A stretch of DNA of 58,597 nt, the filler included, from Diploschistes diacapsis (lineage: Eukaryota): NCBI GenBank assembly GCA_023645945.1. It is 4 parts of 4 records of this genome, joined end to end, with 100 filler letters (N's around TTAATTAATTAA, not from the genome) between each part and the next. Parts side by side here need not be neighbours in the genome. Positions count along the whole stretch, not along the records: positions 44,042 to 58,597 come from JALAIB010000600.1; 3 more parts are not named here. The stretch is one strand, 5' to 3'. The position numbers and the translations under genes were made by a program. Below the pieces are notes generated by a model. That model was not told the origin of the DNA. It did no database searches and saw nothing but the letters and a program-made list of their open reading frames with translations. This document shows, piece by piece, positions 1-58,597 of this stretch; the stretch's first letter is position 1, and each line of letters opens with the position of its first letter.

Positions 1-77
1 CCCCCCACCCTCCTTGCTCCCGTCTTCCTCCAACAACCATTTCGCAGCCCCAAAGATTAAAGAGAAACACCACTCAC

Positions 78-559
78 CGCTCAATAGCCCAGCTCATGGC
101 CAAGTACGCCGCCGCAAACGGCGGGATCACGTACAGAATCTGCCCGCGCGCCCGCCGCCAGGTGTTGAAGATGGCCGCGTGTGCGACGCCCGCCAGCGGT
201 TTGTGTCGGTTGTGCGCGAGCCCGTAGTGGATTATGCCGCGTTGGGTCGGGGAGCCTGGTTCGCCGCGGATGGGGCGTGGGTTAGAGATGGGATTTTTGG
301 TAGGTGGAGAGAAGGGGAAGAGAGGAGAGGAAGGGAGGGGGTGTGGTACCGAGGTTACCCCAGGGCCCGAGGAAGCTGGGAGCTGTTAGCTGGAGGGTTC
401 CGATGAAATAGAGGGGGGAAAAAGGGGATGGAATAAGATACGGGGTCGATTGAAGGGGGGTAGAGAGTTAAGGAATGGTGCTGGATTGTACTGGGACGAA
501 GGGGTCACCGTGGGGGATACCTACACTCCGTGCTTTGGGTCGGGGCCGCCGCCTACCAT
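78..559 (-). CDS. QCR8: Cytochrome b-c1 complex subunit 8; last exon lies beyond the contig start
   Basis: Manual splice of exons 559-525, 375-350 and 256-78 (donors GTAGGT, GTACCA, GTGAGT; CTAAC branch sites; CAG acceptors) gives MVGGGPDPKHGVFLGPWGNLGSPTQRGIIHYGLAHNRHKPLAGVAHAAIFNTWRRARGQILYVIPPFAAAYLAMSWAIER, typical of Qcr8. Not in the ORF track. Confidence 0.9.
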
Positions 560-850
560 TGCGAGATCTGTTGGTGCGCAGGTATTGATGAAGTAGTGTT
601 CAATGATGTAGCGTGCTTTTTCAGTCGGGTTGTTGTAGAAATGAAGACAAGAAGCGTCAAGCTTACGCTAAGATTACATATACGCTAAGCCCTTTTTGGT
701 ACCCCAATTTTCTCCTGCAAAGGTCATCACTTGCGGGATACCTACCTGGCTTTTCCACCAGCTTCCCACCAGAGATACCACCAGCCTCGAATCAACACGC
801 AATTCCCTACCCAAACCTCTTTGCGTCTCTAACACGGGAGCTCTACCAGA

Positions 851-1798
851 ATGGCCAACCTCCTCAACCGCATGTACACCTTGGCTATACCCACAGCAAT
901 CGGCTTCTCCGTTGCGAATGCTGCCATGTACGACGTGAAGGGAGGGACAAGAGCGGTCATCTTCGACAGGCTACAAGGAGTCAAAGAAGCGGTGGTGAAC
1001 GAGGGAACACACTTTGTGGTACCATGGCTGCAGAAACCGATTGTTTTCGACGTGCGTACGAAGCCGAGGAACATTAGCACCACGACGGGGAGCAAGGATT
1101 TGCAGATGGTCAGCCTGACGCTGAGGGTGCTGCATCGGCCGGAGGTCAAGATGCTGCCGAAGATCTACCAAGTATGAAACTCCGCTTCCGAATTCTGCAG
1201 ACGACGCACTCGTTGTGCCGCCTACCACTTGCGCGGTCGCTGCCAATCGCTATCTTTCGCCTTTGCTAACTTCCATCAGTCCCTCGGCCTCGACTACGAC
1301 GAGCGCGTCCTCCCCTCCATCGGCAACGAAGTCCTCAAAGCAATCGTCGCCCAGTTCGACGCCGCCGAGCTCATCACCCAGCGAGAAGCCGTCTCGCAGC
1401 GCATCCGCACGGACCTCGTCCGGCGCGCCTCCGAGTTCAACATCGCCCTCGAAGACGTCTCCATCACGCATATGACTTTCGGAAAAGAGTTCACGCGGGC
1501 CGTCGAGCAGAAGCAGATCGCCCAGCAGGATGCAGAGCGGGCGCGGTTCATTGTCGAGAAGGCGGAGCAGGAGAGACAGGCGAATGTCATTAGGGCAGAG
1601 GGAGAGGCTGAGAGTGCGGACATCATTAGCAAGGCGGTTGCCAAGTCGGGAGATGGCTTGGTCCTGATCAGGAGGATCGAGGCAAGTAGGGATATCGCGC
1701 AGACGTTGGCATCCAATCCGAACGTTACGTATATTCCAGGAGGCGAGGGCGGAAAGGAGGGGAAAGGCGCGAATATGTTGTTGGGCCTGAGGTCGTGA
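851..1798 (+). CDS. PHB1: Prohibitin 1 (SPFH/band 7), mitochondrial inner membrane
   Basis: Exons 851-1171 and 1280-1798, intron GTATGA...GCTAAC...CAG. Motifs [71 protein letters not shown]. Confidence 0.97.
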
Positions 1799-2092
1799 AG
1801 ATAGGCTAGCCGGAGGGAATTCTATGGGCAATTTGTAATCATCTCGAGGGCTTTAAGCAGCGAGCGTTTAGTGTATCATAGCAATCGATTCTCAGCTTCG
1901 GTAGTTTGCGTTACTAACGGGGCTACATCCAGCTCTGCAGGATTCCGCGCGCATGACGATCGTACTACAGTCAATACACAAAGTAGATACAGCTTTCCTG
2001 CGTTCAAAGTGTTTCCTAAAGCTACCAAAATATCTCCCGTTGCGCCCAGCTTTCCTCATATCCCATAGGGCTACTAGCGCCGTCAGAGCTTC

Positions 2093-2105
2093 AGCCCTAG
2101 GGTTT
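2093..2105. promoter_or_regulatory. Possible Tbf1/telobox-like site (AGCCCTAGGGTTT) upstream of NHP2
   Basis: Palindromic CCCTAGGG core reading AAACCCTA on the minus strand, about 160 bp upstream of the NHP2 ATG and followed by a poly(A) tract near 2153-2162. Short motif that could occur by chance. Confidence 0.25.
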
Positions 2106-2261
2106 TCCCGATCCCAGAGCTTGCGGCGCGCAGCTTCCCGCTTTAGAGTAGGAAAAAAAAAAGGGTCCGCCGCAGAGAGTGCAACGAGCTCGGTCCCAAC
2201 TCATTTTTCCCAACCCATTCATTTCTTCGCCCAGGCTGAAGGTTTCCTAATCCACAACAAG

Positions 2262-3078
2262 ATGGCCAAAGACAAGTCGGAAAAGAAGGACAAAAGGGAG
2301 AAGAAAGAGAAGAAAGAAAAGTTGGCGGAGAAGAACGGGGTGTCCAAGTCGTCCAAGAAAGAAAAGAAGGAGAAGAGGCTCGTGGTCCCGGAGGAAAGAG
2401 CCGAGGCGATCCTCCAGAACATCGAAAACAGGAACGAGAATGCCGCGATCAAGCCGCAGCTCGCCGATGAAAGTAGTGGCGACGTGAAGGTGGATGCCGA
2501 GGTGGGCGCCGGAGAGGAGGCGGAGAAGATGGTGCTGGACATCAAGCCGAAGGGGGCGCTGGTGCCGTTTGCGAACCCCCTGGCGGACGAAAAGGTGGCG
2601 AAGAAGGTCTTTAAAGGGGTCAAGAAAGGTGGGTTCTGCTGCTCATTCCCTGCGGAAGGTGCTACAACACGGGCTAACGTACCGATGTGGTTTTCTAGCG
2701 GCCAAAGCTAAAGCGTTAAAGCGCGGCGTGAAGGAAGTCGTCAAGTCCCTGCGCAAATCCGCGCTCGCGACTACGTCTTCCGCATCCGAGACGCCCTTGG
2801 GGGTCGTTGTGATTGCGGCCGATATTTCGCCTATGGACGTCATATCGCATTTGCCTGTGCTGTGCGAGGACCATGGGGTTCCATACGTTTATGTTACGTC
2901 GAGGGCAGAGTTGGGAGCGGCAGGCAGCACAAAAAGACCGACTAGCGTTGTTATGGTGGGAAGGGAAAAGGGCAAGGGAGCAAAGAAAGAGGGAGAGGAG
3001 GAAAAAGAGGACTGGGGAGAGGTTTACGGCGATTTGGTGAAGGTTGTCAAGAAAGCGGGGAGGGATGTGAGGATTTAA
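2262..3078 (+). CDS. NHP2: H/ACA snoRNP subunit Nhp2 (L7Ae family) with Lys-rich N-terminal extension
   Basis: ATG 2262 (MAKDKSEKKDK...), intron 2629-2698 (GTGGGT...GCTAAC...TAG). L7Ae motifs LKRGVKEVVKSLRK, VVIAADISPMDVISHLPVLCEDHGVPYVYVTSRAELGAAGSTKRPTSVV. Confidence 0.93.
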
Positions 3079-5161
3079 GTGTGAACCCAAAAGTTGGAGG
3101 TCGTTGTACAAAATAAGAGGACATTGTGGGAGCTTGAAGGGGTTCTTCGGAAGATGGAGAAGGCTGTAAGGGCTTGGAAAGCATTGCTGTGCTGCCCGCT
3201 TGTGCTCAAAGTGAGCTGAGTAGGAACTTACGACACCTGGATTATGGTGAACATGAGTCGTTTCAGCGTCCCAGCGCCAAAGCCTTACTCCGGGAATTGC
3301 GCGTGCGGCGGTCGCTTGTCTTGTTGAGTTAACTACGATTGATTGTTGGAGGTCATAGGACCAATTGGCTTTGTTCGAGATGCCAAGCTGCTTATTGATG
3401 ATAGCAACTGCGACATTAGCAACACCAGGTCAAGAAACCAACCGAAACATTTGGGAACCACGTGATGAGAAGAGAAAAGATATACCATGGGAGGGATTGA
3501 ATGATGCTGTCAGCTTTTAGAATCAATGGAAGGCTTCATGATACTATGGCGGTTAAATTTTCTTGGAATATTAGAGCCCCCGAAGTACTTCTAGGTTCAT
3601 CTCGTTAATTTGCATATCTGTTTCAGGTTTTGTAGTTCTTTCATTTATCAAGTGCTGACTGCCGCTATGGTTTCCTTTTGTCAAGCTCATACTGGATCTA
3701 CTCTACATCTCATACTTGTCTTATCCCAATGCTTCACTTGCTGCATTTACCGAAGTCCTTTCCTCTCAGCTTTCTCTCAATATGTTATGCTCTCCACCAC
3801 ATCTTTCTTTACTTGAGGCTCGAGTGGGCTTTGTTCTCTACATGGGCTAGGGAAGTGGAGCGTCATGCATGACGCCTCACATTCCAAACAGCATTTATGG
3901 AAGGGATACTGTCAGTACAATCCTCAATAACATCAGAATAAAGGATGACCTGGATGGTACAGAGCAGGTGGAAACTGTGACCCCTGGGAATAGTATCGCC
4001 GATATAGTCTGGACGGAGCTTCAGAACAACAAAGCTGTGACTAAACTTCGACCTCCACCAGGAAGCAAGCTGCGGCATGCAACATTTGACCGGCTCTTTT
4101 TGTCTATAGAATAAGGTCAAACAAGCACGCCACATGGCGAAAGCCGGCCACCTGGTGTGGTAATAAGAAAAGAGGGAAAAGCATGAGGTTGCCTTTGCCC
4201 TGACATCTACTGAATAGTATTTGAGCTTCAACTCGACACCTCACAGGTGCGCCATATCAGGTCAGCAACAAATCTGACAGACTTCACCAAGCCGGTCCTC
4301 GACGAGTAGTTCCTATTGCAACCAAAGCGCTTGGGATTGTTCGGCCTGCTTGATGCCCGGACTTAGCCAAACTGATTCATTGATTGAGCAGGGCGAACTT
4401 ACACCTTACAATCATGCAGGAAAATCCGGAGTGCTTCTGTGTGTTACTCCGCATATCTCCAATGCACTTGGAGGCGCTCCAAGCTCTCATTGTGAGTTTC
4501 AGCGGCCGCCTTCGCATTAGACAAAAAAGAAGGAGAGGAAGGAAACAGAATGTTGGAATGAATATATGGTTTTGAATCAGAGCCACCTTCGAGATGCATG
4601 TCCACAGTGCTCCAAATGGTTGCGTGTTTGCGACCCCGAACAACTGATACGTGAACATTGAGCCCCCAAAAGCCATTGCTGTGAGTATAATGGTTCAACA
4701 GCAACCTCGAGGCCGACGTCGAGCAGAGTCCTCTTTCTCCACGCTTCGTCAAGGGCAGTAAGGATGATAGAAGATGCCTTACGCTGGGGGGCCTGCGTAA
4801 GACATGTAGTGAGCTCTCTTTCGAGCCGCGCATGCGGAAGCAAAAGAGTATCTGCAGCTGATGTGGTCCAGCAGCCGACGAAGAGAAGAACAGGCGCTTC
4901 TTCGATACGATGTGGGACCTACTCCGGTCGATAATACAAAGCCGGCAGAGTTGAAGAAACGTCACTTTCACAGGTGGCAGAGAGAGTGGTGTGAAATCTA
5001 GCTTTTCTCTCATCTAGCAGACTCGGTTAAGTAGCATTGCCACAAGCAACCTTGGGACTCGATCTTGCAAGCTTAAACAGAGTTATCATTCAACTTTCCC
5101 ATCTTGATTTTTTCGCAAAAGTAAGAAGCGCCGCCTATCCTTGTTCCCTTTGTTAAGACAC

Positions 5162-6057
5162 CTAGGCTTGCTGGTCACTTCCCAACGCATCGTACGGTGT
5201 CTCATTGTTCAACTTGCTTTGAGCCGGGCCCGCTCCTCCTGCAACAGAGGCGTTCTGATTTTGGAACCCCCGAACTGCCTGCCGCCCCGGATCTTTATCG
5301 CTTCCAATGTCAAATTCATTGTTCTGTGCCTCCCCTTCAAACCCGCCTTCAGTCAGGTTCTTCCCCTTCGGCTTCTGGGCTCCACCAATCAAGCTGTTCA
5401 TAGTGGTAAGATCTTCTTGCGGTGTGCTTGAAGAACCCCCCGTCATCGTGGCCGCCGTGTTTGCGGTTTCTTCAAGCCCTCCACTCCCACCTGTACCACC
5501 AGAGGATCCGCCATCCGTGCTGCCGGAGAATGCTCCCCCTGTGTTGCCCGAGGATGCTTCACCTGTGCTGCCAGATGGCCCGCTAGAAGATCCGCCCGAG
5601 GTTGCACCAGAGTATCCACTAGCGTTCGTCGCGCCCGGAGCTTTACCCTGTCCGCCAACGCCTTCGGCATACTTCAGTCCTCCAATACCGCGGGCGTCAG
5701 CGGCCTCGCTCCACGCGCTCTTGGCTTCGCGTTCAGCTGCGTCAGGTGCGGGGTCGAGCTTGGTAGCAGCAGAGGTGTCGGTCGTGTTGAGGGTTGATTT
5801 GGAGCCCTCAACGCCAGAGGGTGTGGAATTTGGGTTTTGGGCGAAGGCGCCGCCGGAGCGAACGGATTCAGCAGCCAAGGAGTCAGATGCGATGGGGCCG
5901 GAGGATTCTGGGTTGGGCTCTGCGGCACGTGGATCTGTTGTGTTCTATGAGAAAGTTTTAGCTAGGTTATGAAGTTGATTAGGGTGGCGAGAAAAGAGGC
6001 TTAAATTACTTTCGTGCCCTCGTTGGTCGAGCCGATTGGGGTACCCTGCATCTCCAT
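5162..6057 (-). CDS. Gly/Ser/Thr/Ala-rich hydrophilic fungal hypothetical protein (hydrophilin/stress-protein-like)
   Basis: ATG 6057, exon 1 MEMQGTPIGSTNEGTK, intron 6009-5945 (GTAATT...TAG), then continues into track ORF 5162..5878 (SDSLAAESVRSGGAF...KPKGKNLTEGGF...IGSDKDPGRQA). Low complexity, essentially no hydrophobic segment. Confidence 0.75.
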
Positions 6058-6396
6058 ATTGAGGAGATGGAAGTTATCGAAAACGGTTGCTTATATGAAG
6101 TAGAGGTTATAGTGAAACTTGGATTCGAACCTTTGATATATATGTCAAAGACTTCAATGACTACCAGAAGCCAGATGTTTCTTCACTTTCGAGATCTTAA
6201 ACAACTTCTTTAGATCCAGCATGACGTAAACTACAGATATCCGCCCCTCATTGTGCGCCACGGAGTTGTCTCCGGTAAGAGTGGGGTAGCAGTTAGGATA
6301 CATGTAACTTTTTACTTTCAGTCACTTTTCCACCATAGACGATTGATTGATTTGCCAGACTATGTAGCCTCCCATTCTCAGTCCTCTGCTGTAGTC

Positions 6397-6730
6397 CTAT
6401 CTTGCGGCAGCATCCTTTGGTGGTCCGCTCAATCCCTCTGTGCCTTGCCTTCCGATCTTGGGGTCGACCTCGTCGGTAGTGGCTGGCTCACGCAGGCCAC
6501 TTTCGCTGGCCGCCCCGGTGCTTATATCATCCTGTCGACTGCCACTCGAGACATTGACGGTTCTGGAGTCTGCCGAGTTCCAGTCCGAAGCGACTGGGGG
6601 ATCTTCAGGGAGTGGCAGGTTGGCTTGACGCTCCTGGACGATATCGGCCGTGGACTTTTTCTAGAGCATGTATTAGCCGGCGCGAAGCCTAATGACTTAG
6701 CACTCTTACATCGCTGGCGTCTGATGACAT
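6397..6730 (-). CDS. Small (94 aa) hydrophilic fungal hypothetical protein
   Basis: Exon 6730-6710 (MSSDASD), 49-nt intron GTAAGA...GCTAAT...TAG (6709-6661), exon 6660-6397: KKSTADIVQERQANLPLPEDPPVASDWNSADSRTVNVSSGSRQDDISTGAASESGLREPATTDEVDPKIGRQGTEGLSGPPKDAAAR*. Missed by the ORF track. Confidence 0.75.
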
Positions 6731-7623
6731 CCTGAGGTCTCGAAATTGGCTTGAAATGTGTTTGTAGATGGTTTGATGGTGGATATTAAACCAAGCGGGC
6801 CAGGACGTGCGTTGTTGAATGTTTCCTGTCGGAAGCAAAAAAGGCTCAAATGGAGAGATGTCAAACTCGGCCATATATGACGACGTCTTAGCGAGCAAAT
6901 TTGGGGAGCTCTTGCATCATTGACTCGGGATGCCTACGCTCTCTACGATTTCTCCAAATTGCGCATTCCCCAGCACCTATTGCTAATATTTAGGATCTAT
7001 TTACTTACTATATCTCTCGGATTTAAAAGCATTCAATAGATAAATGACGACACAAGTATTTCCCCATTAATAAGGATTTTGAGTTTAGTAATTATATAAA
7101 TCGCCTATTTACGGACGCGAGGAATAGTTTTGATAGATAAACCTGGAACTCGAACCCGTAATTACTTAAAATACTCTTCAAGTCGCCAACCCAAAGGCGC
7201 TTAGCACAACTAGTTAGAGCTGATTGGTCCAAGGAACTGATGCAAGAGAACGTCATCTACTAAGTATTAATAAACTAAATCTTTGGTCGGTCTGGAAGGC
7301 AACTTTGTGGACTATTGATTCGGACTGCAGGTCGATTGGAGTCTAGCAAGCTCGGTATCATGGACTGAAAAGGAGTTCGAGATCAAGCAAACCCTAGAAA
7401 CCGGGAGAGATTTGCGGGTCAGTCCGGTAAAGAGAGCAACGCCAAAATCTCGAAGATGCCATGAAATACATTCATAATATGTACATTGAAGGAACAGTTC
7501 TGTGCTTGGGTTTTAGGAGATAGCAGAGAACTTCGATCTTTGCACCTCCTGACCCATTGCGCTTTGTTATGTTTGCGCTTGCGCGAGGTTCCAATCTGGC
7601 TAGGAACCCAAAGTGCTGTTGAC

Positions 7624-8032
7624 TTAACGGCCTCGCTATTCAGATGTCAGCTTAGACGAGCTACCAAGTAGCTGCAGAGCTTACGCCGCCCCTCTCATCC
7701 TGCAGTCCCATCCCTCGATCTTTCCTTCCGGATTTCGCTTCCGCTTCTTTGGCGGTTGTGGTTGACGTCTGAGCCGTTGCCTGGCTGTGCTTGTGGCCTC
7801 CATCATGGGAATCATCTTCCTCCTTAGCCCGTTGGCCCGAGTTTGACGCCGCAGCAAATATGTCCTGCTCATGGTTCTGATTCGTCACATGCTCTTCAGC
7901 TGGCTTCCCATCCCAATCCTTCGTCGCTTCAGCGCTGAATGGGCTGAAAGTACGGAAGTAACGTGTGCCCCGGCTAGACGCCGTGAAGGCCTTTGCTAAC
8001 GAAGCGCTACTCTGGAGACGTAATAGGGCCAT
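7624..8032 (-). CDS. Small hydrophilic protein with probable mitochondrial presequence
   Basis: Track ORF 7661..8032 plus intron 7684-7636 (GTAAGC...GCTGAC...TAG) gives C-terminus GMGLQDERGGRGR*. The N-terminal ~33 aa are Arg/Ser/Ala/Leu-rich with no acidic residues; the rest is highly charged. Confidence 0.7.
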
Positions 8033-8677
8033 GATAAGACGAATTAAGCTTCAGGAGAAAGTAATAGTGAAGTAGTCAAAGTAGAGTGATAAGCTAGCTG
8101 AATTCAATGGTGCTGTGAAGCGGACAATCGAGTGGCATCTGTATTCTTATACAGGTGATGTCCAACTGCCGTAAAAGGATTAATTACCACACATGACATC
8201 AACATAGGACATAGGACTTTTACCCCGGAGTTAATTTATCCTTCTCCGCTCCCGTAGTATATGTTAGAGATTGTATACGACTGGCTAAAAACAAAATTCC
8301 AAGCCTAGAACACCCTCGGATATGAATAACAACCCAAAGTTTCTTTTTACTTAGTCTATCGCTTTCATTCCATGTGTAGTATGTATTGTACTTTAACGAC
8401 TCAAAAATTAGAATGCAAATGGTGTGATCTTCTCGTATGGCAGTATATGAGGTGAATCCATATGAGCTTTTCTACTTATCTGAACTTTGCTGTTTCCTTC
8501 ATCTCGTCAGTTGCTAAGTTACCCGCTCCTCCTAATCCTCTACCCTCCTTCTCGTAGCTTTGACTTTTGCTTCCAGCTAGCTTGGACTCTACCGAGATGA
8601 CTCCCTGCCTAAGTTGTTGAACTGGACCCGTTCTGCTGTTCTCTCTGCTAGTCGAGAACCAGAGACCAATCCCCACG

Positions 8678-10478
8678 ATGCGCAAAGCACGCCTTTCTTT
8701 CGAATCCATCCCAGAGTGGGCCGAAGCTCACGGCGTGAAACTCAACGGTGTGACTATATCAAAGTCTGAGAGCGGCTATGGCTGGGGTGTTGTCGCCACT
8801 GCTGTCAGCACGGAGCCAAGGCATCAATTCATTATTGTCCCTCCTGAGCTTATCATCAATGTTGAACTCATATGGCGATGTTCGGAAACAGATCCACACC
8901 TCAGAGAGATCCTCGAGGCGAATGGTGACTTCGCTAAGGTACACTATTCATCGAGTCTGGTCCCCTGAATGGTCTAACCAGAGATGTGGCTAGACCCCGA
9001 GAGGAGCTATCCTGATTTTCCTTCTTATGCAGATTACCCATTCATCTCCGGATATGGCCGAGGCTGTTGGGTGCGAAACAGCGTTCTCTGGTTACATAAA
9101 GTTTGTGTCGAGCGATCACAGCCTCCCAATCTTCTGGAATGACCAAGAACGGCAATACTTGTGGGGGACGTCTCTCGAAAAGCACGTCGCGGCAAAACTA
9201 TCCTCGCTGGAGAAAGAGTATGCTGCCTTCTGTGAAGCAAGCAAAGACGTATCTTGGAGCAGAGAATGGTTCGGGGGATCAGGGTGCCTCTCTATGCATG
9301 ATTGGAAAGTTGTCGATGGCATGTACCGATCACGTGCAATGGACTTCGAAGCGTATGGCCTGTGCTTGGTACCCATGATAGATATGGCGAACCATGCCAT
9401 GCCGTACGCCGTTAATGCTATGTACTGGATCGAAGGCGACAACAAGGAAGCGTGCTTGTACCTAGATGGGTGGGAATACGTTGAAGAAGGGGACGAGATC
9501 ACGATTATATATGGGTTGCACAAGGGCGCGTCAGAAATGCTATTTTCTTATGGATTCATTGATGATGGCGTTGAAGATGCGGGTGCGATGATGATCGGAT
9601 GGGAGCCACCGGAGGATGACGAGTTGCGAGATGCAAAGATGGAGGCGCTTAACCTCGAGCCTGGCTTCAAGCTGTACGTTCAGAACCGCAAGCTTGGCAT
9701 CGTTAAGTTTGCGGGATCCTGCGTCTGGGCAATGTCGGTCAACGAAGAGGATGGTCTCCGGATCAGAGCAGCGCAAGGCGAAGAAGGACGAGCAAATCTT
9801 AGTGTATACTTCAAGGAGAAGGAAGTAGGCGACAAGTATGAACTAGAGATTCTCCTAAGAAGGGATCGAATGTCAGAGATTTTCCAACTGAGAGCCTACA
9901 GCTACGTCCAAGCACGCGTGAAGGAGGAGCTCCAACTACGCCAACGCATGGGAGAAACTGAACGGAGAGACAAGACTCCAGAAGAGATTCTTGTTTCAGA
10001 CACCTCGCAGCGGTGGGAGATCTGCGAAAGACTCAGATATCTCGAGATGCAGCTTCTGGAACGTGCCAACGAACAATTTCAAAGCACCATTGCATGGTTG
10101 ATGAGTAGACAGGACGTCAACGACTACTTGGCGGGGATCTCGCCGAGACCGAGACCGGCGGCGCATCGATGGGAAGAATACCCGGACGGGCATGCGGAGG
10201 ACAGAAGAGAGGCGAAGGAGGCCAAAAGCATGGAATTGAATGTCGAGCTACAGTCGTGGGACCCGACAAAAGATGGCTCCTGGGGGGGCGAGAACGACGA
10301 AGATATCCAAGAAGCAGGCCTGGCTCTGGGTGGCGATCCGTATCAAAGAGGAGGAGAGTCCTTCAATCAGTCGGAAACAGACCGACTTCACGACATCACT
10401 GACGATGAGTGGCTCAGCCTCGCAAGGCGGATGCCTTTGGATCAAGCGAGCGAAGATGATGAAGAAATTGAAGACTAG
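8678..10478 (+). CDS. SET-domain protein lysine methyltransferase (Rkm/Efm1/SETD3-like, non-histone type)
   Basis: Exons 8678-8938 and 8994-10478 (intron GTACAC...CTAAC...TAG, junction FAK/TPRGAILIFLLMQ). SET motifs GWGVVA, YRSRA, LVPMIDMANH, EITIIYG...EMLFSYGF; acidic tail. Confidence 0.88.
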
Positions 10479-10869
10479 GGGAGCGATGATTACACTTTTT
10501 TTTGTTGGAATTATACTGCGTGAGCGCAGTTTGGAATTGTTAGACAATACTTTTACAACATATAGTAGCAATTTTTGATTCAAGCCAGCCTGTGAAGGAG
10601 TAGGGAGTGCAGTAGAACACTTGCAAGCTATCGCCATGCACAGTCTGCGGGATGAACATGTAAAACCTGACCCAAGACTCATTCGACCCTTCCTCGGCCC
10701 AAGACATCTTGGGCCGACGGACTACTACTACGGCCAGGTCTCCTGAGTCCATCATATCGAGATTCCGCCGCAGAGAGAGATACACGCACCAGCCCGCCAA
10801 ACCAGCACGGCAATCTCACCTCGTTCAGCTACAACGCAACGAGACCCTCCCATAGCAGCCAGCGAGCGA

Positions 10870-11250
10870 TCCCCCCCCATCGCCGGCCTTCCAGCCCGGC
10901 ATCGGGCCGCCCTACAAGGCCATGTCGGAAGAAAGCATTCGCCCAGCTCATCCAGGACGAAGTCGCCAGAGTAAGGCGCGGCGGGTACGATCCGAGCTTG
11001 CACCTCGTGAACCCCAACGATCCTGCGCCGCTGTCAGACTTCAAGGAAGCCTTGGCGAGGAAGGACGGGGATGCGGTGTCGATTGGGTTCGCGGTCAGGG
11101 GGCGAGCCGAGGTTTACGGAGTGCTTCGAGGATATGGTGAATGCGTGCGTTGCGCTGCAGAGGGGCCGCCCAAGATGGTTTTTGTCACGGCGCCGGATGG
11201 GGGATTCTAGAGGCGGTGGAGAGGGGGTTTCTGGGAGCGTGGTTTGAGGG
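10870..11250 (+). pseudogene. Frameshifted small fungal hypothetical gene
   Basis: Pieces in different frames join into one protein-like sequence: AFAQLIQDEVARVRRGGYDPSLHLVNPND...VSIGFAVRGRAE / FTECFEDMVNACV / PPKMVFVTAPDG / ILEAVERGF. This needs about 4 single-base frameshifts. Confidence 0.5.
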
Positions 11251-12118
11251 TTTTGGCTTGGTCGCGCTGGGGGAAAAAGGGGTATGGTTGATGGGAATAA
11301 TGTCTAGTAGATTGGCCTGGAGGTGCTGTTCTTTGTTAGCTAGCTTGCTGTGCAATTCATGATTTCGGTGATGGGAGTTACTAGAGGAGAGGATGGTGGA
11401 AGGAGTGGCGTATGACCTATCTTTCATCGATTGCTTGTGAAGTCAACATGTTTTCTGGTTCTTGACAGTCGTGAAGAAAACAATACGGCCATACCACTGC
11501 CTCTGCGCTACTGTGTATATATAGCTGAGGCCCTCCCAAGCTTCTAATATCCATCCTGCATCCAGTCCATCTGCCCTATTCCTTTCTTATACACACAGGG
11601 TACCAGCAAAGAATCGTGCAGCTCATCATCAATAAATAGACCATATACCTTGACCCCTACCCCGTATTGAGCAGTGAAGCTCATTCTCAAGGACAGTGTA
11701 TTTGAGAGCTAGCTATCGGCAGTTGATGGCTGAATGTCTCATTCTCTGCATCATGAAAAATCGGGTGTGTGCCGATACCGGAGCAAGCAGAGGTTCGACT
11801 TACCGAATTAGGAAATTTGGGGGTCACCGAGAAGTCTGGTACTGAGGCTGTTATAGGGCTATTTGTACAACAATACGTGATAGCCACTCCAAAGACTCGA
11901 CATTTCATCAACAGGACAGTTCTGAGTGAACTGTCTTCGAACATGTGCCATAAAACAAGTTCCCAAAGCGCGTGCTCCATCCTGGTCTTCATGCTTTTTT
12001 GCAGCCTATCATTACATTTGTATCCCTGCTCCAAGCGTTGATCGCTAGGCACTTGCACCTGTAACTCTTTGTATTCTGACTTGAGACTCTGCCGATCCCC
12101 CATCCCCAATATTCAGCC

Positions 12119-12912
12119 ATGTCTCCCCCAATCCTCCTCTCTTTTTTCCCCCTTACAATTCTCCCGCTCGCCATCGCGCTTCCCGCCGCCATTCAGCCCG
12201 GTTTCACCACCTCCTCCCCAGCTCCAGCACTCTGTTCCCCGTCGTCCAACACATCCGCCCTCACGCTCGCCCTCAGCATCAACGACGCTTCCAACGAAGC
12301 CGCCGCCCTCCTCTACTCCAACACTTGCCAGTCCCTCTCTCCCATCGCCTTCTTCCCCAACAGTAGCGACGAGCCCTCTCCTATCGCTGCCTCAACACCA
12401 CGGCTGGATCTCTCGTCCTCACTGAAGTCAAACTCTCCCCTTCCACCAAGCAACAACAGTCTAACAACAGGCGCGGGGCTTCCTTCACAAACGGACATCG
12501 CAGGGCAAGATCAAGCGCAAGCCTCTACCCACACACTCACAACTCCCAACCGCAACCCAAGCCGCCTGGCTCTTCAACCATAGCTACCTTGACTACCGTG
12601 ACGATTAGCGCAGATGTAGCAGATGTGACAGCGTTAGCCAAGTGGCGGGCCCCATGCTCCGTACGCAATTGTGCTGGCGGATGTGGTGTGATTCCGCCGA
12701 GCTATACACCGCCAGTGGGGTGGGAGTCGAGTGTTGCGAGAAAGGATGGTGGGGAGGGACCGAAGACTGTGAATCCAGCTGGTGATATGCAGAAGGTGGA
12801 ATCGGAGGGAGTTGTTGGGTGGACGTTTGAGGGCAAGGGCTTCAAAAGGGTGTTGGTGGTGGAGAAGTTTTTCTTTTGGTGGGATAGGGGACAAGAGGGG
12901 CCTTTGATATGA
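12119..12912 (+). pseudogene. Possible secreted Ser/Pro/Thr-rich protein, split across two frames
   Basis: ORF 12119..12583 starts with a signal-peptide-like MSPPILLSFFPLTILPLAIALPA. A Cys-containing continuation (12589..12912, CSVRNCAGGCG) is in another frame and I found no clear intron between them. Confidence 0.35.
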
Positions 12913-14199
12913 TATTCGGTATAAGGGGATTGGTGATGTGTGGGAGTAGAGCTTTCAGTTGGGATTGGTGGTTCTGTTTGCTTTATTTTCCCTTGCAGTA
13001 GCGGTGAGGAGGAATTGGAGGGCAGAGCTGACTCGGCTGATATTCGATTGCTACCACACTTTTATCTTTTGTCGGTCAATAATGGCAGTTGTATGCTTGC
13101 GAATGATTAATAGAGGATTTCATAATGAAATAATGAAGTCTCGATTGCTGCCTGGGAATTCGATTTAACCGGTATGGCAGGTGTCTCGCCACATTGACCC
13201 ACTAGCACGTGAATCTCAACAACGGGCTTGGATGCTGCTGATCCGTATAGACTTTCGTCCTTGCAAGAAAGCTGCATCTAAATTAGAGTCAGGGTGTTCG
13301 GATGCAGGAAAAAGGAGCCGATGCGATTCGCTGACTTGGGCTGGACTTGGCGGACTTGGCGGAAATAGCGTCCGTCTGCGTGTCCGGGTGTCATACATAC
13401 ATCCCATCCATACGCTGGATTCCGAGCGGGCTAATGCAAGAATCCGAAGGTAACAACGGCTGCCCATGTCTCAAGGGTTCATCTTAAGGGTTCACGGCGT
13501 GCTATACTGATAAGGATTTATGTTCATACTGACCTGATCTACGAGACTACAGCCCCCAAACCTCAAACTCCAGGGTTGTTGAGATGTTAGCTGGCCCCAC
13601 TTCCCTTTAGTGGGAGGGGGGGCGAAAATCCTGCACGAAAGAGGGTGGGGGAACATCTACCGATAAGTGGTTGGTTGATAACTTGTTAACTTTATAAACC
13701 GCAGTATCCGCAAGTCTGCAGTGCACATTACCGACTAGGCTACTACTACCAAAAACAACTTTCTTGGCCGGCTTTGGTCTTACACCGGTCACTCTTGGCC
13801 GAACCAAAGAAGTCAAAAACCTGAAGTCGAGAGCGACCGAAGCATCATGCTGATACCGTGCATATTAGAATGATAGAGCTAGAGCCTCTATTAGCCCCGA
13901 TGTGCAAAGATTGACATAGCAGAAGAGCGAAGAAAGGCGGAAGGATCCTTCCCCGGCAGAGGCTCGATCTGGGAACTCCAGTAGCTTAAGGAAAAAGCAA
14001 ACAAAAAGGCTGCCACTAAGTTTCTCGGGGTAATGGAAAGTTCCCATTGTCTTGTCTTTAGTGCCTGATGTCCCACGCCAAGTACGGGAAGTTACCCACC
14101 CAAAAGCACAAGCCTGTTCCTTTCGCTGTGATCGTGCAGTTGAATATTATCAGTGTATTACTTACGGACTACTGCTAGTTATGTGGTAAGTGTTTCCCT

Positions 14200-14588
14200 T
14201 GCGGACCTGCTAGTTGTGGAACATTTTGTGTTTAGACATATTTTATTGTAATTTTCAATCTCCGCCTTACCAATGTCGCAGTTTATATAACAACAATCGC
14301 AAAGATTTATTAATGCCCATTTCACTCTTTCTATTTCGTTGTCAAAATCCTGATTTCAAAAAATAATTCAGATAGCTTTAGATCCCGCTGTTTAAATAAT
14401 TTACATCCGTTTCATTCATTTAATTTTTATTTATTTAGGCGAGTTAGAAGCTGATTTAATTTCGAATTCTGTTTTTTTCGTATTTAATTTTCAGCGTTGA
14501 AAATATAATTATTCTAACGTTATATCAGTAATCTCAGCCGATAATAATACGCAGGTTAAACATTTTCTATTATCAGTGAATATATATT
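14200..14588. repeat. AT-rich RIP-like relic at contig end
   Basis: Sharp rise in AT with many TpA and retained CpG, similar in texture to contig 4. Confidence 0.5.
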
Positions 14589-14688
14589 NNNNNNNNNNNN
14601 NNNNNNNNNNNNNNNNNNNNNNNNNNNNNNNNTTAATTAATTAANNNNNNNNNNNNNNNNNNNNNNNNNNNNNNNNNNNNNNNNNNNN
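14589..14688. other. Artificial contig-joining spacer
   Basis: N44-TTAATTAATTAA-N44, stops in all six frames. Confidence 0.99.
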
Positions 14689-14949
14689 GGGTTGGGTTGG
14701 AGCATGTGGGGGTTTGGAGGGGAGGAGGTGGAAGATGTTGAGAGAAGGCTTTTGGGAAGGCGTGTGGGTTGGAGGCTTCGGCGCGACGCTCGTGAGGCCA
14801 GACGGGATTGCTGCTTGGAGGGCGGTGGAGATGCCGGTGGGGTGGAAAGTCGGAGGAGGTGCTTTGAGGAGGTGTTGGTTGAGGTTGCGCAATTGAAGCA
14901 TATACAAGTGGGATATTGGCGGTGCATCGGTGCTGATTGGGTTCTATGA
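14689..14949 (+). pseudogene. 3' end of FAD-dependent aromatic monooxygenase (phenol hydroxylase/PheA-TfdB-like C-terminal domain), frameshifted and 5'-truncated
   Basis: GATLVRPDGIAAWRA matches the LVRPDGxVAWR C-terminal signature. Flanking pieces EVEDVERR / FGKACGLEAS / VESRRRCFEEVL lie in other frames. Confidence 0.6.
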
Positions 14950-15476
14950 TAGGAGTGGTGATGTTATTAAGACGACGAAGCTGGATGTGGGATGTGGTAG
15001 TAGCCGAGAGTCCTTGGAATGGGTCAAGATGACATGGCAGAACCGGCGTGTAGCAAAACCCCGAGAATAGAGAACGTGTCTGAGATACGCAAGCTATATA
15101 GTATACGTTGTCCACCGCACTTGCCCCCATATGCAAGGACATGAAATATATGAACAGGCCCGTCTTTGCTTTTCCATATAGGGTCCCGCAAGCAAACCCG
15201 ACATGTTCCACAAGCAACGTGAAGCATCTCCGTCGGTCGGTCGCGCCTGAGCATTGTGTCTCCGGAAAGTCTCTCCCGAATGTTCGAAACAGGCCAAAAG
15301 GCAAACGCGTAACTTGCACAGTTCTTGTCCGATAAAAAAAACAGAAGATGGCACTGGAAAGTATAAAAAAAAATCCTTATGCGAAAGAGACGGGGGGGGG
15401 CTTAAGAAGATGGAGCTATCATGTGGTGGGCGGGTATTTACATGCAGACATATATGAAGCAGGAATTCTCCCCTGC

Positions 15477-17502
15477 TCAGCCTCGTTTCCTTGGCCTCTT
15501 TCCCGTGTCGATGTAGACCTCGCTCAGTCTGGCGTCGTCAGAGATATCCTCCGGCGCTTCCAGGGTGCTCGTGACGATGATGCTGACTCTGTCACAGTCC
15601 GTTCCGGTCGAAGTGCTACGTGCTGCTAGCTCGAGAAGGCGCGGTATCAGCTTGTCTTGCACGTCTCCGTCTTCGTCGGGGAGCACCTTCTCGATGCGAT
15701 CGATGATCAAGAATATTTCTCTGGTGAGTGTCGCCAGCTGCGCGAAGATGCTCCAGAGTCGGTCGAAGTTTGTTGCGTTCCGGAATCGATACTCGTTGAA
15801 GAGGCGTGGGTGCTGAAAGGCCAACTGCGGGTGCTGGCTCAGAAGTTGCGATATCAACTTCTTTATCAACGTGCTTGGCGTCAGGAAGCGTATATCTGCC
15901 GTGTTGTTGCAAAGTGTGTAGAGCAAGGTAAGTTCTTGTGTACTAAAGGCTTCGATCATGTCAAGCGCAAATGGTGTGATCCATGAGTCTTGATTGCCCG
16001 AAGAGCCGCCGATCCATAGTAGAGTGCGGCATCCGCTGCTGGACCAGACGACGAGCTCTTGAAGGACCCCGTTCTCGTCCCACGTATCCTTGGGTGTAAG
16101 AGAAAAGTCTTGAGACCGTGCTCTTACGAGGTCCTCGTTGTCTACGTCCTCCAACGAAGGGCCCAAAGTCAGTATCATCTGACGAAGCGAAAACGCGTAC
16201 TTGAAGGACTCGAATTCGAGAAGTTCTATTTTGTGAGTCCATTACGGTTTTTGGGGTCTGGTGTGTACCTTACGATCAGTCCGAACTTGAATAGCGTCGA
16301 TCTTGTGATTCAGAAATGCCATACTTTGACCCAAAGCGGCTGTGGTGCCTTCGAGGTTCTGGTGAATTCGAGCAACGACTGCAAGATCGCGTTAGTACGA
16401 CTCTTCGATAAACATATCCCATGAAAATCGATAATGATATATCATTTGTCGAAGAGGAAATAGGGAGCAAGGTTGCGGGAGCCCTCCCTCATGTCGCCTA
16501 CCATGACCAGCATCTTGAAGCATATTATTCATGTCACTCTGCTGAGCTACATTCGCTACTGTCTTCAGAGAATTCAGACGGTCGATTGCGCGGTCAATGT
16601 CTTGAATTTGCTGATGAAACTTGCCTTCTTTGGGGCGGATGACAGCGTCCAAGAGTTTACCTGCGATGGTCAGCGGCATAATCCCATACGGAATTAGTCT
16701 CAGAGAAGCCCACTGAGTCTACCGCCACGGAAGTATATCAGCGCGTCTTCCAAAAGCTTGGTCAGACCTACATAGATAGAGGCCACTGCAAGCTTCATAT
16801 CATATGTAGGGAAAATGTTCTTATAGAAATCAATGACTGGGAGACGATCGACCAAGGATTGAATAAAGGATATTAAGGTGTCTTCGCGCTCCTTCTTAGC
16901 CACTACAGTCTATTGCCAGCAAGCACTGATGTCAGCGCGACTCGAGCAACACAACAGGTGAGCGACATTGTAGCGCATGATGCAGAATGTGCAAACCTTG
17001 AAAATAAGCATGATGACACCAAACGTCACAGTATATTCGGGACTTTGGGGGAGAAGTGTTGTCACTATGCCAGAAGCTTTCACCGCAAAGTCACAGAACC
17101 CATTGATGAAATCTGCAGTGCGTTTCTCAGCTACAGATTTGTGGGTTTTCTGCTGTATCTGCGCTGCAACTTCGTTCATCTTGGCTAAGACGGTATCGAT
17201 ACCGCGCGTAGCCTCCAAGTCCCTGATCTCTGCGGGAGTCAGGATGTTTAGTAAACGTTCTTTGGAGGCGAGGCATGTTTGATAAGCGCTTGCATAGAAG
17301 CTTCAACCCATCAGGTTCTATGTTCCAGAATCGTTCGGGTATTCCAAGCGTACCAGAAATCCGTTCCCGGCTCGTACCATGTCGCGCTACCCGTTGTGTT
17401 TGGCTCGGACAAACGACTTACAGCCTCCTCCGTCGTGCGGCGACTAGACGCGCTAAAGAGGGTGATGTGGTTCTCATCTTCAGCACGGCTTATCATAGAC
17501 AT
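15477..17502 (-). CDS. NACHT-like (STAND) protein, about 550 aa: N-terminal helical domain (DUF7708-like) plus degenerate P-loop, no C-terminal repeats
   Basis: Six exons splice in frame with GT..AG introns (junctions DF/CFYASAY, IFK/TVVAKK, GRL/SKLLD, GH/VVARI, TD/QLLEF). Contains FYKNIFPTYDMKLAVASIY, LLWIGGSSGNQDSW (Walker A position), LIKKLISQLL, IFLIIDRIE (Walker B position) and VSIIVTS. Confidence 0.75.
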
Positions 17503-17816
17503 TGCGATCCGGTACTAGTCAGGTAGAACTAATATAGGTATGAACGGATACGGAGTACAGCTCCTTTATGGATCTTGTAGAGATGGGGAGGAAATCGGGC
17601 TGGAAGCAGAGAAGCTCGATGAAGATGCATATCCTGCGGAACTAGGAAATCTTGGTTAGCTATTTCTCAATAACCTCAGCTCTCTTTGCTAGATCGGACT
17701 AATGGAGATGCTTGTCGCACTTTATAGCTTCCCTTCGGCGGCATACACTGATAGCATTGAGGATGGCGGTGCAGATTAATTAGTCATGAACACAACCACC
17801 TCGATAGGCCCGGGTA

Positions 17817-18026
17817 ACGTGTTTCACCACTTAACGGATCACACCACAAAGCGGCTCACAATCCCTGCACCTTCGTAAAATGTATTTCTTAACATTGTCA
17901 CCTTTCGTACAAATAATTTTATGAGTGGTTGTGGGGCTCAAAAGTTCGTTTAAAACTATCTAGCGCATCTACATTATAATGTAGTGAGCCGCTTTGTGGT
18001 GTGATCCGTTAAGTGGTGAAACACGT
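17817..18026. mobile_element. MITE, Tc1/mariner-pogo (Fot1/Pot2-like) non-autonomous element, 210 bp
   Basis: Perfect 43-bp TIRs ACGTGTTTCACCACTTAACGGATCACACCACAAAGCGGCTCAC at 17817-17859 and reverse complement at 17984-18026, flanked by TA on both sides (17815-16, 18027-28). AT-rich non-coding core. Confidence 0.92.
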
Positions 18027-18315
18027 TAAGCCTTGCTCTAACGTAAAATTCAATCTAAAGAGCGGGGGCTGGCGAACAAGGTATATACTGGGGCAGCAAA
18101 TGATTGCGCTGCCAGGCGAACACCGCGATTGCCAATCGAGCAGCTCGAAGAACTCACTCCTATTCTTGCACCTCAATGTCTCGCATCAAGTGACTTTGAT
18201 GGACATCTAGGCATGCGTTAGGCTCTTTATTAAAGGGAAGTATTCTATGTATATATGAGAGAGCTTGAGTTTGGTGTAGTTGGCTACCCTGAGTACTCCT
18301 GCACATTATTGAAAC

Positions 18316-20895
18316 ATGAACGAGACACAGATGGAGACCGTGCTGGGAAGCGATGCCCGTGCTACGCTTGGGGTATGTTCTTTCACTGGTTGACCTAGCA
18401 TACTGATGCAAGTCCCGCAGAATTGCCATTGTTGCTGCTGCCAGCAACTCAATGGGCACAACAAGGCCAATGGCGAAGGCGACAACAAGCCAGGGGAGAG
18501 CTCCACTTCCACCGCAGAAAGCAAAGAAGCGGAAGGACAGGAGAAGAAGCCAAGCTCGAGAATAGGACGGCTTACATATGATCAAACAATTGACCAGAGT
18601 TCATACGTTGATGAAGCAGATAGGAAAAGCAAGCTCCAAGATGCTGACAATCTTGAAAAGCGATTTGTCTTGACCGTTGGTACCCGAGACAAATTCGGGG
18701 TAGTCAAAGAGAATGATGAGGTCCGCATCCTCTCGCCATTTGTGATAAGATTATTCAAGGATGTGATTCCAAGGTACCCACAGGTTACCTATGGGAACAC
18801 TCATATCGCGATAGCCAAGCCATACGAGGCGTTTTATCACTACTTCGAGACGCTGAAGGAACGTACAAAGAACTTTGCTGTTGAGAATGGTGAGAACCGG
18901 AACGACTTTGAAGTACTGGAGCAATGGTATGAGAAGGATCTAAAGCCTGGATTCGAACATATCAGAGGGTTGATAGGCCAAGGCAATATCCGGTTTGAAC
19001 ATTTGTGGGCCATTTTCCGCCCCGAGTCTCTGGTCCTAACACTTGACAAGTTCGATGAGCCACAGCTGAATGTGGTCATCAACTCTAGGTTCGAAAGCAC
19101 ATCATGGAGGCCCGGGATAAATCATTCCATGGGCGTGTGCGCTGTAGAGTTATGGTTCGTTGTCTGGGATCGCTCCTCACGCTCCTTTACCCGCAATTTT
19201 CGAACGGAAGAGATAGGGGGGTATTCGGGCACGAAGCAGATTCTGTCATTACCCACATACCCAATAGCATATCACAGCGAAGAAATTGCCGTTCGTGGAA
19301 AGGCATGGAAGCTGTTAGATTATCTTCAATGGAGAGGCAAAGAATACCAAAAGCTCGTTTCACCCCAGTCAATTACAATGTACCACAAAGGAATTGCGCG
19401 AGGATTCAGCTCTTCTCATACACTTACTTTCGTGGATGGGAGGGTAATCGTCGATCAGGACGAGGGAGAAGCACTAAATCCCAGTACGCGCTATCTGTCG
19501 GACCCTGAGGACTCTGCAAAGAGGCCTCAGCCTATGAAAGGGACCTCAAAGGACGAGAGGTACGCTGCATGGGATCGCTTTGCTGCAGATAGTCCGTTGG
19601 AGGTGTTGCAAGCACAGCTTTGCCCTTCCCATGTTTTCTGCTTTTCTCTAGAGACACTAGATTGGTATACAGTCCTCATTAACAACTTGACGCCAGCCGA
19701 GTGGACAAATACCGCGTTCGATCACCTGGTTCTGGAAGAGTCAACCAAGAAAATGCTAAAGGGTCTCGTAGAGCAGCACAAGAGGAATAAGGAAAATGTT
19801 CTTAGCGATGTGATTGAGAACAAAGGAAAGGGCCTTATCGTTGTTCTTCACGGTCCTCCGGGTGTCGGGAAAACACTGACAGCAGGTGGGTTTGGTTTCT
19901 TCAGTCTACCTAACTTGCTACCAAGTAGTAACAATGTTCGATACCCTAAGAGGTTCAGAACGTGTCCTGGAGCACTCTGTGAAGCAATTTTCATTGCGGT
20001 AGAGTTGCTTCTGGTGCCTCCCACAAAGGTATATATCTTTAACCTGATGCTAACATCATCCTCAGAAAGTGTAGCAGAATACACCCAGAAACCCCTCTAC
20101 CAAATCAACGTCGGCGATATTACCGGAGGTGATGCTGATAACTCACCTTTCGGCTACAAGCATTCCCCCTCCCGTGCCTCAATCGAGCATATCTTCAAAC
20201 GAGCTTCACGTTGGGATGCCGTAATGCTCATCGACGAAGCAGGTAAGCCTTAACCCCGGCCTCATTCTCTTCCTCATTCCCGTCCTCGTCCTGCTCTCCT
20301 CCTCTCGGCCCCGCCCCCAACTTCGACCACGACCTCGCTTTTACTTTACCTCATATAACTCACCAACTAACCCTCCCACCCGGCAGACGTGATCCTCGAG
20401 AAGCGCTCCCTCGAAGATTTCCAGCGCAACACCATCGTCTCCGTCTTCCTCCGCGCCCTGGAATACTACAAGGGCATCCTCTTTATCACCACGAACCGGC
20501 TACGCACAATGGACACGGCCTTTCAGTCGCGCATCCACATCGCCATTAAGCTCGGTGCCCTCTCGCCGGACGTCCGGCGGCAGATTTGGGTGCGCTTCAT
20601 CGACCGCCTCGATGCCTCCGAGGCGCGCGCTAAAAAGGAGCTACGTGAGCGCCTCGACAATCTGCAGGAGTGGAACCTCAATGGCAGGCAGATTAGGAAT
20701 GTGATTATGATTGCACAGAGTTTGAGTTTTAGTGCGGAGAGGAGGAGGGGCGCGCTAAGATTTGACGATGTGGAGGAGGTAGCGAATAAGACGATTGAAT
20801 TTCAGGACTTTTTCGAGGAGGATCAGGCGGAGCGGAGAGGCCAGTTGAGGGATGTGCCCAATCGGAGGTTTAGGAAGTATGATGCTGCTGGATAG
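18316..20895 (+). CDS. Fungal AAA+ ATPase with N-terminal DUF7025-like region
   Basis: Exons 18316-18372, 18421-19885, 20066-20242, 20387-20895. Motifs IRFEHLWAIFRP, GRVIVD, AFDHLVL, Walker A LHGPPGVGKTLTAESVAE, Walker B VMLIDEAD, FLRALEYYKGILFITTNR, AFQSRIH, LNGRQIRN. Confidence 0.9.
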
Positions 20896-21290
20896 AGGCG
20901 GGGCGACGGAAAGCGAGAGATTGATCGAGAAAAGGGAATGTACAATGTGAGACGTATTCACAAGGATGGGCTTTCAAACGGGTAATATAATCACAATGCG
21001 TACCGCCTAGGGACATTCGAGCCGCACGGCGTCTTCAGAAATACTTCATGGCCATGAGAGAAAGGTGAAGTTGATTGGTCTAAACGGATGGTAGGCATCT
21101 AGCGGAGAGCTTCAACTATGTATACGAATGGCGCGGTGATGACATGACTGCACCGCTCCATTCACAGTAGGGGTTGATAATCTCCATTATGTGAATACAG
21201 TCTAGAATCATGAGTCATAAGAGTGCTTTAACAACGCATACAGATGCCTTGCAAACAAACCACTTTTAAAATAAAGACTCTCATGCTACC

Positions 21291-24050
21291 TTATGATCGG
21301 TCCATAGCAGCGAGCCTGATACTCACCGCCCGGCGATGCGCTTCGAGCTTCTCCACTTTCGCAAGCTGCATCACGGTGCCGCCCACGTTGCGCAGGCCCT
21401 GTTCGGTCAGGTTCGAGCTTGTGATATGTTTTGTGAACGAGGCCAGATTAACGCCAGAGTATTGCTTAGCATAGCCATATGTCGCTGCAAAGGGAACAGT
21501 CAGCCAAATATAGATACTTGACAAACTTACAGCCAGTGCAAATGCAGAGAATGGGAGAACAGGAGCCCTTACGTAGGGAGTGGTTCACACCAGCTGAATA
21601 ATCGCCAACGCTTTCGGGTGTCCACTTGCCGACGAAGACGCTCCCGGCATTCTCCACCATACCCAACACCTTCTCCGCTCCTTCAACCTGCAGTATGAGA
21701 TGCTCGGGCGCGTACTCGTTGCTCAAACGCATGGCTTCGTGGATGTCCTGCGTGACGAGCGTGACGGAATGCTCGATAGCGCCGCGCACGATATCTACTC
21801 TTGGTAGAGCATTAGCTTGCCTATGTAGCTCATCTTCAATAGCCTGCAGCTGTTCTTCGTTAAGGTCCACCGCTATGCAAATAACCTGCGAATCCGTCCC
21901 GTGCTCAGCCTGCGACAGCAGATCAGCTGCAACAAAAGCAGGGTTTGCCGTCTTGTCCGCAACTACGAGGACTTCGCTCGGACCTGCAGGCATGTCGACA
22001 GCAACTCGAGCAGTGGTATCGTTCGACACTAGCATCTTGGCAGCCGTGACAAATTGGTTCCCTGGGCCGAGGATCTTGTCGACTTTGGTAATGCTTTTCG
22101 TCCCATAGGCCATTGCCGCTATTGCTTGAGCTCCTCCAGCTAGGACGATACTATGCGCTCCAACCTTGTGGGCAGCATAGACGACCTCGGGTGTCAGCGT
22201 TCCATCTGCACGTGGGGGCGATGCCAGTACGATATTCTTGCATCCAGCGACCATGGCAGGTATTCCCAGCATCAGGGCAGTTGAAGGTAGTACTGCTGTA
22301 CCCCCAGGTACATAAAGACCTACTCGCTCTATGGGTTTAGAGAACCGAGAGCAAACAACACCGGGCATGGTCTCGACATGTAAGGGTTTATCTTCCTTTT
22401 GTGCGGCGTGAAATTTCCGGATGTTATCGAAACTTGTATCCATGGCAGCAACTGTCTCGGGTGGAATTTGCATTAACTTCTCGGGAAATGGGGCGTGGAG
22501 GACGGGGGATTTGAGCGAAGTGGCTTTCTCAAACCTATGAGTGTATTCCAATACCGCCGAATCGCCTTCTGTCTGTACTTTGTCAATGATAGGTTTGACG
22601 ATGTTCATAATCTCGTCTGTAGATCTTTGGGAGGGTCTCTTCAAGGCTTCTCTGAGAACGGCAGGCTCGGTTTTCGAGGTCACATAGCGTGTCATCTGAA
22701 TCCGTCCATCTTTAAGGCCGGAATTGTCATCCTGAGTTTTGGGTATAGATGCGGCTTCTTTGAATGTCTTCTTAGAAGGAAGTTCATCGCTCGACGTGGG
22801 GATAGTAGTCGCATTGGCGAGGCCGACCTTATCTGCCCACTGAGGTTTTGCGTCACCTTTCCTTCGAGTTGTCTTCAGACTTTTGAGGTCGAGATTCTTC
22901 TCAACATCCGACAAGCTGACACCTGCGGCCATGCATCGGGCTAAGGCAAAGTAGAGCAAGTCAGCTGCTTCCGCTGCGACATCATCTTTGGATTGCGCTT
23001 CACACAATTCGTTCGCTTCTTCCATAATTTTCGCCTGGAGTAATTTTGAATCACTAAACAGTCTCGCAGTATATGAGCCTCGTGGAGCAGATATCTTACG
23101 CTGACTCAAAGTATTTTCCAATCGTGCCAAGCCGTGATAATCGCCGAAGCAAGTCGCTGTTTGCAAATGACAAAAGCCTAGATAATTAGAAAGATGAGAT
23201 GAAATAAGAGAATTCCCCTACCTTTTCCTTTCTGTCTAACAGTAAAGAGAAGAGCGTCACCGTCACAATCTAAGCCGATCCTTACCAGTTCCTGAACATC
23301 TCCGCTGGTCTCCCCTTTATACCATAGGCCCCTTTCACGGCTTTGGTACACACCTTTTCCAGTCCTCAAGGATTCCCGAATGCTTTCAGGACTGCTATAA
23401 ACAAGGCCAAGGCTGGTCCCGTGTTCATCGGAAACAATGGTAGTGTATAGCTCGTCCGGTCTGTCTGTCTTTAAAGCAGCAATAACTAGCGATTCTGGAG
23501 CGATTGTGATTGATTCTGGAATTCGTCCCGAGCTGATCAGAGAAGATGGAATTACAGGAACATATCCAGCCTTTATGGCTCTGCTCAAAACTTGTTGCGT
23601 ATGCTCTTTCAGAGAAACATACACCTTGGGTATTCCCGCTGGAAATTTGAGGTCGGTAAGATTTGGCAACGTCTCTATACCGGATAGGTAAACGCCAAAA
23701 TTCAGCGGTTGCACTGCGAAGGCCTCGAGCTTCTCCTCTACTCTGTCAAGAGAACCTTCAAGAGCCACAATGAGCCTTTCCACACCGTGCAGCAGACCAT
23801 CTTGCTGGATCTCCTGGAACTGGCTTTGTGAAACTATGGCTTTTGTGGCGCCACTGTCCAGGATAGCAATGGCATCCTTGGCTTCCAGTGCTACAGCACT
23901 GGCATAGATTGTGTTAGTGTGAAAATTCTTCCGAAGGAATCTTGACGCAGTGTCAACGGAGGAGGGCTCGATATAGACATGTCCAAGATATTGAAAAGGT
24001 TGCTCAACTGGCTGATCGCAGGCCATTTGCACCAGAAACCTCTCACCCAT
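21291..24050 (-). CDS. HIS4: Trifunctional histidine biosynthesis protein (PRA-CH / PRA-PH / histidinol dehydrogenase; Neurospora his-3 type)
   Basis: Exons 24050-23222, 23177-21573, 21484-21291. Motifs GVYQSRERGLWYKGETSG, DCDGDAL, GFCHL, GSYTARLF, KIMEEANEL, GLYVPGGTAVLPST, DMPAGPSEV, SQAEHG, YAPEHL, GDYSAGVNHSLPTYGYA. Confidence 0.97.
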
Positions 24051-24599
24051 TTTCTGGTGGTTGGAAATTTAGTGAATACGTTATGATTTGAAGATAAACA
24101 TTCCTCCAGTATTGATTAGGCTTCGCAAGGTGAATTAGGGGACCATTAGTACAAAAGGAAGGGTTTTACGTATTTCTGATTCTTGAGCACTGCAAAGCCT
24201 TACACGGGGCATCGAACTCTTATTTGTTGAGGTATCAAAACTGAAGGATAGGGGAGTGTCAACGGAGGTGATGCCAAGACCTTCCAAAAGCCCATGACGA
24301 GATCTCGGTAAAATGCCTCGGCCCGATTCCACTGTGTGGCGGTTTGGGACGGGGTGGGATACCAAGACCTAACGCCCGCCGTGCTTTTACAGGAGTACCT
24401 CTTCCAGTTGTGTCCTCCCAACACTAAATCAGCACCAGTCTCCTTTCATGATGCTGTTGTATGTTTCCTTATACTCTCCCAGGCCAAAAGAGACTGCGAT
24501 TGTGGAGTTCTCTAGCTTCTGCGAGGCCAGCATAAGTAGAAATTCGAGCATTGTCGGGACTCCATAAGCTTCGCAAAGCCCGCCCTTCCACTGGTTCTC

Positions 24600-25098
24600 A
24601 TGGAGGATACGCTACCCCTAGGCTTGCGTCTTGTACGGTAAGAAATGTGATCGCCGCGCTTTTATTTCCTGCTTATCTTCCACAAGCGATTCTCCCGACC
24701 CCGCATCCGCAGCCGCTTTACGGAAGGGAAAGGGGAAGGCAGTTGCGAATGGACACGTGAGCGGGCTTCAGAATGGCGATTTTCCTGATAATACAAACGG
24801 AGCCGATTCGCCTTCGTCCGATAACTCTGACTCAGCATCACGAAAGCCTGTGCTCAGCGAAGAGCAGAAAAAAGCGAATCACATACAATCCGAGCAGAAG
24901 CGGAGGGAGAAGATTAGAGAGCAGTATGACAAGCTCGCAGAGCTTACTCCAGGCATGGAGGGTCAAGGCAGAAGCGAAGGGCGAGTTCTTGAAGAGGCTG
25001 TCAAATACGCAGAAGTTCTACGCAAGGAACGCGAGAAATTAATCGCCGACATCGAAATGCGAGGTGGTATTGTGGATCCGGAATTTAAGAAGTATTGA
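24600..25098 (+). CDS. bHLH transcription factor, Ino4-like
   Basis: LSEEQKKANHIQSEQKRREKIREQYDKLAELTPGMEGQGRSEGRVLEEAVKY is a bHLH. Probable ATG 24600 with a short intron GTAAGA...AAG; the start is uncertain. Confidence 0.8.
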
Positions 25099-25556
25099 AT
25101 GGTTTTGCAAGAAAAACTCTAATGGACGAAAAGAGGCATGGCCCAAGTGGAAGTCCCTAGTTTATCCTAGACTGCGAAGATGATCTGCTTACACTTGTGG
25201 TGCGGCTGGGACAACTACCCTTGTTATCCATGTACTTGGAGGTTCAAAGTTTAGCTACGGATTAGAACAGTCTCATCTTTATATGTAAGTTGCGTGTGGG
25301 AGAAGCAGATCATGGCTAACGGTCTAGGCTGCGGAACATCTTTATCGGTCTGATCGCTACGACAGCAGTTCGTTGTCCGATCAGCATATATGAATACGAG
25401 CGGCGCGCAGCTACACTGCATTCCGGTCATCTGATTGTCAGCGACGCTATTCAACATATTGATATGTTATCAAGGCCGATCACTAAAGGGCATTGCTCCA
25501 GGCCCTCCTGAACACTAGGTCTTTTCTTACATTCATTATAGGATCAACTAGGCCGC

Positions 25557-26433
25557 TCAATCCTCTTCGTCCTCTTCGGAAACTTCCTCTTGCGCCTCTA
25601 GCAATACTTTCTCCATGAGCCGCAATGTCACTCTTAGTGGCAGTCCTACAACGTTCTCAAAAGCTCCGTCTATCTTCTCGACAAGCAGAGCGCCCATACC
25701 CTGGATGCCGTAACCACCCGCCTTGTCTGCACCTTCTCTTGTCTTAACATATGCTAGTAGCATGTCATCTGTTAGCTCCCTATCAAAGCAAACAACCGTT
25801 TCTTCGACCGCCGTCTGCAGCGCATAACCTGGATCTTTTGCGCTCTCCAGAGGCGTCATCACGGCAACGGCCGTAACAACACTGTGTCTGCCAGAATCCC
25901 GCAGATCCTTCAACATGGCAATGTGCTGAGCCTCGGACCTAGGCTTTTCGAGGATGGCTCCGGTTTGTGCAACCACCACAGTGTCGGCTGCAATTAGCAT
26001 TACAGGCTCGCCTTTTGTACTGTCATTGACTGTGGCAGCGTACACATTTAGCGCCTTCTGTGTAGCCGTCTGGAGGACATATTCGTAGGGTGAGAGGGAC
26101 TTGGGAAGATCTTCGGGAGCCGTGGAGGGGACTATCTCGAGATTGGTGAGGCCTATCTAGTCAAGCTTAGACAACAAGCTCAAGCTTGGTCAAGTGGATA
26201 GAAGAGCGCATTAACCTTACTTGACCCAGTAGCTGTTTTCGTCTAGGAGACGCGGAGGCCAATACAACCCGCTTACCCCGCAGGGAGACTAAGATGGGAA
26301 GGTTGAGCGGGAGAGGGCCTCGCGGCAGCGGACTCCTTGGCGTTAACTGCTGCTGCTTTTCGTTGGGAGTAGGCCGAGAGGGTGCCGGCTCGTAGGCTGG
26401 AGGAGGCTCCAGTGGAGCTTTGGAATCCGACAT
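25557..26433 (-). CDS. Maf-like nucleoside triphosphate pyrophosphatase
   Basis: Exons 26433-26221 and 26156-25557. Motifs VVLASASPRRKQLL, TATQKA, IAADTVV, ILEKP, EGADKAGGYGIQG, NVVGLPL. Confidence 0.92.
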
Positions 26434-27107
26434 GATCGATGTTCAAGGTGGGATAGTTTGGCACAAGTTTGCCCTTACAACCAGTGACTACACTCAAAGC
26501 CTCGGCAGTGACAATTTCTCAACGGTGAGCACCCTGTAAACTTTAGCGAGCAGTTGGGCGGTGCACTATTACAAGATTTGTCAGACGCGGCCCAACATAC
26601 CTCCGTAAATTCACTTTCCTTCTTGGTTAGTTTGTCATCGATCTACGCGCAGATCAACAATACATTTATTTTATTGTAAATTACAAACAATATTTACGTA
26701 GGTAGGCGCAAAAGACGTCGTAAATATCTTTCGTAGATAAAAATTCTAGATGAACTACACAATCTGGGGGTTTTCCTTTCCTCGGACTAACTCCGATTCT
26801 ATTTTCCTCCCTCGGACTTTGGTTATTATCTCCGATTACGTTCGCCGAGTAAGCTACTAGCGCTATCAACGGATGTCTTGTATGCGGAGGTATATCTATA
26901 AAAAGCAGTGTACTCTGGTAAATCGGGGTGGGTATCTATGGTGTATCATTTATGAGGTAAGCATGCAGTTCGTATCACGTGTGGTTCCTTTGGCACTGAG
27001 TATATCAATCTCTTCACTTGCTCCATCTCTTATCGTGACTTCCAAAGGAACAATCCTTTATTTAACTCGTCCAGCATTGAGCACTTAGACTCCCAAAGGC
27101 CGACGCT

Positions 27108-28229
27108 ATGACTCAAAACAAGCGTTTTATATTCAAGCAAGTGCCGGAGGGCATCCCCAAGCCCGGACAAGACATTGATGTTGATGAGGTATCCTTCGAC
27201 CAGGATCGTGCTCCTCCTCCAGGAGGCTTAATCACGAAGAATCTCTATTTTCGCTTGATCCCTACATGCGCCAGGAGGCAAATTCCACGTAGGGCCATAC
27301 ACCCCTGGCGAGCCAATGTGGAACTATGGGGTATCCAAGGTACTCAAGTCAGACTCTGAAAAGATCAAGCAGGGCGACTATGTCGCTAGCTTTATTTCAG
27401 CAGAGCAATACCCAACTATCCCTGCGGCTTTGCTTGACTACTACGACTTCTACGTGATCCCGAAGGACGAGAAATTGCCAAAGAGTTTATACTGCGGTGC
27501 TCTAGGCATGCCAGGCTTGACCGCTTATGCGTCCCTTTACGAGATTGGAGCACCCAAGAAGGGCGAGACTATTTGGGTATCTGCTGCAAGTGATGCTGTT
27601 GGTCAGATAGTGGGTCAATTGGCTAAACATGAGGGCATGACAGTGATCGGGTCTGTCGGCAGCGACGAGAAGGTTGACTTTGTAACGAACAAGGCTGGCT
27701 TCGATGCTGCATTCAACTACAAGAAGGAGAAGCCCAGAGATGCCATTGCGAGACTTGCGCCGAATGGCATCGATATCTACTACGACAATGTTGGCGGTGA
27801 CCACCTGGAAGCGGCCCTGGAGGTGATGAACGAGTTTGGAAGAATAGGTGCGTGATATTGAACTTTGTCTTCTTATACGTGTACTGCACGTGCTCAGGAA
27901 GACCCAACTGACGTGGAGGCTTTGCAGTGGCTTGTGGCCAAATCTGTGGATATAATATTAAACCAGAAGATAGCTACCCCATTCGAAACACCTTCCACAT
28001 GGTTGCCAAATGCCTCAAGTTCCAGGGCTTCATTGTGTCGGATAAAAATATGGGCCCCAGTTATATCAAAGACCACAAGAAAAACCTTGGGAAGTGGCTT
28101 CGTGATGGATCCTTCCGATGCTTGGAGGATGTTGCTGTTGGGCTCGACAAGGCACCGGAGGCCTTTGTAGGGATGCTGAAAGGCGAGAACTTTGGCAAGG
28201 CAGTCGTGAAAATTGCCGATGATGAATAA
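27108..28229 (+). pseudogene. NADP-dependent MDR oxidoreductase (prostaglandin reductase/LTB4DH-like) with two frameshifts
   Basis: Motifs SLDPYMR, GALGMPGLTAY, GIDIYYDNVGG, GENFGKAVV; intron 27848-27927. SLDPYMR (~27250-27270) is out of frame with both neighbours (shifts near 27250 and 27287), and the usual SAASGAVG reads SAASDAVG. Confidence 0.75.
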
Positions 28230-29045
28230 GAGGCCAAGCGGAAGGGGTGCTTCGCGTGATTCTGTAGTATAGCTGCCGCACCGGCAACCCGTACAGACCC
28301 CGAAAGTTTACTTGTTGGGAATTATCCTAGGTTCAACTTCGCAGGTGATGACCTCATAAAGACAGCCTAGTTAAGGATTCTAGGTTTTCTAGAGAAGCTA
28401 CACAGCATGCGCTTCACCACTAAAGAACACGTTTACCTAGCGGTTTTATAGCTTCGAATCGAGTCAGCTCGGTCAGGCGTCTTATGTAGTTCTGCGCTCA
28501 ATGCGAAAATTAGGTCCCTCCAAGTGTTACTCCCCCCAGAAACCGACAGCTCCAACATAATTTGAATAAGAACGATAGAGCCCAAAAAAGCACCCAAGTT
28601 ATATTGCGTTTCCATCCATCTTGATCTTGCGCAGTCACAAGAGCTCGGGCTTCATTGTGCTACAGAACACCCGTATCCCACATGAGGAGAGCAGAGAACG
28701 CTAACCCCTAATCACCGTTATGGTTTCCAGCCAATCGAAAAGATAATTCAGCTTCTGCGGTCGGAATGGGCCCGTCGTTCCGAATTGCAGTCCGAGAATG
28801 ATTGACCGCCCGGTATAGCAGGCATATCGGCCTTCTTTCCCACAAGGTACAATACCGCCCCAGTACGCTTTGCGCCGTGGGCTCTCCTGCGCGAAGAGGG
28901 GTTTATATAATGGACCTATTCCCCCTGTTTTCTCTCTTGCTCTCTTTTCCCCACCTCTGACTTTCTACTCTGTGCGGCCGAGCTTCCGTCTTCAGTTATC
29001 TTACATTGCTGCTTCATCTATTGTGACTTCTACTCGCCCGCAGCA

Positions 29046-29270
29046 ATGTTCTCCTTGCTCGCGCTCCGCCTCAGGTGCATCCTCGAACCCCTCTGCCTGA
29101 TGACCGTCTTCCTCGTGGGTACGCCATCCACCACCCCAAGCCATTCCTCAAGGACCCCCCTTCCCCCCGTCCTTTCCTAACTTGCACTTATCTCATCCAC
29201 TCCCCATAAAATAACTATATTGACCTCTTCACCCCTCTCCCACAGCTCACCTCTCAGCCTACGCCCTAAC
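29046..29270 (+). CDS. 5' fragment of an unknown gene, cut by the contig end
   Basis: TATA-like TTTATATAAT near 28902, pyrimidine-rich leader, ATG 29046 (MFSLLALRLRCILEPLCLMTVFLV), donor GTACGC, acceptor CAG near 29245. Confidence 0.4.
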
Positions 29271-29370
29271 NNNNNNNNNNNNNNNNNNNNNNNNNNNNNN
29301 NNNNNNNNNNNNNNTTAATTAATTAANNNNNNNNNNNNNNNNNNNNNNNNNNNNNNNNNNNNNNNNNNNN
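29271..29370. other. Artificial contig-joining spacer
   Basis: N44-TTAATTAATTAA-N44. Confidence 0.99.
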
Positions 29371-31096
29371 CGCCCACATACTCCAAAAAGCTCCTCACGG
29401 CCCCGGGCACCTTCCTCCCCTCCTTCTCCGCCCACTCCCTCGCCTTCCCGTCCAGCCCCTTCGCCACGACGACCGCCCTGTCCACAATCTCCGCGACCCG
29501 CCGGAAATCCTCCTCCCCGAACCCCCTCGTCGTCATCGCGGGGCTCCCCATGCGCAGGCCGCCGGGCTTCATCGCCGACCGGTCCCCCGGGACCGTGTTC
29601 TTGTTCGCCGCGACGCCGACGAGTTCGAGGACGCGTTCGACGCGCGCGCCGTCGATGCCCTTGTCCTTCAGGTCGATCAGCACGAGGTGGTTCTCCGTCG
29701 TGCCGCCCACCACCGTGTACCCCAGGCCGCCCTCGGCCCGGGTCTTGCCCAGGCGGTCCGCTAGGGCTTTGGCGTTCAGGAGGACCTGGCGCTGGTAGTT
29801 TCTAAAGTCCGAGGACTGTGCCTGGTGCAGGGCGACGGCGAGCGCGGTGATGGTGTGGTTGTGCGGACCGCCCTGGTGGCCCGGGAAGACGGAGGCGTTG
29901 ATGCGCTCCTCCAGGTCGTATTTCACCTCTGTGCCGTCCTTCAGCGTGCGCCGGGTGCCCTTGCGGTAGAAGATCATGGCCCCACGGGGGCCGCGGAGGG
30001 ATTTATGCGTTGTTGTCGTTACGATGTCGGAGTGCGGGAAGGGGGAGGGGATGACTTCAGCGGCTACGAGGCCCGAGATGTGGGCCATGTCGCTCAGTAA
30101 GTATGCGCCGATGGAGTCTGCGATTTCGCGGAAGCGTGGGTAGTCGATCAGGCGGCTGTAGGCGGAGGTGCCAGCGATAATGAGCTTCGGGCGGTAGAGG
30201 GAGGCGAGGGAGGAGAGGGAGGAGTAATCGATCAGGCCGGTAGATTCGTCGAGGCGGTACGGGAGGGTTTCGAAGTATTTGGATATGGCTGAGATCTTTT
30301 TGCTGGGAGTTTGGTAGCCGTGAGAGAGGTGTCCGCCGTGTGGAAGGTCAAGGCCCATCAGCCGGTCGTGGGGGGAGAGGACGGCGGCATAGGTGTAGAG
30401 GTTGGCGGGTGAGCCAGAAAGGGCTGAAGAGGGTCAGAATGGCAGCTCCGGTCTCGAGGGGTTGGTATGTAGGGAGAGAAAGGGAAGAAGAGGGAGGAGA
30501 AGACTGACGCTGCACATTGACGCCCCATTCCTTGCTATCAAGGTGAAATGCTTCGAGGGCTCGTTGCTGACAGAGACGCTCGGCCTCGTCGATGTGCTTA
30601 TTGCCACCATAGTAGCGGGCTCCCGGGTAACCTTCGGAGTATTTATCTGCGGCCCAGCTTTAGCTATCTTCGATTCTCGCAACCATGATCGAACGTCCTA
30701 CTTTGCATAACGGTGCCGAGGGTATCCAACACTGCCTGCGACGTAAAGTTCTCGGATGGTATCAGGCTTATTGAATTCTTCTGCCTCCCTTTTTCCTGCC
30801 AACCTTCAGAGCCCGTCCCAAATTAAGCTATGTGGCCTATGTTACCCTCTCTATTATCTCATAGACGGCCGGATCTGCTTCTTGAAGCCTCATGGATAGC
30901 GCCTGTGTCCCGCGTCACCAAATCTGCAAGTTATATGCACTGGATGCCTTACCTTCTGCTGAGCGTCCACGTTTAGTGAGCTCAGACATCGACTGCCTGC
31001 GCGCTTCAGCGCTTGCCGAGGCCGGAAAGATCTTGCATAGGCGCGACACATGGGCGTCGCTCGCGCAGCTTGCCTCGAGCAGAAAGGGAGCACCAT
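29371..31096 (-). CDS. SHM1: Mitochondrial serine hydroxymethyltransferase, multi-exon, 3'-truncated
   Basis: Arg-rich presequence [28 protein letters not shown]..., then [51 protein letters not shown]-lysine motif [25 protein letters not shown]. Confidence 0.95.
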
Positions 31097-33593
31097 CTTG
31101 AAGTGTGTTGGAGGGAATGCGCACATCTAGTATATCGGGATCAAATTCGATATTCTATTCTTGACGAAACTCAGATCGGGTCTGAAGCCATCCCCCTTCT
31201 ACCTATAACCATGAGATAGTGCTCGCCCGCGGAATTCAAGGGCCTTCAATCCACACCATCATCGTACAATTCTCAGGACTAGGCAAAAAACACAATCTGG
31301 TCCCCTTTCCTCAACTCGGGCATGCATGCGGGGGGGCAACCGAGCTTATCGATAGTCTACCAATTGGGCCGAGAAGAGCCTTACAGGGCTTAGGGCCACA
31401 AGCCGCAACTTCAAAATCCCCCAAATGGCCCGATGTTCTATCCCTTTTCTTCTTCATACCACAACTAAATCAAAGATGAAGAAACGGCTTTCATGGCAGT
31501 CCCAGCTCTCGCCGGGTCTGTGTCATGCACTGGCTCGTGCGGGCGATGCTGATATGTCCCGTGCCCCATTTTTCACCAACCATAAGGGGCAATTTGACCA
31601 AGTCTGATTTGATCGTTGGGTATGGCTTTGTTGGTTATGTCCGAAGTCACGGTTGGCAGGATAGAATATGGATGCAGATAGACTCTTCTTTGGAGCTTAG
31701 GCATCTCAAGTCGAAGAGCTGGGATGTGACAAGATGCGGTGTGCTGCAGAAGGGGCTGAACCCGAGGATTCTTCTAGAGGCAATGTTTCAAGAGCTTGCT
31801 TTGCCTCCATGCACCCTTCGACAACTCATCTCGTTCATAAGACTCCCCATTGTAGGAGGCTTGGCCGTAAAGCATGCTATTAGACCCACGAGGCTTTGCC
31901 TCTCTGGCCGTGCATTCCGGAGCGGGTGTACAATTGTTTCGCGGCTAAGACCTGCATGAGGCACGAGAGCCTCAATAGCTTTGACGGTTGGAGAGAAATA
32001 AGCGGGCCATTACTTGATCTCGGCTTGGGATGCAAGAGACCTGACAAGGCGGGTTCCGTGCCCGACGCTGTGTGCATCTCGTCCTCACCGGGTGCGGTTT
32101 CATATGCCTTAAATGTATCCCTGATTGGACGGCGGACCGTAGGTGGTAGACTCTCGCAAAATGTCATCCGCGCGTGACAGAGAAGTCAAAGCCATGGCCC
32201 TCCACCACTGTGCGAGCCTCGAATTGGGACCATCGTCTCAAGGGAGCAGAGCATGCTCAGTCTAGTTACAACCAAGAGTGCATGACAGATCACTCAGAGG
32301 CCCTTCCCCTGTAGGTAGTCTTCCCAGAGATCCGCTCGGTAGCATGCCGATAGGCTGATTGCAGCTGCATATCGTTCAAATGTCTGATGTTTGCATAAAA
32401 ATTTAGAGGGTACGGTTTTTGCATCAGGGAAGGGTCGGACGAGATCAACGGAGTCCTGATCGTTGGATGCCAAGCAGCCAGAAAGAGCAAGCTTTTACGG
32501 TCAAGGGAGTACAAGCAAGCGCAAAGGGTAAAGAAGTTGAAGGGGACGTAGTGTAACTCACCATGCCTTCATATTTGACTTACACTATGATACAGCATTG
32601 TCGAGTGATGACGGAGACAGCTCGGTAGCCCCGTGAACCACCTACAAAGGGCTCCCATCCAGGTGGTCTTATCGTGGTATTTCGTTCTCTAGAATAGGCA
32701 GCTATATGATAGCTGTAGTTGACGTGTTTGTGGTGGCGGTTGTATGAACAAGTTCGAAACCTTCAGGTTCCCGTTACAGGACTCGGGACTGACGACCAAC
32801 GCGGCCTACACACACAACTCTCGGGTATGACTGTAAGTCAGATGTGACGGGGCTATGGGGTCAATGCACCGAATGCTCAACGGTCGGTCTGTTGTAGAGC
32901 AATCGTCAGCTCAAGTGACGAAATCCCGGTTAAATGGATTTTTTACAACGCATTCAATTACAACGTAAGCTCACCACAGTCAATCAATTGGATCAATTGG
33001 TAGGCAGAGGACAGTAGTGACGCGCATCTACGTTATTGGGGGAAAGGGAAAAAAATCAGCGGTGGAACCAGGAGGTCAGAGACCTCGCGGACGTGGTGGT
33101 CTGTGATTGGTACAAGCCCTGTCTCCTCTCGTAATTCTCGGCCCGCTCAGTCCGATTTTTGAGAGGGAAGAGCGAAGCAAGGGGATGGAGGGGACTCTCG
33201 TTTCCAGAAAGATGGATAGGCATAGGCATAGGCATAGGCCTAGAAGAGAAAGATGATGAGGCTCAGTAGCAGTACTGGTAGTAGTAACACTGCCTGAGCT
33301 GAATATTCCGAGCATACTATGTGTAGGTATAGGCATTTTCGATAGATCTGTTCCAGCTTCGTCATTTCTCAACGGCCGGTTGATCTGATTGACGATTGGG
33401 GAACGAGACCATATCTTCATATCTTCTAGCAGCTCGATCGCTTTCACGGCGTTTCTGTACTCTGAGCAAAATGAGCAGTGATCAAAGCTGTGTAGCGGGA
33501 AACCCACAGGCAATTTCACCCCGTTATCGAAGGCTAGTACAAGATAGTACTAATCCACCAGTCAGCTGCAAAGGATAGGTGTGGTATGGGGAT

Positions 33594-33680
33594 ATGGCAT
33601 GGCATGGTATGGTATGATATGGTATGGTATGGTATGGTATGGTATGGTATGGTATGGTATATAGTATGGTATAGTATGGT
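33594..33680. repeat. Pentanucleotide microsatellite (ATGGT)n with variants
   Basis: Direct reading of ATGGC/ATGGT/ATAGT units. Confidence 0.95.
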
Positions 33681-33777
33681 ACGGGCAGGGCCGACAAGAC
33701 AAGACAACACAGACCACACACACTCTCACTCGCATACGCACTTGCGGAAAGTTGCAGATCCTGGCGAGACATAGCCT

Positions 33778-33833
33778 CTGACCTCTGACCTCTGACCACT
33801 GACCACTGACCACTGACCACTGACCACTGACCA
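33778..33833. repeat. Heptanucleotide tandem repeat (CTGACCT)2(CTGACCA)6
   Basis: Direct reading. Confidence 0.95.
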
Positions 33834-36800
33834 CTCATCGGAATGCCCCATCGCACAACACGCAGGAGTCAGGACAACAAGGCCCCCTCTCTGACTTGCT
33901 CTGGGGCGGAGTTGCGGGTCAGTACTAAGCCAGCCTTTCTTGCAGCTCTATATGCTCGACATAAATAGTATTAGGACCATCTTTCAACGGTCTTGGAGTA
34001 CCCATATTCCCCGTGTCAGACGACTTCCGCATCATCCACAAGAATATGTAGCATCTGAATGCAACCGATGAATACATACTAAGCCTTTGAGAAAGCGTGT
34101 AGGCTGGAGTTCCAGCCCATCGAACTTCTCATAACCTTTTGTTCTCCCAGACTCCGTGGCATAGACAGAGGCCGGCTTCTCAGCTATCGGCCCAAAGTTG
34201 ACACGTCTCGACTTGAACTCGTGCCGCTTTTCCACCCCGTCTGTTCGGGGAGGAGTCATTAATTAACCCTGTACGACTCTTTGCAACGGGCGGGTGAAGT
34301 GTTACGAAGCACCTGTTGCTTTTTTTTTCACTTGACGAATCTCCTGAGCTAGATTAGACGTGTATCAAGCTGCTGCTCGACAAAACCGATTTGAAATTAG
34401 AACAGGCTCCCGCAAAGGCACCGGTTGCGCTAGCTCATTCGAAGCTTCTCTGAGTATTTCCCCGGCATCACGGAATGCTAGAAGGTGGTTGGAGCTTGGC
34501 ACTGCTACCTTCAAGAAAGTGCTTCACCGTTGGCAGCCCAACTTAACCTCTGCTTGGCCCGATAATCAGCAGATCTCCCGACGACGACACTTGGCTTCAC
34601 TGGTTGTGGTTGTCCCTGCAGTGCCCTCGGCTTCATACAGTAGCTTTGAGGAGGCTCTGGACTACTGGAACTGTGCTGTCTTCAGGGACGTCTGAGAAAA
34701 GTCATGAAACAGAAGCTGCGAAAGAGACAGCCCCGTGTACAAAGTACGTCAGAAATGAGCTGTTCAACATCCTACTGGCCTACTGGCGCGCATCGGCAAA
34801 ACTGCCTTAGCTAGCCACTTTCTGGTGGCAGGCGGACGGTGGACCCCAGGGCAGCCTACATCTAGTACATACTGCAATCCTTGTAGAACATCGTTTGTAT
34901 AGTGCAGGCAATAAACGAATTTGGCATTTTTACATGCGTAGCTGGGGCTCTCTCCCCTTGCATGACGCACCGATCTTCTGGGCGGATTAATGCGCTGAAT
35001 TTTTTGACTCCATTCCGCGCTGGTCGTTCCTAACGCATGAATGCACCTGGAAGCTTTGATGCTTCTGCTTTGAGGATGTTACCGACTCTATGATGCCTTT
35101 CTCAAACCAATATTCGGTATCGATCAAGGCCAGAGAATACAAGATCGACACCCACTAGGGTCGAGAATTGGATACGCTCTCCTGCGACATCTGGGGAGTC
35201 GCACAGGGGTTAGAACAGTTTTGCCGCGAACCATTCATCTTGATGCGATCGTGCAAGGTCGCGAATAGTTGATCGCTGCGCCTTGCCCACTATCCTTGGA
35301 CCCAGTCATGGCAGAGAATTTCTTTTGAAGGTCTTGGGAGCGTTAACAGCACAGACCGTTGAGGTAACCTGGTAGCACAATGATTCCGCGTTTGCCTATT
35401 GTACCAGAGATTAAGAAGAGCAGCAACAGTGCCCGTGCGAGGTCCGGATACGAAGATCAAAAATGGAGAAACGTCGCAAAATGGTGAGATCCTTGCCGGC
35501 TCGGACTCCTTAACGGAGACTTTCCCGTGCCAAGGAACGAGCACAAAGCAAAGAGAGCTTCGCTGCGCTTCCCTGAGTCTTTCGCACATCATGATCATGA
35601 TAGGCCGATGTAACCTGTTAGGGAAGTAGTTGCAACTTGTAAAATCTCCATGCCAAAAGTGCGACGCCAATCTCGACTCTCGAGCAGCTTAACAAAAATG
35701 ACATGTTTGTTGCTTACTGTATAGTACCTTGCAACTTGTATACCCGTCGCGGAACCAAGGTTTTTGCAGGGTGACGCTTTGATAAGGTGAACCGTGAAAA
35801 AGGACCACGGGGGCATTCAGTCCGATACCGGTATCTACCTGGGTTCTATGAATCTTGGAGGCCCCGTCTCGAGATAATTCCCAGAGGCGACGGCCTCCTC
35901 TCCAATCTTAGCGTCTGATCCCATAGTCCTGCTCGCCCAAACTTCCGTAGGCCCCTTGCCGCGATTCTAAGGCTCTCGTATCCTGTGACTCCCGACCACC
36001 CCGGTTGAAGGAAGCCCTGTTGCTCTCAAATTGGGTCTCATAAGCTCCTAGTAGTGGAAAGTGGGAAAGGAGCGCCATGTCAAATGTGTCAAGGGTTCAC
36101 AGCTCGACCGAGTGGGATGGTAGGAGTGGGCGCGGCCTTTTCTTGGGAAGTCTTCTCAAGTACGGTATACTCCCCTACCCGCAGGCCCCCCCGTCTGCAG
36201 CCCAGATGCGAGGCTTGGGGCTTTCGGGACGGGTGAAGACAATGGTGCGAGTATCTAGCGTTGGAGGAAAAGCTAACGGCTGAGTCGATGGAGCCATCCA
36301 TCTGCCAGATGCCCCTAAGGTGCCACATCCGTTCCTGTGGCTGGCTTCATCAACCGCCCATTTTCTCCTTCTCTTTCTCCTTCTCTTCCCCTCAGAATTC
36401 CCAGAGTACGACGCAGAAGGTATTTTGCCAACCAATCATGTAGGATGGCGCAGAGCACCGAGATCCACAGTCTAATCTAACGGCGGGTAGGAGACGGATT
36501 TGTTATTCTGAACCTCTGATGCTGACTTCAACTTAGTTGGAATCTGGAAGAGGTACCATATCTGACGTATCTGTTGCGACTCGGAGTGCCTTCGAATTGT
36601 TAACGGTATGTTCAAGAGCCGTGGCAGCAGCAGCATTGATAGTTTCAAGTGCACCACCAACTGCGCTTGTGTAGGTATTGAAGCTCTCTCGTCTGGGATG
36701 GTCGTTAGAAGTTGCTGAAATACCGTGCGAAATTTATTCGGCTACTATAAGTTGGAGCGCGCCGACCCGCCTCCGGCGCAGGAAAGGGTGAATGCTCGAG

Positions 36801-37770
36801 TCTTCGCCAGAAAGCCAGAAGCAACGGCGACTCCAATATCATCTGGCTGGTTGCACCTACCAGCATCCCTTCTTCTGTTTACGGAAGTACAAGAACATTG
36901 GAATGCGGTGCAGTAGATTTTTGATTGCTAGTGGGGCGGTTCGGCTTCGCAAGATGGTGCCATATTGTTTCTCATTACTGTTCAGGCCTCTTTGCTCTCT
37001 CTGTGCAACCCCCCCCCCTCCCCATTAGCATTGTGTTCGCCGCTGTCATTCGATAGAACTCCTAGCCCACGCAATCTTACCGACCCCCAGGCATCCGTTC
37101 GAGGCAAAGTCGATCGTTTGTGCATCTCAGTGCCAACGACAAAAGCCTTGCCGGGGTTACGGAAGCGGCCTAGAGCGGGTCCCTGACCATTTTCCAACCC
37201 ACCATTATCGTGCAAGAACTGCAACGCCGTTTGATGTAGCGTTAGGGAGCTCGGCCAATGGAGTGCAAGTAAGCTAAAGTCACCTGGGAGCGTCAAGTCA
37301 AGTCGTTCTCAATATTATCTGATAGCGAGGAGGGGGGGTGGTGTGTAACCTAAACAAAAACAACTTTCTGTTTGGCAACATGCTCCATGCTACTTTGTAT
37401 TTATTTGTATTTGTAGTAGAATGAATCGCCGCTAAGACCTGGGCTGGGGTGTCTTGGCGGGTCAATTGGTAGCTTGGAAGGACTGCTCCGTACAAAAGTA
37501 CTACTTCCTTTCCCTTATTAAGATCGCATCAACTAATAATGCCAAGTTGAGAGAAGTGGTAGCAGCAGCGTTGTAATTTCCAGTTACTTAGCGCTTGGTG
37601 GGCTCCTTTCTCGCCAACTAAAAAGCCCCCCGGCATCAATGACCGCAAATGCCCACTTGACCGGCTCTAGTTCCAATCTTGAGCCTCTCAACGACAAAGA
37701 ATCGGAGGTCACGATAACCCACTCAAATGGTCTCGTGTTCTCGTGTCTCGTCCGCTGCCACTTGCTATCA

Positions 37771-37842
37771 GTATCGGTATTGGTATCGGTATCGGTATTG
37801 GTATTGGTATTGGTATTAGAATTAGTATTAGTATTAGTATTA
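37771..37842. repeat. Hexanucleotide microsatellite GTATCG/GTATTG/GTATTA
   Basis: Direct reading; the unit changes along the array. Confidence 0.9.
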
Positions 37843-38776
37843 TTATCAACAATACCGGGCTGTGATGGAGATTCAGATTCCGATAATGGTTGCCATACAC
37901 GCACAAACCATGTTGGCCTGTTTTGCTCGACGACAAGTTCCAAAACAGGGGCAGTTTGGCAAAACAGGCATTGGTAATTAATACGGAACAAGAAGTTCTA
38001 GTCTCGATTGTGCGATCTTCCCTGCTTGTGCTCTTTTTGGGGCGGTCCAATATCGTTTATTGTCCATCCTTAAGCGCATCATTTGCGGAGGGGGGTCTGT
38101 CTACCATTGTTGGCTGGACGGCGGCTGCATTGCGATTCGTGTTTTCCTCTCGAGTGGATCTTGCTCCGTGCTCATTCTCAGCAGTTAGTGTGCTCCGTAC
38201 AGAGTGCTCCGCCGTCCAAACCCTAGTCAGCTTGCCGAGACCATAACGGCTGCGATTACTACTATTACTTCATCCTGCCCTACACAAAATCTGCCATTGC
38301 GCAGGCAAAATCCCCGGTGGGGAGAGGGCAGTGTGGCTTTGCGGTGGCTTGATTTATTGCTCTACTAATTAATTGAGGACAGACAAATTATTGCTGAAGG
38401 GGAAGAAGCACGAAGCAGTACGTGGCTCAGTGGGCAGCAGACGTGATGTTAAAATTAGGTCAATCGAAAGTCGATAAAGTGTAATAATGTATTGGTCGTT
38501 CTACAAAGCAGGTACACTAGTATAGTAGCTATCGGTCGAATTGTTCTAGCGTCGATTGACAATTTGAACAGCCTGGCCTATTGATCGAGGGGATTTTGGG
38601 GGGGGGGGGGTGAGGTGAGAGACGCCTCGCGGCGCTGCTGATTGCTTGCCTGACGTTACCACTTTACCCCCCTGTCCGCTAGCAGGGAGCTATCGGTCGA
38701 TAGCACTATTCAATTGCTGATACCCGTCGTACCCAGAGACTAGAGTCCTAGACTACTAGTATTTTTACTAAAATGA

Positions 38777-38858
38777 GACTACAACTACGACTACAACAGC
38801 AACTACTACTATGACTACTCATACTACTATTACTACTACTATGACTACTCCTACTACT
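38777..38858. repeat. Imperfect (ACT)n microsatellite
   Basis: Direct reading. Confidence 0.85.
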
Positions 38859-40427
38859 AACCTACCGTACGCAACTAGCACGACTGGGGTACATCTTTTC
38901 GATACTCCATACTCCATACTCCACTGGTCTACCACCATTTACCACCCAATCCAAAGCTATACTCAATTGGTCATTAGTGCGCACAGCTTATCCCCCCAAC
39001 CACCATCAACTCTTTCGCTTTCTTTCTTGCCCTCCACTCACCAAACGCCAATTGGGGCCCCTGTCCGACTTCCCACTTCCTCCCATAGAGAAAAAAAAAA
39101 TCACGCTCTGTCTCTATGTCTGTCCCTGTCTCGATAATCAAGAGCTCTCTCCCCCCTTCTCTCTATCCATTTGCACCTCTCCTGCGCATGGACTATGGAC
39201 TATGGACAATAGGAGAGAAGGTAAATACTGCCCTCCTTCATCATCCTCCCCCTGTCATGCCTGTCATGCCCGTCTATTATTGATCTTCCCTTTTCATCCC
39301 ACCCACATTACTGCACGGTGGTACATATTAGTACTTCCTCAGCCCCTCTCTGCCCACTCACCCTTTCCTTTCCCCACCCACCCTAGCTAGCTTTGCTGAT
39401 TTAGCTCTCGCCTTAGGCTTTGGGGTGCAGCAGCAAGTAGCAGCAGCTGGAACGATTGCGAGTGAAGAGATAGAGAGGAGAGGAGAGAAGAAAGAGAGAG
39501 AGAAAGAAAGCACAAGAAAAGATCGTGCTTCATGCTTCACAACGACTGCGCCTTCTGTTACTGACGAGCACGACGACCATTTACGATTTCAATTGAACGA
39601 TTCATCTTGTTCGCATGTCGACGCCGCTACCCGCGCTTCACGGCTCTCGTCTTTGACTCTCGTTCTCGCCTATGCCCGTTGAATGCACCTAAAACAAAAG
39701 TCGTCCGTTCCCAACTCGCCTTGCATTGAAACGAGCAAACTGTACCTTGATGAATTGAAACGAACATCACGAAGCTTCACTCAACTTCAGCGCCGCATCT
39801 CTGCTTCTTTCCCCCGACACCGCCACTCTGCGAAACTCACCTTGGAGCTTTGCCTCAACGTTGGTACTCCTGCGCCTTTTCAAGTCGACACCTCCCATAT
39901 TCCAGATCTACGATTCCATACCGATATCATAGCGAACTTATTGGCAACCTCACGCATCTAAAGGGCTCAAAGAGCCTCCCCACTGCACCGAGCGCGTTCT
40001 TCGGCGTGAGGTCTCTACAACTCCACAGTATTCGCTAGGATCGCCCACGGCCGATCCTACGAACACCGGAAAGCTGGAGCTACCATCGATATCCCAAGTT
40101 GATCCCCAAGGCCCTGCCGGCGTGCCGTGGTACACCACCCAGCCCGGCCACCGCTCACTCACAGTCAGCGATCGGTTGCCAGACATACACCTATCGCAGA
40201 CGGGTCCACTCAACGCTCCGTTGGCGACGCGTCCTTCCCGTGGCGCCTCGTTCGACTCGAGCTCCAACCACAGCAACTCCGCGCCGTCCCTAACGTCTTC
40301 GTACTCGAGCATTGACACGGGGTTGGGTATTAAGACCCCGCCATCTGCAGGCTCACCCGAAGCTTCTTCAGTTCTCTTTTCGAAAGATCAACCACAGTAC
40401 TTTCAGGAGGCTGCCTACAGCGGCAGC

Positions 40428-42549
40428 ATGAACCAAAGCCACCCCTATATGGACAACCAGCATCCTCATCTGACAAGTGGACCCTCATACGCACCTCACC
40501 AGCAGACGAGCGGAATGTCTCACTATCAGTACCCCACTCAAGCGTCTACCGCATATGCACCTGCTCAATCTTCGTACGGGCAATACTATGGTGGAGTGAC
40601 ATCGCCCCACCCTGTTGGCCATCCGGTTTCGGTTTCGATGGGGACTCAGTTGCTTCCTTTGCCGAGTGAGTGTTCTTTCGTGCCCCGTGAAGGGATTGAA
40701 GCTAGCACATACCGCGCACATTGCTCGTCAAACCCTGCAGCTTGGATGCTAACGATTCACAGCAATGGGCGCAACAGCCCATCCCCAACATTCCTACGGC
40801 GCTCCTGGCGGCCATGCTCAAGGCTATTCTCAAGGAAACTTCGACACGACCGGCCAAGTCGCGCCTCCAGGCGTCAAGCCCCGTGTCACCGCGACTTTGT
40901 GGGAAGATGAAGGCAGCTTGTGTTTCCAGGTCGAAGCCAAGGGCGTCTGTGTTGCTAGGCGAGAAGGTAAGACTGCACCACCTGGCGACTTCTTGACGAA
41001 GGGTCCTTCCTGGGAGCTGCGGTCTCTGCGTTGTACAACAGCTAAGCACTACCATTAGACAACCACTTCATCAACGGCACGAAACTACTCAACGTTGCCG
41101 GCATGACAAGGGGACGCCGCGATGGCATCTTAAAGAGCGAAAAGACAAGGCACGTTGTTAAGATCGGTCCAATGCACCTTAAAGGCGTCTGGTAGGGATT
41201 TACGTAGCGTCAAAATTGAATCCCGAAGCTGACTAGTACACTACAGGATTCCTTTCGATAGAGCTTTGGAGTTTGCCAACCGCGAAAAAATCACCGATCT
41301 TCTGTACCCGTTGTTCGTCCACAACATCGGCGCGTTGCTGTACCACCCGACCAATTCAAGCAGAACGAACGCGGTCATGGAAGCTGCAGCCAACCGCACG
41401 AGGAGGCCAGACAAGGGAGTCCAGGGCGGCATCCAGGTGGGACCGGGAACACAGCCTGCGGGTCTCCATCATCACCACTCAATGAGCGGTCATATGCCTT
41501 CCTCCCAAGTCGGGAGACCGATCCACCCGGAGCGCGCTCACACCTTTCCGACCCCACCGACAAGTGCCTCCAGCGTGATAGGAAGCCAGAGCAATTCCTA
41601 TGATTGGAACAGCCAGAACATGAACGGAAGCGTGCAAGCGCCTCAACCCTTGGCTATCGACACCGGACTCAGCAATGCGCGATCGCTACCTAATACGCCA
41701 GTGGCCACTCCGCCTGGCAGCTCCATGCCGAACATGCAGCCCTACCAAGCTCAGCAGCCTTACGATTCCAAGCCCGTGTATTCGGCCGCTCCCCAGCAGC
41801 AGAGCCAGTACGCAACCCAGCAACAGAACATGGCGCGTTTTGGGCAACCCTTGTCGAACCCCTACGTCAAGAGTGAGATGCCCCCACCGAGCCGAACGGC
41901 GGGAACTTCTAGCGAAGGAGATCACCCGGAGATCAAGCAAGATCCCTACTCGCAACACGGAACCGACCAGGTTGGCCACGGTGGCGCAGACGAAGAGACC
42001 AATCATGAGCACGACAACAACGACTATTCAAACGACGGCAACAATGCGTACAATGCCAATCGTGCGTCCTACAATTACAATACTGCCAATGTATTGGGGG
42101 TCCTTCATGGCGAATCCACCCATCTCTCCCCCGAACAGGTTAGCGGTTCGCCTCATACAAACGGCTCTGGTCGGGTGACTCCTCGCAACGCGTCCGCTTC
42201 GCAGCCACAGTGGAATACGGGCTACAGTACGCCTCCGCGAGCGAACCAAGCGAGCAGCCTCTACAACGTCAACGATAGTCGGGGCGCCGTCGCCAACGGG
42301 CACACTGGCGTAGACAATTATCCTACGTCGGGTTATAGTTCGAACGCCGTGAACGGAACGAGCATGTCACTCAAGAGAAGCCGCGAGGATGAAGATCTCG
42401 ATTACAAGCCTCGAGGGGCCAGCGGAACCGATATCGAATCGCTCAAGCGCCGAAGAAGTGGCCGCGAGAACAGCATCGGTGCCATGTCGGCCTACGATCA
42501 GAGCAGTTTGACTCGACCGGGAAACACCATTATCCCTCGACTGCGGTAG
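40428..42549 (+). CDS. stuA: APSES transcription factor StuA (Asm-1/Sok2/Efg1 family)
   Basis: Exons 40428-40665, 40763-40966, 41059-41191, 41247-42549. APSES domain [59 protein letters not shown]...[33 protein letters not shown]; also [14 protein letters not shown] and SLKRSRE. Confidence 0.97.
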
Positions 42550-43941
42550 CTGTGCTCTCTGCACGGTCAACCTCCCGATCCATTGTAAACATTACTTGGC
42601 CGCCATCAAATAGACACCTCCGTGACGCATCGACTAACGACGTAACGCAGCGAGCTTGCATTCCAAAACTCTTGAGCAGAACTTTTGTCGAGCTATCAAC
42701 ACCCTCCATGGCGCCACCTCGGGAAGCCGGGCGGAATTAGGCCAAAGCCGGGGGGATTTTATGTTTCTCCATCTGTTTATGACCATTTTTGTTTACGGCA
42801 CGCTATTGCTAATACTCTTGCATCTATAACGATATTATGAAACGACAACTTCGATTCTTCTCACGAGTCCATCGGCGAGCGACCCCTGGTTTCTCAAGGA
42901 TGAGACGATTATGACCCTGGCGTGACTGCCGATGGGAGCATTATACAGGGGGAATGGTATCAAGATGACATGTGTGGACGAGAGCCTCGAAAATGACAGC
43001 AAAGCGACTTGTTCAGACTCTTGATACATGTGACGACGATCCGTTCAAGCGCCACCTCCTTGACTCTATTATATTTCCTTTGGGCTCACTCACGACTAAA
43101 TTCATTCGCTACAGAATATTTCCTTGGACAGAGACAAAAGTTTGAGGCGGACGGCGCGATTGTCAATGGCACCATCAAGTCCCCGGGAAGGCTACGAAAT
43201 GACGACTATCAAAGAAAGCATAAACGGACGGGAAAGGGGGGAGGAACGCGCATGTGGGACGCATCATTTACGCAAGCGGGAACGGGAATGAGACGAAAAG
43301 TTGAGGAACGACGTTGTGATGGGTTGATGACGGCGGCATCAGGCCTTTTTCGTTTATTGTCTCTTCTCCATATATTAATGTCTTTTACGATGTTGGATTT
43401 CGTTTGAAAAGGGGAGTGGGGAAGGAAAAAGAACATGCCATTTTGCCGTTGCTCTACAGAACTCCTCCTCTAGCAATGGGAATATCAGCCGTTTGATGTG
43501 TGTACACGCACTCGGTCCGCGACTTGTCGTGCGCAGCAGTGCATGCATCCCATTCTGACTCGTGCTATTTTCGAACCCTTTCCCCACCCAAGCTTTAAGT
43601 TTTCCTAAACCGGCGACACAAGAACAAGCCACTTGCTTTGCGCGATGACATCAACCATCAAATGCGGCCACCTACACTGGCATCTCCTCGCCTCTCCGAT
43701 TCCCGGAATCAGGGAAAAACCCCCTAATCTAACAAAAACGGAACAGGAAAAAAAGAATTGGGGGGGTGAGAGAAAAGAAGGCCCCGCTGGACCCTTCCCC
43801 ACCCCAGCTCATCTTCATCCTCCTCCGCACCTCCTCCTCGCAACCCCCGTCTCGTGTAAGAAGGAAAAAAAAAAAAAAAGACCGCCCTCCTCCCCATCCG
43901 CCCCGACCTGAGCTGGGGCCCCAGTCTAACGGGCTTCCTTC

Positions 43942-44041
43942 NNNNNNNNNNNNNNNNNNNNNNNNNNNNNNNNNNNNNNNNNNNNTTAATTAATTAANNN
44001 NNNNNNNNNNNNNNNNNNNNNNNNNNNNNNNNNNNNNNNNN
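43942..44041. other. Artificial contig-joining spacer
   Basis: N44-TTAATTAATTAA-N44. Confidence 0.99.
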
Positions 44042-44867
44042 TAATTTTTATTAATCGAGAAACCTTTAGACTTATTTAAATCAAATTGTTCTTATAGAAA
44101 ATCGAGGCTCGAAAGAATCCGTCCGGAAAAGCGACATTTCTGTATAAAAAAAGATTCCACTAGATCACGAAACTGAAAGAACAGAGCCTAACAATCGCGT
44201 ATAGATACGCTTTCGCCAGAACATTGCTGGGAACGTCACGACACATGAAATATATTAACAAAATCATTAATATTTAATATACGCGAATAACGATCTTCTG
44301 TTTTTCTCAAAAACATGTTAAAGAATATTATTAGAATACATAGCGAAAACATTACCTACATAATATAAGCCATATAGATATAATGGAACGGAGGAAAGCG
44401 AACGAACCATTAACCCGAACAGGTTTTCCGATATTTTTAAAAAAAAAGGCTTATTCTGCGTCATTATAACGAAATTAATTAATCCGAAAGAAAATGATAT
44501 CAAACCCGTTGCATGATAAAGCGACTTATAGCTCTTTAAGGAAACTTAGATGAAAGCCGGCCAGCGACAGGGACAAATTTATCAGAATTAGCCGTCCGGC
44601 TCGCGTAATAGTTTCCATAGATGAGGCTGCTTTGAAGGTCAAACCGAATATGTTTACTGAAATATAGACCAAAAAGATCAGTAAAAACGCAGGATTTAAA
44701 AGGTTAATAAGACTATAGCGACGAATAAGATGCGAATAGGTAAAGTATTTCAAGATAGGAAAAAAGACTCGATTTTAAACTCGGATCAAAAAACGGCGGC
44801 TACTAAACATTATATTAGTATAAAGCATCGTCGTTATTGCTATTGCGTACATCTATGTTATCTTTAT
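44042..44867 (-). pseudogene. RIP-mutated ferric reductase-like transmembrane protein (Starship FRE type), 3'-truncated
   Basis: Reads I-K-I-T-*-M-Y-A-I-A (reverts to MEITQMYAIA), KYFTYSHLIRR, VYISVNIFGL, RAGRLILINLSLSLAGFHLSFL, YKSLYHATGLISF, ENLFGLM, AYLYAI, LYRNV. Confidence 0.7.
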
Positions 44868-45299
44868 AACTTATCTAGAAGTATAAAAATATAAATAGAT
44901 ACCGAATTTAAATATGATAGAAATATTTTTTGAAACAGACTAAAAGGTGAAGAAGAGGAGAGAAAGAAAAAGGAAGAAAGAGATGGACGGAATAGTTTGC
45001 CGCTATAGTTCTATCTAAATCATATAAAAAGAAAAAATTGGAAAAAATATATGAAAGAGAAACATCGGGGTATGTTAAAGATATAAAAAAAATATTCAAA
45101 AGGAACTTTATGTTTCGTAAAGCTAATTAACCGCTTATTCGCTAAAAACCGCCATAATCTGTTTTACGCGTCAAAAGTATATTAAATTAAACGCTAAGAT
45201 CGAAAGTAAATGATTATAATCAATTACATAATTCCGATTTCGCGGGATATGTTTCCGCGGCCGTTAAAGCGTTAAGAAAAATTTTCTATTATTAGAACC

Positions 45300-46387
45300 T
45301 ATATCTCCTACGAATGAAAACCACGACCACCTAAATCAATTACTACAAGCTTTCCTTCCGAGACGGGTTAAGAAGAAATCTATACTACCATAAATTAGCT
45401 AGGAACCTCGGTTCTACTGTTCTACACGTACGTACCCGAGTTCTTCCGCCGACGAGGCGGACGTGATCGCGGAAAGAAAGTTCACGGCGTTATAATTAAG
45501 AAACCAACGGTCCAGACTTTCTAACCCGACAGCGCCGTTGTCCAGAACGTATTTTTATATAAATTCCATCGTGATAAAATCAAGTATTTTCAAATCCCGA
45601 ACACAATTCGTACTACTACAACAGGATTCTTGGCCGCCTATCGCCTGTCAAAAAAGCATCGGACGGGATTTAGACGAAATACCGATCTAGAGATTCCCGA
45701 TCTAGGTGAATAGGATATCTGCGCTAATGAGCGAGCTATATTCGAGATCTTGCTTATAAAGGTAAATAAGTTCTTCGAGTACCTACTTCGGTTAACTCGT
45801 CTGACGTGTAATTAGGGTGTTTAAATCATCTGTCGTAGGATAACTGTTAGCTATTTTTGGTCCGGATAGACGGAACTTTCGACCACTTACGCAAGAGATA
45901 GAAGAACGTAATCAAACATAACGAAAAAAGTTTTATCGAAATCGTATATTTCTAACGGAAGCACGAACCGTTTATATCGAAAACGTTATAGTATTAATAT
46001 CTTCTCGCCCGCGGCCTTTTAGTCGAAAGTCTTAAAAACAAAAAACTTATCGAAAAAGTTTTTTCTGATAATTACCGATATATAACCTCTTATTTTTAAC
46101 TCGTATTTTTTATCGTACTGATTCTATGGCGACGAGTTTCTTGTTTTAATATACTCGTAGGGTCTAACGTTCGCTTTAGTTGCGTTAACGGTAGTCAATT
46201 TCAAGATCTTGGGCCCAAATCCAAAAATGCGATTTCGAAATTTATTAATAATCGATTTCGACGGGCGTAAACCCTTCTTAATAGGTTACGAAGTAGGATC
46301 TTCGCTATTCTCCGTTATCGAATCATTAATTAGCCCGTCGAGATTAATACGTATAAAACGGTTCGATGTTCTGCTTTTTATTCCTAT
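45300..46387 (-). pseudogene. RIP-mutated degenerate protein-kinase-like gene
   Basis: Reads SSP*NQYDKKYEL, RFRYKRFVLPLEIYDF, SSVYPDQK*LTVILRQ, LIYLYKQDLEYSSLISADILF (catalytic-loop position, no HRD), ITMEFI*KYVLDNGAVGLESLDRW, AVNFLSAITSASSAEEL. Confidence 0.6.
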
Positions 46388-46685
46388 ATGATTTTCAAAA
46401 TTACTAAATTAAAGTATTATAATCAACAATTTAAACTTAACGAATAATAAAGAAAAGAAACAAATACTAAAAAATATAAATATTTATTTTCGTGCCACTC
46501 TAACAGCAACGAGGTTAATCGAACAATATATAAAAGCGGATTATTAATTATAGAAAGGGAACGGTTTTCGGCTGACCTTTATTGAGCAGCTATTTTAGGC
46601 GCCGAAAGCGATGTCACCCAAATAGACCAGTATTTAAGGTTCTTAAGAACTTCTAAAAGAAAGGTTCTTAAGAACTTCTAAAGAA

Positions 46686-49600
46686 ATGTTCTTATCGAAA
46701 AATCCGAGCTATTATTAGCGTATAACGCTTCGTCGTCGTTATATTAAAAACCATTCCGGGAAAAGAGGTACGCCTCGAAACTAAAAAGAACGTTAAATAT
46801 CGAAGTATAGCCCATGTGCAACTTTAATATCTATATTTTCGTTAAGAACCGGCCGGCGAAATCAGCGCAAAGAACGTGGAAAAGCTTAAAAAAACTTTTA
46901 AAAAAGATTATCGCAGGTTTGACGCAAGGAACCACGTCCCTGCCGTTATAGTTCAATAGGATTTAAACAGCGTTCTTATAATTTCCGGACTATCTCGTTA
47001 ATCTTTATTTAATAGTACGGCTAACGATTATTTAGAATTATTATTTCCGCCCGGATATCGTCTAGAATGCTTATACGATAGATATAAGATCTCGACCGTA
47101 AAGAAGGTATTATCGGTACCCGATAAATAATAAACGGTCGACTTTTACCTTATAAATATGCCGGATTTTATATATTAAAACTTAACTCTAAGCTGATCTA
47201 GACAAGATATTAGTACAGAAACGAAGATATACTTGATTAAAAAGTATTCGAACGAAAAACGACCGAATATTAACGAAATATATCGTAAGATACGACAACA
47301 TTATTTTTATAATAACGCGATTTTTAAGAAACGATAGAGGACGTGGTTAAATCGTTATAAAATTAAGAATTTATAACGTCTTTTATTACGCGATCGGTGG
47401 ACGATTGCGTTTAACGAACTTCTCGATATCGCTAAACTTTAAAAAAAAATAATATTAAACACGTTATATACGGCAATAAATATTAAGTACGATAAAATCA
47501 GCGTTCGGCTCGAGTTTAGAACGAATGTTCATTATATAATAAAAGATTTTATATTATTTACGTCGTATTAAAAAGATTTGGTTTCATCTTTTTCAGAACG
47601 ATAAAGATATAATACGAAAAATAAACCGAGCAACGGTCGTTATTTTATAATTAAAAACCTCTCGGACGTCGATCTATAATATAAGCTTCTTACGCGGTAG
47701 GATACTAAAAGGCGAGATTTTCGGCGCCTTCAACGATCACGAACGTCGCGGGATCTTCGAGAAACTATAAACGGTTCGTGATCTAATTCCTTTTTTTAAC
47801 GACTTATTTAGGAATTTATATTATTTAACGACGTTAGTAAATTACTTTAAATGATTAACTCCCGTATCGCGTCGAAAGACTGTCGCAACGGTGATACAAA
47901 GGATATTCTTTAACGCCGACGGAGTGCTATATTAAAACGCAGTAGACATTACAACCTGTACGTTAGTAGATTTAGCTCGCCGTTTTGCTTTCGGGTATCG
48001 GTCGCTTATTATTTTTATTATACGAAATTACCGGAAGCTTCCCAAAAAGCTTTTAAACAGAAAGCTATTAATAAAATTAATTACCGATATCGACAGAACG
48101 TTGCTTTATGAATTTACGTATCTGGTAACGAGTCTCGGCTTCAATTCCCCCGAGATCGACGAAATGTAAAAGTTCTCGACTTCAATAATTATCGAGACAG
48201 CTTCGGTGCATTCTATTCTAATTTTTGTGACAGAAGGCCCCGGAATGCCTAAAAAGAAAAAAAATAACATCCCATACATACAGAAATACGATAACGAGAA
48301 ACAATTCCTTTCGGTAAATCACTTGTATCGTGATATAGAAGAAGTAAAAGAAGGGATCATCTCTTTTTTTATTCGAAAGGATGTCTATTGAAACTTTTTC
48401 GATAGATAGATTCTAGACGAAACGATCACGACAGCGTAGGGGATGTCGAGACGAGTCCTACAAATGACAGCACACGCGGAGTAGACGCAGCTCCAACAAC
48501 GAAGAATAGAACAAGAAAATTTGGAGCAAAAAGGGTTAACACGGTTGAAGCAAATCAGATCAGATCACGAGCAATTAGAACAACAAATGCTAGAATAAAA
48601 AAGGTAATTAGAGAGGCTGGAACGGAGAAAATCAGAGGAAGAACAGCAAATACAATTACGCGAGGCAAGATTAGAACGATTAGCACGGCTAGAACAAGAG
48701 AAGTTAGAACAAGAAAGACTGACACGTCTGGAACAGGAGAGGGTGGAGCAGGAAAGACTGGAAAGAATAGAACAAGAAAGATTGGGGCGAGAAAGACTGG
48801 AAAGAATGGAACAAGAAAATTTAGAGCAGGAAGGGCTGGCACGGTTGAGGCAAATTAGATCAGATCACGAGCAATTAGAACAACAAATGCTGGAACAAAA
48901 AAGGCAATTAGAGAAGCTGGAACGGAAAAAATCAGAAAAAGAACAATAAATATAATTACGCGAGGCAAGATTAGAACGATTAGCACGACTAGAACAAGAG
49001 ATGTTAGAACAAGAAAGACTAGCACGTCTGGAACAGGAGAGGCTGGAGCAGGAGAGGATGGAGTAGGAAAGACTGGAAAGAATAAAACAAGAAAGATTCG
49101 AGCAAGAAAGAGTGGAGAGAATCGAACAAGAAAGGCTACAACAAGAAAGATTAAAACGAGAAAGATTAAAAAGAATAAAACAAAAGAGGCTGGAACAGGA
49201 AAGATTAAGACGAGAAAGACTAGAAAGAATAAAATAAGAACGACTCGACCAGAACAAGGCTAAAGTTCCCCAAAATAAAACCTTAAAAAAAGAATAAACG
49301 GAAGAAAAAGAACGTAGAATCCAGCAAAATAAACTATTCGATCCAAAAACTTCTACTTTAAAAATAACGATCTTGGAAGATCCGGAAGAAACTACTGGCT
49401 ATAAGCGGAAAACGCTATTAAATATGGCGAAGCTCTTGGGCCACTCGAGCTCGACCAGCGAAAACCCTCCTAGAAAAACTAACGACCACAGAAAACTACA
49501 GAATCCAACTATAACCTCTAACCACTCTCTAGCGCAACCATACGAATTACAGGACGCAGCCGCATCCGCAGTCCCATCTTCGCCGCCCGTTCCAGATCCA

Positions 49601-49995
49601 GCCGGTGCACTCCTAAATGAAGCTCATTTTATCAAAAACATAATCCCCGTCCGATTTTAAACGCGATACCTTATCTCTTAAAAAACCGTTCGAAAATATT
49701 AACAATCAAAAGTTAAACGAACCGCGAAAGACTTTATAATAAACAAGAACATACTCTTCGATACAGAACTATATATAATATTATTATATAACTATCTTTC
49801 GGTCGTTATTGCGAATAGGACTTACATAATCCTCGTTGTTCTAGAAGTACAAATAGACATAGACAATATATTTATAGAATCGGTAAAAAAGGTACACGCA
49901 AAAGTTCTATATTTTCACAAAGATACTAATAAAAAAAGGACCATAAAGAATATATCTCGACAGCATCACGAACGGAAGAAACAAACCTTATAACA
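46686..49995 (+). pseudogene. RIP-mutated DUF3723-like gene no. 1 with EQERLER coiled-coil repeat insert
   Basis: Reads VRLETKKNVKYRSIAHVQL, KNVEKLKKTF...RFDARNHVPAVI, LECLYDRYKI...DK**TVDFY (reverts to LECLHGRHRI...DKWWTVDFY), YSNEKRPNINEIYRKIRQH, and near the end VKRTAKDF...LFDTEL. Confidence 0.75.
48509..49110 (+). repeat. 300-bp tandem duplication within a Glu/Gln/Arg/Leu coiled-coil coding repeat
   Basis: 48511-48750 aligns without gaps to 48811-49050 (offset exactly 300). Shorter GAACAAGAAAGA units continue to about 49250. Confidence 0.92.
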
Positions 49996-52900
49996 TACGC
50001 CGGCTAGGAATGGAAAGATAAATATAAGGCATTTTGGGATTTAAAATAAATATAAGGTCTAATACAGGGATAGAATGTTCCATTCACGTTTTAATGAATG
50101 GTAGCCACTGTACTTAAACGTATGCCATATTATCTAGATTTAGCCGAAATCCTTCTTAACGTGTCTCGTTTTCCTTTTTTATAACCTGAAGCGCAGTCAA
50201 TCCTCGCAGAATGATATCCTTCTTTTTAAGAATCTCGTTGTTTCGTAACCATAATCTCGGTGACCCCAATAGGCTCGGAAATTTAAATAGCCGAGCCGAG
50301 ATGCTAATTAAATAAAGAAACGGGCTGCCATAAAGCTTCGGCACTTGAACTGCAATTTCAATTATGTTTACCGACGTTGAAGCGGGATTTAAGAAGTATT
50401 AGTGATATCTTAATCTCGGGAAAGTGTAATCCGCCAATTAACGATAATTACAACGTGCTTAATTAAATATTAAATAACAGATTAAAGATAGAATCTACCT
50501 TACTTACGGACCAGTAATGATGTAATTAAATATTAATATTGTATCACAATTAAACCTTAAATTAAAAATTAGGTCTTTTATTAGGCCTTAAAACCATCAT
50601 ATAAGGATATATAACGCCCGGGTAGCTAAACGTTTCTTATGATACGACATATTTTGCCAGTATTTAGAAGTATTTTAATTATTTGATAATTTAATCCGAA
50701 GATAAGTTAAATAGAATAGTATTAAGAATATATTATAATATTAAACGAAAATATATTATAAGGCGTAAGACGGTATACGATCAAAATTTATAAACATATT
50801 ATATAGATTTAGTATTATTCATTTTCGGCGATATAGCAGATTAATGAAACTTTGGATTTAGAAAGATGTGCGAAAGTAAAGCAAACGAACCTTGCTCTCC
50901 GGACGCGACGGCCTAAGGATGAGACCAGCTGCAGAACAGAGATTGCAGAAAGGTAGCTAAAGAGACAATACAGGTAACAAAAAAAAGAAAGGAAATACAA
51001 AAGGATAAGAAACTTAAGCAATATAAAAAGAAAACGAGGGGATAGAAGGAGGTTGATATAGAACGGTAAGTTAACGCTATATTCAATTAAGAGGTAATTA
51101 AATCCAACGACCAATCCGGCGGCGACTACTAAATCTAAATTACCGTATCGTACTCAAAGCCAACGTCAAATACATCAGCGTATAAACCTCCTTAAATAAA
51201 CGTGACTAGCAAAAATCTCTCAACGTAAAAAGAAAATCGGCCAAAGAACCGTTATTACTATATCAGATTCAGCCCTTTATAGTTTTTAAACCTTATTAAA
51301 AAAAAAGACGTTCACTCGATCGAAATCTAAACAATTCTCGTTATAAAAAATTAATAACTAAAAGATCGTGTCCATAATAAAGAATAGAAAGAATCAGGAC
51401 GCGCTTCTTCATGCTAAGCATTCGTATAGGATATCTAAGCTTCTTAAATAAGGACGTGAGGGTAGGAATTTTGATCATTTTGAATTGAAGCTATAGTCAG
51501 CGAGCTGATCTTAAGGTATACGATTACGATAGTCTTCAGGTCAAGCAGTACACGTACACGCGGAAACCTGATACTAAAGTCTATGTTTGTAATTATTAGG
51601 ACACGTAGTAAGCGGGAATCAAAGATTCCTGAAAGAACCAATCCTAGCTGAATCAACGGAATCCTCGATCGGTTAAACTCATTCCAAGACCTCCGGGAGT
51701 TATTCTATACTTTGATTATACCAACAATCTTTCTAACTATGCTACCACCTCGCTTTAGCATGAATTACAATTAATTAATGATTTTGAACCTAGCTCGGAA
51801 AGCATCGAATAATCCTGACCTCATATCGTAACTTTCTACCTAAAAGTACATAATAAATATTATTTAATTAAAGATTTCGAATCCATCACGTTAATAACTT
51901 GTAAATCCGTTTTATAAAGCTACGAGGATATAACGTAATTTAAGAACGATATTATAGTTTATACTTAATGCGACTTCTTGGAATCGACGTCGACGATAGA
52001 ACTTTATATTTGTCCTATTGCGTAAAACGCCTGGCTGTTCAATACAATAATTCTTAAAACCCGATCCCCGAAACGAAGGATTCTAAATTCAAATGATACT
52101 CATATACTCCCGCACGACGTTCAATGAGATAATTCACATATACTTCGCAATCAAGATCACAATCCTTACATTTCGATTTTTTAAATAAAATATCTAATCC
52201 GAATTCAATTAAATAGATGTTAAAAGCAAAAAGACATATTATCGAAAATACGTCTTGCTAATTTGTATATAATTCTCCCATTAATGAAGAATAGAACTTC
52301 GAGGCATGTTATACAACGCAATAAAAATGACAACAAACGTTCATTACTTTAATCTTAAGGAATACTTTTTCGAAAGTGGTTTGAATTTCTTCCCTACCGC
52401 CGCTTTCCATAAAAGCACCTCAACTTTCTCATACTATAACGAGAATTTTTATCCGTTTCCGTTGTTTCTGATTGCCTGGCGAAATAGACATTCTTTTCTT
52501 CAAGTTCTTCGGACTGGTTTTGCACAGCCCGCAAATACGCCGATTAAGAGAATTATGGTCCGTCGATCCAAAATATGACCGCAAGTACTACTGTTTAACA
52601 AATCAATCCATATATTAAGGAAATGTATATAACGGTCTATCTATATTTTCGGTGCGGATCGAAAGGGTCAAGTCTTGGTCAAGATGCCGAACGTAGAAAT
52701 CGAACGGCGTAAAATAACGATAATAAGCTTAATAAACGTTTTTTAACAGGCCTACCGTTATTAATATCTCGTTATCTAAAATAAATATAACTTTCTCGAT
52801 ATTAAAGATCTTTATAATCTAAACGAGAGCGAGTTCCGGCAACTTATAACGAATCGTCTTTCGATAACGATATAATCCGTAACTCGTAAATTCCGATAAT

Positions 52901-55869
52901 TCATTTAATTCAAAATATAATCGTAAAAAAAATAAATTTATAATAATTTTAAAATTATCGTTTCGTGTTTAAAATTATACTAAGATTTATTACCCGAGGT
53001 TTTCGATCTGATTTAAATTATTTATAACCGCAGCCCCGTTAAAAAAAGAGATATTAAACCGTATAAAACTACCCCGATATTTCCTATTAACGTCGTTAAT
53101 GAAATTACGTTACTCGTTTTCGCCATCGAAGATTCCGCGAAGTTACTTATACGTTCGAAAAACGAACTTATCCTTAAAGATATACCGGAAAAACAGGACA
53201 TTTAATTACCGAATAAGGTCGATTCCCGTTTTTAAAAATAACACGAAATCGGGCCGAGAAAGCAACGATTAGATAAAACGGTTTTCCTATAAAGTTAATC
53301 GTATTAGATTATTTCGCTTAAGATCTCCGTTCTAGAAACTACTTACGTTCGATATATCGATTATTTCGAACAGATTTAGAATCGTTAATATATTAATCGC
53401 GATGCTGCGAGGGGTCTTACACGGGTGCAACAGAGGTAACGCGGCCTTTATAACTAAATCAACGTTGTTCTATTGGAATGATCTATATTCACGCTTCCCA
53501 CAAAAGAGGCTCATCTAAAATATCCTCGGGCCGCAAGTGCTTGTATCTTGGATCGTTAGACCAGCCCATTTTAATTAATACCGGAGGCCTTTATTGCATT
53601 TATTTTGTCGATCGTCTAAACCGTTATAATTTGAAAAGACGAATGTCGAGACGTCCGTAATGTTCAACGTTATAATTACTACCTTTATATCGGAACTCGT
53701 TAAAAAAACATCGAACATTCTCCTATCGTTACCGAAAGATTCCTTTAAATATTCCTCGAGCGCCCAAACGCTGTAGTAACCGTCGGAAAAGAAAAATTAT
53801 AAATAAAAACGATAACGGTTCAGAACCGTAAACTCACTACGCGGCTTTCGAAAAATTCTTTTTATTATAGCTTTAAAATGCTCGATCGATCGAGAGATAG
53901 ACCAGCCTTAAAGGAACAAGATTACCGCGATAAGTCCACTTAACGAATCTATTAATTATAAAAACGACGGCGTTAATAAAACTAAACCAGAACTCGTCCC
54001 GGCCACGAAATCGAATAGATCCTAGACCGCGCAGGTCTTGCCCAAACGGCGTTACACCATCTCTAAGAATTCGAGAAGTACGATTCTCCTGATTCCTCCT
54101 CCGTCGATGCTGAAAATAGAAACACCCGCAGTCTTAAGTTTTAACTACACGGTAAACCTACCGGACGAATATAAGAAACACGACTCGATTTTAAACGTAA
54201 TATCTATTATCGACATTTCCGACCTAAAAATACGAATACAAAATTTACATACGGAATAACGGCACGTAAAAAAATACTCCGGTATTTAACGAATATATAT
54301 TATATAAATCTTATTAATTCTTATGTCCGACAATTAATGTCTATTAATTTTAAAATTCCGGGCATAGATTTTACGGGAATCCTAAGTTTCGAAAAAATAA
54401 AAGAAAGTAATAAAAAAATCTTCGATACGTTAGTAATATTAGAAGGAAAGGTCGGAATCCTTTTCAACCTAAGCTATCCGCAACGCGCCGAGATAAAGAA
54501 ACTTATAAAACGTCTCGAAAACTTCTTTTAACGAGAATTTTGATCGAGGTTAGTCGTGATAAAGAAAATTTAATTAATCGTTCATTATATATAAATAACG
54601 GATAAGCGTCGAACAGCACCGTAGAAACAATAAAAGAAATAATCGCATCGTAAGGGACCCTTGATTTAACGGCTAGAACAAAAAAGCGTGTTAAATAATC
54701 TTAGAAGGCGATACTTGAAAAATGTCGCCGCCGGCTTTCGAGAATAAAATCGAAAAATCGAGTAAACGTTTTCGCCGTGTATTGTACAACCTAGCCGAAC
54801 AGAACCGAAAAATATAACGCGCTAAAAAAATAATAATTATTAATACGGATCTAACGTATCTACTAAATATATTTCAATAAGCTATTTAGCAACGAACGGT
54901 ATCTAATTTAAGAAAAAATATGATTTCTGGGAAAATTCAAGATTAATATTTCCGAGTAACAGTCGTATAGATCCGGTTCTCCTTCTCGAAGTAACTCGTA
55001 ACGTAATTTATTAACCTCGAATTAATATAAAGTCGAACTTTTTTCTATATTAACGTAAATAATGACGATTCGAGATCGGATCTACCGCGAGGCGCGAGAC
55101 GCGGAAGAATACTTTAAACAAACCCGGAAGTAACTGATTACGCCCTATAAACCACCGAAATCGTCCGCGAAAATATAGATAACATCGGCGAACGGAAAGA
55201 AAAGCCGCGCATAAAACGCTGTCCATAAATCGCTCCGCTGCGACTATCAAGCGATCCTATACGTCTTTTTCTTATAACAGTTTATATAATTAAAAAGTTT
55301 CAATAACGGTAATCGCACGTCGCTTTCCGTTATATACAGAAGATTGTCCGCATATATCGTCGCCCGATTGACACGTAGACTATTACTTACTTCTCGCGTT
55401 CCTTTCTTTAAAGGATTTAGCCTAAAGAAATGCGGTAATGCATTATCCTTGGCGCCTATTCCGGGGAAGAAAATCAGAGAAGGTTTCTATCTTACAAGAT
55501 CGGAAAACGTGCGGCAAACCCGGTTCAACCGGCTAACATCGCATAAGAATAAAGAATCGTCCGACGCCAATTATAGCAATATTACGTAAGAATAGAAAGA
55601 TATGGCAAATAAGAAAAAACGAACCGTGATAATTTTCCAGTATTAGGAATGATAAGTACTCCGAGTATTAAATGATTTAGGTCATTAAGTTTAAAAGTAG
55701 AATACCGCTGCCGAGGGTGTTTTACTTATTCAACATCGTTTTTTAGGCGAGTACCTATCGTCGCCTTTATTACTAGAAAGCATGGCTCGCAATTCGAAAG
55801 ACACGAGTTTCTTCATTTTAAAGTCGCTTAATTCAAGTTTCGGCCTCGATAGCCAACATATCGGTTCCG

Positions 55870-58400
55870 AATGTGATATAAAAAGAAATGTAAAAGAGTT
55901 TCTTTGACACGGTTAATATCGTACTATGCAACATCTCTTACGAGAACGATTCAATTACTGGTTGTAGAGGGCTGGACTATAAAAACATAACAAGATTGAT
56001 CAGGATCTTCGAAATAGAAAAATGCCGTCCCGAGACCTGGCCCGTCGATGCGGTGGTATGTCCAGTTATTCTACGTAACGCCCTCGGCGCCTCGAATCTA
56101 ACCGCGGACGATTTACAAAATGGAAGCGGGTTCCTGCAACTGCCGCAGGGCACCGAGGTCACTTGCATTCACGGCAGGCATCGACTGGAAACGGGCAAAT
56201 TCCATCTTCCTTCTACGAAGCGATGATAGACCGTAAAACTTTATTAGAAAGGCAAGCTCTGCGGACGCCCGGACGATCCTAACTAACTTCTATAAAATGT
56301 TCGCCGGCGTTATTTTAACATATCCGGGAATACGACCCAAACACGAGCACTTTTAAAGATAGAGAAATATTTCGTTTAATAAAGATACATCAACTCGTAG
56401 GAAACATCAACGGCGCGAATTACTAGAAGTCACTATTTAAGAACAAGAACAAATTAAACGACATATCGCAGCTTCTGCGAGCAGCATCGAAAGATTCGAA
56501 AATGGAAACATTCCTAACCGCGTTAGATTCGCTCCGTTCGTTTCGAGGTTTGTAAATAGACTTCTAGGTTAACTATCTCTACCGATTATTAACGCTTCGG
56601 TATCTAGAAGTAAGAAACCTGCTTCAACCTATAACGTATTCTGACCATCGATTTCAAGAAATGTCGTATTATTTGAACCTCGTTTGCGAATGCTAGACCA
56701 CGATATACGATGATAAACACACTAAAATGTATCTCGACCCGAAGACGGTCGCTTCTCTAGAAAACAAAGCTCCTTTTTATTCTTTAAACGACAAGAAGAC
56801 TTTAAAAGATCTATAACTCCAAAACAACTTGTTTCGCGAAATTAAAGACGCTGCTCAAAGGAATCGCATCTAACGAAACATCTTATCGCTGCGTTACCGG
56901 ATTCCTTCACTTCGAACGTTTCTCAAAAATATCAAATACCTAGAAACATATTTCATAACCGTTCGCGAACTGTTCCCGAAGAATTTCAAAGATTCGATAA
57001 AGGACGCGTTCACAAAGTATTATATCGATTAAACACCTAATATAAAATTCTATAACGTCGAGTATCGGTACGATACAACGAACCTAAAACAAAAACTTAA
57101 GATCGGGTATCTATAAATTTAACTATACGTCTTTCGTAATTTCACCGACTTAACCGACGTCCAGCCGCGAAAGGATGTTAAAAAGTCTAAATCTCTAATA
57201 AAGGATTATAACCCGATGGTTTAACAATTATTTATAAAGATCGTAAGAACGAGCGACTTCGAGTCGAGTTAAATACAGGTATTTATCGTTAAAGACCTTA
57301 TAAAATAAATATGCGAAAATTTCTTACGTCGAATCAACCCGATAAACTATTAAGGCTTATTTAACGACAAATTAGATCGAGATACTCGAGCATTATTTCA
57401 ATATATACGACGGTTAAAGCCCCGTAACAACGTAGTTTTTAAACCGCCCCCCGTCCTTTCCTCGAACTTATCCTAGAATTTATTATTAAAAAGATATTAC
57501 GGACGATCTTTCGAAGCAACGTATTATAATAACCGCCAATTTTTATACTTAAATACCGTATATAATCAATTATCGGAACGTCCGACGAATCGGACGTATA
57601 ATATAATAGAATTCGCGGTCTAAAAAGAAATAATTTTCGTATTCTTCGGTAAACAGGTTTCGCTTTTGGCATAACCGCGTAAATTAAACGAAATTCCCGT
57701 TCAACCGAGATCGAATAATACGATATTCCTTATCACGTAAGCCCAAAACAGTCCTGTCGATACAGAAGACAACGCGATCATATCCGGGACCGCCGACGTC
57801 CAGACGATTAAAGAATTCAACGAAAACAATAATCTACTTATTAACGAGAAAGGTATAGACGAAAGTGGCACCGTGATCATATCCGGGACGACCGACAACG
57901 AAAAAAACGAAATAATTATATCAAAAACCGCCGATAATCGAACCAACGGTAGAAATACTAACAAAAACTCCGACGGGGGTAATGATCCTAGAATTACCGA
58001 CCCCCAGGCTAACGATAGTAATACCGTTGCTGCAATAACAAGCGAGATTATACAATACACGATACAACATCCCATTCGAGATTCTGGCCTTAGAAACAAC
58101 CAGCTAGCAATTATGAACCCTTCTCAACATAAGCTCGAAGACCTCTACTGGAAAAAGACGCTCTAATCGACGAGAAGTATAATACTAACAAATTTTATAC
58201 GGGGGTACGTTCTATAAGAAACCGCGTGGGATACCGAAGAGTATATAACATTATATATAATAATACTGATTTTCGAAGTTCAACCGGTTTTTATGTTCGT
58301 CTCCGACTTGACGGAAATCTTCGAAAAAGTAACCTCTTCTTTTAATCTATTTTTCTTATAAGAATCCACGGACGTAGATTTTATTAGAATTTTTAGGCCT
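55870..58400 (+). pseudogene. RIP-mutated DUF3723-like gene no. 2
   Basis: Reads RGLDYKNITRLIRIFEIEKCRPE, VTCIHGRHRLETGKFHLPSTKR**TVKLY, FKDREIFRLI, LDSLRSFRGL*, RIPSLRTFLKNIKYLE. The 3' boundary is approximate. Confidence 0.75.
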
Positions 58401-58597
58401 ATCAGCTAGTTCTTATTATCTATTAGGAACGCCTATAAACCGGATTCTTTCTTCTTATTTACTAATTTAGTACAAGCTTCTCCTTTCTTGAAACCCGATA
58501 ACATTTAATATATAAAAATATCGATACTGTTTATAGAAATAGAAAGCGACGGTTTAATAAGAAGAAATAGGAATTTATAAGTAAATAAGATAATAAG

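Follow-up and report, generated by a model that had tools for sequence, protein, structure and literature searches.

Question and overview

The locus raises the question of whether an AT-rich contig from a lichen sample is the wreck of a Starship transposon whose genes were destroyed by mutation of the RIP kind, as a sequence-only reading of it had proposed. The window, i.e. the whole stretch of 58,597 nt that was analysed, comprises four contigs that are separated by N runs (44+44) around TTAATTAATTAA at positions 14589-14688, 29271-29370 and 43942-44041. The analysis concerned the fourth contig (44042-58597; 14,556 nt), which is bounded on its left side by such a spacer. We consider it probable, at roughly 0.6, that this contig 4 is a derelict Starship-type fragment of a Pezizomycotina fungus, the genes of which were destroyed by RIP-like mutation. 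It constitutes a new case; wrecks of this kind have been described before.

Layout and composition of the contig

That contig 4 is a real, AT-rich contig, as the earlier reading had it, was confirmed by the N spacers at the contig borders and by a GC content of 35.7% against 50.5% for contigs 1-3. Contigs of the source run reproduce it independently (identity ≥ 99%, even depth), and both of its ends lie inside the AT-rich block. The gene families represented among the relics are fungal, and about 43% of the contig is without assignable homology. The best named matches of HIS4 were from Xanthoria (77%) and Elsinoe (76%), which do not fix the class of the host. The relics were recovered in the following order and on the following strands:

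44042..58597, unstranded: AT-rich block with RIP-type signature, i.e. the entire contig 4 (GC, composite RIP index, dinucleotides)
44393..44960, minus: tentative relic of the N-terminal transmembrane part of a ferric reductase (FRE), towards the left contig end (tblastn, hhalign, profile)
44961..46782, unstranded: AT-rich stretch without assigned content (six-frame Pfam searches without a match below E 1; related loci not matched by tblastx)
46783..47496, plus: DUF3723 copy 1, N-terminal part (contig frame 3; PF12520 profile 2-178, E 4.5e-38; tblastn; own HMM)
47543..48481, plus: DUF3723 copy 1, C-terminal part (contig frame 1; Pfam profile 180-397, E 1.2e-34; tblastn)
48400..49600, plus: coiled-coil-like repeat, rich in Glu/Gln/Arg/Leu, in frame with DUF3723 copy 1
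49601..52440, unstranded: AT-rich stretch without assigned content (nothing from six-frame Pfam searches at E ≤ 10, nor from tblastx against related loci)
52441..54282, minus: patatin-like phospholipase (PLP), Cys-rich (RING-like) stretch, patatin and C-terminal domain (frame -2; tblastn, aa 423-980 of P0031)
54584..55588, minus: PLP, N-terminal domain without Pfam family (frame -1; tblastn, aa 6-338 of P0031)
55589..55893, unstranded: short spacer from which PLP and DUF3723 copy 2 diverge (from the alignment starts; start codons inferred to lie some 250 nt from each other)
55894..56274, plus: DUF3723 copy 2, N-terminal part (contig frame 3; tblastn; own HMM positions 10-126, E 3.2e-18)
56304..57662, plus: DUF3723 copy 2, main part (contig frame 2; Pfam profile 87-508, E 5.2e-55; own HMM 192 bits)
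57663..58597, unstranded: probably the C-terminal end of the copy 2 DUF3723 gene (few stops in its frame; no Pfam match)

Identification of the gene relics

The two DUF3723-like genes of the sequence-only reading were both recovered, with PF12520 scores of 120, 132 and 188 bits against a gathering cut-off of 22. In copy 1 the two parts are separated by a 46-nt gap with a change of frame, which could represent an intron or else an indel; its C-terminal part corresponds to positions 219-427 and 481-569 of our own HMM and is extended to 48481 by tblastn. The coiled-coil-like repeat that follows in frame is in keeping with the coiled-coil Pfam domains present in some long DUF3723 homologues. It holds a 300-nt tandem duplication (48502-48762 and 48802-49062), whose coverage in the source run is roughly doubled and whose units differ mostly by transitions (24 of 27 differences), Gln and stop codons being swapped reciprocally. 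The frame of copy 2 is relatively open up to the contig end (24 stops in 777 codons at 55800-58130).

Besides the named genes, the earlier reading had left some relics without an identity. The largest relic of contig 4, which it did not name, was identified here as a near full-length PLP on the minus strand (55588->52441). A phmmer search against 1.84 billion proteins yielded 1,178 matches at E ≤ 1e-3 (best 2.5e-76), and the matched homologues, of 980 aa, carry a Patatin domain at E 1e-16 to 1e-23; the N-terminal domain also matches 30 other full-length homologues in tblastn. Patatins are marked by a Gly-rich loop, DGGGxRG, and a serine motif, GxSxG. DGGGIRR and GTSSG are visible in the relic, and we take them to be this loop and this motif. 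The Pfam Patatin model (PF01734) on its own gave E 0.0048 and 17.6 bits, below its cut-off of 27.7. For scans of such DNA the lesson is that Pfam nearly missed a gene that an exhaustive homologue search found at E 2.5e-76. Homologues of the relic's type are widespread in Pezizomycotina genomes.

The FRE-like gene of the earlier reading fared less well. A tblastn search with the N-terminal FRE ORF of a related locus (L024) aligned at 27% identity over 108 aa (44846->44529), with a collinear second piece at 44542->44396; hhalign gave a probability of 66% (E 5.6e-5) for the first piece and of 2.9% only for the second. A profile built from the N-terminal FRE exons of related loci scored 17.0 bits at 44529-44873 on the minus strand, against 1.7 for the best of 40 shuffles, whereas PF01794, PF08022 and PF08030 had no match in any frame of contig 4. 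The N-terminus of an FRE is thus weakly indicated; the match covers the N-terminal membrane part only, and the FAD and NAD parts would fall past the contig end. The kinase-like gene that had also been read from this DNA found no backing: six-frame Pfam searches (PF00069), a RIP-tolerant search for kinase motifs and a probe with the kinase ORF of a related locus (L036) all returned nothing in contig 4. An NLR relic was likewise not found in contig 4, either by Pfam in six frames or by probes compared with shuffles. The HMM searches suggested along with the earlier reading gave PF12520 matches on contig 4 and none for ferric reductase or for the DUF3435 captain (PF11917, six frames), and a probe with the DUF3435 ORF of locus L007 gave nothing convincing. 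Contig 4 may be the interior of an element, so that the absence of the captain here does not exclude one elsewhere.

The first 500 nt or so of the stretch at 49601..52440 may be the tail of the DUF3723 copy 1 gene. In the same stretch one minus frame, searched with phmmer against the 1.84 billion proteins, had no homologue, and the NLR, kinase and captain probes scored no better than on shuffles.

Directional mutation of the RIP kind

We took a RIP-affected region to be one in which, for more than 4 kb, CpA and TpG are depleted, TpA is gained and the composite index exceeds 0, and contig 4 has this composition over 14.5 kb. Its TpA/ApT ratio is 1.06 (0.77 in contigs 1-3), its (CpA+TpG)/(ApC+GpT) ratio 0.62 (1.23) and its composite RIP index +0.44 (-0.45), the latter being positive in 13 of the 14 one-kb windows of the contig. 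Observed over expected values show depletion of CpA (0.57) and TpG (0.47), and CpG stands at 2.01. The product index is modest: the RIPper tool applies a stricter TpA/ApT cut-off of 1.15, and the value for contig 4 falls below it.

The stop codons of the DUF3723 and PLP relics point in the same direction. The 1,919 aligned codons contain 70 stops (35 in 1,024 for DUF3723 and 35 in 895 for PLP), and these stops occupy 11 of 16 consensus Trp positions in DUF3723 and 5 of 8 in PLP, and 3 of 25 and 7 of 13 consensus Gln positions, respectively. Trp and Gln together take 14 of the 35 stops in DUF3723, against 41 of 1,024 background positions (P = 3e-12). At the well-conserved alignment columns where a relic differs, 69 changes (47 in DUF3723, 22 in PLP) can be explained by C>T/G>A only and none, in either relic, by T>C/A>G only; those fitting neither direction number 32 and 10. 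Many of the G>A changes are not in the classic TpG context; Trp codons that have turned into TAA are an example. The RIP-type inactivation claimed by the sequence-only reading is thereby well supported by dinucleotides, stop positions and the 69-to-0 direction count, and RIP itself would be the mutating agent. The mapping of stops onto Trp and Gln, combined with the count of forward versus reverse transitions, provides a clean test of RIP-type decay that does without a second copy.

Such a second copy had been part of the earlier reading, which supposed a once multi-copy element, and the analysis did not bear this out. The 300-nt tandem is the only self-similarity in the DNA of contig 4, no DNA is common to contig 4 and contigs 1-3, and of the 11 contig pieces that align at ≥ 80% identity in the source run, the only run containing the sequence, 10 match at ≥ 99% and one at < 90%. 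There is no diverged second copy among the 8 source-run pieces listed, with the caveat that assembled contigs can drop variants and that old copies may have diverged beyond 80%. The two DUF3723 relics share 22% amino-acid identity and no DNA similarity; they are old paralogues and, because their proteins are only 22% identical, did not trigger RIP in each other. A duplicated partner was found neither within contig 4 nor in contigs 1-3 nor among the listed pieces of the source run; a second copy that triggered RIP presumably existed formerly.

A recurrent head-to-head pair of DUF3723 and PLP

In contig 4 the PLP gene (minus) stands head-to-head with DUF3723 copy 2 (plus). The same arrangement was found, with a spacing of 182-281 nt, in 13 of the 28 related metagenome loci that have at least 1 kb of upstream flank of PLP. 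Some of the related loci (L024-L028, L022/L023) are near-identical copies from one project, which lowers the number of independent cases. Two further loci have two DUF3723 copies 3.4-3.8 kb upstream of PLP, and the remaining 13 have no DUF3723 nearby. Among the eight loci that were scanned for ORFs, NLRs (NB-ARC/TPR or NACHT/WD40) occur in three, FRE in two and DUF3435 within 10 kb in one (L007), the other seven having none; FRE lies within 10 kb of PLP in 11 of 41 loci. With 13 of 28 loci lacking DUF3723 and one of eight having a captain, the presence of DUF3723 and PLP genes is no proof of a Starship.

It is conceivable, although doubtful, that DUF3723 and the long PLP form a conserved two-gene unit, read divergently from a common spacer of some 180-280 nt, whose members work together; the layout would in that case have persisted on many unrelated fungal contigs, the wreck of contig 4 included. 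The pair might then be, for example, a membrane-attacking enzyme with its regulator or sensor, acting beside NLRs in a Starship-borne conflict or cell-death system, and would offer the first testable functional link for DUF3723. A search of full-text literature (text only, figures lying outside it) found no paper stating a divergent or head-to-head layout of DUF3723 and PLP, and we regard the recurrent pair as a modest lead to the role of DUF3723.

Origin of the contig

DUF3723, FRE, PLP and NLR are described as conserved accessory families of Starships, and at least three matches to conserved genes in one region without DUF3435 as a degraded Starship, in the relevant passages of Gluck-Thaler et al. 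2022 (PMC9156397). Contig 4 holds two DUF3723 genes, one PLP and a weak FRE within 14.5 kb, that is three firm matches and a weak one, with neither NLR nor DUF3435. By this working definition, as worded in those passages, it classifies as a degraded Starship, and a Starship origin is plausible. The region would originally have comprised four or more genes whose families accompany Starships: an FRE that reads on the minus strand and is truncated by the contig end, a long DUF3723 gene ending in a coiled coil, a PLP of about 980 aa and a second DUF3723 head-to-head with the latter. Directional C-to-T/G-to-A mutation of the RIP kind would then have destroyed all four, turning Trp and Gln codons into stops and lowering the GC content to 36%. 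Of the RIP-killed Starship interior proposed by the sequence-only reading, the accessory families and the RIP signature stood; the captain, expected as the first gene at the 5' end, was not found in contig 4, nor is an element end, a target-site repeat or an empty site visible, the contig ending inside its AT-rich block. The genes would have lain inside a captain-mobilised element.

These same absences are what a resident, non-mobile cluster of DUF3723, PLP and FRE would predict, or cargo left by some other event, which was never part of a captain-driven element and was mutated through segmental duplication or through RIP spreading from neighbouring repeats. The many related PLP loci without a nearby DUF3723 (13 of 28), the scanned loci without DUF3435 within 10 kb (7 of 8) and the wide distribution of relic-type PLPs in Pezizomycotina fit such a cluster as well. 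We still hold it to be rather unlikely, given four matches to a four-family accessory set within 14.5 kb, intact relatives that are flanked by the same families, by NLRs and once by DUF3435, and families that are, according to the portion of PMC9156397 that treats them, largely confined to Starship-specific clades. An ordinary cluster of retrotransposons or DDE transposons, in which DUF3723 and PLP were merely caught, would account for the large share of the contig that has no assignable homology. The earlier reading had seen no retro- or DDE-transposon motifs, and indeed no reverse transcriptase, integrase, RNase H, DDE or other transposase domain was found by Pfam in six frames of contig 4 at E ≤ 1, nor at E ≤ 10 over the stretches without assigned content. 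Heavily mutated relics of such elements could be missed, as Pfam also performed poorly on the PLP relic, and we consider this explanation very improbable.

The metagenomic nature of the sample and a composition unlike that of contigs 1-3 could also suggest an AT-rich organism or organelle, intact genes under another genetic code, or an assembly artefact. All three kinds of stop codon occur, however, on Trp, Gln and other positions, so that no single codon reassignment opens the frames; each of the three large relics has one frame change, the families are fungal, and the independent contigs of the source run reproduce contig 4. This leaves such explanations with hardly any credibility, and the derelict Starship-type fragment remains our preferred reading.

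Comparison with known systems

The closest intact counterparts are the metagenome loci (e.g. L020, L024, L019 and L007), which share with contig 4 the head-to-head pair at about 180-280 nt and have FRE, NLR and, in L007, DUF3435 within 10 kb; L006 and L007 also share the two DUF3723 copies. Unlike contig 4, they have open frames, normal composition and a different gene order beyond the pair, and outside the three gene families they show no DNA-level or tblastx similarity to it. In published work RIP was reportedly followed by Urquhart and colleagues in crosses of a known element, whereas in contig 4 it is deduced from the DNA itself, without the triggering duplicate. Low-copy giant elements that were mutated by RIP, as contig 4 presumably was, and also silenced, are attributed to Urquhart et al. 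2023 in the account given by PMC11162782, and the same account terms RIP-mutagenised Starship copies derelict or degraded. The derelict Starships of Macrophomina phaseolina and other Ascomycota, as characterised in parts of PMC9156397, resemble contig 4 in combining matches to DUF3723, PLP and FRE (the last weak in contig 4) with RIP signatures and no DUF3435, whereas contig 4 is known from 14.5 kb only, has exclusively pseudogenes and shows no NLR.

The lichen fungus Xanthoria provides a comparison from a lichen setting: preprint 10.1101/2025.11.25.690456, in the sections bearing on it, describes a Starship, Tangerine, with DUF3723, PLP and NLR, along with large RIP-affected regions. A captain, direct repeats, terminal inverted repeats and an empty site all belong to Tangerine, and none of them is seen in contig 4. 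Tangerine also has a putative RIP-degraded copy, and the same sections of the preprint contain the idea that RIP erodes Starship copies. Contig 4 would add one more case of genome defence eroding Starship-type genes, in a lichen-dwelling fungus, a setting from which such elements have only recently been reported.

Contents of contig 4

The window is not one sequence but four contigs of about 14.5 kb each, and because these are separate, arguments from neighbourhood across the spacers are invalid. In contigs 1-3, GC is about 50% and the genes are ordinary fungal ones. Contig 4, the whole of 44042-58597, was compared with them in GC content (35.7% vs 50.5%), TpA/ApT (1.06 vs 0.77), (CpA+TpG)/(ApC+GpT) (0.62 vs 1.23) and the composite index for repeat-induced point mutation (RIP), for which positive values are RIP-like (+0.44 vs -0.45). 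The index was above zero in 13 of the 14 one-kb windows of contig 4, with 48001-49000 as the sole exception. The observed/expected ratios within contig 4 (CpA 0.57, TpG 0.47, but CpG 2.01) indicate a loss specific to CpA/TpG and not CpG decay.

Features of the window (positions along the whole stretch)
14589-14688, 29271-29370 and 43942-44041: spacers, each 44 N + TTAATTAATTAA + 44 N
15480-16241, minus strand: NPHP3_N (NACHT-type NTPase) fragment, contig 2
18394-20250, plus strand: DUF7025 + AAA ATPase ORF, contig 2
21469-24068, minus strand: trifunctional histidine gene (HIS4), contig 2
29318-30433, minus strand: serine hydroxymethyltransferase
46783-47496 and 47543-48481, plus strand: DUF3723 copy 1 (tblastn, HMM)
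about 48400-49600, plus strand: Glu/Gln/Arg/Leu-rich repeat, a coiled-coil tail in the same frame as DUF3723 copy 1
48502-49062: 300-nt tandem duplication inside this repeat
54282->52441, minus strand: phospholipase relic, residues 423-980 of a 980-aa homologue (tblastn)
55588->54584, minus strand: phospholipase relic, residues 6-338 of the same homologue (tblastn)
55894-56274 and 56304-57662, plus strand: DUF3723 copy 2 (tblastn, HMM)

A Pfam scan of the six-frame translation of contig 4, with stops read as X, recovered three matches to DUF3723 (PF12520) on the plus strand and a weak Patatin match on the minus strand, and nothing further at E<=1. In a word-indexed homologue search the RIP-mutated DUF3723 translation returned a single protein, because the mutated sequence shares few exact words, and an intact match used as query returned 26; from these 26 intact homologues the two copies were placed by tblastn and HMM, with one frame change per copy. 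Aligned over 461 aa, the copies are 22% identical as proteins, and at the DNA level they show no similarity; judged by their sequences they are old paralogues. Coiled-coil domains are also present in some long DUF3723 homologues. The stretch 48001-49000 is the least RIP-like of the contig (composite index -0.15) and has kept many Gln codons. GC reaches up to 47.5% at 56000-56399, over the N-terminal part of copy 2, and mutation is therefore uneven along the contig.

By Pfam alone the Patatin match stayed below the cut-off (E 0.0048), and it marks the largest relic of the contig, a patatin-like phospholipase (PLP) that had been overlooked in the gene list drawn up from the sequence alone. When 1,200 residues of the minus-strand frame were used as query, exhaustive phmmer searching retrieved 1,178 proteins at E<=1e-3 (best 2.5e-76). 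The full-length relatives measure 950-1,000 aa, with the Patatin domain at approximately residues 470-700, are named in their sources as FabD/lysophospholipase-like proteins and stem from lichen-associated and other Pezizomycotina. The motifs DGGGIRR and GTSSG can still be read in the relic, the start of which lies about 250 nt from that of DUF3723 copy 2, in divergent orientation. At the N-terminus of this long PLP family lies a domain, about 400 aa in length, to which no Pfam family corresponds, and its homologue alignments contain an invariant Cys/His cluster just ahead of the patatin domain (window about 54282-54100, minus strand); weak RING-finger Pfam matches occur in P0030, a fragmentary PLP homologue.

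Direction of mutation

Conserved protein columns served as the stand-in for the ancestor, no second copy being available. Stops were found in the HMM alignments at 35 of 1,024 aligned DUF3723 codons and 35 of 895 aligned PLP codons. Consensus Trp positions had turned into stops in 11 of 16 cases for DUF3723 and 5 of 8 for PLP, and consensus Gln positions in 3 of 25 and 7 of 13, respectively. For DUF3723, Trp and Gln together make up 14 of the 35 stops vs 41 of the 1,024 positions overall (P = 3e-12), and a conserved Trp-Trp pair reads as two stops in each copy. A difference was taken as explicable when the changes in question turn some codon of the consensus residue into the relic codon: among the differing well-conserved columns, C>T/G>A alone accounts for 47 (DUF3723) and 22 (PLP) and T>C/A>G alone for none in either gene, whereas 32 and 10, respectively, fit neither direction. 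Between the two 300-nt tandem units there are 27 differing sites, 24 of them transitions, and Gln codons of either unit have stops as their counterparts in the other.

The placement of the stops and the directional changes form the pattern that would be expected from RIP, with the reservations that TpA/ApT is only 1.06 and that many of the G>A changes fall outside the classic TpG context, an example being TAA at 8 of the 16 Trp-derived stops. Two claims of the sequence-only reading are solid: RIP-type decay, by the dinucleotide bias, the Trp/Gln stops and the directional transitions, and the presence of two DUF3723 relics, by the PF12520 matches, tblastn and HMM.

Ferric reductase, kinase and other families

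A ferric reductase-like (FRE) and a kinase-like gene had also been read from the sequence. Neither gave a Pfam match, in the whole-frame scan of contig 4 or, at E<=10, in separate scans of the unexplained stretches. With the ferric-reductase gene adjoining intact PLP relatives as probe, the N-terminal exon aligned at 27% over 108 aa (44846->44529, minus strand), followed by a collinear second piece (44542->44396, minus strand; hhalign 2.9%). A 5-sequence profile reached an hhalign probability of 66% (E 5.6e-5) and, as an HMM, 17.0 bits at 44529-44873 vs a maximum of 1.7 in 40 shuffles of the contig; the single-sequence probe scored 8.6 bits vs a maximum of 1.5 in 20 shuffles. Since intact exons score just E 1e-3 to 1e-4 against the Pfam Ferric_reduct model, a relic without a Pfam match is to be expected. 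A regular expression for the FRE motif had no matches on contig 4; the motif belongs to the FAD domain, which would lie off the contig. What stands of the FRE-like gene is a tentative N-terminal relic, apparently truncated by the contig end. The kinase has to be dropped: besides the negative Pfam scans, a mutation-tolerant motif search had no matches on the contig, nor did the kinase ORF of a related locus when used as a probe.

Single-sequence probes for NB-ARC, TPR, NACHT, WD40, DUF3435 and kinase did not rise above shuffles on contig 4. The stretches 44961-46782, 49601-52440 and 57663-58597, about 43% of the contig, have no assigned homology: in six frames Pfam gave no match better than E 1 in the first and none at E<=10 in the second, the third had no Pfam match, the six-frame stop-density map discriminated frames too poorly to reveal further genes, and tblastx against the 41 related loci added just three tiny matches beyond the known relics. 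Pfam in all six frames found no reverse transcriptase, integrase or transposase domain on contig 4, in agreement with the earlier remark that retro- and DDE-transposon motifs are missing.

Related loci and the DUF3723-PLP pair

Related loci (L handles; n=41) were obtained by scanning metagenome contigs with a 5-sequence PLP alignment, and 28 of these have an upstream PLP flank of 1 kb or more. In 13 of the 28 (L014, L019, L020, L022-L028, L032, L036, L037) a DUF3723 gene on the other strand begins 182-281 nt away from where the PLP starts, and 13 of the 28 have no DUF3723 upstream. Because L024-L028 and L022/L023 are near-identical, about eight adjacent cases are distinct. The DUF3723 start lies at the same distance in L018 and L029, which have short flanks. 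Two loci, L006 (10-5172) and L007 (1251-6561), carry two tandem DUF3723 genes 3.4-3.8 kb upstream of the PLP, so that intact loci, too, can have a pair of copies close to a single PLP.

Pfam annotation of 36 ORFs from the flanks of eight loci retrieved: NB-ARC + TPR genes directly 3' of the PLP (L020, L024), a NACHT/WD40 gene (L019), the FAD_binding_8 domain of ferric reductase (L020, L024), a kinase ORF (L036) and an ORF of the Starship captain recombinase DUF3435 (L007, 22131-23051). In 11 of the 41 loci, FRE is found 10 kb or less from the PLP. With NB-ARC/NACHT-type (NLR) genes, FRE, DUF3723 and DUF3435 in their flanks, the loci family of the relics has every accessory family published for Starships and, in a single locus, a captain.

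On many fungal metagenome contigs the head-to-head pair recurs with a spacer of about 180-280 nt, with 55589-55893 as its counterpart in the window. In the running text of papers, full-text searches found no statement on this layout, and the recurring pair is the one lead worth following.

Host and copy number

Among named relatives, the histidine protein comes closest to those of Xanthoria calcicola (77% identity) and Elsinoe (76%), with metagenome proteins at 82-86%. By these identities, which do not separate the host class, the host is a Pezizomycotina fungus. The NPHP3_N and DUF7025/AAA ORFs of contig 2 lie in a normal-GC setting and have no DNA relation to contig 4; they may be NLR-like genes belonging to the same fungus.

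The single public run containing contig 4 is labelled lichen metagenome; two other runs from that study, X2 and X3, yielded next to no contig 4 sequence, and among the public runs listed no RNA run contained it. The public contigs of the lichen run stop at 44372, 47171, 51358 and 58256 with 19-nt loose ends, which we take to be transposase-library adapter sequence, a technical trait and not biology.

No DNA is shared between contig 4 and contigs 1-3, and the sole internal repeat of contig 4 is the short tandem. The lichen-run contigs cover it at an even depth of 41-54, approximately doubled at the collapsed repeat; 11 run pieces match at >=80% identity, 10 of them at >=99% and one at <90%, and a diverged second copy is not among the 8 pieces listed for the run. 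Since variants are dropped from contigs and the divergence of old RIP partners may have gone further, this is no more than absence of evidence. That contig 4 may once have been multi-copy we only infer.

Comparison with known Starships

According to passages of Gluck-Thaler et al. 2022 (PMC9156397), DUF3723, FRE, PLP and NLR are conserved companions of the DUF3435 captain, a region with at least three such matches and without DUF3435 is a degraded Starship, and 102 degraded regions with at least four matches occur across Ascomycota. Contig 4 falls under this working definition, and in both gene set and local layout it agrees with intact relatives. The sequence-only reading of a Starship interior is partly supported; in the strict sense of captain, ends and mobility, contig 4 would be a candidate Starship fragment. 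For RIP-mutagenised copies, a section of Gluck-Thaler and Vogan 2024 (PMC11162782) advises the terms 'derelict' or 'degraded' and cites Urquhart et al. for Starship inactivation by RIP. A 2025-26 preprint (10.1101/2025.11.25.690456) describes the Tangerine Starship of the lichen fungus Xanthoria, which carries DUF3723, PLP and NLR, together with large RIP-affected regions and a putative RIP-degraded Tangerine copy. RIP-wrecked Starship-type contigs are a known kind, and contig 4 is one more case.
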